A DNA stretch of 63,916 nt, filler included, from Basidioascus undulatus (taxonomy: Eukaryota): assembly GCA_000826855.1 (NCBI GenBank). It is 3 parts of 3 records of this genome, joined end to end, with 100 filler letters (N's around TTAATTAATTAA, not from the genome) between each part and the next. Parts side by side here need not be neighbours in the genome. Positions count along the whole stretch, not along the records: positions 42,822 to 63,916 come from JTLS01000342.1; 2 more parts are not named here. The stretch is one strand, 5' to 3'. Below the pieces are notes generated by a model, which was given only the letters and a program-made list of their open reading frames with translations, had not been told where the DNA came from and did no database searches. Each line of letters opens with the position of its first letter. Position 1 is the first letter of the stretch. The translations under genes were made by a program, and so were the position numbers. Shown piece after piece: positions 1-63,916 of the stretch.

Positions 1-2
1 TT

Positions 3-2301
3 AAAGGCGGCGCATCGGGCTTGATGACGCTTCCAATCTCGTTCTCGCGCATGCCCTCCTCAAGCGTGCTGGACGAGTTCGACACGCGTCCTGGATCCAC
101 GCGCAACATCGTCGAGCTCTCTTTCCCCGTCCAGGGCGAGCGCGCCTGGGAGCCTCGCGACGTACTCGCCCAACTTCAGCCGTTCGGCGCCGAGCTCATC
201 CCCCCTGGCGTTGCCAACGCCGGGCGCGATATGGCGGCGCGGGACCTACTCGATGTGAGCGCCCGCACGATCGCGTGCGCGGCGTGCTGCATTCCCGTTC
301 TCGTCCTAGCTTGGGCGAAACTGCCGGAGAGGCCTCACTTGTACGGCGGCGTCTCGGTCGGCTTGACGACGGCGATCCAGCTCATCGCGTACCCGATCCT
401 CTCCTCGGCTGTGCGCTCCATCGTCTACCTCCGCCAAGGGGACATGAGCGTCCTCGTCGCGGTCAGCACGCTCACGGCCTACGTCTTTTCGGTCGTCGCG
501 TATGCCTTCCAAGTCGCCGGCCAGCAATTCTCCGAGCCCTTCTTCGAGACTAGCGCGCTCCTCGTCACGCTCATCTTCCTCGGGCGCACCATCCAGGCCG
601 CCACGCGTCGCTCGACCGGCTCGGCCATCCGCGAGCTCCAGAAACTCCAGACAACCTTGGTCACTTTGGTGACGGACTCCCCGGCCCCAGCCCAGACGCT
701 CGACGCCCGGCTTCTGCACTACGGGGACGTCGTGCGCATCTCGCCCGACACGCGCATCGCTACCGACGGCGTCGTCATCAGCGGCTCAAGCGACGTCGAC
801 GAGTCGTCCGTGACGGGCGAGAGCGTTGCAGTGCCGAAGCACCACGGGAGTCATCGCGGGCACGCTCAACCTCGGCGGGACGCTCGACGTGCAGGTCACG
901 CAGCTCGTGCACGAGAACTCGCTCGCGCGCATCACGGCGCTCGTCAGGCAGGCTCAGTCGTCGCGCTCGCCCGTGCAGGACCTCGCGGACAGGCTCTCGG
1001 CTATCATCCTCCCTGTCGCGGCAGCTTCGGCCGCGATCGCGTTCCTTGTCTGGGTGCTTGTCAACCGCTTCGTTAGAGACCGCTCGGCTACTAGGTCGTC
1101 GGTCGACGCTCTCACGTATGCGATCGCCGTCCTCGTGCTCAGCTGCCCTTGCGCACTTGGTCTTGCTGTGCGTGTTTTTTTCTGTTTTGTCCACTCGTCC
1201 CCCTTCCACCAGCCTTTTTCTCATCCAACTGAGATCGTCTTTTGCATGCAGGTCCCCATGGTCATCTCGGTCGCGATGCGCATCAGCATCCGCGAAGGCG
1301 TGCTGTTCCGGTCCGCCGATGCTCTGCAAACGGCGCACAGGGTCAGCGCCGTAGTGTTCGACAAGACGGGCACACTCACTCAGGGCCTCTTCTCGACCGA
1401 GCACGCCAAGATTCTAGTCGAAGGCGCCGAGGGGATTGTCCGCGCGCTCGTGAAGGACAACAAGCACCCTATCTCGCAGGGCGTGCTGCGCTACCTCGAC
1501 AGCCACGCTACAGCCGCACCGTCAAGGGCTGTCACGGACGTCGTGTCGCTTCCAGGCAAGGGAATCAAGGCGTCGCTCTCTGGCTACCCGCTCCTTGGCG
1601 GCAGCTCGACCTTCACCGGCCCGTACACCCACCCGTTCGCACAGGAGCTCCTCACCTCCGGCCTGACCCTCTTCACCGTCACGCTCGCCGGCAAGCCCAT
1701 CGCGCTCTTCGGCCTCGCCGACACGCCGCGGCCCGAGTCGGCTGCACTCGTGGCCGAACTCGCTCGGCGCGGCAAGGACGTCATGATCCTCAGCGGCGAC
1801 ACGCCTGCCGCCGTGGAGCGTCTCGCAGACGCAGTCGGGATTCCGCTCGCTAAAGCACACGCATCCTGCACGCCCTCCGACAAAAACACCATGATCACTG
1901 CGCTCCAGGCTGCCGGTCAGCGTGTCTGCTTCGTCGGCGATGGGATGAACGATGGGCCAGCCCTCTCGTGTGCTGACGTGGCACTCGCCGTCAGCGGAGG
2001 GTCAGACGTAGCGCTCACGGCAGCGGGTGTGGTCCTCCTCGGCTCTGACCTCCGTCGTGGTGTTCTGACACTCCTGGATGTTGCGTCTGCGGTGCATCTG
2101 CACACAAGCTGGGCGCTCACGTGGTGCATCCTCTATAACATCTTTGCGATCCTCTTCGCATCAGGTGCACTCGTCAGTGTGCGCATCGAGCCACGTTGGG
2201 CGGGTCTGGGTGAGGTCATCAGTGTCCTGCCTGTCGTTGCTGTTGGGTATGGGATGGAGGCACGCTGGGCTTGGGGGAAGATCAGGGCGGGAAGGACATG
2301 A
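3..2301 (+). CDS. PCA1: P1B-type heavy-metal (Cd/Cu) transporting ATPase, Pca1-like; 5'-truncated by the contig start, with a frameshift at ~849
   Basis: Motifs YFETS-like PFFETS, DESSVTGES (A-domain), SCPCALGLA (CPC), DKTGT, KHP, LSGD, GDGMND and YN in TM7. The C-terminal WAGLGEVISVLPVV helix is characteristic of Pca1-type pumps. In-frame GT-AG intron at 1168-1251. The frame is open back to position 3. The frame switches between VPKHHG (ORF 21..1076) and VIAGTLN (ORF 826..2301). Confidence 0.88.
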
Positions 2302-3569
2302 TGGATGGCTGCCCAGACCGTGTGACAGTCCAAATAAGGAGATAACTCATTTTAGTCCCTTTTTCCCTTAGACTTTACCTGACTTCTTGATGTCCTTCTG
2401 CTTGAGCCACCTTGACCAATTTTCTCCGCGCTCCTCCCACCATTCTAAACTTCGTTGTAGGCTTGTCTTGCTTGGCTCTCATCGCTACCCTCTCCCCTCT
2501 TTCTCCTCTCGCACTGACTCTTACACACCACTCACACATCTGCTGTACCACAATCAATTGAGAGATGAAAGTAAGAATTGGTCTGCTGCAATACCCTGGC
2601 AAGAGTGAGTGCGGCAGTCTTCAGTGCTTGTGTAGCAGGTGATTTGCAGATCTGGTCTGGAAGAAGGGCTCCCTAGGCAGACTGTAACCGTACACACTGC
2701 ATGGCAGCTGGTCCTACCTGATGGTCTACAGAGTAGTAGCAATTGGTTGCTGCTTGAGCACTTTAGCTGAACTGGGTGAAAACAGGTTCAGGAGTTGGTG
2801 GGCAGCTTGGCTACACAAAATGAAACGACAGGTTGCACAGTATGTTGTCATGCTCAAGGGAAATGGCCAGCCAGATACACACCTAAAAGTACCAGTTGGT
2901 GTTAGTTCCAGCCTCACATCCATGTAGAGCCACTCTCTGATCCAGCAGCTCAAGCTTCGGCATTCTGGATTGCCTGCTCAATGACCTGCATGGCACAGAT
3001 GATGCCCTGGTTGTCCCACTTCTGGCAATGATCTGCAGCCCCAGCAGCACATTCTCAAACACTTCTGGCTTGTCTACATCCCAGCGCAGGCTGTCAGTCA
3101 ACTTTGCCTTGCTTGGGAAGAGAGATAGGTGTAAGGAAGAGGAAGTGGTGTGCACAGGCTTCGTGCTTCACCCTATCGAACTTGCTCAGTGGAATAAAGT
3201 CCGTCGCGACGGGTCGAGTGCCGTGGACAAGCTGAGTGGCATGGGGAAAACAGCATGGGGGTAGTCAAGCATGTTGAAGACAGTGGTGTAGCCCCAGTAT
3301 TTACTGTATATCACAATAGGTATGTAAGGGAAGGGGGAGGGGTAGAGGATGAGAACGGCACACACGCAGTGTTGTTGTGTTGTAAGGCCACAGCTATGTT
3401 GGGCCGGGCATGGGCCCGCGTTCCTGGTTCTGCCGCCAACTGCGGACGAATATTTAGTCGTATGTCTTCTCTTTCTTTCCTGTTTTTCCTCACACTTGTA
3501 CTCTTTGTTACGCTTGCGATACGCCGCATAGCAGTTGCTATTAGTGTTCTATGAGACGCAATAGACAGG

Positions 3570-4830
3570 TGTCTCATGAGGTCTACGGGACCTTTCACGT
3601 GTGCCGCTGCAGGGCTGGGGCGAGCGGGACAGAGCAGGACGTCGAATCCGCCTCTGTTCCCGTGCTTGAGATATGCCCTCCGCTATTGGTGCGCGGTAGT
3701 GGGGGTGGCCCCCGGTCAGCATTTTACTCTGGACAATGGGAGAGGTGAAAGGACTGATGTAGTCGTTGCGGGCCATGGTGGCCTGAGGAGGAGGGGTCAA
3801 AGTCATTCAGTGCCAGACAGCCAGGGATGGGATCAGATGGGGAGGAATGACCTACTGCCCACATGTCATGCATGGTGTTCCCATGCGGCCTGGAGCACAC
3901 ACTCAGGCAGTGGCAGGAGCGGCTCGCCTGATGCAGCAAGGATGCTCCGCAGCCGTGAGCCGCCGTCCTGGTAGTACAGTCCGCGCTACCACCAGCCTAC
4001 ATAGGGCCAGTCAGTTCGTCATCCCTGTCTGGTAGAGGAGCGTGGCTTACGATGATTTAGTAACCCTTCATGTGGTCCCGCCCCTGCCACTCGACAAGCT
4101 TGACCTTATCTCCCGCACTGCGCAGGCGGTCAATGGCACACACCAGCGCCCGCCGGACAGGAGGCTGCGGGCGGACAACACCGTCGTGGCGCATCGCACC
4201 AACGCAGAGCTTGCGGCTCTCGCGCTCCCACGCGCCTTCAGGTGTCCAGGGCTTGTCAATGAGCAACGGGTCGATGCGGTGCAATGCCGCGGACAGAATC
4301 AGGGACATGAAGAGTTCAAGGTCCCGAATGGAGAGCGCCATCTTTCGGGTGGGGTAGGAGTATCAGTATACAGGAAACTGAAGCTGACGGTGGGCGAAGA
4401 ACGCACAGGACCGGCGACGCCGATGATGGATTTGCGGCCCGGCATTGTCTGAATTATGGGTGGTCCAGCAAGACAAAAACGCAAGGCCACAATCTTCAGC
4501 ACGCACTGCACCGGAGCCTCCGTCCGGAACGCGCCTCCACATCAGGCGCAGCGTGTAGATCGCCGCAAGTTGCAGCGGGCGAGCTGACTGACAGGGGAAC
4601 ATCAGTGAGCTGGACCAGGCCCTGTTGAACAGGGAGCGCGTGGGACGCACTGACCGGAACCGCCAATGTCGGCTGGTGGGAAGCGGAGCGCCGGGTCAGA
4701 AAGCTGCCATGAGGCGGGTGCACATACATGGTCCAACAACTCACTGCCGAAGCCGAGCGGGGAGCTAAGCATCGCGATCAGAGCGCCGTCTCTCGGTTCT
4801 CTGGATGGTGAGCTCCGTTTCGGATACTCT
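3570..4830 (-). pseudogene. Amidase-signature (AmdS/acetamidase-like) pseudogene
   Basis: Fragments in several frames: GALIAMLSSPLGFG/T-DIGGS, SPAATCG, KSIIGVAGP/MALSIRDLELFM, KLCVGAMRHDGVVRPQPPVRRAL and DGGSRLRSILAASGEPLLPL. The GGSSGG motif is destroyed, the frames are interrupted and no 5' part is visible. Confidence 0.75.
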
Positions 4831-4974
4831 AGCGCGGGAAAGCCAGCTCGGTCTGCATCCTCCGCTCGCGCGGGTGTCCTGCAGCGATGTCGTGCGCGGT
4901 TTGTAAGAAAGGCGACGGACAAGCCGTCCCTGCGATCTCAGCCCAAGCGCAGCCCTCCAATCTGTAGCGCTCGA

Positions 4975-6361
4975 TCATCCACCCACCTCCGTCCCCTCCT
5001 CCTCCCCAACCCGATGCCGCTCATCAAACCAAAAATTAACACTGGCACTCTTCTCCAGACTCCTAACCGCATGCCACACCCCCCTAGGGACCCAAACCGC
5101 CTCCCCCTCCCCCACCTCAACCTCCCACCTCCGCACGCCCCGCATCTCCTCCCACCCGCGCAGCTCCTCCTCGCTCCTCGGCCAATCCCCCGGAAACCGA
5201 CTCGTGTTCCGCAGCACGCTGTTCTGCGGGTGTAGGTAGAGTTTCGGAGCGGCGGAGGGGGGCGCGAGCGTGAGGCGCTTGCGCCCGAGAAGCTGGATGA
5301 AGAGGTTGGGGAGGGGGTCGCGGTGCAGGGGGGTTAGGGTATGGGCGGGACCGAGCCACAAATTGGTTTGGGGACGGAAGGGGGCGAGGTGCGGGAGAGG
5401 CGGGAGGTGGGTGGAGAGGGTGGGTATCTGGGGCAAGGGAAGTGAGCGCGGATAGGAAGGGTGCGGAAGGCGACGCACGGAGGAGAGGAGGTCATGCTGC
5501 GCTAGATCTGTGGGGGAGGTGTGAGTAGGGTGTAAGTGGAGAGGGGAAGAAGGAGGACACACAGCCTCGGATGTTGAAGTCGGGCGAGGAGGGGATGCGG
5601 TCGAGCATGAACGTGTCTAGGAATAATCCTTCCATCCCACAACATAAGCCCACACCTTCACTCCCCCAATCAGAAAGGAAACACGCACCAAAAGGCATGT
5701 CAACCCTCCTCCACCCCTCCGCCTCCCCATCCCCCACAACTCCCCTCCCGCCATCCGCATTATACCCCCGCCCGCCCTTCTGGAGCTCAACGGGGATGAG
5801 CACGCCATCGCTCTCGGGCGTGCGCAGCGCTGTAAAGTTCCGCCAACGCTTGATCGTATCGAGCCATTCCAGCGGCAGGAAGTCGGTTAGGTGCAGGGGG
5901 ACCGGGGAGATGATTACGTCGGAGAGGAAGGTCGCGGGCGTGGGGGCGCGGATGGCTTGGATGGGAAGCGCGGCGGGGATGGGGGCGGAGGTGGAGAGGC
6001 GGCGAGGGGTGGTGGGGATGGGGACTGAAGGAAGGAGTTGACCTCGAAGGAGAGGGAGAGAGGAAGGGGGGAGAAGACGCACGAGCTCGCTGGCGGCTGC
6101 ACGCTCGAGGTTGAAGCCGAATGACCATGATCGTGAACGCTTGTAATATCGCCTGTCACGGTTGTGGTCTTGACCAGGAGGTGGTTGTGGGAAGCGAAGA
6201 TGGGGCAAGAGAAGACGCGATGATGAAAGAAGGCACTGCGCAAGCGCTGACACGTGAATGCGAGCGCGCCTGCTTTTGCTTTTGTCGTCGCAACGGGTCC
6301 ACATGCAGCTGCATCTCAGCCGCTTGCCACTGTTCTCATGTTGAGTTTCCGCAGGAGACAT
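4975..6361 (-). CDS. JmjC/Cupin_8 2-oxoglutarate Fe(II) oxygenase (JMJD5/KDM8-like); multi-exon, start uncertain
   Basis: Contains (Y)LAQHDLL, NLWLGPAHTLTPLHRDPLPNLFIQLLGRKR (HxD) and EGEAVWVPRGVWHAVRSLEKSASVNFWF (distal His). Upstream exons carry IPVEL and GLFLDTFML with GT-AG introns. Confidence 0.85.
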
Positions 6362-6585
6362 GCGAACAAACGTTTAGCAGTCACGGTGAATGAAGGCGCG
6401 AGTAAGTGCCGCGTGCGCCTGAATCACCCTTTCATCTTGATGCGAAGCAGGTGTTTTAGGGGAAGCTGCACACGGGCACACCACTCATGTACGTACTATA
6501 CTTTTATAATGGATGATGCATCGTCGAAATGCGACGAGCGTCTTCCTCACCCTGCCCTCAACCTCTCCGCCCCCTCATCCTCATC

Positions 6586-7600
6586 ATGTCCCCTCCCGAA
6601 CTACCGCTCGACGCAATCCACCACATCCTCCCTCACCTATCCTCCAACGCCGCGCAAGCATCCACAAGCGACTCCTACTCTCTCTCACTCCGGACCTTCT
6701 CCCTCACCCTCGTCTCGCGGTCCCTACGCGCCCTCGCCCTCCCCTTCCTCTACTCCGACCTGTCTTTCGGGCCGCGTCAGGCAGGGCACCGCGCCGCCCT
6801 CCTCTTCGTGCGCACAGTTGAGGGCACCCCCTCGCACGGGCGCTACACCAAGCGGCTCCGGCTAGACTCGCACAACTGGCCTAACGCAGACTGGGCCCAG
6901 GGGGGGAGGTGGACGCTCTCGCGCACGCCGCGCTCGTCGAGCGCATCCTCCGCGCGACGCCCAAACTCAATGACTCGACATTGAGCTCTCTCCGCGGACG
7001 TTCCCGCCCTCGTCTTTTCCCCCGCTCCCGAAGCTCCAGTCCGTCCACATCAAATGGCACGGCGGCGACGAGCGCCCCTCCCCTCCCATCGACACCTGGC
7101 GGGCGGGCTTATGTCCCTCAAGGCCATAGCGAGCTTCATCCAGACCGGGAGCTGCGCCACCTCCTCCGCGGCTCGGAGGAGAGCGTGCGCATGCTCGGCT
7201 TGCCGTGCAGGTACGGTCTGGAGCGGAGCAAGGCCCTTCTCCGCGACTTCAACGGGCTCGGGGGGCCTTGCTGTCTCTAGAATGCTGGCCTCGTCACCAC
7301 AGGATCTCCTCCCCTTCTGCCCCGCGCTGCAGTAGCTCGCGCTGTACGGGGCGGCGGCGCCGAAGCGGCCCTTCCTGAAGGGGCTGAAACACCTCCAGCT
7401 CTTCCTCTGGCAGTACAGTGACGCGGAGGCGCTGCTCAACTCCGACGCGCTGGAGGTGGAGAGCTTGCAGTGCTTCACGCTCGTCGTCGCTACGCGCACA
7501 AGATTCAACCCGCCCTTGCATCCCACCGATCCGGAGATCGGGCGTGTAAGGGAGAGGTGCAGGTAGAGGGGCATGAGTGCTGGTGGATCAGGAGCCGCAT
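6586..7600 (+). pseudogene. F-box-like/LRR protein pseudogene
   Basis: Begins MSPPELPLDAIHHIL...LTLVSRSLRALALPFLY (F-box-like), followed by LRR-like segments. Frameshift at the G run near 6900; in-frame TAG stops at ~7333 (PALQ*LALY) and ~7564. Confidence 0.6.
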
Positions 7601-8424
7601 GAAGTGCGTGCGCCTTTTTCATCCTTTTTCATTGCGATGCGCTGACTTGAATGCACCCCCACGCAGTGGGAGCAGCCCTTTGAGCTGCCGCTGCGCTTTC
7701 CGAGGCCGTTCTTAGTGCAACGGCCTCCGGGAGGACATGAGCGAGCAGTGGGAGGGCGCGGACTTGTATGTTGGCGACTAGAAGGACGTGCGGAATCGGA
7801 TGGACTGCGTGTACCCTTGGCTGCCTTGGCTGCTGTAGTCTGGACGAAGTGGCACAAGCAGCGGGATGGGCATGGCCACGACACCTCGTCCAACATGTGT
7901 TTTTTCGGATCAGACTCTTCAGTATTGCAAGGCGTCAAGGTACTGCCGTGGTACGGAGCGGAGGTGGTCGGCTGGCTCACGCCTCAGTGTCGGAGGTGCA
8001 GCTCGTTGCATAGGCCATAGCAGCAAAAACTGGTCGTAGAAAACGCCATGAATCATTCTCTGAAAGCACTAAGAAAAAAAACCGGTTCGGGTTCGCCAAG
8101 GTTCGCTTAGTAGGAAGGCCCGCTTGCCATTAGATTGAAGTCGCTGCGTCCAGCAGATACCGGGTGGACACCGTGCAAACTCTACGCTTGGGTGTTTTTC
8201 AGTACCTCTCAGGTTTTTTTTTTTTAACTATACGCGTTGAACAGGCAACAAAACAAGCCTCCCAAAAGCGAAAGCGAGAGAGCCAGATACTTAGTCTTCC
8301 AGCAGCACTGCCTCCGGCCCGGGAGCGCGTCCAAGCCTTGTCCGGCCGCAGCGCAGCCTGTCTGTGCCTTAAACCCCGTCCCTCGAACTCACACGGCGGC
8401 TCACCGCGCCCTCTCGCCACCACG

Positions 8425-11363
8425 ATGCGGCCCACCGACGACGACGACGACGACGCGGCGGGCCCGATCTCTCTCGAGCTGGGGTCCGGCTCTCCCATCG
8501 CGGGGGGGGCGGGGGCGGAGCTCGAGTGGGTCGGGCGCGCGGGCGTGCGCGGGCGGCGGTGGATGCGCATGCCGTTGCTGACGGTCGGGATGCTCGGGCT
8601 GCAGTGGTGCGTTGCTTCTCCTTAAGTTACTTCTGGGAAGGCATCGGGGAGCTCAGATCCGTGGGGCGGGGCACAGCGTATGGAGTATCGAGATGGGCTA
8701 TGGTGCGTCCATGATCCTCATCCTGCGCCGGTAAGATCCCGCCGCGCTGTATACTCACCGCCTTCCCAACGCAGCATCGCCCTACCTCCTCTCCCTCGGG
8801 CTCTCAAAGTCGTCCATGTCCATAGTGTTCGTCGCAGGCCCGCTCTCCGGGCTAATCATGCAGCCCATCATCGGTCCGTAGCTGCCCTCGGCTTCCTGAA
8901 GTTCCTGCTCACACCTCATCCTTCAGGCATCCTCGCCGACCGCTCGCGCTCCAAGTACGGGCGCCGGAGACCCTTTATGATCGCTGGATGCGCGGTGTGC
9001 GCGACTGGGATCCTCCTTCTCGGGTTTACGCGCGAGGTCGCGGGGTGGGTGCTGGAGAGAGGGACGGAGCCGGTACGTCGTCTTTACTTTCGCTTGCCCT
9101 CTGTCCTCCTTCCTAGAGTATCACAGTCCGGGCTGAAGTGTATCGAGGGACACGCTCTTGCTACTGGAACAGCACGACCGCCTCACCATTGCGCTGGCTG
9201 TGTTCGCCATTTATCTCATCGACTTCAGCATAAACGCAGGTTCGTTTATCGCTGCATCGCCCACATCGCAGGATGATTTCTCAAGCATGAATACGGAGCA
9301 GTCCAAGCCGTCGACCGCGCGCTCGTAGTCGACACCCTACGGCCCTCGCAGCAAGAATCTGGCAACGCGTGGGCCGGGCGGATGTTCGGCCTCGGCAGCG
9401 TCGCCGGGTTCTTCGTGTGCGTCTGCATTCCCTCTTCCACACATCCCCTCCTCTTTCTTAGCTTCCAGATAATCCCTTTGCTTGGGCTGGGACACGTGGA
9501 ACTGACAATTCCAATTACCGCACGCACAGCGGAAATATCGACCTCCCCCGTCACATGCCCTGGCTCGGCTCGACCCAGCTCCAAATACTAAGCATCCTCA
9601 CGGCGTCGTTCCTGCTCCTTACGCACGGGATCACGGCGTTCGCGGTCCAAGAGCGTGTGCTGCTGCGCGATCAGTGCGCTCCCCTTCCTCTGTCGTTTTC
9701 TATGTGACCGCTAACTCACCGTTCGGCGCTTTGGTATGCTTTCCGTACAGCTCGGCAAAGGGCTCCGTTATCTTCGGCACAGTCCGGGCGCTCTGGGAGG
9801 CGGCGCGCACACTGCCTCGCCCGATCAGGCAGATCTGCGCGGCACAGTTCTTTGCCTGGATAGGGTGGTTTCCCGTGCTTTTCTGTATGTCCCATCGGTT
9901 CCCCGTCTGCTGTTCTTTCCTTGGCGTTCATGCTAAACGCTCCTCCCAAACTCAGATACTTCGACTGTGCGTACTGTTTCCTTTTTTAAAGGCGTTATCG
10001 TTGCTGACGCCGAAACCCCCAACACAGTATATCGGCGAGCTCTACCTCGGCTCGACGCCGCTGTCCGAATCCGACCCGTCCTCCGCAGACGCAGCGACGC
10101 GCAAAGGCTCACGCGCGCTCTTCTTCCACGCGCTCGTCTCCCTCTCCTCCGCCATCCTCCTCCCCTTCCTCGTCTCTTCATCCTCCTCCTCCTCCTCCTC
10201 CTCCGGATCTTTCACCGAGCACGGCTTCGTCCCCGCCTCCCATTCGCGTTCCCACTCTGCTTTCAGCGAGAACAACTTCCTCTACTCCGGCTGGCGGGAG
10301 TGGGTTCTTCCCACTCTCGAACGGTTCATGCCGACTCTGCCCCTGCCGTATCTCGACCTCTCCCTCCTCTGGACTATCTCTCACGGGCTCTTCGGCGTCT
10401 GCCTCGTCTCGACTATTTTCACCTCGTCCGTAACTACAACCAGCGTCCTCATCGCATTCATCGGCTTCTCGTGGGCTGTCGCTCAGTGGGCACCATTTTC
10501 GCTTGTGCGTCCGCGCCCCTCAGCCACATTCCTAGACTATCTCATTCACCTGCTTACCCCTTGTCCGCGTCTCTGAACCCGTTCACAGCTCGGCGAAGCG
10601 ATCCTCCACGAGTCGCTCACCCTCCGCACGTCCCTGCAAGACGGGATCGCGCTCTCCCCGTGGCACAGCACGGCCATTGGCGGGTCGGAGGAAGACGAGG
10701 AGCGCGCGGCGCTCATGTTCGACGCGGACGCCGACGCCGATGGGGCCGACTCACCCCGCCGAGACTTGAACCACGACGACTTTGTGGGTGGCCTGCCCAT
10801 GGTCACGTATGCGCACGTCGTCGGCACCGCGAATGCGGAGGTGGACGAGCGCAAGCCCCGCCGCGTGCGCGCGCGCTCGGACAGCGTCGCGTCTACCACT
10901 GCGGACAAGGCGGGCGTGTACTTGGGTATCATGAACGTTGCGATCGTCGTGAGTTGCATTCTCCCTTTCTTTGTTTCATCGCGGCCGGGCACTTAATGAC
11001 GGGTCACGTACGGATACAGGTCCCCCAGTTTCTCGTGACGGGCCTGGCGGCGCTCATCTTTGCTTGGGTCGAGCCGCCATCTGCCTTGCCATCAGCACCA
11101 CCCGCGGGGGACGGCGACGGTCCGGCGATGCTGCTGCGTCGGTCACCGGCAGGCGCGCCGACGGGGAGCGTGAATGGGATCGGGTTGGTGATGCGGTGCG
11201 TTTATCTCTCTCTTTTTTAACACACGCTGTGAGACATATACTCACTTTAGAAAAACGGTGCCCGCCGTACAGACTTGGAGGGTTGTCGGCTTTCATCGCG
11301 TGCTGGTTGAGCTGGAGAATGACAAAAGAGCGGCGAAGACGGCGGAGCGCTGCCGGGACTTAG
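8425..11363 (+). CDS. SUT1: MFS/GPH general alpha-glucoside (sucrose/maltose):H+ symporter, Sut1/SLC45-like; multi-exon
   Basis: Spliced motifs GLQC-VWSIEMGY-ASPYLLSLGL, AGPLSGLIMQPII-GILADRSRSKYGRRRPF, DFSINA-VQAVDRALVVD, QFFAWIGWFPVLF-YTST-YIGE, WAPFSL and AGVYLGIMNVAIV-VPQF. ATG at 8425, TAG ending at 11363. Confidence 0.9.
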
Positions 11364-11603
11364 CGTCGTGTTGTTCTCTTTCTCGAACTGCTTTGATTAT
11401 GTTGTTTCGGTGTTGTGGGCTTTTTCGTTGGTTTTCACCCGGGCATGCATGTCTTTCCGTTTCTCGATTCTCGTCTTGGGCGTAACACTAGACTGCACGC
11501 TGCATGTGCACGAACTCTCACATTGCGCTGTGGGTCGGGGACTGCCAATTATGCAGTGGTATAACGACAATTAAGATATGGAAGACCTTCGCAGTGTCCG
11601 ACT

Positions 11604-14600
11604 CTATACTCGGCTCACCACCTGCGCATCCCGCTTCGCAAACGCGTCCCGCAGCGCGTCGAACCCAAGCAGCGCATGCTGGCCAACGAGATCGCGCACG
11701 ACAGTCGTGAGCTCGTCGACGGACTGCGGGCGGACATCAGGAGCGCGTTGTCAGTAAAGGTGCAACACAGAGGAAGAAGGAAGGCTTCATTCACCGCCAG
11801 CAAGGACAAGAACGCCATTGCCGCTGTAGAGTTGACGCAGAAATTCTCGTCCTGCGGAAGTTGAGAAACGACCGGAGGTGAGCCAAGGGATGACAGATCA
11901 CTGGAAGGACGAATCAAATGAACCTTGAGCAAGTCAAGCGTGATCTCGTCCACACCGGTCGCGGCGCCGTCCACCCTTGTGGGGTCCGCATCAAGGCTCG
12001 ACAAACCGCTGCCCGTCCTCCTAGTACCAGTGTCGCTCGCAGCACCCCCCTTCACATCGGCCTCCTCCTCCTTCTCCCCGTGCACGCCGTCCTCGTCTTC
12101 CTTTTGCGCCGCCGCTTGTTGATGGTGCCCCCGGCGCTTGTACGTCTCGTGATAGATGACGCGATCGAGAAGCGGCGTGGGCAGGACGGAAGGGAGGGGC
12201 GCCGCGGTGCGGAGGGAGTGCGAGATGACGGACAGGACGGCGTGAAGATCGGCGAGGAAGTTCGGGTTCAGGAAAGCAGTCCTCCGCACGAAACGATGCC
12301 GCCATGGGCGGTCGAGGTGTTCCAGAGCATTGCTGAGTTGATGGAACGTCTGTCGAACATGAGGTAGTGAGCATTTACATGGTAGCCAAGAGATGGCAAG
12401 TAAATGCGCGAACCCTGAGAATGTTGAACTGCAGCTGCACGATACGAGTGTACTCATCCTTCGGCCAAGGGCCTCGGAGTTCTGACGAACGTGGTACCAC
12501 AGTCAACCGAGTTTCGGTGTGGAAGCTCCTGGAATGAAGTACTCACGAGGCTCCCATGCGGCAAACTCGATGGACGCCTGAACGCCCTTGAGCTTCACTG
12601 CGTTCGCAATTCCACGGTCGCGCAGACGCTTGAGGGCCTTGGACGCAGGCACGTCGGAGGTAGTCGACAAGGCATCGTCCTCTGAGATCCATGCCTCGAC
12701 GACCATCGCGTGCAGACGTGCAATCTCGTCTGTTGTGGTGGCCAGAGAGCGACGGACGAGGACTGGACAAGATCGCAGTCAGTGTATGCGAAGGGAAAAA
12801 CAAATGTTGACTTCGGACGCACTGCGTGTCGATGTCGGATGCGGGAAGAGCATGACAATTGTTGCACCGGCCACGCCGATGATAACGAGCAGTGCACTAG
12901 GCGCAGAAACGAGGAACAATGTAAGCGGGTACGCATGCCTATGGACAGTTTAGGATCTTACCGTCGCCATGCCACATCAGCCCCGACGCCTGAGTTGGAC
13001 AGCATCACTAGGTGGGTGCTGCGATAACGCAAGTCAGTTCCCTGTTGCACAGAAACATGCTCAGCCAACCGCTTACTCCATCCAAGAGTAGGTCACGACG
13101 AGCTGTGCAGACAAACGTCAGTTGCCATGAGCAGCGGAGCCGTGTCCTCCATGGAAGACGCACCACAGCGGTAACACCAGCCATGATTGCCTGCCGGTCC
13201 ACTCGTCAGCGGAAACCTGAAGGGCTGAGGGCAAGCACATTATACTGACCTCCATTTGATATGCGGGCGGGGTGTAGATGCGGAAAAAGAGAATGGGGAT
13301 GGCGAATACTCCCTGCGATGACGAACGCATGTAAGCGATTATTGCAGTCACCGCCGGCGTGCATGAATGATACGCACAAGCGATGCGCCCACGCCATATG
13401 GGTTTCCTGCAAAGCTCATCGTAAGCACAGGCTAACTGGCTGTCAGTCTCGAAGAAGCTCACCATCGCCGTGACCGCTGCCGATGTACTGCATGTCAAGT
13501 GCGTCAGCGTTGGAAGCCCAGACAGCCGTCGGACGCTCTGCTTACCCAAATGAGCATGCCGAGAACCAGACCTATCAACGTCCCCACGGTACGCTTGATG
13601 AGCGAGACGATCTGCGGCGAGAATCTGTCAGCACAGGATCAGACGACGCGGATATCAGCAAAGCCACACCTGATCGCCCGCGTAGACAGCCATTCCAGTC
13701 TGCGCCATGATGAGCGCCCACAGTCCGCGGTGCTCGTAGTCTACGGCGCAGGGTATCAGCGCAGGATCAACTGGATGGTGAAGTCACAACGCACTGAAGA
13801 ATGCGCTGGAGTGGAAAACTGCAGGCAGCCAGAGGGCGATCGACACGATGCCTGTGCGAAGCGCGAACATGGCCTGCTTGTAAAATCGTGAGTGGATGCT
13901 GTCAAGAGGACGATAAGCTCAAGTCCACCCACCTCCGCGGTGCCCAGCCAGCGATACAACGCGTGTATGCGCCGCGACAAGTGTCCCACGAATGAGTTGC
14001 TCGGGCGAGCGTCCGGATTGCGAACTGTGAAGGAGCGAACACTCTTGAGTATGGCAAATGGGAGAAACGAGGCATTACTATTCAAACGCGTACCGTAGCT
14101 CTTCTCCTCCTTTGTTTCCTTACTCTGCTCCTCGCCGTCCTCCGAGTCCTCCTCGATGCGCTGCACCCGGTCCGGGTCGGCTGCCTCGCCCGGCATGTTC
14201 GGCGCGCCGACCTCCTCGCGCTTGCGGCCTGCCAGAAGGTTCCCAATCTTGCGCAGACCCGTCGGGAGCCAGAGGCGGTTGTTCGGCCGCTTACGCTCGA
14301 GCTCGAGAAGGGTGTCGAGGAACGAGATGAGGGTGTCGGCGTATACGGTGAGGTTGACGGTGAACGTGAAGGCGAGCATGAGCGAGCGGGAGGAAAAAGA
14401 CGGGTCGGACGAGTGGCCATTCCGGATCGGACGGAGAGTGCCGGTCGTCGGGTCAAAGAAGGGCTCGAAGGGACGGAGGACGAGAAGGCGCTTGGAGGTG
14501 CGGAACTCGGCGAGCGCGGTGCGAAGGTTCGCCAGGTTAGCCTCGCGTTGCTCGAGACTCCCAGACTCCGCGGTCCGTCGGAAGTTGTAGCGGTGCTGCA

Positions 14601-16650
14601 ATCATTTCATCAGGTCTGAAACCACGCATGCAATCCCCACGACGTGGCGCACCTTGTTGCAGAACTCCAACCAATCCGTCGCATCCTTCAGAGCAGTCTC
14701 CGCGGCTTCTCTCAACAGTGCTGACGCCTCGTTCACGAGCGACAGCAGGACGTCCAGGCCGTGACCGTGCTCCTGCTCGGCCGAGTACAGCTTCTCGCGG
14801 AGCGCACGCATTCGGTGCGTGTCGCCGTGACGCTCGTAGGGCGCCAAGGCGATCTTGGCTTGCTTCGACAGGTACGAAGTGGCGAGCGAGTGGAAGGTGG
14901 TCAAACCAAGGAGGCGGATCAGCAGCTCTCCCAGCGGCTTCTCTACGGTATTGAGAAGAGCATCAGCGAAAGACATTTCCCATCCGTTTGAAAGAGCCCG
15001 CGAACGCACTTAGGCCGTTCAGGTCGGAGCCGCTGAACCGGCCGTATGTCGGCCTGCGGTGAAAGGGAGTCAGCGGAATCCACATTCTCAGATCTTGAAC
15101 AGACGCACTCGAGCTCGAGCATGCCCATGCGCCCCGCGAGCGCCTCCATTGCACCGATAAGTGCCAGCCTCTGCCCCGTGATCTTGGGCTCAAGCGCCTT
15201 CCAAGCTGCAGCGTCGAGGGGGTTGCCGAGAGTGAGTACCTCGCGCTGCGTGGCGACGAGTCCGTTCGCAGGGCGGAGGAACTTTTGAACAAGGCCATTC
15301 CTGCACAGAAGTGGCCTCAGTACGCATGCTCTAGATGAGTGAAAGCGGTGCGACTCGCGTCCACTCGTGGTTCAGCGTGCGCGGGAAAATGAAGACGAGT
15401 GAAGCGAGGGCGATGGCGAGGTAGCAGGCCGTAGGGATGAGGAAGAGATTGGCCTGCCGGACTAAGCTCAGCTATACATATGAGTATTCGGAAGGGGAAA
15501 AAGGCTCACGAGTTGATAATCTGGGTGCAGGAAGTCAGAATGCTGCGGCTGCCGACATCTATGGTACTCACAGGGGAATGGGAACAGCACGCCATACGAG
15601 CAAATGACGTCCAAAATAATGGTGCTGGAAGCAGATCTTCCATCAGCGGAAGACTCGTCAAATCAGCGTGTCCTCAACTCACCCGAAGATCTGCCGTAGC
15701 CGACCTCGTCAGTGAATGTGCTTCCTGACGTGAAGGATCAGCACTCACAGAAAAGATCATGAGATTAGGCTGGTATGCGCGTAATACCGCCAGGAAATAG
15801 CACCCAATGAAGAAAAAGACGCCGATGACGGTTGATGAACTGCATAGATGGCAAGAGACGTCAGAGGGCATGATGATGGGCGTCTGAGACGAGAGGTCGC
15901 TTGCCGAGGGTCGAGGAACTGGAAAGCATCGTAAGCTCGGAAGTTCGCACAGAGAGTATAGTGCTACGTACCTCGCCCTGAAAAATGGACAGCTGATACA
16001 GCGCCTCCTGTTGCGTCTGCGGCGCGTTCACCAAGCTGGGTGTGGGAACCTGTTCAGAACAGACGTCCCTCCACAATCACCCTTGCCGAGAGTCCTCGCA
16101 CCTCGCCTGCACCCTCTGCACCGAGCTTGCAAGCAGCACCTGATCTCTGGCCATCGCTCCTGCGCGCAGAGCTGCGGAGCTCCACGCCCACCCGACCTGG
16201 CGGTGCCAACAATGGCTCAGCGATTGACTTCGCAGTTGTGGAGACATACGGTACTCACCATCACGCCGAGGATGAGTGTGAGCGCGGCGAATACGAAAAG
16301 CACTATCGGCATCATAGGGGGAAGCATGGTCGCTTCAAAGAAAAAATAAACAAAATTAGTCAAAAATGTAGTCTGCTGTCGACGGCTCAGTGTAGCGACG
16401 AACCGCCTATACAGCCGAAGAGGGCGGCATTGCCGAGCACATTGAGCGATGGCTGGCAGAGGATGAGCACGAAAGCCCCGAAGAAGGCGGCCCAGCATCG
16501 AAAGAGCTTCTTGTACTCGTCCGGGGAGGTGAGAGGGGTAGATATCCACGCCGGAAGCTTGGACAGGAGCGTCGGTTTGGAAGCAGGCGTCGCGGGTGGG
16601 TCCGCAGCAGCCGCCTGCTTCTCAGACGGCGACATGTTCGGGGTCGCCAT
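11604..16650 (-). CDS. Large multi-pass membrane protein, ArAE_2_N (putative ER transporter 6TM) / FUSC-like / DUF2421 (Bre4-like) family; many exons
   Basis: N-terminal PAWIS...YKKLFRCWAAF...SLNVLGNAALF and PPMMPIVLF, central RLWLPTGLRKIG and RNPDARP, and a C-terminal helical domain with PLPSVLPTPLLDR. The last exon ends VDELTTVVRDLVGQHALLGF...SRV*. Confidence 0.75.
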
Positions 16651-17813
16651 TGAGGCGCGGCGACGTTAGTGATAAGACTAAGGAGTGTGGGCGACAATAA
16701 TTCGAAGTAAGTGATGGGGTGAGCAGTGCAGATCGAGAAGACGGTCTTCGAAGAGGAGGCGAAGGGGGCGCAATGAAGCCTCTGGCTAAGGGTCGGGCGC
16801 CGTGGGAAGGCGCGGCGCGAAGGGGACGCGCCGCGACACACGTGTTTACATTCTCTGTCGGGCCCGGCAATCTGGACCGAGACGACGGGTGTGGAAGCCC
16901 GCCGTCTCAAATAAAATTCATTATGGAGGTCTAACTACATACACAATGAGTACTAGAAATCGGACGGCCTGTCGTAGTTGAAGGACCAGAAAGCGATACT
17001 ATGATGATCAATGAAAGGGGCGAGCGGATGTGGCTACTGGACAATGTCCTTTCATCGGACTGCTACTGGGTGTGATCGTTGTTACAGAAATCAGTGCCCC
17101 CTGATGTCTCACTAGAAGAGGTTCACCCATCAGGTGAATGGCCGCGAAGGCCTTATGAAACTGTCCTTGACAAGTCCATGTGCGGTTCAGCGCTGGAACA
17201 TATGGCAGGAAGGAACAGGCGCTGGCCTCTTTGTCACTGTCACCGTTTCTTCTCTTTCTGAATTTTGAAGGACACATTGTTATCATAAAAAGCTTTGGAT
17301 GATGAGAATTTACCCACATTGCTTGCTATCAGCAGGTCTGGCGCGGAAGATACAAACAAGAAGTCACGCATCTCGCCCAATCTCTCTTTCCTCCAAACCC
17401 AATGGGTAGGACATCCCATGTCATGGAAAAACCCAAGTCTAACTTTGTAAAAATTTCACAATACGTGGTCAGTGATCTCAAATCGTGGTGGGTGCCACCA
17501 GGGCGACCCGATGTACAGCCGTTACAGGACAGCAGGTCGAACGCATCATAAAGGTATGTTGTTGTGTAGTTTTGAAATAAGGGGAACAGGAACGATCGCA
17601 ATAATCAGCCATATAATTGGGGTGGCGCCGAATGAGCGGGTAGACGTGAAGCGGTGTCCCCAAATATTCCTCTTTCCTCTGCTCCACCATCAACCTCCCT
17701 TGCACCCACTCTACTTCTACTTGCTATGAGCTCCCAATCTAGGTGGCACAATTCTATACATTGTATGCCCCGCTGGAATACCTCATCTGAACACCCTCGG
17801 CACAGCCGTATCA

Positions 17814-19510
17814 ATGCTCTACCTGCTCCCCGCCAACGTCGTTCGCCGCGTTGCGGACTTCTGTTCGCCCTGAGACCGCCTCCAGCTGCTGCTCGTTTCT
17901 CACCGCGGTCGGTCGATGGCTCTCTCCGGGTCGTACAGTGCGTTTAAAGCCCCTCGTACTGTCGATCCTGCTGCGGCGCTCATATGCTCTCCATAGCGCA
18001 TGTCCCGCTGTCTCCGCTGACACGCCTGCCGCCGGAGCTACTCCTCCTCATCGCCTCCCACCTTCCGCGAAAGGCCTAGCCGTCCTCTGCGAACCTCGCA
18101 TTACATCCAGAGCATTGCGCTTCCCCGCTTGTACGAGACGCTCGACCTCAGCTTCACGCCTGCACAGAAAGGCTTCCGGCGCGCCTCTGCCAAAGTCGCG
18201 TCTCTCTCGTGCGCACTGTCCGCATCCCCACTCTTCCTACCCACGAGACGGAGATGATTTTGCCTTCGAGGCCTGCCAAGCGGGCGATTCTCGTGAGGAT
18301 GGGAAGGCTTAACAGGCTCCAGCTTCTGGGACCCAATATATGTCTAGAGAGTTCCGAGCAACTGCAGGAAATCAAGGCGGGAGGGTGCTGGGGCTCAAGG
18401 AGATCGAGATCGTCAACGTCGGTGCTTATGACGCTCGTACAAGAGATACGTGTCTAACCGTGCAGGTGTGCTACAACAATGGCTGACTAGAGGTCTGTTC
18501 GCGGTTCTGCTCGGCAGCTTTCGATCTTCAGCTCTCTCGGGCACATTACTCTATGCTTCGCCATCGCGCATGAACCAACATTGAGCATGCTCGACGCGTT
18601 TCTTTCGGGGCTGCACGTTGCCCACCCTCTTATCTATCATCTTGCCTTGAGCAACTAGGACTTCAGCAGCGAAGTCGCCTCTCTCCGCTTTGGCAGTACT
18701 CATACTGGAAACCCTCGATCGCTGAACCCGCTCCTCGATGTCTCGCCAAACGCTGTTGAGCACCTCCGCCATCTTTCGCTCTTCTACTTCTCTCGTCCCG
18801 ACCCCTATATTTTTTGCGAGGTTCCTGTCCACCGAGGCGCCCAACCTCGAGGAGCTCCTACTCGACGCTAACTGCGCGCTTCTTCTCAACCGGCCCTCTC
18901 CCTCGCTTCCACGTCTTCAGAAGCTTACACGTGGACTCAGCCTGTTTCTTGCGCTCGTTTCTGGCAAGGGACCTCTCCACAACTTGATGTCCGAGCTTAC
19001 TCTGCTCGCGGCCATTGACGTGCGTTTCATCGATCCGCATGATCAGCCGCATGCTTTCCAACAGGACGCACTGTCCGCCTTTCTCAGCCGCATGCCGAAA
19101 CTCCTTCCTTCGGTAGCGATTCCGACCAGGCTGTCATCGAAGCGACGCTGCGCCGCCTGAGCGAGACGGCGCCGCGCCTCGAGTACCTCTGCCTGGCTAT
19201 GCAGTTCGGAGTGCGTCCCCGATCCTTCCCTGCTTTAAGCCTCCCTTCATTCGGACTCCCCACCGAGCTATTCCAATAATTCCTACCCCTTACGCTACAG
19301 GCCTACAACCTCCCCGTCTTTCCTGCGCTTCGCATGCTTCGCGCCGGCGGTAGAGTGCCTTCAATGAACTACACGTGGGAGCAGCTGAGCGAGTTCACGG
19401 CCGCCTGCAAGGCGCTGGAGCGTGTTGAGCTGGAAGGTCTCGACGAGTGCAAAGAGGAGCATGTGAGGGTTGGGAATCCGAGGCAGCCGGATGCCGGCAG
19501 CATTCACTGA
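17814..19510 (+). pseudogene. F-box/LRR protein pseudogene
   Basis: MLYLLPANVVRRVADFCSP*DRLQLLLVSHR is an F-box motif interrupted by TGA at 17871. Downstream LRR-like pieces (APNLEELLLD, LPRLQKL, APRLEYLCL) lie in shifting frames. Confidence 0.55.
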
Positions 19511-20425
19511 GGGGGGCTTGCGGCGCTTGATCGCGTTGTGTTTTCTTGGCGGTTGAATGCATTTTCTGAACTTGACCTTCGAGTGCAATGCTTTCAAGCC
19601 TCGAAGTTAATGAGAATACGGCCATCGCTGAAAGACCAAGAACCGATTCTTATTCTCGTACCTCGGCTGCCAATTTGCGAGGTCCCGGTTGTTGCACCGC
19701 GCGTGTTCCAGCCGAGAGCCTTACAACCAGGAGGTGGAGAAAGGCATGTAACACTGGTCGATTATTAACTTCACTACTTTGGAGACCTTAAAAGAAAGTG
19801 TGCTACTTGTGGGCCGCATGCTGTATCGGTTGTCCTCCTGCCAAATTCTTTTATTCTTTGGGCGTTTGCCAGGACTGCCCATCTGGTTCATCCTTCCGAC
19901 TAGATGTGTCGATGAGGTAGTACGCTTACTGCTGAAAATCATCTTAATTCCTTGGTGGCCCATTCTATCCTCCAGCTCATGTCCGACTGCCCTGCCAAGC
20001 AAAATCTCCGTTCAAGATTCAGTGCACCCTGACACAGCGCTGCCACTGCGTATGAAGGCCATTTCTTTGAATGCAGCGCTGTGTCGACAATCGAGATTCG
20101 CATTGGGGCCCGCAATGTAGCGAACATTATACTGTTTGACTGAAGATAGGACTCCGCGTCTTTGCGAAAACCCATATGGACATCCTCCGTATCGAGCGCA
20201 CTCCCTCACGCAGTCGCAATCCGCATTTGCGCCCGCATCCCAAGATATTTTACGCGAGCAAAAGCAACACCAAGCCGATGCACAAAAACTAGCAAAACAA
20301 TAGTCGAAGCACAGAAACAAAGCGTGTCTAATCACAGTAACGAAGGAGAAGAGCAGCACAAAACACGCGCAAGATGGGCGCCGTAAGAAAGGGACGGGAA
20401 CGGGACCGGGGGGATGGGAGGGATA

Positions 20426-21330
20426 TCAGAGGTCGACCATGAGCTTGGGGGGTAGGAGGCTGGGCGGGCTCGGGAGCGGGACCTTGGCGGGGGGGACGTT
20501 GGCCTCCTCCTCCTCGGGGTATCGCTCGCGGGTCTTCTCGATATCGTCTGTCCGCCCGAAATCCGCCCGCCCAACACGCATCAGCCTTCTTCTCCCACAC
20601 AAAGTGGGAGCGGAGAGAGAGAACGCACCCAAGATAGCCTCATAGCACCACTCCACGGCATCAGCCGCCCAAAAGAAGTCGCAGTGCTCTCCGGTCTCGA
20701 GCCTCTCCACGCGCAGCACGCGGACATCGCGCTCGTGCTCGCGTAGGCGCTCGAGGAGCGGCTCGAGGAGGACGAGGTAGTCCATGTCGCCCGCCCAGAT
20801 CGAGAGCGGGGGGAATGTCCGCGCGTCAAACCATTTGGGTTGCGCCGGATCCAAAGTGCACCCGCGCTGCGCGAAGCCGCCTTTGCCGGCCCACCTGTCG
20901 AGGCGACGCAGGGGTGAGAGGGGAGGGGATGGGAGAGGGAAGAGGAGGGGGTGGCGCACCAGAAGATGGACTTGCTCGAGACGGGCGAGGGCGTGAAGCG
21001 GAACATCTTGGCTTTGCGGCGCTTGAGCCAGTTCTGTGGGTCCGAAACGCTGCATCAGTTCCAGCTTTCCAGCTCCACAGCGCCAGCACAAAGCGGAAGG
21101 GGAAGAACGCACCTTGTCCGTCCAGGAAAACAAGAACGCAAACATCTGGTATCCCAAAAGCGCGAACGCCCTCTTCGGCGTGTAGTTGTACGCCCACGTC
21201 TGTTCACGCACCCCCAACACAATCAGCAACCCTTCCTCCCCTTCTTTCATTCCTCCCCCTTCTTCCTCCCCCTTCTTCTCTACCTCAATTCTCTCTCCGA
21301 TCTCCTTCCCCAATACCCTCCTCCCATCCG
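20426..21330 (-). CDS. Alpha/beta-hydrolase lipase / sterol esterase (Yeh/Tgl1-like), 3' part; truncated by the contig end
   Basis: LLGYQMFAFLFSWTD, KMFRFTPSPVSSKSIFW-WAGKGGF, PPLSIWAGDMDYLV (catalytic Asp) and GEHCDFFWAADAVEWCY (catalytic His). Confidence 0.8.
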
Positions 21331-21430
21331 NNNNNNNNNNNNNNNNNNNNNNNNNNNNNNNNNNNNNNNNNNNNTTAATTAATTAANNNNNNNNNNNNNN
21401 NNNNNNNNNNNNNNNNNNNNNNNNNNNNNN
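21331..21430. other. Artificial contig linker (Ns with a six-frame stop TTAATTAATTAA)
   Basis: 100-bp N run with TTAATTAATTAA at 21375-21386. The lipase gene is cut and does not continue after it. Confidence 0.97.
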
Positions 21431-23731
21431 TAAGCTTGCGTGAGGGTAGTGGTAACCTGGGTCGTTGCCATCCGACGTCGACCCGCCCCGTGTTCGATTC
21501 TGTAAGGCCGGACGCGCACGAGCCGTTCCGGCTCGTCCGGCCTCACATTTTCAGTTCGCTCGGTCCCCCTCGCTCGCCGTTCCTTTCCTTTCTCCCGTCT
21601 CTCTCTTTCCCTTTCTCTCTTCCTTAACCATCGCTATATTAATTGGCTCGCTCTCGCTACACACGCCATCAATGTACCGCGGTTCGACTATAGACGACGT
21701 TAGCATTTCTTGCGCGTGCCCGCTGAGCCAGCCTAGTAGGGACGAGCCCTACAGATTCACGGCTCAAGCATTTTTGGTCTGGTCCTCCAGAGGCTGTGGG
21801 GAACCGGATACTTTTGCTTGCTTTTGCTGAGCGAGGTGGGAATGGACAAGATTGGGCAAGCAAACGACAAGCAGGCTGTCGAATCATGATGAGTTTCACA
21901 GCAGACGCCATTTTCTAGCTTGCTTCTTGTTTCTAGGAACGGGTACGAGCTCCCTGATAGTGTCGAGGTTGGTATGATGCATATGGGTAGGGAAGCAACA
22001 AATTTACGTTGTGTTGATGTTGACCAGTGAGATACCGTTGTTGGCACTTGGGCGATTGATGGACGCTGTGTAGAAGCGGGATGCAAGAACCGAACATTGA
22101 CAGGAATCTTGAAGGCTTGTAATTAGTTCGTTATAGTCATGAGCAAGAGATGCCCTCCCCACACACAGTCTCACCACTCCACCTGCCCCATCCTAATCGC
22201 CTCAAGCGCCCGCTCCAGCACCCAGTGCTCAGGGTTCCCAGCCGTCAAGCTGCTCTCGCCCACCACGCACGGGGATCCCCACCGAGCATAGTCTGAGGCT
22301 GCACCACGGTGCCACGGTGCACAAAGAAGGACATCAGAGACAGCTGCGTAGGCAGTGAAGAGCAACGACCCACGAAAGAAGCTTTGATGCACCTCTTCGA
22401 GATCGGGTTGCTCATACAGGGTGCGGTGGGGGTCGAGAGTAGAGGCGAGACGGACTGCGTGGACTGAAGGGATGAGTGAGGTTCAGTTTCACAACATTCG
22501 ATCAGTGGAGAGAGAAGTACGAGCACCCACCATCAAGTCATAGGCTTTCTCATCAGTAATGCTGAGCGACTTCGCCACGCGCCTCCAGTCACGCAACACA
22601 CATACACGGAGTGAGGGATTGGGGGGGCGCCGCGAGCCATCAGCCTTCTTTGCAACCTCCTTGTCCCCCGGATGCGACTGCTCCGTTACTCCCGGCGGGA
22701 GATCATCGTTAGGGATGAGAGCGCGGTCGCTGTCGGAATGTCAGCGCTAAAGAAACTGCCATGGGGGGAACTTTGGTAGGCGGACATTGAGGATGGAAAC
22801 GGCGAATGGGAACAGGCAGAAGGCGCAAGGCAGGGAGGGCATGTTACGCTATGCAGGGGGTGCAACCAGCCAGTCACATCGTCTCGTATACTTCCGAAAC
22901 ACGTTCCACTGAGGCATTCTTCTCATTACATGTCACAATCAGCAAACGCTCATGCTTGATTCCAGAGACGTCGTTTGGAAAGCACACCGCTGCCCATGAG
23001 CTTCGAACATATGCTCTGAATGTGGAGCCTGCATGCTGTCGCCCAAGGGCTCAGTGACAAGTGTTTGAAAAACCACCTGCGTAATCCATCAAACATGGCG
23101 GCCCAACTTGCGTAGCTGGTCGGCGGCAGGTAGCACCGCATGACACCTTCGTGCAAGCAAATGCCATCTTGCGGCGTTAGTGCCGCAGAGCTGTTCATGG
23201 TGGAAAGACGAGAGGACGCCTGCTCTGCGTTCAAACAGTGGTAGTCTGAATTCACATAAGATTGGCGCTGCTACCTAGCGAAACACGCGCAATCCCTCAA
23301 CCCGTAGAACAACCCGAACATGGATCAACCGATGGAAAGCCGCCTGGACGCGTTGCCCCCTTCACTGCTAGACAAAGCTTTGTAGGGCGAAGAGGAAACA
23401 TTGTCCTCAATCGCCAAACGAGTCCCTCGCATTTCGAGTACTACGTCATCGGGAGAGTGAAGGCGGGAACGTCAGGAAGAGCAGCAGGAGAGTGATGATC
23501 ACTGAAGGGGCGCAATGCCCGCGTTCACAGCGATCTTCGTGTTAAGCTTACAGTGCTCAACAAACACACGATACTGTTCGAGCACGAAGAGGTGCGATGT
23601 GCTGCTTAGATGGTCAGGCGCAGGGTACAGCGTCACACTGAACTTATCCTTGCCGTGCTCAGCCACTGCATCACGGAACAGACCTGTCGATAGTTATGCT
23701 CGGCGAGTCTGCGTGTGAAATTCACCGTCAT

Positions 23732-24200
23732 TCATGAGAGCCCACCAACGTTTGGGTCATCACAGCGGATCACATAGTTCCCAGGAATCGTCGTACTGTA
23801 GTACTGAGATGAGATAGGACCGATAGACTTCACCAGCTCTGGATCGGGTTTACTATTAGGCATACGGAAACGGTATGTACCGATTGCTGACAAAGCAGTC
23901 AACTCGCGATACTCATTCTCTGAGACTGGAACAGCCGTACATAAACCGAGTACAGCGCATACAACCTCGTACGTACGAGGGACACCACTGTAGAAGTACT
24001 CTTCAGCCAAGTCATAGCGATTATCGGCGCCGAACTCTGCGAATAGTCGATCCCGAGCCTTCTCGAGTGCAGTCATGGCTTCACCAAACGGTCGCTCGTA
24101 CAGGACGATCTCGTCAGATTCGTTACTCTCGTCTGCAGAGCACCGATCTCGTCGGGATCCACGGAGTAAACGCTGACAGGAGCGGCTGTAGCACTTCCAC
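23732..24200 (-). CDS. Orphan ORF, unknown product
   Basis: Stop-free, protein-like frame ...DEIVLYERPFGEAMTALEKARDRLFAEFGADNRYDLAEEYFYSG...; no family recognised. Confidence 0.3.
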
Positions 24201-24939
24201 TAGTAATCGTACAAGCGGAACCACTCTCCGATGAGACTGTTGTACTGTCAGTCAAAACGTTCAGACCTGTTTCCTTGTCAGTATTACTGGATCGGCTGCT
24301 GGTACTGTAGCCACGCGACGGCTACAACATCGAACATCGACGGCCCAACCTGACACAGCCTGCTACGGTACAGTACTGACAGTCGGGCCTGAATCAAGGC
24401 CAGCAGTACGGCGCCCGAAGCATTGTGAGATAATAGCAGACTCAGGTTAGAACAGCCTACTGCAGTACAGTCAACCACCGTGACACTCGGAGTTCGGCGT
24501 TACTTGGCTGTTTTTTTGGGGGGGCCGTCAGTCAGTGCTTAAGCCCAAGAGGAATCGAACCTCTGCTTGGCAATTATCGGCTGCCCGTTCTGCCACGGAA
24601 TTATGGGCTTGGCTGCGTGCTTCCTTTACTGCCTGCAGGGTATCTTGAGACAATGACAGTGACGGACTCGCTGTCTGACACCACTTACTCGACTGCCTCG
24701 CACTGACTTGACCGACACGGCTGAGACTCGCAGTGGAAGCTCTACAGTTAAAGGGGAAAAGCCGTAATCTCGGGAGAGCACAAATGAATATAGAGACCCA
24801 GAATGCTGGATTACGAGGCCGCCTTGGCTGCGAGGGTGGCATGCAGTGTTCAGATAGGACGTACCATCGGCAGACTGGAGTCGGGGCCGTTCCACGTTGT
24901 TGTGATCAGCTATTCACCCGTCCCAATTAGCTAATCTCT

Positions 24940-25950
24940 TCCCCTCTCGAGTCCCAGACGCACCTGCCAGATCAAGTACGCCACGACAAGCGGCAGCACG
25001 ATAACAGGAATGCCGCTAGCGGGAGTGGGGCCGCCAGCCGCGTCCCATGCCACGCCAAGCGTGCACCCAGAAACGGAAATATCCCGAGGAGGGTCGCGAT
25101 GGGGATGGCGGCGTACGTGAGGTTGAGTCGGGCACAGAGCGAGAGCAGCCCGTGCGCTTGGAGCGCGCTGGTGAAGACGAAATACAGGTCGTATTTCAGG
25201 AGAGCGAGGTAGATCTCGTATCTCATGTACCGGTCTTATTGATGAAATTGAGTACGACATTCTGCGGGAATATCCAGGAGAAACTCACGCTCGAGAGCAA
25301 TATCTCCGCTGGCCAGGGACGTGTAGCGGTGTCAGCCGAACTCCTTGTACCTGGCCATCAGCCGGAAGGTGAGCGGCATGAGTCGCAGACTTTCCAGTAA
25401 ACTCACAGCTCCCAGCTCAAGTACACCGTCGCCAGCTCCGAAGCAGCGAGCGTCCCGAGCAGCACGTAGTTAAGGCTGTACAGCGTCTTCTCGTACCAGC
25501 CCGTCATGTACGCGATAGAGCCAAGGAAGAAATGCTGCGGGAACGATTTCTTGTTCAACTACCAAATTTGGGCTCCCAAATAGGATGAGACGAAACTGAG
25601 TGATTCCGATGGCAAGAATGAGGTTGTGTATCCATGTGAAGAGCAGCTGAAAGCTGTTGCGCTGCCGCAGGCATTCGAGGCCAAGAAAGAGATGGAACGC
25701 GTGTCCGACAGTAAATGAGACTGCGTCTGTCAATAGAGCGTAGAGAAAGTGTTGGAGAAAGGTCCTAGGGGCTTCCTGATATCGAGCCACCATTCAGTCC
25801 CATTTGACGCACGAGTTCACGATCTGAGTACACTGGTCGTGACGAACGCGAGGGCTGAGGACACAATGCCGCCGTACTTACAGGGATACCCAGTTCGGAG
25901 ACCTTTGCATCAAACCCCAGTTGTAGGTAACAGTGAATGGTAGTAGCGAT
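24940..25950 (-). pseudogene. UPF0658 (Golgi membrane protein C1952.10c-like) pseudogene
   Basis: Contains LECLRQRNSFQL, YLSWEL/YKEFG*HRYTSLASGDIALE and RYMRYEIYLALLKYDLYF, matching the family pattern LYxEFGW...Y.IY..LLKFD. TGA at 25332-25334 replaces the conserved Trp, and there are additional frame changes. Confidence 0.65.
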
Positions 25951-27672
25951 GGCGATGTTGGTGGCAAATTCGATGATGGACGGGGCCGCTTGACGCTCGG
26001 GATGTGTGTTGCGTCGCTGGGTGTGCTGTTCGGAGTCGGGTTCGTATAAAATTTCGTACTCATAGTAATATTTGCAACTATTCTCGGGTAGGAGATGCAC
26101 TTCGCGCGGCCATCCGCGGCTCCCCTTCAAAACTGCGATGCGGCTTGCAAACAGCATCTCCGTGGTCGGTGATGGTCGGCAGACGGTACTGGTCGGGAGA
26201 CCACGAGAGCTGCATACTTAGCCGTACAGAAAAGACAGGTTGGTCTCCTCACGCTGTGGGAAATCCAGCATGTAAGCAGTTCCTTGTTGAAGGCCGCCTG
26301 GCCCAGCTGGTAGGTTTGCTAAATCTTACGGACGAGTTGTAAATAGAAGCAGACATCCAAGATCTTACAATCGAATGGAAAAACTATTTTTCCTCCTCCA
26401 AGTAAAGTCTTCGAACACCCGGCAACGGCTGCACCCGCAGCAGCAGTCAGAGCTGCTCTTGCTCCTCATGATCAGCTCTTGTGCAACCAGCAGACTACAC
26501 TCGACCTTGAAGTGTATGCCCAATAAGCGTCCCAGGTTAAAATAGAAGCGCCAATATACTTGGAAGAGTGAAAAGCCATGTCTGTTCTGAATGAAATCAC
26601 CAGCACGAGCTTGCGAACGACTCGAGTCGGGCTGTGGTCGGCGCACTAATGGTCGAATAAGCCTCGGAACCAGATCCTCAACGACTTCTGGAACATTCAT
26701 AATAGGTGACACTAGATATCCTGAGATGCACAGAACACGTTCACGATTGCACAATCTGGTACAACAGCAGCAGAAGCAGCGCTTTCAGTTGGACCAATCC
26801 TCGCAATGCCGCCATGACGTCAGGTGTCGATCGAAGCATCGCCTCGAGGCTGCTCTTTCTGCCATGCCGAACATACGCTCTTCGAGTCGAAATTCAGGGT
26901 TGCATTGAATTGGAAAGGGAAGGGGTGTACCCTCTGCCAATCTTGCGAAGGTCGCGAGAGTATTCGACAAAAATTTGGTCGAAGCCCCGGATGCGCAGGA
27001 CCAGACTGGTGAATGCACGGTTACCTGTTTCTTCAGTAATATTTCCTTCATTTCTCCATTGGTTCATAATATAAATCCTGTTGACGTTGAACTTCTTGCG
27101 TTTGTGCACGTTGCGTACCCGAGCAGGTCTCAAAGACTAGTCTTCGCCTCGCGGCAAATCGGAGTAAACCGCCACTAAGCTGTTGACCTTCTACGTGCAC
27201 CTACCTGAGCCGCGTCACGCTATATCACGCACGTTCTTTGCGTTCACGACGATGGATTGTTCTCATTCCTGGTCAAGCCTCCTTGGGCGGGCCGACTTGC
27301 CGTTGTAACCTCCAATTCAACAAACGACTCGCACGCTCCCAGAACTAGCTGTGCTGCTACGCCGCGACAGACCCCTCCTTTGTCCCGCAGCATTCTGTGG
27401 CTGCTCATGGTGGACTGCCTAACTCTGGTACTCTCGGACGTATTGCGGGGCTCAGCTCTTGATCAAGTTTTCGGCGCGCACAGCGCGCACACAATACCTG
27501 GTGCTAAACGCCTTACGTAGACGAGCAGTCAGCAGCGTCGTGTTGATCGAGGTGGACTGGTCACCACCCATCGTGTTCCCCCTCGTCCATGTAATTTGTC
27601 CTCGACCTTTGAAAAACCCACTCCTTCCTCCTCCCCATCACCCAACTGGCCTCGGAACACAGTGCCAACGCC

Positions 27673-29981
27673 ATGCCCGCTCTTTCCTTCGAACAGCCTC
27701 TCCCCTCCCCTCCTCGCCCGGCAGCAGTTGCTTCGTCCGGTGCCTCATTCTCTTCATTCTCTACTCTCTCACCTGAATCAACCATCCGCGATGAGAAGTG
27801 GGACTCTCGCGCAACTGGCTTCTCAATCCTTCACGGCGGCGACTTGGAAGCCAGCCCTCGGAAGGGCCGTCCGCCCTCACTCGCGCCGTCAGCGCGGCTA
27901 AAACAGGAGGTTTTCCACATTGGCCCTCTTCGGATCAGCAAGACCCCTATTATCATAGCAATTGTGAGTGGTAACATGTTGAGGTGCTCATGGGAAACGG
28001 GCAGGCGGTACTGATTTGGTATTGGTTCGGTACGTGAAGACTTGCGTAACGATGCTCGCTGTAGGCCTCAACGACAGCGCGACCGGTGCCAACCTGCCCG
28101 CCCTGGAGGAGTTCTACAACGTCTCGTTCGATGTCATCTCACTGGTATTTCTGGCGAATGTAGCAGGGTGAGCCCTTCGTTATCCACCTTCGGGATGTTC
28201 CTGACACGGTCCTCACGTGCAGGTATTGCGTCTCGTGCTTGACGGCCTCATTGTTCCTGCACCACCTCGGCATGAGGTGGACGCTGATGGTAAGCCTTTC
28301 TCATCAATTTTTGTCCATTTTTCTTAGGCCTGACGGTCATTTTCACAGCTTGCCTCTGCTATTTACGGCGGCGGTGCACTACTTGCTGCGTTCGCACCTC
28401 CATTCCCTGCCTTTGTCATCGCTCTGCTGCTGCTTGGTTTCGGCGCCGGATTGTTGGACGCGTCCGCTAGCAGCGCTATTGCACACGTAATTCTCCACGT
28501 CTGATTCCCATGTCAAGGGGGACTGGCCTCCGGGTTTACCGCTTACCTCCAATTCCATTCTTGACAGCTTGAAGATGGACCACTGATGTCCATGGTGTAC
28601 GCATCATTCTCTGTACGTCGTTCCTGCATCGCTTGGTAAACAGAAGCTCACGGCCCGTCCGTCTCCAGATCGGTTCGGTAAATCTTACCCAATAACCAAG
28701 TTTGGAATTCGCTTCACTGAACTCCCCTCCCCCCTCCCCGCGGCAGATGATCGCCCCTTTCATCGTGGGCGCGCTGGCGAAGAAGGGCACGTCCTGGAAC
28801 CAATACTACTGGTTTCCGCTGTGAGTTCTCTTTCCATGACTTTCTCCGAATCCCACGCTTATGACAGGAAATTACGCAGAGCTCTGATTGCCACCATCGC
28901 CCTGTTCCAATTCTTCATCTTCGCATCGTACGAGATGCCTGTCGAAGAGGACGCGGAGACCCACAATGCATCCTCTCGGGTCAAGCTCTCCCTCAAACTT
29001 CCAGTGGCTTGGTGAGTGATCTTCGAGCTACAGTGAATGCTCAAGGGGCTCACGATATGCCACATCTATAGGCTTGGATTCGCAATGGTCTTCTTGGCGT
29101 TTGCCATCCAGAACACCCTCAGCAACTGGCTGCCTGATGTGAGTGTCCTCAGTTAAGCGATACTTGTTCCAACAGTAACGTCCTATCAATCCGCCTCCAG
29201 TACTTGCAAGACGTCCGGAACATGGGGGGCGGCGTCTCACAATACGAACTGGCCGGTATGTGCTTTCCGTAAACTCATTCCAGCTTCAACTCACAAGCCG
29301 CTCGGGAAAACTTTCAGCTTTCTGGGGCGGTAAGTCCCCCTTCCCACCAAAAATTTCATGACCGTTCAGCTCACCCGTTTGGGGCAGGCGTCGCGGCCGG
29401 TCGTATCATCCTCGCCATCCCGACGAACCGTATCGGCGAGAAGCAGTCCAACATCTCATGCCTCGCGATCGTGGCGGCGCTGTTCGCCGTGCTCTGGCGA
29501 ATCAATAGCGTGCCCGGAAACGCTGTCACCCTCGCTTCCACGGGGTTCTTCCACGGGTGAGCCTTCAGTCTGCCTCGTGCGCAGGACTCGCGCTGATGCC
29601 CGAGAGCGCTTGAAGGCCCATCACGCCCAACATCCTCTCCATCGTCGCTTCCCGGGTGCCCCCGAGCTTGAAGAACTCGATTGTTTCCATTACAATTGGT
29701 AAGCCTTTGTACGTCGGCCACCACACCTGGCCCTTCCTGACGACAGCCGCACACCGCCTAGGACTCGGTCTCATCGGCTCCGGTGTCGGTCCTCTGGTCT
29801 TCGGCGAGGTAGCCGGACTGGTAGGCGTCGACATCCTGCCCCCGACAATGGCGAGTCACTTGTCCCTCTTCTCCACAGCCCGATCTAACGCTTAGACACC
29901 CTCGCCCAGATGGTCATGGCGGTCCTCTGCGGCCTCCTCTTCGTCTTGCTCCCGCGCCCTCGACCAGCGATGTCCCCGTAG
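27673..29981 (+). CDS. MFS transporter, Bsc6/FucP-like; many short exons
   Basis: Spliced GLNDSATGANLPALEEFYNVSFDVISLVFLANVAG, GFGAGLLDA, IGS-MIAPFIVGAL, FWGGVAAGRII and GFFHGPITP. Ends MVMAVLCGLLFVLLPRPRPAMSP*. Confidence 0.85.
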
Positions 29982-30937
29982 GGCGCCTACACCAGAAACA
30001 ACTCCCCACCCCAAGCTGTGCCGGTCCGGTGCCTCGTCCCGCGGCTAGCGACGATCCCACTCACCAACCCACTGCCGGGCTGGATGGTGCGGACTGCGAA
30101 GGACCGTACAACGTGCCCTCAGCCCATGCCCATGCCCAACGGACAGTTCAGTCAACTGCAGAACGCTTTCTATTAGAACACTTTACGATATTCTAGACAT
30201 ACACATAGACCTGGAGGACAGCGAATTGTTTATAGACGTCGATTGAATGCCATTGCGCCCCTGTTCCGATGGCTGCAGGCAGGACGCACTGTTGCGGCAC
30301 CGTCGAGCGACGCATTAAGCGCGCATGCATGCACTGCTAGGTCGAAGGAAGGAGCGAGAGCGAGACGTTTGTTGAAATGCGCGGTGTTCCTTCTGGTTCC
30401 CACTCTGCCTGATGATACCGCCGGTGAGCGCTGAATTACTTGACGGTGCGGGGGGTGCAGAACTGCTTGCTTACCGGCCCTCCCCGAGACCGGATGCATG
30501 GGTGTGGTTAATTACTTGTCGAAGCAGACAGTGAATGCGAGATGCGAGACGGCGATGACACTCACTGTGGGGGTGTGCCTTCGAGCGAAGACGGGGCGCG
30601 CCGCACGCTTGCTTGCTCACTTGGCTGCAGGACGTCTATCGTCACAAAGACGGAACAACACACATCATAGGTAAACATCGCGCGAAACACGAGCGATACA
30701 GAATCCTCCGCATCCGGATCACCGTACACACAAACAAGCCACAGCCCTCTACACACAACACTCCCCCCATCCTCCCCTCTCTTCCTACCCCTCGCTCACC
30801 CCCTCCCCGCCCGGCAGCCCGACCCGTCCCTCTACGCTTCGGCCCCCGCCCCAGCGAAGTCCCGCCGCCCTGCCCGCGTATACCATACGGACGACATCGC
30901 TTCCCCCTCCTCGTCCGCCGCGCCCGCCCCGCAAGGG

Positions 30938-33900
30938 ATGCACCAGCACCGCGGCCGGCCGTCCGCGTTCTCTCCCTCGGGGGCCGACCGCCCGGCATCC
31001 TTCTCCCCCGCCGCCTCCGCCGCTGCTGCATCCACTCCTCCTACCCAGCCGGCGCTGCCGTCCTCCGCGCCCCCCGCGCGCATCCCCCAGCCGCCGCACT
31101 CCGCAGGCCAAGCATACGCAGGCGGCATGCGCGCCAAAATCGACCCTGACGCGATCCCCGCGCCCGTGCAGCCACTTCTGAACGAGCGCTCCCGCTGGTC
31201 CTCGGACGAGGCGGAAGAATACCTCACGGTGGGCGGGATAGAGCCTCCCTCGGCAGACGTAGACTTCAAAGCCGTCGACTTGGGGAACTCCTCGCCCCGG
31301 CATCTCCGCCTAACGACCTACGCCATCCCCCACTCGTCCGAGCTTGCTGGGGCGGCTCAGATCCCCCTTGCGCTCCTGGTGCAGCCGTTTGCGGAGGGGC
31401 GGGATGATGAGGAGCCTGTGCCGAGGGTGGAGGATTTCGGGACGGGGGAGGGGGAGGAGGGCGGCCCGCCCAGGTGCGGGAAGTGCAGGGGGTATGTGAA
31501 TGCGTGGGTGAGGTGGGAGGATGGGGGGCGCAGGTGGGTGTGCAATTTGTGCGGGAACAAGAACGACGGTGCGTCCCGTCCTCTTATAGCTCCTCTCCCT
31601 TGCCTTCCATCTCCCACCACCCCCCCTTCCTCCCGCACAAATCGCACTCCCCGCGCAGTCCCGTCTTCCTATTTCTCCGCCCTCGACCCGTATTCCTCCC
31701 GGCGCCTCGACATCGCCGCCCGCCCCGAACTAACGCACGGCACAATCGACTTCTTCGCCCCCCCGTCCTACAACGCCCTCCAGCCCGCTCCCTCCGCCTC
31801 GTCCCTCCTCTCCTCCACTCTCTCCGCCGCCCCGGCGGACGTCCCCCGCGCGCCCGCGCCCATGAGCTACGTCTTCGCGATCGACGTCAGCTGGAATAGC
31901 GTTAGGAGCGGGCTGCTGGGGACGCTGGTGCGGGCGGTGCGGGACGCTATTTATGGCGAGGGGGATGGGGAGGGGGAGGAGTGCGCGGTGCCGCGGGGGG
32001 CGAGGGTGGGCGTTGTGACGTTTGCGGAGGTGGTGCATTATTATGACCTTTCGGTGCGTCGGGTTTCTCTTCCTCGAGCGACTGCCTGTCTGTTCCTGGG
32101 CCGGCGGTTTGGAAGGACGCAGCAGCGACGCAGCAGCGGCGGGACGGGAGCTGATGGAATTGTGGGGTGGGGGAACCGGGCAGCCTGAAATCGACGCGAC
32201 CGAGCCGCGGATGATGGTCGTACCCGACGTGGACGAGCCGTTCGTACCGCTTGGAAATGGGTTCTTGGTCGATGCGAGGGAGGGGCGGTGCGTCGTCTTC
32301 TCTCCTCTCCCTGCGCCTCTTCTCCCTCTCCTTCTCCGCACACATTGCCCAACCTCTTTTTTTCACTTCCCCCCTCTCGTACATATGCTGATCACGAAAA
32401 GCGGCACCCCGCAGAGCAAACATCCTTGCCCTCCTCTCCGCCCTCCCCGCCCTCTTCGCGGACACGCAAGAGCCGCACGCTGTCCTCGGCTCGACGCTCG
32501 AGTCTGTTTTGTCCGGTCTCGTGCGTCTCTCTCCTCCCCTCCCTTCCCTCCCCATCCCTCCTTCCCCACTCATCCCTTCGCTTCGCTTCCTCTCGTCTCC
32601 CGCTCCCACTCATTCCGCCCGCCCTCCCCCTCCGCAGTCGTCAACCGGCGGCCTCCTCTCGATCTTCCAGACGTCGCTCCCCACGCTGGGCCTAGGGGCG
32701 CTGAAGGAACGCGACCCCCCCGGCGGGGGGGTGGACAAGCCCTCCGCTTTGTTCGGCCCCGCCGACACGTGGTGGAGCAACCTTGGGGAAAGATTTGTGG
32801 ATGCCGGCGTGGGGGTGAATACGTTCTTGTTCCCTAGTCGCTATGCAGATGTGGGGAGCTTGGGTGCGTTTCTCCTTCAGCCCTTCCTTCCCCTTCGCTA
32901 GTTTTGAGGCGGCAGAGGGGAGAAGCTCATGGAATGGATGGGACGGCGTGGAACAGCGACCATCGCCGGCATGACGGGCGGGGAGAACTTCTTCTACCCG
33001 CGCTTTGAGCCCATGCGGTACGAGGAGAAGGTCCGCGCGGACGTGCGGCGCGTGGTGAGGAGGCAGACGGGTTACAATGTGGCGGTGCGGATTCGGTGCT
33101 CGAACGGTGCGTATTCCTTCACTCTTTCTCTTCTCGTTTCGGGGCATGCACCCTACCCCTTGCTCTCTTCCGTTCTCCCTCTGCCTGCTCCTACCACGTC
33201 CCCTCTCCCCGTTCCCTCTCCGTCTGCGCTTCTCCCTTACCTTATCTCCCCTTCCCACTGTCCGCCCCACACCGCCGCACAATTCCTTACTCCCCTTCGC
33301 TCCCGCAGGTCTGCACGTCGACACGCACTACGGCGCGTTTCACCAGCGGAACGCGACGGACCTCGAGCTGGGGACGCTCCACGCGGACGCGTCCCTCGCG
33401 GCCGAGATCGCGCACGAGGGCGCCAAGCTCGTCGACGGCCAGGACGCGTTTGTCCAGGCCGCGGTCCTGTACACGTCCGCCGAGGGCGAGCGCCGCGTGC
33501 GCGTCCTCAATCTCGCGGTTAAGGTGTCGAGCGTCGCCGGGCACGTGTTCAGGTTCGCGGACATGGATGCGGGGGCTGTATTTTTGGCGAAGCAGGGTGA
33601 GTGGGGCGGCTGGGAGTGAGGGAGGGAGGAAGGAAGGAAGTGAGGCTGATTGAGAGGGTGCGGCGGAGGACAGCGGTTGCAAGGGCTTTCTCCAAGCCTC
33701 TTCGGCAGGTTCGCGAGCAGCTCACGGACAAGGCCGTCAAGATCCTGCTCGCGTACCGCAAGCTCTGCGCGCAGAATAACTCGGGCAGCCAAGTCCGTCT
33801 CCCGCCCCTCTCCCTCACTACCGCGGACTGACATCTCCCCCCTCTGTCCCACTCGCAGCTCATCCTCCCAGAGTCGTACAAGCTCATAGCGCTCTACACG

Positions 33901-34824
33901 CTCGGCATCCTCAAGTCCAAGGCGTTCAAGGGCGGCGCGGTCGCGTCCGACGTGCGCACGCACTACCTCCGCTACCTTGCCACGGCTCCGCCCGCCGTCG
34001 TCCTCGCGCACCTCTACCCGCGCATGATGGCCGTCCACGCGCTCGCGGACGACGAGGGCTTCCCGAGCCCCAAGACGGGCAGGCTGCGCTTGCCTCCCCT
34101 TATGAGGGACAGCTATGCAAGGATGGAGCCGCATGGGGCTTATTTGATCGGTGCGTCTTTTCCGACTCTCCGGAATAGATTGGTTGCAATGTACGAAGTT
34201 GATCAACTCGGCTGCGGTGCAGAGAACGGCGAGTTCGCGATCCTCTGGCTCGGCAGCGCCGTGTCTCCGCAGATCCTGCAAGACCTCTACGCCGTAGAAA
34301 ACCAAGATGAGATCGACCATCGGCTGGTGCATCCTCTCCGTCCCTCTCTCCTCGCCTCATCTTCCTCACCTCTCTCTGTACGGCCCGCCCGCAGACCTCC
34401 CTCCCCCGCCTGCCCACGCGCCTCTCGACCCAGCTGCGCAACATCCTCGCGTACCTGTCCAACGTCCGCGGGCGCGGGCGCACGCTGCCCGTGCTCATCG
34501 CGAGGCAGAACACGGACGCGGCCGAGATCGAGTTTGGGAACATGCTCGTTGAGGACCAGAACAATGATGCAATGTCCTGTGCGTTTGCTTTTCTCGTACC
34601 CTTTTCTTTCTGTTGTGGATGCGACGCTGACTCGGGGCAGGTCAACGCAGATGTCGATTGTGAGGTTCCTTGCTTTGTTCTGCGAGGTATGCGTGTGATA
34701 ATTATACTAACCGTGCGGATCGCGTTCAGACCTCTGCTTCGTCCACAAGCAGATCACGCAGGCCGTCTCGGGCGAGGCGCGCCAGATGGACGCGGCGGAC
34801 GCGGCGACTTGGAGGGCTTGGTAG
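30938..34824 (+). CDS. SEC24: COPII coat subunit Sec24, SEC24C/D (Sfb3/Lst1) type; the true start may be in an upstream exon
   Basis: [11 protein letters not shown], zinc finger [12 protein letters not shown]...WVCNLCG, trunk YVFAIDVS and [14 protein letters not shown], beta-sandwich [19 protein letters not shown], helical QLILPES and gelsolin-like [11 protein letters not shown], ending LVEDQNN...CFVHKQI. Confidence 0.95.
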
Positions 34825-35460
34825 GCGTAGATGAGGCTGTGCGTGCGGAAGGGCGGGTTGATGTGGGTCGAGGTTCGAGATGTGATACCAGATGGGGATG
34901 CGCTTGCACCGCTGGCTGGCACGCTCCCGTTTGTTTGCGTCGAGGATGAAGGCATGGAAGTCGCTGTCTGGCTCGCTTCGTTTGGGATTCTTGAAATTTT
35001 CGCCCATTGTTTGCGGCATTCTCTTTCCTGGAGTTGACGCCAAGCCCAGATTGAGCACGGCATGCCAACCACCAAAAACCGTGGGCGTGGCAGCCGTGCA
35101 GCTTGAATGCGAACTCGCGCGCCGAGACGCATTCCAATTATTCATTTGGTTCTACGGCATGAAACTTCTGGACGTTCCAAGAGAGTGAGAAGACTCCAAA
35201 CTACAGTGACGTGTGCCGCAGCGGTACGTTGGCGGCGTGCGAGTCCGGGTAGTTTTCACTTTACCGTTCCAGCCGGGTTCAGACACTATAGCAACGTCGA
35301 TCGACGAAGAACCCATGGATATCAATATATTCATGGAAGTACGTCAATGCACTCGGGGTCCATGTTCCCTCACAAGACGGCTAATCTCAAAATCAAAGGC
35401 GAGGGCAGCCTGCATCCGCCACCGAAAGTATCAGCACTCTGCTGCAACAGTCGCAACATC

Positions 35461-38400
35461 TTACGAATACGTACAGGTAGAGGTTGTAGAAGATGCGAAG
35501 GCCTCATTTGCGTTTCGCGAGGCGATGTCCTTCTTGCCAGGAACATCAAGACCCGGGTTGCGCTGCAGAAACGGGGGAAGGTCAGAGGCTGCGCAGACGA
35601 AGCGGGCAAGTGAAGACCACGCACCTCGAAGAAGTTGGATGGCTTCAAGTGGACCTTGACGCTCTCAACAGGCATTATGGGCCAGTCCTACGAAACAACG
35701 AGCGTAAGAATCGCGGTGTGAGAAAGCAACAAACAACAGGAAAACGGCTCACTTCCGGCCTCGCAAAGTGCGTCGCACCTGAGCAACGACATTGGAATCA
35801 GCAACACTGCAGCCCGGGTGAATACGCGGATCATCGTACCGAAGTTCAACCAGACCACGACATCCTCATCCTCCACCTTGCCGTCCTGCTCAACCCACTC
35901 TTGCAGACCGAAGACCTCGCCACCTTCGCTCTGGTTGACGTGAAAGCCGCACGGATAGAGGGTGTCCTCGGCGTAGGGCGTGACGAAGAGCTGTTGAGAT
36001 GCAGATCTTGGGTTATCCGGTGGATTTGGGTTGCAAGGAGAGGAGCCGTACACCGTGACGGGCGAAAGGTGCACGATTCCAGACCATCGAGCCAGGCTTG
36101 GCCATCAGGGGAGGCATGTCGCGACAGACTGCAATGTGCTAGACAAGTAAGAACTCTGCAGCGGAGGACCAGTCGAGAGAAAGCGAGAACGGAGCTTACT
36201 GATTTTGTAGGCCACGTTGTGACCGGATGCGAAGTGCTGCTTGTGCCGGTTCTCAATAGCCCAGATGCGGTGGGTAGAGCTGTCGTAGTCAGACACGGCC
36301 TGCTTTGCCGTCTTGAAGGTCGTCTTACCTGCAATGTGGAGTACCAGTTCAATCAATCGACCGAAGGGCTCAATAATGAGGGGGCTACTGGACTCACGAG
36401 CGTGGAAGCCGTTGCCGTAGAAGTTCTCCGGGCTGCCGACGAGCGCCGGATCAGGCACAGCGTCGATTTGCGAGACGCTGTTACGAAGGCCGTCGAGCAG
36501 GGGGTCTATGCGGAACGAGAAGAGGTGCTGGTGGTGCTGGGCAGCGATTTGCGGGGCAACAACGGTCTCGTGCAGCAGGTCCCCGGGCTCGTTCGGGCCC
36601 AGGACGTACGCGTTGACGATGCCGGTGAGCTTTGACTCGAGCTCGATGGCACCGTCGAGCCCGAAGCTGAAGTAGAACGCATACTGCAAAGCAAGGTTTC
36701 AGCGTCATTAACCCTGGAACTCGCCCATGCGCCAACGGCTTACCTCGTAGTTCGCTGAAGAGCCAAGGAATACAGTCCCGTTAGCATTGGCGGTTGCGGA
36801 TAGTTTGTGACGCTTGAAAAATGACTAACCGACAGTGCAGATGGAAGACACGATGAGCTTGCGGTTCCGCGCGACGTGAACTGCATTGTCGCGGAAGTCG
36901 GTGTGCTGTTACCATACTTGCCGTAAGCGTTCTGGAACCGCCTCTGCATGATAGTAAAGAAAACGATTTCCGACCTTGTGCAGCAGTCCAGCATCTTCCT
37001 CGCTGTAAGAGGGCTGTAATGGTCAGGACCGGTAAAAGCTCACGCTCGAAGCAACGGACTGCAACGCACTGGATGCAAATGGCAGACTTGATCGTGTCAA
37101 CCTGACCGGCGCGGTTTGCGATGTGCGCGTCGAGGTAGGTGATCGAGCCAAGGCAGTCGCAGCCAAGCGCAAGGCTGTTCGAGAGGGCGCCGATACCGTA
37201 CTCGCCTACGGCGCAGAATAAGCAAAGCGCACAGCGATCGAAGGAAGAAAGGCTTGTACCAGTGTCGAAAGCATGCTTCCTGTGGTGCGGGTAAGTCGTC
37301 TTGGCGTACGGCACCACCATCTCCGCAACGGAAAGCTGCAAGGCAGGTCGTCAGCGCCAGTTGTCAGGAGAGGGAGCGACAGTTCTGGCTTACACGATAG
37401 AACAGCGGGCGGGTACCATTCATACCATCATCGTATGTGATATTCGACAAGACAAGGCCATCACTGTGTCGTGGGCCTTGTCAGCAAGGATAGAAAAGTT
37501 CGGAAGGAAGGGCGTCTTACCGATAATTGAACCCGACGTGCACACTCCAATTCTGCCACTTGAGCGTCCGACCCTCCAAGCGATAGCTGACGCCCTCAGG
37601 CTGCACGACATGCAGTGGCTTCAGGCCTTCGCGGAGCTTGAAGTTCCGGTCGTCCAGCGTGCGCTGCTCGGGGAGGTAGTTGTCGCTCGCCATCGGCGGG
37701 GAGATGCGAGCGCGCGGGGCGGACACAGCTTGGGCAGCAGCAGAGCTAGGAGGATGCAAATCCGAAGGGCCGGGGTTTTGTTGCGGGAAGTCGACGGCAA
37801 GGATCTCGCCGGTGTGAGAGTCTACGATAGACCGTGTAAGACCACAGCATGGCGCGAAACGGAAGGAAAGCGGAAACGCACCGATCACCGGAATGAAGTC
37901 AAGGGGGTGGGCGTACAGGTTGTCCCCGGGACGATCCCGAGCGAACATAAAGCACTGCAAAATACACAACAAGGCCTGTCAGGAAATGTCGACTCGGTTG
38001 ACGCAGACTCAATGGCGTACCTGCTGAAGACGCCGACCGGGGAAACGCTCGTCGTTGGCAATGCACCAGCCTGTAGGCAACAAACTTCGTGAGCCAACTT
38101 TTTGAAGAAAGCGATATGTTCAAAACCCGAAACAATGCTTGCCGTCGCAATACAGGTTCTCGGGCTTGACGCCGACCTCGCGAGCGATCTTCTGGATCTC
38201 GGGCGACTCGCGGCAGACCACCTCGGCCCAAAGCAGCTCCTCGACCTGGAGGGAGAGCTGCAGCTTCTCCGATAATAACTTCCAGCGGGAGACGGTCGGC
38301 TTCGAGGAACTGGAGCCGGGAAGATTGGAGGGGAGGTCCACGATCGCCTCGAAAGACAGTCTGGTGAGGGGGCAGAGCAGGAAAACCTGTGAAGACATTG

Positions 38401-38807
38401 GTTTCTTCAACAATGCAACTAAGAGGAGAGTGTCAAGTTACAATGTACCTCAGCTTGACGCTTCAGCGGCGGAACGTACGCCGGGAGCTGGTCGATGGGG
38501 ACAAGACCGTTCCACTTGAGCACGGACACCTTGGGTGGCTCCAGGAGCGTGATGGTGTTGAAGTAGATGCGTTCAGGGCGAACATCGCGCCCCGAAAGCG
38601 AGCCGACGTAGATACGAATGGCGGTCGAAGCAGCCACGATCTCGTCCGCTGTGAGGGGATCGAGCGGGTGTGCGAAAGAGACCGTCTTAGTGAGATTACG
38701 AGCGGGCCTAGAATAAGATCGTTGAGATTTGCTATCGACGGTGAAAGAAAGCAATGTCGCATTGGAGCTCACTCGGACATGCTGGTGAGGGTAACAACGG
38801 GTGCCAT
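35461..38807 (-). CDS. Copper-containing (TPQ) primary amine oxidase; many exons
   Basis: HPLDPLTADEI, NLYAHPLDF, LKPLHVVQPEGVSY, AEMVVPY, HAFD-GEYG, LALGCDCLG, TVANYEY (TPQ consensus after splicing), HHQHLFSFRIDP (HxH) and THFARPEDWPIMP (third His). Confidence 0.95.
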
Positions 38808-38879
38808 GCTGATGGGATGAGGAACGTTTGGGATGTGTAACGGTGAGGGCCAAGCACTGCACTTCGGTTCTCGAGCATG

Positions 38880-39430
38880 GCCTTTATATCTTATCGTGGT
38901 GGATGAAGCCACAGCGTGGTGAGGGTGAAGGGGAGAAACAGAATAGGCTGCACCTCCTCGTGCGCGAGGTTTTATCCAGAGGATCATCCGCCGCAAGGCA
39001 AAGCACCGCGGATTTAAGCGACGCCACGGACACCTGACGGGACGCGTACGACATTTCATTAGAGGATAAGTCGCACGGTGGCAAGTTTGATATCTTTGCG
39101 ATGTTGAAATGGCAAGTAATAAAGCGGGAAACTAATGGCCAACATGGATGGCAGCTACGCGAGCCCTGCCAGGCCGCCGGTTGAAACAGCTGCGTCTGGG
39201 CGAACGCCTGGGTCCAAAGCGGACTTATCACAACCGAAGGCTCAAAGCTCAGGGCCCTTAAGGACCAGAAGATTGACCATATTCTGAACTTATTGGGCCC
39301 AGGTTCAGAGCCCCTCGAGGAACAGCACCCGCTCAAGTGGCCCCCCAGATGCATCCCGCATAACTGGGCGCGTCTTGTTCACTGGGAGGATGACACTCCA
39401 GCTTTGGGCGTAAACACAGATATCCGTGAT
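38880..39430 (-). promoter_or_regulatory. Putative amine oxidase promoter: TATA box plus several GATA sites
   Basis: Minus-strand GATAAGATATAAAGG at ~38881-38895, about 75 bp upstream of the ATG. Further GATAA/GATAT sites at ~38971, 39065, 39089, 39224 and 39419. Confidence 0.4.
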
Positions 39431-40930
39431 TATACTGCTCAGTACTTGTCTATGCGATCGTCCAAGGTGTTGATTCGGGTGTAGGCTTAGTTAGCAGACG
39501 AAATACGCCAGTCACTGCGAAATCGATCAGTCGATGAATGCCGGCTCTTCCAGGTTTACCGCAAGTACCTTCCCTACTTCTTATTGGTGTATTTTTCTTC
39601 GACCTTACCCACTGGCCGGCCTCCAGCTTGGCAATCGTCAACAACAGAGCCAAGCAGATTGGGTGGGAGGTTGCGGGTCAGCGACCGCCAGAATCTCCAG
39701 GAATACTAATGGCCGGAGTCGTTGTTCTTGCAGAAATTTTAAGGTGGACCTTCCAGACTTCAGAGGTTGTTGCTTAGGGATTCTGGGATCGATAGACCGG
39801 GAAAGCAGTCGGTCGCCGAATCGGTAAGCATGAGACAGAAGAGAAGATGCAGAATGATGAGAGAGGGCGGGTTGCTGTAAAAGTTATAAGGTGGATTTGA
39901 GTGGCTGGGGTGTCCGCACACACGCTTTGGCTGCGTCGGACGTTGCAACTGCAAAGACCGCGAAGTAGGCTGAAAAAATTAGTGTGATGGCCGCAAGCGC
40001 TGCCGTACGGAAGTATACTCAAAGCAATCCCAAAGACACTACTGAAACGAAAGCGCTCCACTTCAACAAGTACGCTGTACATCTACTTGCACTCCTTACT
40101 GCTGGTCTATGAAGACTCCATAGTGACAAGGGGGTAACAATACTCAAAGAGTCCCGACTCTCTGCTCAGCGCCGAATCGAAACGGCGTGAATTTGTCGGA
40201 AAGATCATCATAAACACAGCCGTATCATCGTTTCCGTCCCTCGCACACCGAATTGGAGGGATCAATGCCTGCTAATGTACGGTCTTGTGTACACCGCAAG
40301 AGGAAAGGATATAAAGACTGGCTGTAAGCCGGCGCATACCTGTCTTCTCCGACACTCGCACCACGCAAAGTTGGCATCGTCCTACTTGATCAAAGGCGTG
40401 TTTTTCTCCACCTCCTCTCGCAATCACTCTACCCTTCGGGACTTTGTAGATGCTGTGTCTGTCCACCGCATGGCAGCAAAAGAACACGAGTCACCCCAAG
40501 CGCACGCGCTTCACTGTGCCAGCTGGGACAGGACCAAGGCCGCCGGCCTTCGCTGGCGTCCAGCCGTCTTTTCCGCCAGTTGTGCATGCAACCCACGGCC
40601 TCCTGGGCTTTTGCCCAAAGTTGTGATGAAGAACTCATGCTACATGAGTGTGATCATATTGTCTTACGGTATACCCACCTTGTGTCTACAAGACAGTAGC
40701 TGTTTCCCCCGCATTGCTACCGCAACTCACGGATGTGTCGCTCCTCGCGCTCGCCTCTCGTCCACCGTCTTCCAAACCTCATTCCAGTAATTCATACTGA
40801 CTCTTGCTCGACCTCAAATTATACTATTTGAATGGCTATCACGCATCAATCCAACGCTGAACCCGCCTTGCGGCTATGGTTCTTCGCTGATAAGGTCCGC
40901 GAAAAGGCGCACTGGCCCGTCAAGGTCCTG

Positions 40931-41100
40931 GATGCTTTTCTGTCAGCAACACCGTTCTGCTCATGACACTTTTCTGACAACACTTTTTCCTGCGGGACAC
41001 TTTCCTGTTGGTGATACTTTCGTGTCACTGACACTTGTTTATCCATGACATGTCTCTGTCCAGGACAGATTTCTGTCAATCATGACAGAACTCTGCACCT
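40931..41100. repeat. Degenerate 17-bp tandem repeat with a palindromic GACA-N6-TGTC core, about 10 units
   Basis: Units start at 40931, 40948, 40965, 40979, 40996, 41013, 41030, 41047, 41064 and 41084. Examples: GACACTTTCCTGTTGGT, GATACTTTCGTGTCACT, GACATGTCTCTGTCCAG, GACAGATTTCTGTCAAT. Confidence 0.75.
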
Positions 41101-42544
41101 CACATTGTTACCAATAGCAATGACTTTTCTTACTCTCGGTTTCTCACAGTATTCACAGTTGCTCTTCCCAATAGGCATCCTCATAATTTTGCTGTCATCA
41201 TGGAGACTTGTCCAACATTCCACAGTGCACAGGTTGAAAGGTGCTTGTCCTTGTTCTTGCAGCTCTTCAGCACTAGCACAATGCAAACATGTTGTGTTGA
41301 CAGACCACTTATCTACCACAACCTTGAGGATCCATTGCAGATGAGCAATGTGACTGACTTTTCAAGTCCACATCCTTCATCATGCAAGATGAAGTGATGC
41401 TTTTCTGGTTGTTTGTCCCCGCTTTCTTCCGGGTAATGGGGCAAGTTACAAAGAAAATAGAATGACTTCATTCCGAAGGGCTCCAACAACACCTGATGTG
41501 CTTCCTCGAGAAGGCCTGGCAGCGCCGCGGCGGGACAACACCTCAGCAGCTGCCTGCCTGCCTGCACCAGCCACTTCCGAGTTCGCGAAGCAGTCCAGCC
41601 ATACAACTTCAGATATTCCACTATGCAGCCTGCACCCACATACGTATAGACCTGCCATACAATCACCTTCTCAAGCTTTTCTACCGTATTGTAGTGAGTG
41701 AGTGCTCGGAGTGAAGCCCTTCCCTGTCGACATTCTGTGGTGGCATTCTATGGCATTTCACAGCCCGAGATCCGTCAGAAGCGGAAAGTAGACCGGGTTG
41801 AGGAGATCCTGCGTTCTTCCGCCTGGTCAGTTCTCTAAGGCGTCTGGGCCAGGTAGGTAGCGGGTAGTGGTTCTTGTCCAACACGGCACACTCGAGCGCC
41901 GCATCTGGAGGAAGAAGAGGATCTCATTTTCATTCTTGTGGTAGCCTTCTTTGAGCTCCACCGCCACACTGAGCCATGATGCTCAACAGAGCAAAGTACT
42001 ACCGTGCAAAGTGTATGTTCCCCGATGCAGCTTGCAAAGCGTGTGTTGCGGTGCACACCTCAGGCTGCACAAAGTGAGGAACTCGGGTTCGTCAATTTCC
42101 CGATAGGGCAATTGAGGCAAAGACTTGGAACATAGAGCTGCGATGTTCGTCTGAAAGCTTTTGTCCGAAGCCGTCCAGATAAGATAGACCAGGAGACGAA
42201 CACGTACAACATCGGCACGGCCTGGTCGACGTGCTCCGTCCGTTGCTCGTGCCGTGCTGAGGTCAAATCAGCCTTACAGCAATAAAAACAAGAAAGTCCG
42301 TGTTGTAGTGGCTCGGCGACCTCACATGCACGGAAACGACGTTGAGCTTTCAGGCCAAATTGCAGCTTCCGACCCGCTCGTCTCTCGTCTGCCCACCAGC
42401 TGCCCGCCGTCCCATGCGCACTACCAGTCGAGGTCGTCCACGCAAGGGCCGAAGCTCGAAGTCATCCACCTAAATGCGCAAACGTCTACAATGCCCCCTT
42501 CCGTCCGTCCTTCCTCCCGCGACACCAAGGCAAGGCAGAGGCGC

Positions 42545-42721
42545 TCAGTGGTGCTTGACCTTGACATTGTCCCACGCGGCGCGCTCGGCCTCCTCGGCGA
42601 CGATCTCGTTGATGCGCGGGGTTAGGTAGCGCTGCTCCTTCTGCGCGTGCGCCAGGGGAAGCGGTGAGCGCGGAAGAAAGGAGGGAAGAAGAGGCTCACG
42701 AGATAGTGGCGCCAGAGCTTG
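42545..42721 (-). CDS. QCR7: Cytochrome b-c1 complex subunit 7, 3' end only (contig end)
   Basis: The last exon KEQRYLTPRINEIVAEEAERAAWDNVKVKHH* matches the Qcr7 C-terminus pattern (D.RYL.P.I.EV..E..ER..WD). It is preceded by a GT-AG intron. Confidence 0.6.
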   Translation of the reverse strand, partial: QALAPLSREPLLPSFLPRSPLPLAHAQKEQRYLTPRINEIVAEEAERAAWDNVKVKHH

Positions 42722-42821
42722 NNNNNNNNNNNNNNNNNNNNNNNNNNNNNNNNNNNNNNNNNNNNTTAATTAATTAANNNNNNNNNNNNNNNNNNNNNNN
42801 NNNNNNNNNNNNNNNNNNNNN
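42722..42821. other. Artificial contig linker (Ns with TTAATTAATTAA)
   Basis: Same 100-bp linker, with TTAATTAATTAA at 42766-42777. Genes on either side are cut. Confidence 0.97.
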
Positions 42822-45800
42822 GGGAGATCGGGGAGGAGGAGGGAGAGGGGTGGGAGGCGCTCGCGGGGCTGCTCGAGGCGGGGAGGGACCGGGTGTTGGA
42901 TTTCAGGTGCGTGGATTGTGTCATTGGGTGGTCGGGCAAGTGTTGAATCAGGTGGACGTTGTAGGTTCCGTGACGGCAGCGTTTTTACCCTCCCCTTCGC
43001 GACGCCCACCACCCCCTGCAAATCCTCCCCTCCGCGCACCGCCCCGCTCAGCCTCTCCTCCTACTCGACCCTCCTCTCGCGCCTCCTCTCGCGCTACCCC
43101 TCCTACCCCCCGACACTCTCCTCCCTCCTCCTCTCCCTCTCCGCGCACCTGCCCGAGCCCACCGCGCTCGCGCTCATCCGACACTCCGCCACCTCCGGCG
43201 CGTGCATCCCCTCCTCCCCCAACTGGCTCCAGAATGTCCGTGCCCTCGTCGAGCGCTTCTACCTCGGCCCTGCCGCGCGCCCGCCCACGCGCGTCGCGGT
43301 TGCGAGGCTGCTGTTCGAGCATGTCGTCGAGGGGACGAGGGACGTGCCGGTTTTCAGGGAACAGTTCTTAAGCCGCATATTGCTTCCCTTGCTGGAGCAG
43401 ACGCTCGCGGATGAGACGGACCTGGAGATCGAGGCGATGGCATGGGAGTACTTGGGATTGGTCGCGGTCGGGGAGGCGGTGGAGGAGGATGAGGAGGAGC
43501 GCCGGAAGAGGGACGAGGTGGGCGAGCGCCTGCCGGACAAGGAGCCCGCGCCGGCGAGGGGCGAGTACGGCGCGGACCCGCCCGACAGCGGCGACGGCGG
43601 CGACGGCGGCGTTGGGGAGTCCAAGTCGATCTCGACCGCGTCGGACGACTCGGGCTCGATCCCCTCTGTCCTCGGCGGGGCGGATGCCGCGCGCCCCGTG
43701 ACTTTTGAGCGGATTCGCGCACTCCTCAACACCCTCGCCCGGCACCGCGACCCGTCCGAGCCCCCGAGCCGCCAGCCCGCGGCATACTCGATCTCCCCCG
43801 GCGAGATCCGCGTCCCCGCCGACGCGCCCCTCACGATGATGAGCCTCGTCAGCGCCCCCGCCGCCCAGCGCATCACGTCCCCGCGCCCCGGGACCGTCGG
43901 CCTCCCCCCCATCCCGGCAGATGGCGAGCCGTCCACGGCGACGACGACGACGGCGACGCGCTCCAAGTCCCTCGGCGCGGTCCTCACGCTCATCAACGTC
44001 TTTGACAAGCTCGCGTTCTCCCCGCCCCACTCGCTCACGACGAGCAAGCTCGCGCGCGCGCCTGCCTCGAGACGCTGCATCCTCATCTGGAGGGACCTCC
44101 TCGCGCTCCTCGCGCCCGCGTCCAAGGTGCCCTCATCCGTCGACTCGCCCCCGCTCGCCGCTGCGGACCGCCCGCCGCAGATCTCGAGCCGCGCGAGACT
44201 CGCGATCCTCCAGTTCTTCTTTCGCCTCCGCGCGGACAGGGACCACCGCATCTTCCCCGACAAGGACATGGACGAGGCTATCATGCCCACGGCGTCGATC
44301 CTCCACCGCGTGCACCTGGCCGAGACGATCCCTGCGAACGAGCAGGCCGAGGAGCGGCTCCGCCGTGCGATGAGCGTCCGCTCTCCGCCTGCCCCCGCGT
44401 CCGAGAACGGCGGCAGCGAGCGCGGGCGGGAGGCGCGTCGGCGTTCGAGGGACATCGAGCGCTCGAGGGACCGCAGTCGGAGTGCGTCGCGCGCACCTGT
44501 CGCCCGCGTCGCGCAGGAGATCCTCTGGAGCGTGCCCGAGTCGCTCCCGTTCAAGCTCACGCAATCGCAGCGCCCCGCGGTGGGGCTCATCACGTGGGAC
44601 GCGTCCTGGGGCGCCAGCGGGGAGGATGTGGCCGGGCGGCAGGTCGTCCCTCTGCCCGTGTCCGAGTACGTGCGCACGCTCGTCGCAATCCTCGAGCACG
44701 AGCGTGACTGGGAACTCGTCTCGTACGTGCTGTGCCACCTACCCGTCCAGCTGGCCAACAAGAACTTTTTCTCGGGCCCGCGCGCGTCGACCGAGATCCG
44801 CGCGCTCCGCTCCGCCCTCTGCGCAGGCATCCTCCGGGACCGCCTCGGCGAGAGCGTGCTCCTGCCCCCCGGGATCAAGCGGACGGAGGTCCACGCGGTC
44901 ACGTACCAGACGCTGACGACGCTGATCGCGTACCGGCCGCTGTTCGACAAGGCCCAGCACGACGAGATGGTCGAGGCGTTCATGCAGGGCTTGAGCATGA
45001 GCCACCTCACGGCGCGGCCGTGCGTCCACGCGCTCGTCATGTGCTGCTACGAGCTCCAGCCGAGCATGACAAAGTACATCTCGGCCGCGCTCCACAAGCT
45101 CTCGCAGGTCATGTCCGCCGCGAGCATGGGCTCCCACATTCTGGAGTTCCTCGTCGCAGTCGGACACATCCCCCCGCTCTACGCCAACTTTACGCAGGCG
45201 GAGTACCGCCTTGTTTTCGGCCTCGCGCTCAAATACATCGAGCACCACCATACGGCGCTCGCGGAGCGCAAGCTCGAGCAGGAACGCTTCCCCGATCGCT
45301 ACCGCCCGCTGTCGTCCGGCGAGCAGGCCCTCGCGGAGCACGTCTTGCTGATGGCCTACTACACCGTGCGTCTCCCGGACTACTTCCCTTCATTGGCTGG
45401 GTTTCTGACGTGTTTGGGCCGTTCACGCTTGCAGATCTACCTCTGGTTCCTCTCCATCCGGCTCGCGGACCGTGCGCGCTACGTGCCCATCATCGTGCGC
45501 GGCCTGCTCGTCGCAGCAGAGCACACGGGGGCGGTCGACGAGCAGTCTGAAGTCTGCTTCGACATGATCATGCGCTACGCATACTCGAACGTCAACCCGC
45601 GCACCATCCGCTCGCCGCTCTCCGACCTCGTCGTCGCCGGCGGTGGCAAGAAGCCCGCGACCGTCAACGTCAAACACTGGATCCAGGGCAACGCAGTCGT
45701 TTCGGTCGAGGCGCTCGACCGCGCGGGCTGGGCACAGGTCGTCGTTCGCCGGCCCTCGGGCACGATGACCATGCTGTGCAAGCTCGAGAACGTCCCGCTC

Positions 45801-47107
45801 GTCGGAAGGGAGGGAGACCTCCTCGACATGACGTCGGTGCATACGCTCTTGACGACCGGCTCGGCCCCGCCTCAGCCGCAGCCGACCGCTTCGAGCAGGG
45901 TCATTCGCGCGCCGCCGCTCTTCCCGGACGAGGAGCAGGCGGAGGAGCCCAAGGCGGAGGAGGCGCCGACGGAGGAGGTTTGTCGGTCTTGCCTGTTGGC
46001 CTGTTGAAGACGCACAGCTGACTGTTGCTTTGGGTGGTTTCAGAACGATCCGACCTCGTCCGCGTCCGAGAACGCCCCTCCCACCCCCGCTCCCGCCCCT
46101 GCTGAGCCCAGCGGGCCGCAGCCGACGCTGTCCAAGGACCTCCTCATGCCCGGGCACCTCGCGCTCCAGCTGTCGACCTACCCGGACATCAGTGCGACGC
46201 ATCCCCGCGCGCGGCTCCTGCCGAACGACGCGGCCTGCGAGCGGTTCATCCGCGGGCTGGATTCGCACCAGGTCGTGGACTCGCACAAGATTGGCGTGCT
46301 TTTCGTCGGGCGCGGGCAGTCGTCCGAGACGGAGATCCTGGGCAACACGCAGGGGTCGCCGCAGTACGTTCGCTTCCTGTCGCGCCTCGGCAACCTCATC
46401 CGCCTCAAGGGCCACGAGGGTTACACGGGCGGGCTAGATCGCGAAACGGACATGGACGGGAAATATGCGTACGCGTGGTGGGACGACATCGACCAGGTCG
46501 TCTTCCACGTCGCGACGCTCATGCCGAACCACGCGCACGACCCGCAACACCGGCACAAGAAGGCGCACATCGGCAACGACTTTGTGCGTATCGTATGGAA
46601 CGGCTCCGGCCTGCCTTACGCGCTCGACACCGTCAAGTCCCAGTTCAACTTCGTCAACATCCTCATCTCCCCGCATTCAAAGGGGGTCCCCGTCCACCGC
46701 CCGCTCGGTGCGCCCGAGCACGTCAACGACGAGGACTTCTACCGTGTCGAGCTCCAGCGCCGACCGGGAATGCCGGACTTTGGCCCGCTCGGCAACTTCA
46801 AGATCGTCTCGACCGAGGCCCTCCCGCACGTCATCCGGCAGATGTCCCTTTTCGCCGACCTCCTCTCCCAAGTCTATGTCCAGGTCGAGGAGAACCTCGA
46901 GTTTGTCTCAAGCTGGCGGAGGGTACGCGTCTGCTTTTTCGCGCCTGTCCTCATCCGCATCCCGTTGCTGACTTGTCTCCGCTCTCACAGCGCCTGCAAG
47001 CGATCAAGCTCTACCGCGACCGCCTTCCGCCGCCCGTGGACGACGGGCCGCCGCCCGACGGCGTCCTCGGCCAAGAGGCCTCGCGCGACTTCTCGCGCTT
47101 CGTCTGA
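42822..47107 (+). CDS. TSC2: Tuberin (Rheb GAP), 5'-truncated
   Basis: Tuberin domain (LEHERDWELVSYVLCHLPVQLANK, CVHALVMCCYEL, HILEFL...LYANF) plus Rap-GAP domain (HKIGVLFVGRGQ...EILGN, YTGGLD, VVFHVATLMP, KKAHIGNDFVRIVWN). Ends RDFSRFV*. Confidence 0.95.
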
Positions 47108-47594
47108 GACACCTCTCGGAATCGGAGGATCCTCCTTACCATCTTACTCTTCCCATACTCCCTGCTTTCCCCTCCTCTTCCTCCGCATCCGGATACCGCG
47201 GCGCTTTCTCTCCCACACGCCCGACGTGGTCTCCAAGCGACGTTGCCTTGGTACACTTCGTCTCAACGATCGTTTCGTATCCTTCCGCCTGCATCTTGTT
47301 TTCGCGATTTGTTTTCAACTCATGTTCTTGTATGCATTGTCCGCAGCGCAGTCAAAGTGAATGCCGGCTATCGCCGCAGACGTAGTCTTTTCGTGTTTCA
47401 TTTTTTGCGTGGCGCTCGATGCGATTTGCGTTCAGCTATCCACGATTTGTGGACACGGTTCAGTTCGGACAGTCTGATGGCAGAAGGCGCAGATAACGAA
47501 TCATGATAAGCACACTCTCGACGCAACGAACGAGAGACAAGGTCCTTGGAAGATATTTCAACGCCCGTACTGGTTAATTCGTCAGAAACTCCCA

Positions 47595-47636
47595 CCGCAT
47601 GTCCCACAATGTTATCTCCCGCATGTCTCACAATGT
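47595..47636. repeat. Tandem duplication with 24-bp period
   Basis: CCGCATGTCCCACAATGT at 47595 and CCGCATGTCTCACAATGT at 47619. Confidence 0.7.
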
Positions 47637-48129
47637 CTCTAAGTATCGTCGCCGCACGCCGCAGACTTTCACTTCTCCCCCACAGCCGCCTCTTCCTTCA
47701 GCCACGGGTCCAGGTATGGAAATGGTCAGAAGAGGGACAAGCATTCTCCAGGTCTGGGGTATCGACCTCCATGCAGTGCACGTACTTAACATCACGTAAT
47801 GCTTGTATATGCTTGTTAATTCGGACGTCCGCTGGAGCAATGGCCGACATCTTGACCACCGCCCGCTCAGGCACCCGTCGCTATGCTCGTCGATGCGTTC
47901 GGTTTGACAGCTGGGCATGGTCCAAAAACATTGCACCTCACGCAATATCATGTATACCGTAATGCCTTTGAGGAGCTTTCTTTTGCAGAGGACAACCCTT
48001 TCAATCGGCGAGTGGGCAAGACTGTTTCACCAGCGCAGAGCCAAGTTGGCAGTTTTACGCAGACACCGCACATGCATTACATCGAGAACTCAGTCATCAG
48101 AAACAGTATAAGCGCCTCGGGAATTCTTA

Positions 48130-49160
48130 TTTTCAGTGCGCATCTTTCTGCTTCTCAGTGCCTCTGCGCACCCTGTTCTTTTTTGTCTCGGGTGCCTCCA
48201 CGCACATGCCTGCCTTTCGGTTGGTGTTTATCGCATTCCCATACCTTCCATTGCCTTCTCCGTTTAGTGTGGTGTCCTTGTACGTTTGGTGTGATGTCCT
48301 TGTACACCACCGTTCTTCTTTTTCTTTCCTCAGTGCCGCCGCGCACTGCTCCTTTTGAGTCCATCACTGCATACCACCGATTCCTCTCCGCAGCTCTCCG
48401 CAGGCAGGTCGCAGATCTCCACGGCGTCTTCTTCAAGGTCTCGGTATTGAACGGGGTGCCTCTGCTGCTCACCACTGTCTGTCCTTCTGCTCTCGTGCCT
48501 CAGCGCACTCGTTGCTTCTTTCATCCGGGGGGTGCCTTGACGCACTCCCCTCCCCTTTGTTCAAGTGTTATGGGAATTCCCTTGTGTTCTGCTTCCCTTT
48601 TATTTTAGTGGGGTGCCACCACTCACTGCTGTCTTTCTCTTCCCTTCTTTGGTGCCGCCGTGCACTGCTGCTTTCGAGCTTCAACCCTATTCGACCTTCC
48701 TTGAGTCCTGCGCGCACACATTACTGAGTCCTCTGCCCAGGCCGGGAATTTCCACAGTGTCTTCTTCTTCAAACCCGCGGTATTGACACAGGGTGTCTCT
48801 GCGCGCCACCGTTCGTCCAGTGCTCTGCGCACTCGGCTGCTTCCTTTCGCTTCGGCGCCTCACCGCACTCGGTTCTTTCTTTCCTGCATTTGGTACATCT
48901 GCGCACTTGCCTTATCTTGAATAGGCTTTACCGTACATTCCCCTGTGTCTTATTTTCTTCTACATCTAGGGTCGTGTCTCCGTGCACCATCACCCTGTTT
49001 CCCCTTCCTCGTGCCGCATCGCACTGCTCCTTCCGACCTGCCTTGAGTGCATTCGCGCACACACCACTGTTACCTTCCTTGAGTCCCTTAATGCTGCAAC
49101 ATTCCTTCAAAGTGGTATCAACAAGTTTCTTTATGTTGTTAAGGCGCCTCAGCGCACTTC
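48130..49160. repeat. Hierarchical non-coding array: GTGC-N6-GCAC palindromic cores about every 37 bp, in ~340-360 bp higher-order units (about 3 copies)
   Basis: Cores at 48158, 48192, 48333, 48456, 48495, 48532, 48613, 48652, 48793, 48820, 48855, 48893, 48974, 49011 and 49144. Shared landmarks CTTCAA..GGTATTGA at ~48428, 48764 and 49103, and ATTCCC at ~48235, 48576 and 48937. Confidence 0.8.
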
Positions 49161-49808
49161 TGGTACCGCGGTCATCTCCCCAGGCCGTTGTATCGCTTCG
49201 ACACAATGGCTTCCACTGAAGTTCATTTCTGGTATCCCCAGCTACCACTGCTTTTAATTGGGGAGATTTCCCCCACGTAATAATAATTCTTAGGTCCCGC
49301 GACACTGCGAGCGTACATATACAGCAACACGTCCGACCACTGTCATCGACGCCCAGACCACTAACCGTCTCTGGGGGCGTCTCTGGGGGAGAGGAACAGT
49401 GCCCGGTTCTTAATGACACCGTTTAGCCACTTGGCGCTTCAAATTCACGCATAGCTAGTGAACAAAGTCTGTGTCGTTTACCAGCTCGGACCACAGCGCA
49501 CCAGACTCAAGTTGTCGCGGTTACTGCCCTTGCCTTGGTTCGGTTCCCTCGCCTTTTTTCCCTTAGAGATACACAGGCGGCCTAACAGTTTTTCCGAAAC
49601 TCAGCAGCCCGCGACCTCGTGAGCAGTGGTTTGATCGTTGGCACATGTCGAAGGTGGACTCCACCAAGTCCTCGCTCATCATCCCATCTGACGAACTATT
49701 GAGCTTCCAATGACTCCGCCCACGGCAGCATGAATTCTTTTTTCAACTGCACATCTTCACCTCCAATATTTACTATTCAGGTAGTCTTTAGATAAAGTGA
49801 AACGCATC

Positions 49809-49892
49809 GGCCTGATGGTCTAGTAGTATGATTTTCCCTTAGGGTGTTCAACTGTTTGGGAGAGGTCCCGGGTTCAATTCCCGGTTAGGCCC
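49809..49892 (+). tRNA. tRNA-Pro(AGG) with a 12-nt intron (49845-49856)
   Basis: Acceptor stem GGCCTGA/TTAGGCC, D arm TGGTCTAGTAGTATGATT, anticodon stem TTCCC/GGGAG with AGG at 49841-49843, T arm CCGGG-TTCAATT-CCCGG. The intron is at the canonical position one base 3' of the anticodon. Confidence 0.95.
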
Positions 49893-49897
49893 TTTTT
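49893..49897 (+). terminator. Pol III oligo-dT terminator of tRNA-Pro
   Basis: TTTTT immediately after the discriminator base. Confidence 0.8.
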
Positions 49898-50512
49898 CGT
49901 TCTTATTGCCAGCTTTCCTCGGCCACTGCGAAAAGCGAAGGGGGGTGTGAAAGAAGGGAGCGAGGCAGCGCAGTGCACTTCCGCTGTCAGATCTTTTTCG
50001 TGGCCACCCTTATGTAAGTATAGGCGCAGGTTACCGTTTGAAGAGGCTGTTGAGGGTTTCACAGTGTCAGGATGCTTAAGTGTGTCTGGATGTGGGTTCA
50101 TGAAGAAAAGGCCGGTCGCTGACACTGTCCCGTGTCAGTCCTGTGTCTTCTCAATGCGGCCGCTTGCCGTCCCGGTCTTCTCGTCGTCTTCTCGTCGAAT
50201 AGGAAGGACTGACAGGTTTTGAAAGTTCATCGAATGGAAGCACTGAAAGTCTTGGACGCATTGACCCTTGGGCAAGCCACTGGGATTACTGCGCGCAGGC
50301 CAAGACAATCGGCATGCTCGCACATCATTGGTCCTTTCTTCTCTCAGAGTCCGATGGAGCTTGCTCATAAGCATCAGCAGGCGATAGATATTGCAGCTCT
50401 GAAACAGTAAGGCGCTGAGCGGCGTCGCACACCTTGGGTTGAAGCAGTTGCCAGGCGCACGGAAAACGTCAAGTCGAGTCCCCAAACGCACTGCACCTCC
50501 CCAACGAAGCGC

Positions 50513-51157
50513 ATGCATCCAATCAGTCCATCCGTCCGTCAGTCCTCTATATCCGTATATCCATCCATCGATCTACTGTCCATCGATCTACCGTCCATCC
50601 CTCCCGGAGGTGCACCGCCTCACTTCGACCCCGCCCCGCACCAGCACCACGTCCAGTTCGCGCCGCCGCCGCCCGCGTCCCTACCCCCTCCGCCAGACCC
50701 GTTCATGACCGACATCTTCTCGCGCACAGGCTGGTGAGCCCTTCTCCTAAACACCCCATAGGCTTTTACCGCGCCGCTTATCACGCATGGGCTCGAGCTG
50801 ATGTCTCCGCTGTTTCTTAGGTACGCCGACGGCGACTTCGGCCTGCTCGGCGTCTCACCCGGGGCAGACGATGATGCGTTCCTCTCGCAGCTCCTGCGGC
50901 TCTCGCACCCGCACCAACAGCAGCCGCACCAACCTCCTCCGCACCATGCGCATCCGCCCCCACACCAGAACCACCATCCCCATCCTCATCCCCCGCCCCC
51001 GCCCCAACCGCAACCTCAACCACCACAGCCTTCGCAACAACCGGCCCCGCCACAACCGCCGCAGGAGCTCGGCCCGACCACGCCCGGCGGGAGCGGGCTG
51101 GACATACTCGCCCTCGCGTCGGAGCAGGGCGCGGCGGAGGGATGGAGAGGACGGTGA
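50513..51157 (+). CDS. Short two-exon Pro/Gln/His-rich ORF resembling a transcription-factor C-terminal tail; possibly a fragment
   Basis: PPPPDPFMTDIFSRTG(W) / intron ~50734-50820 / YADGDFG...QPPPHH...GLDILALASEQ. Codon usage is GC-rich like the genuine genes. No DNA-binding domain is visible upstream. Confidence 0.45.
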
Positions 51158-51760
51158 TGAGATTTGATTGAGCGCGTTTATTGTACTGGCTGGACGCTTG
51201 CGTGCAAATCGCGATGGAAAGAAGTAGGAAAAGCTGTGCTTCCGCGAACGGCCACGAATGGCTTCCGGTACGTGGAAGCCGCGAAAGTGACTGTGAGATA
51301 GAAAGCCCGTGGAGTGCGGAGCGAACAGCTGCCTCTCCAGACCGCCGCGCTACGTGAACGGACTCGACATTCAGTACAGCAAGGGTCGTGTCTCGCCGGC
51401 TGCTTCGTTTTGACTGTGAATCAGTCAGAATTTACCGACTCCAAATCTGGCAGGGACAGCTGGAGGACTCGAATCGACCTTGTAAATATATTAGGCTTCT
51501 CAGGTGACTTTTGCAAGCGCCAAAGGGGTTGCGGTTGCGAGGCCCGGTTCGCTGCCGCCTTCCTCGTCTCGCACGGGATCTTCGCGGCATACTTTCGCTG
51601 TTGTGCTGCTCCCTGCGGCCGTTTTGAAGAGGATAATTGACGTCCCATGACCATGGTTATCGCAGCAATGCAGGAGGAGCCGAGGCTGACTTCTCTAGCA
51701 GCGGCACCTCCGGCCCAAAACCAGTCATTGCAGGCTGCCCCGTCTTGCATATCCCGCCGC

Positions 51761-51768
51761 ATATAAAA
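51761..51768 (+). promoter_or_regulatory. TATA box of the pectin methylesterase gene
   Basis: ATATAAAA about 60 bp upstream of the ATG at 51826. Confidence 0.55.
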
Positions 51769-51825
51769 GACGTCCGAGTTGGAAGTCCCGCATGTCCTCG
51801 TTTCTCCATACTTTCTCTTAAGAAA

Positions 51826-53494
51826 ATGCTTCTTAGTCCTCTCCTGTTCCTCTCTGTCCCCGCCCTCGTTCTTTCAGCCTCGCGTCTCACTCCGGCCTCC
51901 GGCGCTCTCGTCGTCCGCTCTGGGACGGCCTCCTCGAATGAGTATTCCACAGTTCAGAAAGCCGTAGACGCTCTGGGCAGCAACGGAGGAGAAATTTTTG
52001 TGTATGCTGGCACGTACAAGGAGCAGGTCTTTTCTAGAAAAGAAGGGAAAGGTGGTCATTACGGGCGAGACCGAAGACGACAGGCAAGTGGGCAGGATCA
52101 ACCTCGAACGTGGATACTCAGTCTGATGAGCTGGGAGAGCAGCGGATATGAGGGCAACAAGGTCACCATAACGGCGGGTGTGACTGCCGCTCAAGCGGGG
52201 TCCAACGATGCCTCGGGAACGCTGCGGTGAGTCTCTCGCTGAGTACTCCATTCCGAAAAAAAGTCAGCTTACGCAATTATTTTGGATGACCTTCCTCAGC
52301 GTTCAGTGAGTTTTCTGCTGCTTGTTAAACTGACTTTCGGACGTGATGGACTGACGATCTCGCCATGACAGCCAAGACAACTTTGAGCTCCGCAACATCA
52401 ACGTCGTCAACTCTGCGGGCGACGTCGGGCAGACCATTGCTTTGAGCGCTTACGGAGAGAAGCAGAGCTACTATGGGGTGGGTCTTTACGGGTACCAGGT
52501 GAGCAGAGAACATAGCTCTGTTCGCTGTTTCCCAAGGTACTCATGGACTTAGCAACCTGATAGGACACCCTGCTTGCCAACACCGGCAGCCAGTTCTTCG
52601 GGTCGTCCTACATTGACGGAGCCGGTGAGAACCTTTTGTTGATGAAAGTTATGCAGCGCACGCCACATCTTTGACGGCGCATCATCTTCCTCAAGTCGAC
52701 TTCATCTTCGGCCAACTTGCCAAGTCATACTTCTATGAGACGACAATTGCTTCGAAGGGGCCTGGTGTAAGTTTGACTACCAATACTGTACATTAAAAGA
52801 GCGAGATTTTCCTTCATGTTCACGCATTGGCGATACGTTCACAGCACATCACCGCCAACGGACGCACCGAGGCAAACGGTCCTTCCATCTACGTGATCGA
52901 CAACTGGTGCGTATTGAGTTGACAATCTGCCCTTCTGCTGGCCAGCTGATCTTTGGTGCATATCCAGTGACATTGTTCGCCATTTTCGGCTGTACCACTC
53001 ACTTCTGTGCGATTTCTGAACTGCTTGCGATATCCACCAGGTGCTCGCCAGTAACGCTGAATCCAGGACGTCAGGCGGGGTCGACCTTGGTCGCCCATGG
53101 CGTCCGTACGCCCGCGTCGTCTATCTCAACTCTCGTATCGGAGGGCACGTCAAGCGGGAGGGATGGAGTATCTGGAACTCTGGCGACGAGCGCACGGACG
53201 GTGTTCTCTTTGCGGAGTACAATAACAGTGGAGATGGTGAGCGTTATGGTATCTCATCAGATATGGGGAGTTGTGCTTGATGTCCATACGCATGATTCAA
53301 AAAATAGGTGCTTGGAACAGCAACCGAGTGTGAGTTAGAAGCAGTTCGCTTGTGCTCATTGGTACCGTGAACAGAGAGCTGACGTTTAAGGTATCCAGGT
53401 CGTTCGCGAATCCGAGAGCGAGGCGGCCTCCTACAGCGCTGCAAAGATTCTTGACAGCATCAGCTGGATCGATACGGCATACTACCACGCTTGA
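51826..53494 (+). pseudogene. Secreted pectin methylesterase (CE8) with two apparent frameshifts
   Basis: Signal peptide, YSTVQKAVDAL, IFVYAGTYKEQV, GSNDASGTLR, QTIAL, GYQDTL, GAVDFIFG, LGRPWRPYARVVY, FAEYNNSG and SWIDTAY. There is an extra T at ~52030-52033 and a frame change at ~53410 in the last exon. Confidence 0.85.
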
Positions 53495-54170
53495 CAGCCT
53501 TTGAATTACTGTCTCCATATCCAAGCAGCAGCTTTCGCGATATCGTATGAGATGCATGCCCCGTTCAAACTCAAAAGACCCATCTTGAGCTCCCTACAAC
53601 AAACCTGGCAAGCTTGGGCAAACACCGCAACCAAATTGTGAAAAAGGGCCGTAGATTGTGCATGCAAGAGGAAACGCGAACTGAGGGGAACAAAGAACGA
53701 AGCAGTGTGATCAGGCGTGGGCGAGAAGGAAAGCTTGTAAAGTTTGGATTTCATGGGGTCTCATGGCCCTTGCGGTCGGAGATGCATATCAAAGGGAGAA
53801 GGGATATGAGCACCAAAGGGATTGCTGAAGTCAGCTGCATCGGCACCTGTCTCTGGTCCCGGATGGCGCGAATAGCCAATTTCATCGGTACGGTCGCTCT
53901 TTGCACTTTGTTGGAAACTGCAAGCAGACTGTGGCACCACCGTGCAGAGGCCAAGGCTCTGAAAAGTTGGAAGCGCTGTCTGGACACAGTCATCTGACTC
54001 GTGAATGCTTATTAGTCGCGTCAACCACGGTGAGAAGCTTGATGAAGTTCTGTCGCCCGGTCCGCACTGCATCACCTCCTTTGCTCTCATTACTCCATCA
54101 ACAGTCGCCCCTCCTGTCCTCGCTCTCCGCCACCCTTTCCCTCCTCCCAAAGCTTTGCTTCGTTTCGAAT

Positions 54171-55500
54171 ATGAGTCAGGGTGTGAGCACCGCGCCGGTT
54201 CCGATCAGCCCCCCCGCCGCTACAGCCGGAACGGCGAAGGTCGACACGCCATCGAAGTAAGCCTCGGTTTCTTACCTCTCCAATTTGTTTTACCTGTTTG
54301 GTCAATCTTGTTACATTCTTACAGGACGGCCTCTGAAGGGTCGGGCCAACGACAACCCGACGCCCTCGAGGAGCTTGTGCAGCATAACAAGGAGCTCAGG
54401 GCGAGTCACGAGCTTCGTTTTGTTATTCACATCAGTAACAGACGACCTCTTTTGCCCAGACATGCCTATCCCGAAAGTTCCTGCCGTGAGCGCGAGCGCA
54501 TGGAATCCTCTCCATAGCTCGACTATGGTCGAGATTGACAAGCAGAGCGAGAAGTGGGGCGGAAGTCTGTATGTACTCGTCTCGTCTTTGTGCGTACTTT
54601 ACGTGGCGTGTTGTGAGAAGGGCATGCTCATGGTGTAGCTTCAGATCGGTCTCTTCTCTGCGATCGTCACCGCCTTTCTCGTCGAGTCGCTCGGGAGCCT
54701 CAAGCTCGACGAGGCGGCGCGGACGAACGAGCTTCTGGCAAACCTCACCGAATCGTCATCAAGGTCAGCGGCGCCGATGCGGTTAGCTTGAACCTGACCG
54801 CTCCCGACGTCTTCGAGCCGGACTTGAACGACGTTCGTCTTAACGTCTACTGGTCGCTGTGGCTCATCATAAGCGTGAGCTTGGAACATCCGTGCACCAG
54901 AGTACTGTACCGTGAAATCCGACTGGACGGTAGCTCTTGCTGTTATCGCCATACTCGCCGTGGCCGGCCGGGCGTTCATCGCTGGTCTGATTCAATCCAG
55001 ACATTCTAGCGCGTTAAAAAAGCGCACTGACATTCACCAGCGCTGGAAGGCTTCGCAAAGCTCTCTTTCCCTTTCATCAGCTGCTTGCCGGCGCTCCTTA
55101 TCGTACCCGTCGGGCTCTTCATAGCTGCTTGCTGGATAACCTCTTTTCGATCGCATTCCAACTCTCTGCTCCTTCGCTTTCGCTCCTCGCCTCTTCTGGG
55201 CTTTCAGCCAGCTGTTGCAGCTGTGGTGGCCTTTCCGCTCGCAACGCTCGTGCATAGCAAAATCCTCTTCATTCGAACACCGCTGTCGCAGTTTTTCGTC
55301 AAGCGGCCAGAGCAGGAGCTTTTCGAGGAAGCGGACACCCCGTCACATCTTACAGAGTGACAAACTGCTGTCTTTCATACGGTCGTTCGGGGTTCGGGGA
55401 ACAGTCGAGGACGAGCATCTTGAGCAGGACCTCACTATCTCCTCCACCATCCGCCTCAATCCGAACTGCCCGATCTTGCTCGCGACGGTCGGGTGGAGCA
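54171..55500 (+). pseudogene. DUF6535-domain membrane protein pseudogene
   Basis: EIDKQSEKWGGSL / QIGLFSAIVTAFLVES...ARTNELLANL, FEPDLNDVRLNVYWSLWLII and LPALLIVPVGLFIA match the DUF6535 pattern (GLFSA.VTAF..ES; VR.N..W..SL; LP.LL...V.LF). Several frame changes. Confidence 0.65.
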
Positions 55501-55549
55501 TGAGCTTGTCGACAGCGGTCGCGATGAGCGTCTCGCGGTGCGCCGACTG

Positions 55550-55950
55550 GAAGATGGGCGAGCACGTCCGTGACGACTTCCCCGACGTGCTGAACAATCG
55601 GACCCGCGTACGGGTCAAACTGGATTGCCACGGCGACACAGCCGCTGATCGCCGGCGGCGATGGGGATCGCGTAGTCGCGCTTGCGGGAGACGATGCGCT
55701 CGATGCCGCGTCCGATGCGCTCGCCTTCGATGCACGCGAGCTTGCGCCGCTCGACTTGAGCGGGACATGCCGAGGCCGACCCCAGTGAGGGGGTTGATCA
55801 TGGCCCCGACCGCGCCGAAGCCGAGCAAGACACGTGTGCCCAGAAGCGCCTTGCGCTTCTCCTGCTCCTTGTTGGCGGGCTCGAAGTTGCTGAAGAAGCG
55901 AGTATGAGTAGACCTGCTTGTCGAAGTGAAGGACGTCTTCGAGCCCCATC
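55550..55950 (-). pseudogene. Degenerate hypothetical fungal gene fragment
   Basis: Protein-like pieces in alternating frames: MGLEDVLHFDKQVY, KEQEKRKALL...GFGAVGAMINPLTGVGLG and KRDYAIPIAAG. Confidence 0.3.
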
Positions 55951-56615
55951 GTGAGTGAGCGATGCGGGTATGTATGGGAGAAGCTGATCGGTGGTTTTTG
56001 AGCGAGGGGTGGTCAGTCTTGAGCGTGAAGCGCATGGAGCCATAGACAAGAGAGAGAAGGGCAGGGGTGATGTGATGAGTTTAGCAGCCTTGATCCGCGT
56101 TCACCACGTATCGATGCGACGGGATCGAAGTAGACGTGCAGCAGCGCAGTGCTTGCATATCAACCCAAAATGCGAAAGCGGATCCGATGCAATCGGAGGA
56201 CGACGACGAGGAACAGTGCTGCCCCCCCCACCCTTTTTTTTCCGGCCCGCAAGCAGCAGGTAAGCGGACCGGACAAAAGCCAAGAGAGACGCATCACAAC
56301 GCTCATGATCTGCTGCTCGACGTCGCTCGCCATAAGTCACCGCGCCTTCCACGCCGGACGCGGATCCCGACCCTACCTCGCTTCTTGCTTGTCATCCATG
56401 CCTAGCTTCTGCAGCGTGCGTCGCGCGTCAGTCCAAGGTCGAGGGCGGAGCAGAACGGGAAGGGGACATGAGGGAATGCACACTTGAACGCCGAAAAGGC
56501 CGGGGTCGCGCAGCGCGCAGCAGCGTTCGCGTCCCTCAACCTTCCCCTCGGGCTTGTGAAGCCTGAGCAGCATGATGAGTGGGATGACGAGCGGTCACTT
56601 TCAATGGGGTGGAAG

Positions 56616-56661
56616 TGCGACTGCGAGTGCGAGTGCGAGTGCGAGAGCGCGTGCGAGTGCG
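56616..56661. repeat. (TGCGAG)n hexanucleotide microsatellite
   Basis: TGCGAC TGCGAG TGCGAG TGCGAG TGCGAG AGCGCG TGCGAG TGCG. Confidence 0.8.
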
Positions 56662-56942
56662 GTTCCGAGGTCAAGCGTGGGTGCGGAGCGATCGAAGACG
56701 GCGCGGACGCGGTCGAAAGATGGGCGAATGAGTTGAGACAGTTCGAGTTGTCCGCGATGGAGCAGTGATGGCACAGCAGAGCAGAGCGTGCATGTCAACT
56801 CAACCCGGAAAAGAGCGAGACGCAGATCCAATGCAAGACGGAGAAGACCACAGGATCCTGGTGCCGGCCGTGCGTCCGATCAGTCTTGGCAGTTCGGTTC
56901 CCAAAGAGAGCGCGGGGGCGAAAAGAAGACGCACCACCAGCG

Positions 56943-58403
56943 CTACGCCTCCGCGCGCACCTCCGCGTCCACCCCTCCATCCACCGCCTTCCTCTTATGC
57001 CACATCGCGAGTCCCAGCACGAGCGGAAGCTGCAGCAGACTCGCATGGAACAGCCGTCTCGCGCTCTGCTCCCCGACGCCCCCGCCCTTTACCTCCCTCC
57101 AGAACCGCACCGCCATCCAAGCAAACGGCACGTTCACCACCGCGCTGCTCACCGCGAATCCCCAGTCCGTCAGGCCCGCCCAGGGGAACCCGATGCTGCA
57201 CAGCGGGAGGAGCGCGAGTGCATGGCGGAGCGAGACGCGCGCTGCGTGCACGGGTGAGGAGACGGAGAGCATGCTGTACCCGGCGGAGGCGTATTGCGGC
57301 CGGAGGAGGTGGGAGAGCGCGAAGAAGTGCGGGAATTGCCAGGTGTAGAGGAGGAGGGGGAGGGAGAGGAGCGCGAGGGTCGGGCGGTAGGGGGAGAGGG
57401 ACGCGGAGAAGGATTGGAGAGCGGTGGTTGGGCAGGACGAAGAGGAGGAGGAGAGGGAAGAAGAGAAGGGGGGAGGGGAAGGAGAGGTGCTGGAGGAGGG
57501 GAAGATCGAGCCAGTGCAGGCCGTCCAGCCCATGAGGGGCGGAATCCCGCCGACGAGGCTGCCCACCCACGTATTCACGACATGGAGCCTCTTAAGCGGG
57601 GTGTACACGCCCGCGTAGAGCCCGATGTTCGCCGCCCCGAGCGCAGCCGTCGTGCCGTTCACGCCTGCCCACAGAACGCCCACGCCCGCGAGCCCCGCAA
57701 CCAGCGCGAACCCCGCCGCGTGGAGGGGGGATACCGCGCGAACGACAAGGGGTCGCGTGCGCGTGCGCGCCATCTGCGCGTCGACCGGGCTCTCGAGGAG
57801 CTGGTTCAGTGCGTTGGCGGAGGCGGAGCAGAGTGCGGTCCCGAGTGCGGTGGAGAGGAGAACCTGCACGCCGAGCTGCGTGGGCGTGGGCGTGGGTAGG
57901 TCGAGCAGGTCGTAGATCAGTGGCGGGGAGGAGGGGGAGACCGGGCACAAAGCGTAGCCCGCCATGGCGGTCAGGACGACGAGGAACGTCAGGCGCGCTT
58001 TGGAGAGGGACTTGTAGTGCGCTAGAAGCCGGGGGAGGGTGAGCGGCGGGAGCGAGCGCCAGGAGGTGGAGGGGACGGTGTGCGTGGGGGGAGGGCAGGC
58101 GAAGATGTGTGGGAGGTCGGAGGAGGGCCGGAGGGAGGGGAGCGAGGGAGAGGAGGGGGGCCGCCAGAGCGTCTGGGAGGTGGAGGAGGGAGAGGCGCTG
58201 GAGGGTGAGAAGTACGCCCCGCAAGTGGAGGAGGGTGAGGTGCTTGTGCTTGTGCGGGATGGGGAGGAGGGCGAGGAGCGGAGGAGGGGGGACGAGGAAA
58301 GGTGCCGTGGTCGGAGGAGCCGGAGGGGCGCGGGGTGGGGGAGGCATGATGATCGGCAGAACAGGAGCGCCGGCGGCGGCGCGAGGCGCGGTATGGTGAA
58401 CAT
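56943..58403 (-). CDS. COX10: Protoheme IX farnesyltransferase (heme O synthase), mitochondrial
   Basis: LSKARLTFLVVLTAMAGY, SASANALNQLLE..DAQMARTRTRPLV, LYAGVYTPLKR...NTWVGSLVGGIPPLMGW, WQFPHF and ARRLFHASL. The N-terminus is an Arg/Ser/Pro-rich transit-like peptide. Single 486-aa ORF. Confidence 0.96.
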   Translation of the reverse strand: MFTIPRLAPPPALLFCRSSCLPHPAPLRLLRPRHLSSSPLLRSSPSSPSRTSTSTSPSSTCGAYFSPSSASPSSTSQTLWRPPSSPSLPSLRPSSDLPHIFACPPPTHTVPSTSWRSLPPLTLPRLLAHYKSLSKARLTFLVVLTAMAGYALCPVSPSSPPLIYDLLDLPTPTPTQLGVQVLLSTALGTALCSASANALNQLLESPVDAQMARTRTRPLVVRAVSPLHAAGFALVAGLAGVGVLWAGVNGTTAALGAANIGLYAGVYTPLKRLHVVNTWVGSLVGGIPPLMGWTACTGSIFPSSSTSPSPPPFSSSLSSSSSSCPTTALQSFSASLSPYRPTLALLSLPLLLYTWQFPHFFALSHLLRPQYASAGYSMLSVSSPVHAARVSLRHALALLPLCSIGFPWAGLTDWGFAVSSAVVNVPFAWMAVRFWREVKGGGVGEQSARRLFHASLLQLPLVLGLAMWHKRKAVDGGVDAEVRAEA

Positions 58404-61400
58404 GGTGGTCGTCCTGGAGGGCGATCAAGGTAAGTCGCAGGTTCAGGATCGACGCCAGGAAGGGGAGGAGAGGAAGAAGGCTTCCACGCACCTAGCGAAT
58501 CCTGATCCTGCCAGAAGATACCCCTCCTTAAAGCGTATTCCCTTGATGTAAGTGTGTAAAAGGAAACAGCCTTCCAAGGAAGGCGCGTAGAAAGCGAAGG
58601 GTGGTGGGGGCAAGAGCCAACGGGGAAGAGAAGACGACCGCGACGGGGGGGATCGTCGCCAAACAGCGGATCGGGATTCGCTGCCCCGCTGAAGTGCCTC
58701 GCGGGCTTGACTTTTCTCGTCCCGCTTGCTACTCCCGTTCACTTTTCAAGTCAGAGTATCTGCGCCGCAATAACTACTGAAAATGTATGTCAGTTCAATG
58801 GTATCAAAGTAGACCACCGTAAGAAAGGGTCGAGCAGCAACTTTGCGTGTCAGGGAAACCGTCTCTTTCTTGCTCCGTCGTCCGCGCCTGCACGCATTGT
58901 GGAAGCTGCACTAGGCGTGACCTTCTTTTTCAATGGAAATGTTTTGCCTTTTGTAAAGGCATTGTGGTAGATGGCTTGGGATAGTCGGTGTGGACCACAT
59001 ACGGTGCATGCAGTGGGAGAGGCAGGCTGCTGGGGTTTCGTTCCACTGCCCGCTGCATTCGGCTCGAAAAGGTATCTCCCAACTGGCAGCCTGAATCGAT
59101 GTCCAGCGCACCAGCACTGCTCGACGCGCTCAGCTCTAAGCCCGGCTCAAGGGCATACACAACAATTCCTATGAACGACATTCAAAAGGCAAAGAAATCG
59201 AGACTTTCGAGTTGGACTGGGAAGGGTGGTCGAGCATGGGGAAGGGGGAAGGGCAAAAAAGGGCCGGCGTAGGTGGGCGGGTCGAGGGGATTGGGTTAGG
59301 ACTGCTCGGGTTTGGGATGGCTTGGATTATTAGCAATAGGTTTCTATTCCCCTGGAGCTTGTCGATTGAATGCACTTAAGATCGAGAGGCTCTGATGGAC
59401 GTGCACTCAAAGGAAGGCACAGCGTCAACAACAGCCAGGTGGAAACGATGAACCTTCGGCAGCCACGCAACGCTTCAACTATCCTCGCCGACCGTGTGTG
59501 AGGACAGCGTTCTCAGAACGAAAGCATATGGGCCAGTCTGCTGCAGCAATACGATCGAATCGAGTGGAAGGCGAGAAAGGGTCAGCAACACGGACGGACG
59601 CGATGGGCGCCGAGCAAGCCAGAGAGCCCGTGAGCGAAACAAGTTAAATTAATCGGACATGGAATCCAATGAGCAAGATTACCGAAGCTCAGCAACAGGT
59701 GATCAATCGACCACTGGGCCCAACAAAGAGTGCGCCCCCTGGTACAAGATGAGATGACATGAGAGGAGGGGGCGAGGACGCCGTCAAGGGACGCCCTGCC
59801 TTCCCTTTCGGAAAGACGAGGAGGCTGCAGCGGCCTCTAGACCACAGCAGAAAGCCTCAATTTGCGACGCCCCGTCTGCAATAACACGATCCCGAGCTTA
59901 CCTTGTACTTACCATCCCAACGTGTGCAGCTTGTCAGTCTGTGGAACGAGAAGACATCCGAACATAAGGGGATGTACACGGTGCGGTTGCCGTGCGGTGC
60001 CCAGATCGCAGAAGAAAAGTCTATCAGTGTTTGTTCTTTTCATCGGGGAAGACGAAGGGATTTTTTTTTAAAAATAGGCCCACTGGTTGGAATTCTTTCG
60101 CGCGTACGCCGTGTTCTCTACCCGTCCTCTGAGCTTGTGAGGTGGACGCAGTCAGCGACACAGTGGACGGGACGAGGGTTCTGCTGAGGGAGGGTTAGAA
60201 TTGAATAGAATGAAAGCCGAAGTGCGGCGCGAAAGGGTTTCCGAGGTGAATATGGTAGGCGTGGAGCGATCGAAGAGGGAGGAGACGCGCACGAGATTCC
60301 TGATCCTGATGTGTAGGCCCATTCGTCGTAGATCAATAAGAAACGAGGAGAGGCGCGGACGCAGAGCAGCGGGTGCAAGCCGAGCCCGAGAAGAAATAAA
60401 CTGCGGATCTGATGTGAAATGCGAGGCCAGTAACTTCAGGCAAAGGGACATGAATCTGCTGGGACGACGCTGCGCCGCCCGCCCTTCGTCAGCTCCGCAT
60501 TTCCTGCAGCCAGCCACACGAATGGGACAAATACAGGACGCACCCTCGTGCTAGCGGACTGGCGACCATTATTCATTAGTAATCTCAGAGTGCGATTGTA
60601 ATGGCGGGCGATCAACGTTTCCCGGGGGGTAGGTAGACGAGCGGAGAGTTACTGAGAGGATGCGTTAAGGATGAAAAGCAATGGGGGATTTTGGCATTCC
60701 ATTACACATTGATGTGGGCCGGAAATCATTCTGTGCAGCGCGCGAGGTTGCGAAGCGGATCAGCAATTGAATGCTGCTCCTTCGGAAACCTGCCCCTTTG
60801 GAAAGCCTGCCCTTCGAAGCGATGCACTTCAGGTGTTCCAGGTACCAGTTTCAGGAACCCTGTCCTTTCCACAACTCATGTTCAAATGCAATCAATGTGC
60901 GAGCCTGGATCATCACCGGCAGTGAATCTGACGGAGCTGCCCGACTGCAATGCATGCCTCACCACACCACGGCCGGCACTGCATGCGTCCTCAAGAAACG
61001 GTTCTTGTCATACCAAGAGGAGGCAGGCGAGTTTTTCTGGCATAAAGTATGGTCTGCATGCGCATTGAAATGAAACGAAGGAGACTGTCGAGCTTTGTAC
61101 GACGAAGTCTGGACAGTGCCATCGCAGGGGGGGGTTCCGATGGAGAAGGGCGACAATGGTCAGCTTGAACGTCTTCAAAGACACCGTCGGAGACTATGCT
61201 TGACCTTTCATTCGAAAAAAAAGCAGGACGCAAATGCGGATTGAAAGGATGCAGTGACGAAGTGTGATTGAGAAAGACGCTGTGGTGTACTACTCAAGCA
61301 ATCCAACTTCCGTATTGAGCACGGTGTAGGGCCCAAACTGCCGAACATTTTTTCCTGGAACTTCAACGAGCTTACAGCATACACAAACACACGTTCTGCT

Positions 61401-62825
61401 GGCTCATCCGCCCGGTCCAGCCGAGATGCAGTCCGTAGTCAGCCATGCAGTTTCCAGCGGCATCCCACAACTTCCGGCGACCTGCTGCCTGCGCAGCGTC
61501 CTGCAAGCCGCAAGTCGCAATCGCATCCCTGCCAGCCCCGAACAACCCGTTTCAATATCAAATACCACGCTGCTGCCTAAGCGCCCCCAGAACGCTAGCT
61601 ATGGCGGCTGGCCGTGCGGCCCGGCGTCTGCACTCATCGGGCGAAGACCGTCTCGCGCCCGATATGTTCCCAAGCTCCTGCCTCACTCGAGATGAATGCA
61701 GCTGGTACTATATTGTTTATCCCAGCTTGCTCCCAGGCAGCGAACTCCGATCGAACTGCCGGAGTTCCTTTTTCGGAGACAGCGACCACCTCTGCTCGCC
61801 CCCGAGAGTACTACCAGAGTGTAGTAAATTTCAATGGAATGCTTCATAGAACATATTTTACACTGTAATTACTTGAGCACCTGTCCTCTTTGTGCTCAGA
61901 CAGCTTCGCACGCCGTCGCGTGTCCACTGCTAGGCAACGCACACCGAGCGATGTGCCCCTGCCCTCGGTACCGACACAATGTCACGGTGCTGGACCAGCG
62001 CCTGGCGGAGGTGTATTCTGCCTTTGACCGATCCGAGCGACGAATCGGAGCTTGGACTGGGCCAGTTGCAAACGTTCGTTGTTGCCGGGAGGATGTTGGC
62101 CCCTCTGTCGGTGTACCGCAGCTACGCACTCCTGAAATGGGTTCCCTCGAACAATATTGCGTTGTCCGCATCTACCCTTGAAACATTGTGCAAGTACGAT
62201 TGAGCAGCGTCAAAGTGAGCCACACCCAACGGAAAGGCTTAGGAACCCAGCGCCATCAGCACCGCCATGACTGGCAACCGTGACGTGCCGGAGCTGGGTC
62301 CCGCGGACACGCTCCAGTCCACTAAAGACATCGTTCGCTGCATCCTCAAAGCGCCAGAAGCACCCCAAAAAACAGCATTACAGGCGTCGGCGCTGCTGGA
62401 AGCCGTTGGCCCGGAGGCGGTTCGTCCCAACGCTGTGCCCTCTGCGTGCCTACCTACCTAATGCTGCGACCTCCATTGGGAACATTCAAAAACTACCGTC
62501 TCCCCAGGAGCTGCGTGTGCTCACCTTGCCTCTGCGCAAATGCCGTTGCCCGATCCTCGACCGCATGGTGGGCATCTGTGCTGGTGCGAATCAGTCCCCT
62601 GAACCCAGGTGCGGAGTCGCCCACGAAACCGTACTCCGCCAGACCCCGCAGATCGCGCGCGTTGCAGGCTGCAAGCTCGATGGTCAGTATCGCAGCAGCG
62701 CTGCGTAGCGCACCCTCAAAGTGCACAAGACAGCGTCCTGCACGAAACGAAAAATGAAAAAGGTGCGAAATGCGATGGCGATGCTACTCCCTCCCCTCCC
62801 TCCCCTCCGCCCAACTCCGCCTGCC

Positions 62826-63584
62826 CTAAGTCCATATCCGAATCCCGCCCTCTCCCTCCCCACTCCCAATCTCCCTCCCACACACCTCAACCGGACAAAC
62901 AAACTTCCACCTTTCCTCCTTCCTCGCCTTGCCCTTGCCCTTGCCCTTCCTCGTCCTTCCGGCGACGTTCACCTCCCACCTTTCCGCGCCCTGCACCAGC
63001 TTATCATAAGTCTCCCCATCCACCAAATGCCCACACCGCAGCGCCATCACTCTCCTAGGCCCGTCCGCGCCCATGAGCAGCGTGCGACCGCTCGGGGGGT
63101 CGACCAGCTCGCCCCCGCCGGCTGTGCCGGATTCGAAGGAGGATGTGAAGCCTGGCCATTTTTTGAAGTGCGAGAGGGAGGAGGAGTAGGGCGGCTTGGT
63201 GCGCGCGGAGGCGGGAGGGGGGTGGATGGCGCCGCCAAGGCCCATGCCCGCCATGCCCATGCCCGTGGGGAAGAGCCCCATGGTGGCTAGCATGGCGCGC
63301 GCGGGCCCCACGCCGCGCGAGAAGACCGCGTCGAGGGGTGTGCGACGCGCGCGGTTCGGGGGGTAGGAGGCGTCGTGGATGCGGAGGTTGTTGTTGGCTG
63401 ATCGGGCCGAGGCGGGAGCGGGATCAGCCGGGCCGGTTGAGGGGCAAGCGCGCAGGTGGGGGGAGGACGGAGATGGGGAAGGGAAAGTTGGCGTCAGTGA
63501 GATTTCTGGCTTGGGCGCAGGTTGTCGGAAGGAATCCTCCAGCCAGATCCGAGGCCTCATCGACTCCATCCGCATCCTCCCCAA
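62826..63584 (-). CDS. C-terminal part of a RING-like protein (Slx5/Rfp-like STUbL partner type); probably a fragment
   Basis: KPPY...PGFTSSF...RRVMALRCGHLVDG...WKFVCPVEVCGR matches the fungal PGFT...CGH...CPV.C pattern. The first Cys pair and other ligands are absent, and the 5' region is not evident. Confidence 0.45.
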   Translation of the reverse strand: MGRMRMESMRPRIWLEDSFRQPAPKPEISLTPTFPSPSPSSPHLRACPSTGPADPAPASARSANNNLRIHDASYPPNRARRTPLDAVFSRGVGPARAMLATMGLFPTGMGMAGMGLGGAIHPPPASARTKPPYSSSLSHFKKWPGFTSSFESGTAGGGELVDPPSGRTLLMGADGPRRVMALRCGHLVDGETYDKLVQGAERWEVNVAGRTRKGKGKGKARKEERWKFVCPVEVCGREIGSGEGEGGIRIWT

Positions 63585-63916
63585 ATGCCATCTAGAAATA
63601 CCATCGACGCCATTGCAACATGCGTGCTCACCGTGTGCGATGGGTTACACCAGAGGTGATGATGGAAGACGCCAAACCTGGGTCGCACAACATCCAGCGG
63701 CCCAACTTTCCATCGCGCTCCCTAGTACATAGTATAGTCGAACTGGCCTGAATGGAACGTCACCGCGCCCTTATCCTTCATCTACATCCGCAATACCTCC
63801 TGTAAGTTTTCTGATTTTTCTGCTCTTCCTGACCTCAACCACATTCTTCTCACAATGGAATATCTGCATACCTCTCCCAGAGATACATTCTATAGAATTA
63901 AACATGGTCGTACGTA

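Follow-up and report, generated by a model that had tools for sequence, protein, structure and literature searches.

Genomic context of the array

The window, i.e., the whole stretch of 63,916 nucleotides analyzed here, has the appearance of nuclear DNA rich in genes, with a GC content of ~0.5-0.7; its gene set suggests a fungus-like eukaryote. The domains recognized in its open reading frames (ORFs) include P-type ATPase, Cupin_8, BRE4, Sec23/24, copper amine oxidase, Tuberin, Rap_GAP, pectinesterase, and UbiA, and their splitting across ORFs suggests the presence of introns. The array under study sits in a gap of ~2.7 kb without recognizable genes, with a Tsc2-like gene to its left and a tRNA-Lys(CTT) gene to its right. 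The stop of the Tsc2-like gene would lie near position 47107, ~1 kb before the array. A search of metagenome contigs for relatives of this gene, made with the Rap_GAP portion of its product, gave 93 pattern matches, none of which was confirmed. The main features of the locus are as follows:

42774..47360, + strand: upstream Tsc2-like gene, its domains (Tuberin, DUF3384, and Rap_GAP) distributed over split ORFs
48130..49160, + strand: whole array, a pyrimidine-rich, non-coding, decayed higher-order tandem repeat
49809..49892, + strand: tRNA-Lys(CTT) gene, 84 nt, ~650 bp downstream of the last core

The first-pass annotation of this DNA had described a non-coding series of palindromic cores separated by pyrimidine-rich spacers. 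The pyrimidine richness is evident in the C+T content, which is 0.67 on the + strand of the array vs 0.51 across the window. The composition of the array is strongly strand-asymmetric.

Clustering of the 14-nt motif

The sequence GTGC-N6-GCAC occurs 10 times as an exact match in the window, and eight of these occurrences fall within 48158-49060. The number expected window-wide is 1.62, with a maximum of 4 in 100 shuffles, and the number expected in 48130-49160 is 0.0485 (2000 local dinucleotide shuffles, maximum 1). GTGC is the sole recurring 4-mer arm, with eight of the nine hairpin-type sites of such form in the region. A weight matrix identified 14 sites on the + strand in 48158-49144, and four further gapped or truncated variants were read at 48136, 48456, 48706, and 48820, for a total of ~14 to 18 copies. 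All ten of the cores quoted in the first-pass annotation were recovered at the positions given there, and its estimate of 15 or more copies holds when the 14 matrix sites are counted together with the four variants. In the list below, letters denote slots and numerals denote the larger units:

48158..48171, + strand: core A1, GTGCCTCTGCGCAC, exact pattern
48192..48205, + strand: core B1, exact pattern
48333..48346, + strand: core D1, exact pattern, with flanks that lengthen the stem to 6 bp
48495..48508, + strand: core A2, exact pattern
48532..48545, + strand: core B2, exact pattern, the sole site also scoring on the - strand
48613..48626, + strand: core C2, variant with 3' arm TCAC
48652..48665, + strand: core D2, exact pattern
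48793..48806, + strand: core F2, variant with arms GTGT...GCGC
48855..48868, + strand: core A3, variant with arms GCGC...GCAC
48893..48906, + strand: core B3, variant with arms GTAC...GCAC, without a predicted hairpin
48974..48987, + strand: core C3, variant with arms GTGT...GCAC
49011..49024, + strand: core D3, exact pattern
49047..49060, + strand: core E3, exact pattern
49144..49157, + strand: core F3, variant with arms GCGC...GCAC
48136..48143, + strand: truncated core-like remnant at the left edge, arms joined without a loop (read from the sequence)
48456..48472, + strand: variant with a center 3 nt longer and 3' arm TCAC, aligning with F2/F3 (read from the sequence)
48706..48718, + strand: variant one base short, in the E slot of unit 2 (read from the sequence; repeat family D20)
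48820..48832, + strand: variant one base short, in an extra subunit of unit 2, aligning with A1 (repeat families D6 and D17)

Outside the array, the window makes no use of the 14-mer. Over the other 62.8 kb, with both strands considered, the matrix found 13 matches at a threshold of at least 10 bits against 11.1 +/- 3.4 expected, and four matches at a threshold of at least 12 bits against 3.2 expected, which is the level of chance. Within the ~1 kb of the array, the motif copies are far above chance, with 14 there vs 13 in all the rest of the window.

Such extreme clustering (eight exact copies vs 0.05 expected) is what one would look for in a homotypic cluster of candidate protein sites, in which the 14-mer would be selected in 14-18 copies of the same orientation. 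The half-sites would be GTGCC and GCGCAC around a free center, and the cluster might serve as an enhancer, silencer, or chromatin boundary beside the tRNA gene. We regard this reading as tentative and, on the whole, unlikely. The chance-level occurrence of the motif in the other 62.8 kb speaks against it, and the same-strand orientation of the copies is simply what tandem duplication yields. No clear target gene adjoins the array.

Anatomy of the 14-nt motif

When the 14 matrix sites are stacked, the consensus reads G-GTGCCTC-n-G-C-GCAC-T, and the mean column identity of the 14-nt core is 74%. Positions 5, 7, and 10, which belong to the “loop,” are conserved in 12 of the 14 copies, equal to arm positions 2 and 4. 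Position 8 is the only free position, and positions 1-7 and 9-14 are all conserved. Since positions 5 and 10 are both C, the palindrome does not reach inward. The 14-mer is therefore a directional sequence with 4-nt inverted ends and no true palindrome, and scores on one strand only. Consistently, the matrix found a single match on the - strand of the array, overlapping the core at 48532. The term “palindromic” is thus appropriate for the 4-nt arms and not for the motif as a whole (14 + strand matches vs 1 on the - strand). Because the motif is directional, the symmetric site for a dimeric protein that had been proposed fits poorly.

Conservation at all positions but one is as in a bipartite protein site, and 4-bp stems are too weak to explain the conservation of positions 5, 7, and 10; both points favor the protein-site cluster. 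No factor is known to us to have this 14-mer as its site, and of the candidate sites of the MRE, Aft1, Crz1, RFX, Abf1, bZIP, B-box, and A-box types, compared by eye with the consensus, none fits all copies. Homotypic clusters of transcription factor sites and the tandem repeats of fungal promoters resemble the array in having many motif copies in 1 kb of intergenic DNA and a motif that, in the array, apparently outlasts the filler. Unlike such clusters, the array comes without a known factor, an obvious regulated gene, or enrichment of the motif elsewhere in the window.

Higher-order units and irregular spacing

The cores are arranged in three larger units, whose cores and variants are given here by their first positions:

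48130..48466, + strand: unit 1 (phase arbitrary), with cores at 48158, 48192, and 48333, and variants at 48136 and 48456
48467..48826, + strand: unit 2, with cores at 48495, 48532, 48613, 48652, and 48793, and gapped variants at 48706 and 48820
48827..49160, + strand: unit 3, with cores at 48855, 48893, 48974, 49011, 49047, and 49144

In self-alignment, 48143-48680 pairs with 48482-49039 at an offset of ~339-359 bp, and the 588 columns are 59.9% identical (E = 5e-22). A second alignment, of 48156-48354 with 48818-49032 at an offset of ~662-678 bp, shows 62.8% identity (E = 4e-9). Gapless repeat families recur at 319-360 bp. The larger units claimed in the first-pass annotation are borne out by these two self-alignments together with the spacing of the families. 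The three units, of ~337-360 bp each, align with a mean column identity of 67% and are ~60% identical in self-alignment. Unit 1 carries a private 22-bp micro-duplication (2.4 copies, 48254-48305), and unit 3 is the most diverged, with a rearranged 3' end.

The cores had also been described as recurring about every 37 bp, and this holds for part of the array. Core-to-core distances of 34-39 bp account for 6 of the 13 intervals among the 14 sites (8 of 17 with the variants included), and the remaining intervals spread over a range of 22-162 bp. The autocorrelation at lag 36 is weak (z = 1.9). Tandem Repeats Finder detected no array-wide period, and its only reports from the array were the 22-bp repeat in unit 1 and a 10-bp repeat in two copies at 48384-48403.

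The filler between the cores is CT-rich low-complexity sequence. When the 24 nt after each core were compared between different slots, the mean z was 0.03 (80 pairs, 6% above z = 2), i.e., a likeness at the level of composition only. The same comparison within a slot across units gave a mean z of 1.2 (11 pairs), with a clear likeness only for the D slot (z = 2.5-4.4). A few adjacent subunits do share filler, as in repeat family D17, which is 75% identical over 24 nt at an offset of 36 bp. Over the 12-nt flank, the best-shift identity is 0.67 on the right and 0.58 on the left in orthologous comparisons and 0.49 on both sides in paralogous ones; at random positions it is 0.46 for the right flank. 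Copies of the large unit are thus more alike than neighboring subunits.

Conservation of the core and its surroundings

In the three-unit alignment, core columns are identical in 121 of 153 cases (79%) vs 370 of 737 (50%) for non-core columns. Within the core, the arms reach 78 of 87 (90%) vs 43 of 66 (65%) for the loops, a contrast that is partly circular because the sites were recognized by their arms. Orthologous A, B, and D slots give arms 68/72 vs loops 35/54 (P = 3e-5), which is partly circular as well. In a gapless comparison anchored on the core, orthologous copies are 84-95% identical in the arms, 65% in the loops, 31% in the 5 nt on the left, and 60% in the 5 nt on the right. Directly to the left of the core, identity over 5 nt falls to 29-31%. 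Paralogous copies show 83-93% identity in the arms and 56% in the loops, and their flanks, in 5-nt bins within 15 nt of the core, show 28-43% identity, the random expectation being ~28%. The point of interest in this locus is the motif, which keeps 83-95% identity next to DNA that, only a few bases off, is no more similar than expected at random.

The loops cannot be misaligned, so the contrast between arms and loops is no alignment artifact. The least biased test defines the slots in units 1 and 2 and scores them in unit 3, where identity is 22/24 in the arms, 9/14 in the loops, and 9/12 in the flanks; this amounts to a trend only (arms vs loops, P = 0.077, Fisher’s exact test). The claim that the palindromic arms are better conserved is therefore sustained in the partly circular comparisons and reduced to a trend in the least biased one. 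Outside the cores, compositionally complex blocks are kept between units (77% in family D13 and 83% in family D15), and gapless blocks that include spacers are ~75% identical (families D2, D4, D8, and D14). Part of the 50% figure is thus probably misaligned, indel-prone filler, and much of the contrast between 79% and 50% may arise in this way.

The similarity among paralogous cores is about the same as that among orthologous cores, a result that uniform neutral decay would not predict. Heterogeneity of rates favoring the 14-mer is likely, and some constraint on the 14-mer, as a candidate protein-binding site, is possible. The parity of paralogous and orthologous cores and the sharp edges of conservation (84-95% in the arms vs 31% in the 5 nt to the left) can both be counted for the cluster of protein sites, against which the weakness of the least biased conservation test has to be set.

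Tests of RNA structure and coding potential

As isolated sequences, the cores fold as hairpins of 4-7 bp, with a mean energy as RNA of -5.0 kcal/mol vs -2.9 (SD 2.1) for shuffled 20-mers, and as DNA of -2.2 vs -1.4 for shuffled sequences. Several of the core hairpins are present in the minimum-energy fold. These folds could be explained by a long non-coding RNA (lncRNA) transcribed from the + strand, which would carry repeated GC-rich hairpins or single-stranded protein-binding modules joined by U/C-rich linkers and might be processed into short units. The strong strand asymmetry in composition points the same way, as do the G preceding and the T following the core, which on the + strand alone would allow one more pair, a G-U. 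On the scale of the region, no excess folding stability over shuffles was found on either strand in 48130-48826 (697 nt, 20 shuffles each; z = +0.17 for the + strand and -1.52 for the - strand). In an alignment of the 14 cores, not one of the four core pairs has changed on both sides, and the proportion of paired cells is 81.0% vs 80.0% in shuffles, with the observed value attained in 213 of 500 shuffles. Among the six variant cores, three have lost a pair (C-A, A-C, and C-T), and two change a pair to G-U, one of these at two pairs. Rfam, searched with gathering scores and again with E <= 1, matched just the two tRNAs and nothing in the array. Given also the irregular spacing of the cores, we consider the lncRNA improbable. 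Selection on a stem-loop, as put forward in the first-pass annotation, finds no backing in compensatory changes or in the folding energies, and the stems are of only 4 bp.

A known system with a similar layout is the Xist A-repeat, a lncRNA module of GC-rich short-hairpin cores and U-rich linkers. The array shares with it a GC-rich quasi-palindromic core followed by a pyrimidine-rich linker, in ~8-18 copies of one orientation. The likeness proposed is one of layout and not of sequence, and the array, unlike the Xist A-repeat, lies in a fungus-like genome and shows no covariation or folding signal.

No reading frame spans the array, and the same motif occupies different frames in different units. 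None of the three ORFs in the array matched a Pfam family, and a spurious ORF of 241 aa across the array yielded 479 candidates, none of which was a homolog at E <= 0.01. The array is thus non-coding and not a protein repeat, as had been annotated. A pseudogenized coding repeat with subunits of ~12 amino acids, read from either strand, is very unlikely. It would make sense of 36 bp as 12 codons and of the open frames of 250 aa and 163 aa on the + strand, but CT-rich DNA contains few stop codons and can be expected to have open frames. Furthermore, the distances of 34-39 bp between subunits break the frame, the motif falls in different frames, Pfam family and homolog are both lacking, and a pseudogene would not retain the motif.

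Repeat-induced point mutation (RIP) was considered as the cause of the divergence. With RIP indices of 0.76 and 1.26 and transitions roughly equal to transversions (67/51, 74/70, and 82/82), the divergence is not driven by RIP, which can be ruled out.

Copy number and mobile-element or guide-array readings

In each of two assemblies of ~35 Mb (runs X1 and X2), a single contig matches 47400-49833 without any difference, and at a likeness of at least 80% the array gained no additional depth. The tRNA part draws dozens of contigs, and the mean word depth of 52 rises there to 2377-4478 (run X1). In a third run, X3, matches were confined to the tRNA end. The array is therefore single-copy at >=80% likeness in the two assemblies. 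In the window, the other sequence similar to the array is one match of 57 nt (E = 0.011). Within 46500-51500, six pairs of inverted repeats were found (16-24 nt, 75-94% complementarity), and none of them brackets the array. The first-pass annotation had recognized no effector nuclease or transposase gene, and we likewise found no transposase, reverse-transcriptase, nuclease-type, or effector domain in the 42 ORFs scanned, namely eight ORFs around the array and 34 of the 78 frames that run from stop to stop and reach 170 aa or more.

These results bear on the possibility of a transposable-element remnant, such as the subterminal repeats of a DNA transposon or a tandem set of LTR-like units inserted near a tRNA gene. 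Some DNA transposons carry short-motif repeats of one orientation in their subterminal regions, and the array resembles the subterminal arrays of CACTA, hAT, and Mutator elements in having short motifs at irregular short distances; its position near a tRNA gene would also suit a remnant. It differs from them in lacking terminal inverted repeats and a transposase and in being single-copy at >=80% likeness. The subterminal array, which the first-pass annotation listed among its candidates, was rejected on the copy number (one contig per assembly at >=80% likeness), on the absence of inverted repeats bracketing the array, and on the absence of transposase domains from the ORFs scanned. As for a remnant of any kind, no reverse-transcriptase domain was present in the ORFs scanned, and the window holds no further similar sequence apart from the 57-nt match. 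We consider its probability to be slight.

The comparison to prokaryotic repeat-spacer or TIGR arrays fares worst. CRISPR arrays consist of near-identical direct repeats of ~23-55 bp at a regular period, separated by unique spacers of uniform length. The adjacent effector gene is a Cas gene or, in TIGR arrays, encodes a Nop-domain Tas protein. What the array has in common with both is a short palindromic core and ~36-37 bp (34-39 bp) between some neighbors. Its repeat is only 14 nt and degenerate, with 74% mean column identity, the distances are irregular and vary from 22 to 162 bp, and the “spacers” recur, being common to the three units. No effector-like domain is present in the ORFs scanned, and the gene context is eukaryotic. 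A guide array of the CRISPR or TIGR type in this eukaryote is thus refuted on its defining features, and we give it practically no weight. Even taken together, the transposon, pseudogene, and guide-array readings are improbable.

Origin of the array

The array has the duplication structure of a higher-order tandem repeat, is single-copy, and is non-coding. Our preferred explanation is that it is an old, decaying higher-order tandem repeat at a single intergenic site between the Tsc2-like gene and tRNA-Lys, which we judge to have about an even chance of being correct. It would have originated in two successive tandem duplications at the locus, caused by slippage during replication or by unequal exchange. 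In the first round, a short unit of ~36-38 bp, made of the GC-rich 14-mer followed by CT-rich filler, would have been multiplied, and in the second round a block of ~340 bp would have been triplicated. The three blocks would then have drifted to ~60% identity, and the CT-rich filler would have lost its recognizable homology between subunits, probably by indels and slippage, leaving the compositionally complex 14-mer as the part that stays visible. The weakest step is the attribution of the better preservation of the motif to neutral decay, which we infer. Should this preservation partly reflect real constraint, we would ascribe it to a protein recognizing the directional 14-mer in DNA.

The array resembles higher-order tandem repeats and minisatellites, a class that includes alpha-satellite higher-order repeats (HORs) and the sub-repeats of rDNA spacers, in having a putative subunit of ~36-38 bp within a unit of ~340-360 bp, arranged head to tail in one orientation, non-coding, and, in our reading, produced by duplication in place. 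The copies of classical HORs are near-identical. Unlike these, the array is one locus of 1 kb with three large units at ~60% identity. Its subunits share only the 14-mer, and Tandem Repeats Finder does not report it. Among the candidates of the first-pass annotation, a satellite beside a tRNA gene comes closest, the array being a triplicated and decayed tandem repeat with its last core ~650 bp upstream of tRNA-Lys(CTT).

The earlier observation stands as to the clustering of the motif and the higher-order units, and in part as to the conservation of the arms, the ~37-bp spacing, and the palindromic character of the cores. Its interpretation is retained in that the array is non-coding and satellite-like, and is given up as to stem-loop selection, a TIGR array, and a transposon. 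We see nothing to indicate a role as hairpin-bearing RNA, guide-RNA array, mobile element, or coding repeat. Real as it is, the feature is less unusual than first proposed, and on the present reading tandem duplication in place followed by decay commonly gives rise to arrays of this kind. A caution follows for similar cases: a short quasi-palindrome recurring at ~36 bp does not by itself make a hairpin or guide-RNA array.

It is doubtful, although conceivable, that the array is a functional scaffold with the 14-mer under purifying selection, be it a directional block of protein sites acting as a boundary or regulatory element or a lncRNA resembling the Xist A-repeat. If so, its modules would have been kept through an ancient triplication while the sequence between them was randomized. 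Were the contrast between motif and surroundings confirmed comparatively, the array would be a rare and cleanly delimited fungal cis-element or lncRNA module. Among the matches listed by a full-text literature search, none was seen to describe such a fungal array, which is not proof of its absence from print.

A DNA pattern of two cores was also matched against metagenome and viral contigs, where it occurs at no fewer than 120 loci and at four loci, respectively. The 124 loci listed were treated as pattern-selected chance matches or unrelated satellites. Among them, three of the loci with the most same-strand cores are satellites, of 33 bp in two cases (L099 and L105) and of 38 bp in one (L102); all three have regular periods and no CT-rich filler, and are otherwise unlike the array.

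Slippage within the array

The decayed tandem array (48130-49160, +) and the sequence around it contain the following features, listed with one tRNA gene from elsewhere in the window.

24540-24610, -, tRNA-Ile gene, anticodon GAT (ARAGORN call; Rfam tRNA, 45.9 bits)
48254-48305, 22-bp x2.4 micro-duplication in unit 1 of the array
49366-49389, direct repeat of two perfect 12-bp copies, CGTCTCTGGGGG, in the interval from the array to the tRNA-Lys gene
49809-49892, tRNA-Lys(CTT) gene, 84 nt
50801-51157, +, ORF containing a long low-complexity stretch rich in His, Pro and Gln
~51826-53280, pectinesterase-like gene

The micro-duplication is private to unit 1, and units 2 and 3 lack it, leaving a 22-column gap at this place in the three-unit alignment. 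Its confinement to one unit shows that slippage went on after the triplication.

Matches to the cores outside the array

The pattern GTGCC-N5-GCAC is also present in three metagenome loci, namely a regular 33-bp satellite at two loci of one metagenome (L099 and L105) and a regular 38-bp satellite (L102). The 33-bp satellite carries GTGCCTCACCGCAC, one base off core A3 of unit 3. Neither CT-rich filler nor further similarity to the array was found in these satellites, which merely happen to share the pattern. Within the window, core D1 of unit 1 and its flank (48336-48352) form a 17-nt inverted match, 94% complementary, to 51121-51137 in the His/Pro-rich ORF 2.8 kb downstream, probably by chance in GC-rich sequence.

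Neighboring genes and joins

No Pfam family was found for that ORF, which may belong to an unrecognised gene lying between the tRNA-Lys and pectinesterase-like genes. The tRNA-Lys gene is long enough to accommodate an intron, and it belongs to a multi-copy family, as dozens of contigs stack on the gene with upstream flanks unlike each other. GAT is an uncommon anticodon among nuclear eukaryotic Ile tRNAs.

Four runs of exactly 44 N's form two pairs (21331-21374 and 21387-21430; 42722-42765 and 42778-42821), with 12 bases separating the runs of each pair; the second pair lies where the Tsc2-like gene region upstream of the array has its 5' end. Read in the analysis as masked or withheld stretches, these runs coincide with the non-genomic filler that joins the three parts (21,331-21,430 and 42,722-42,821).
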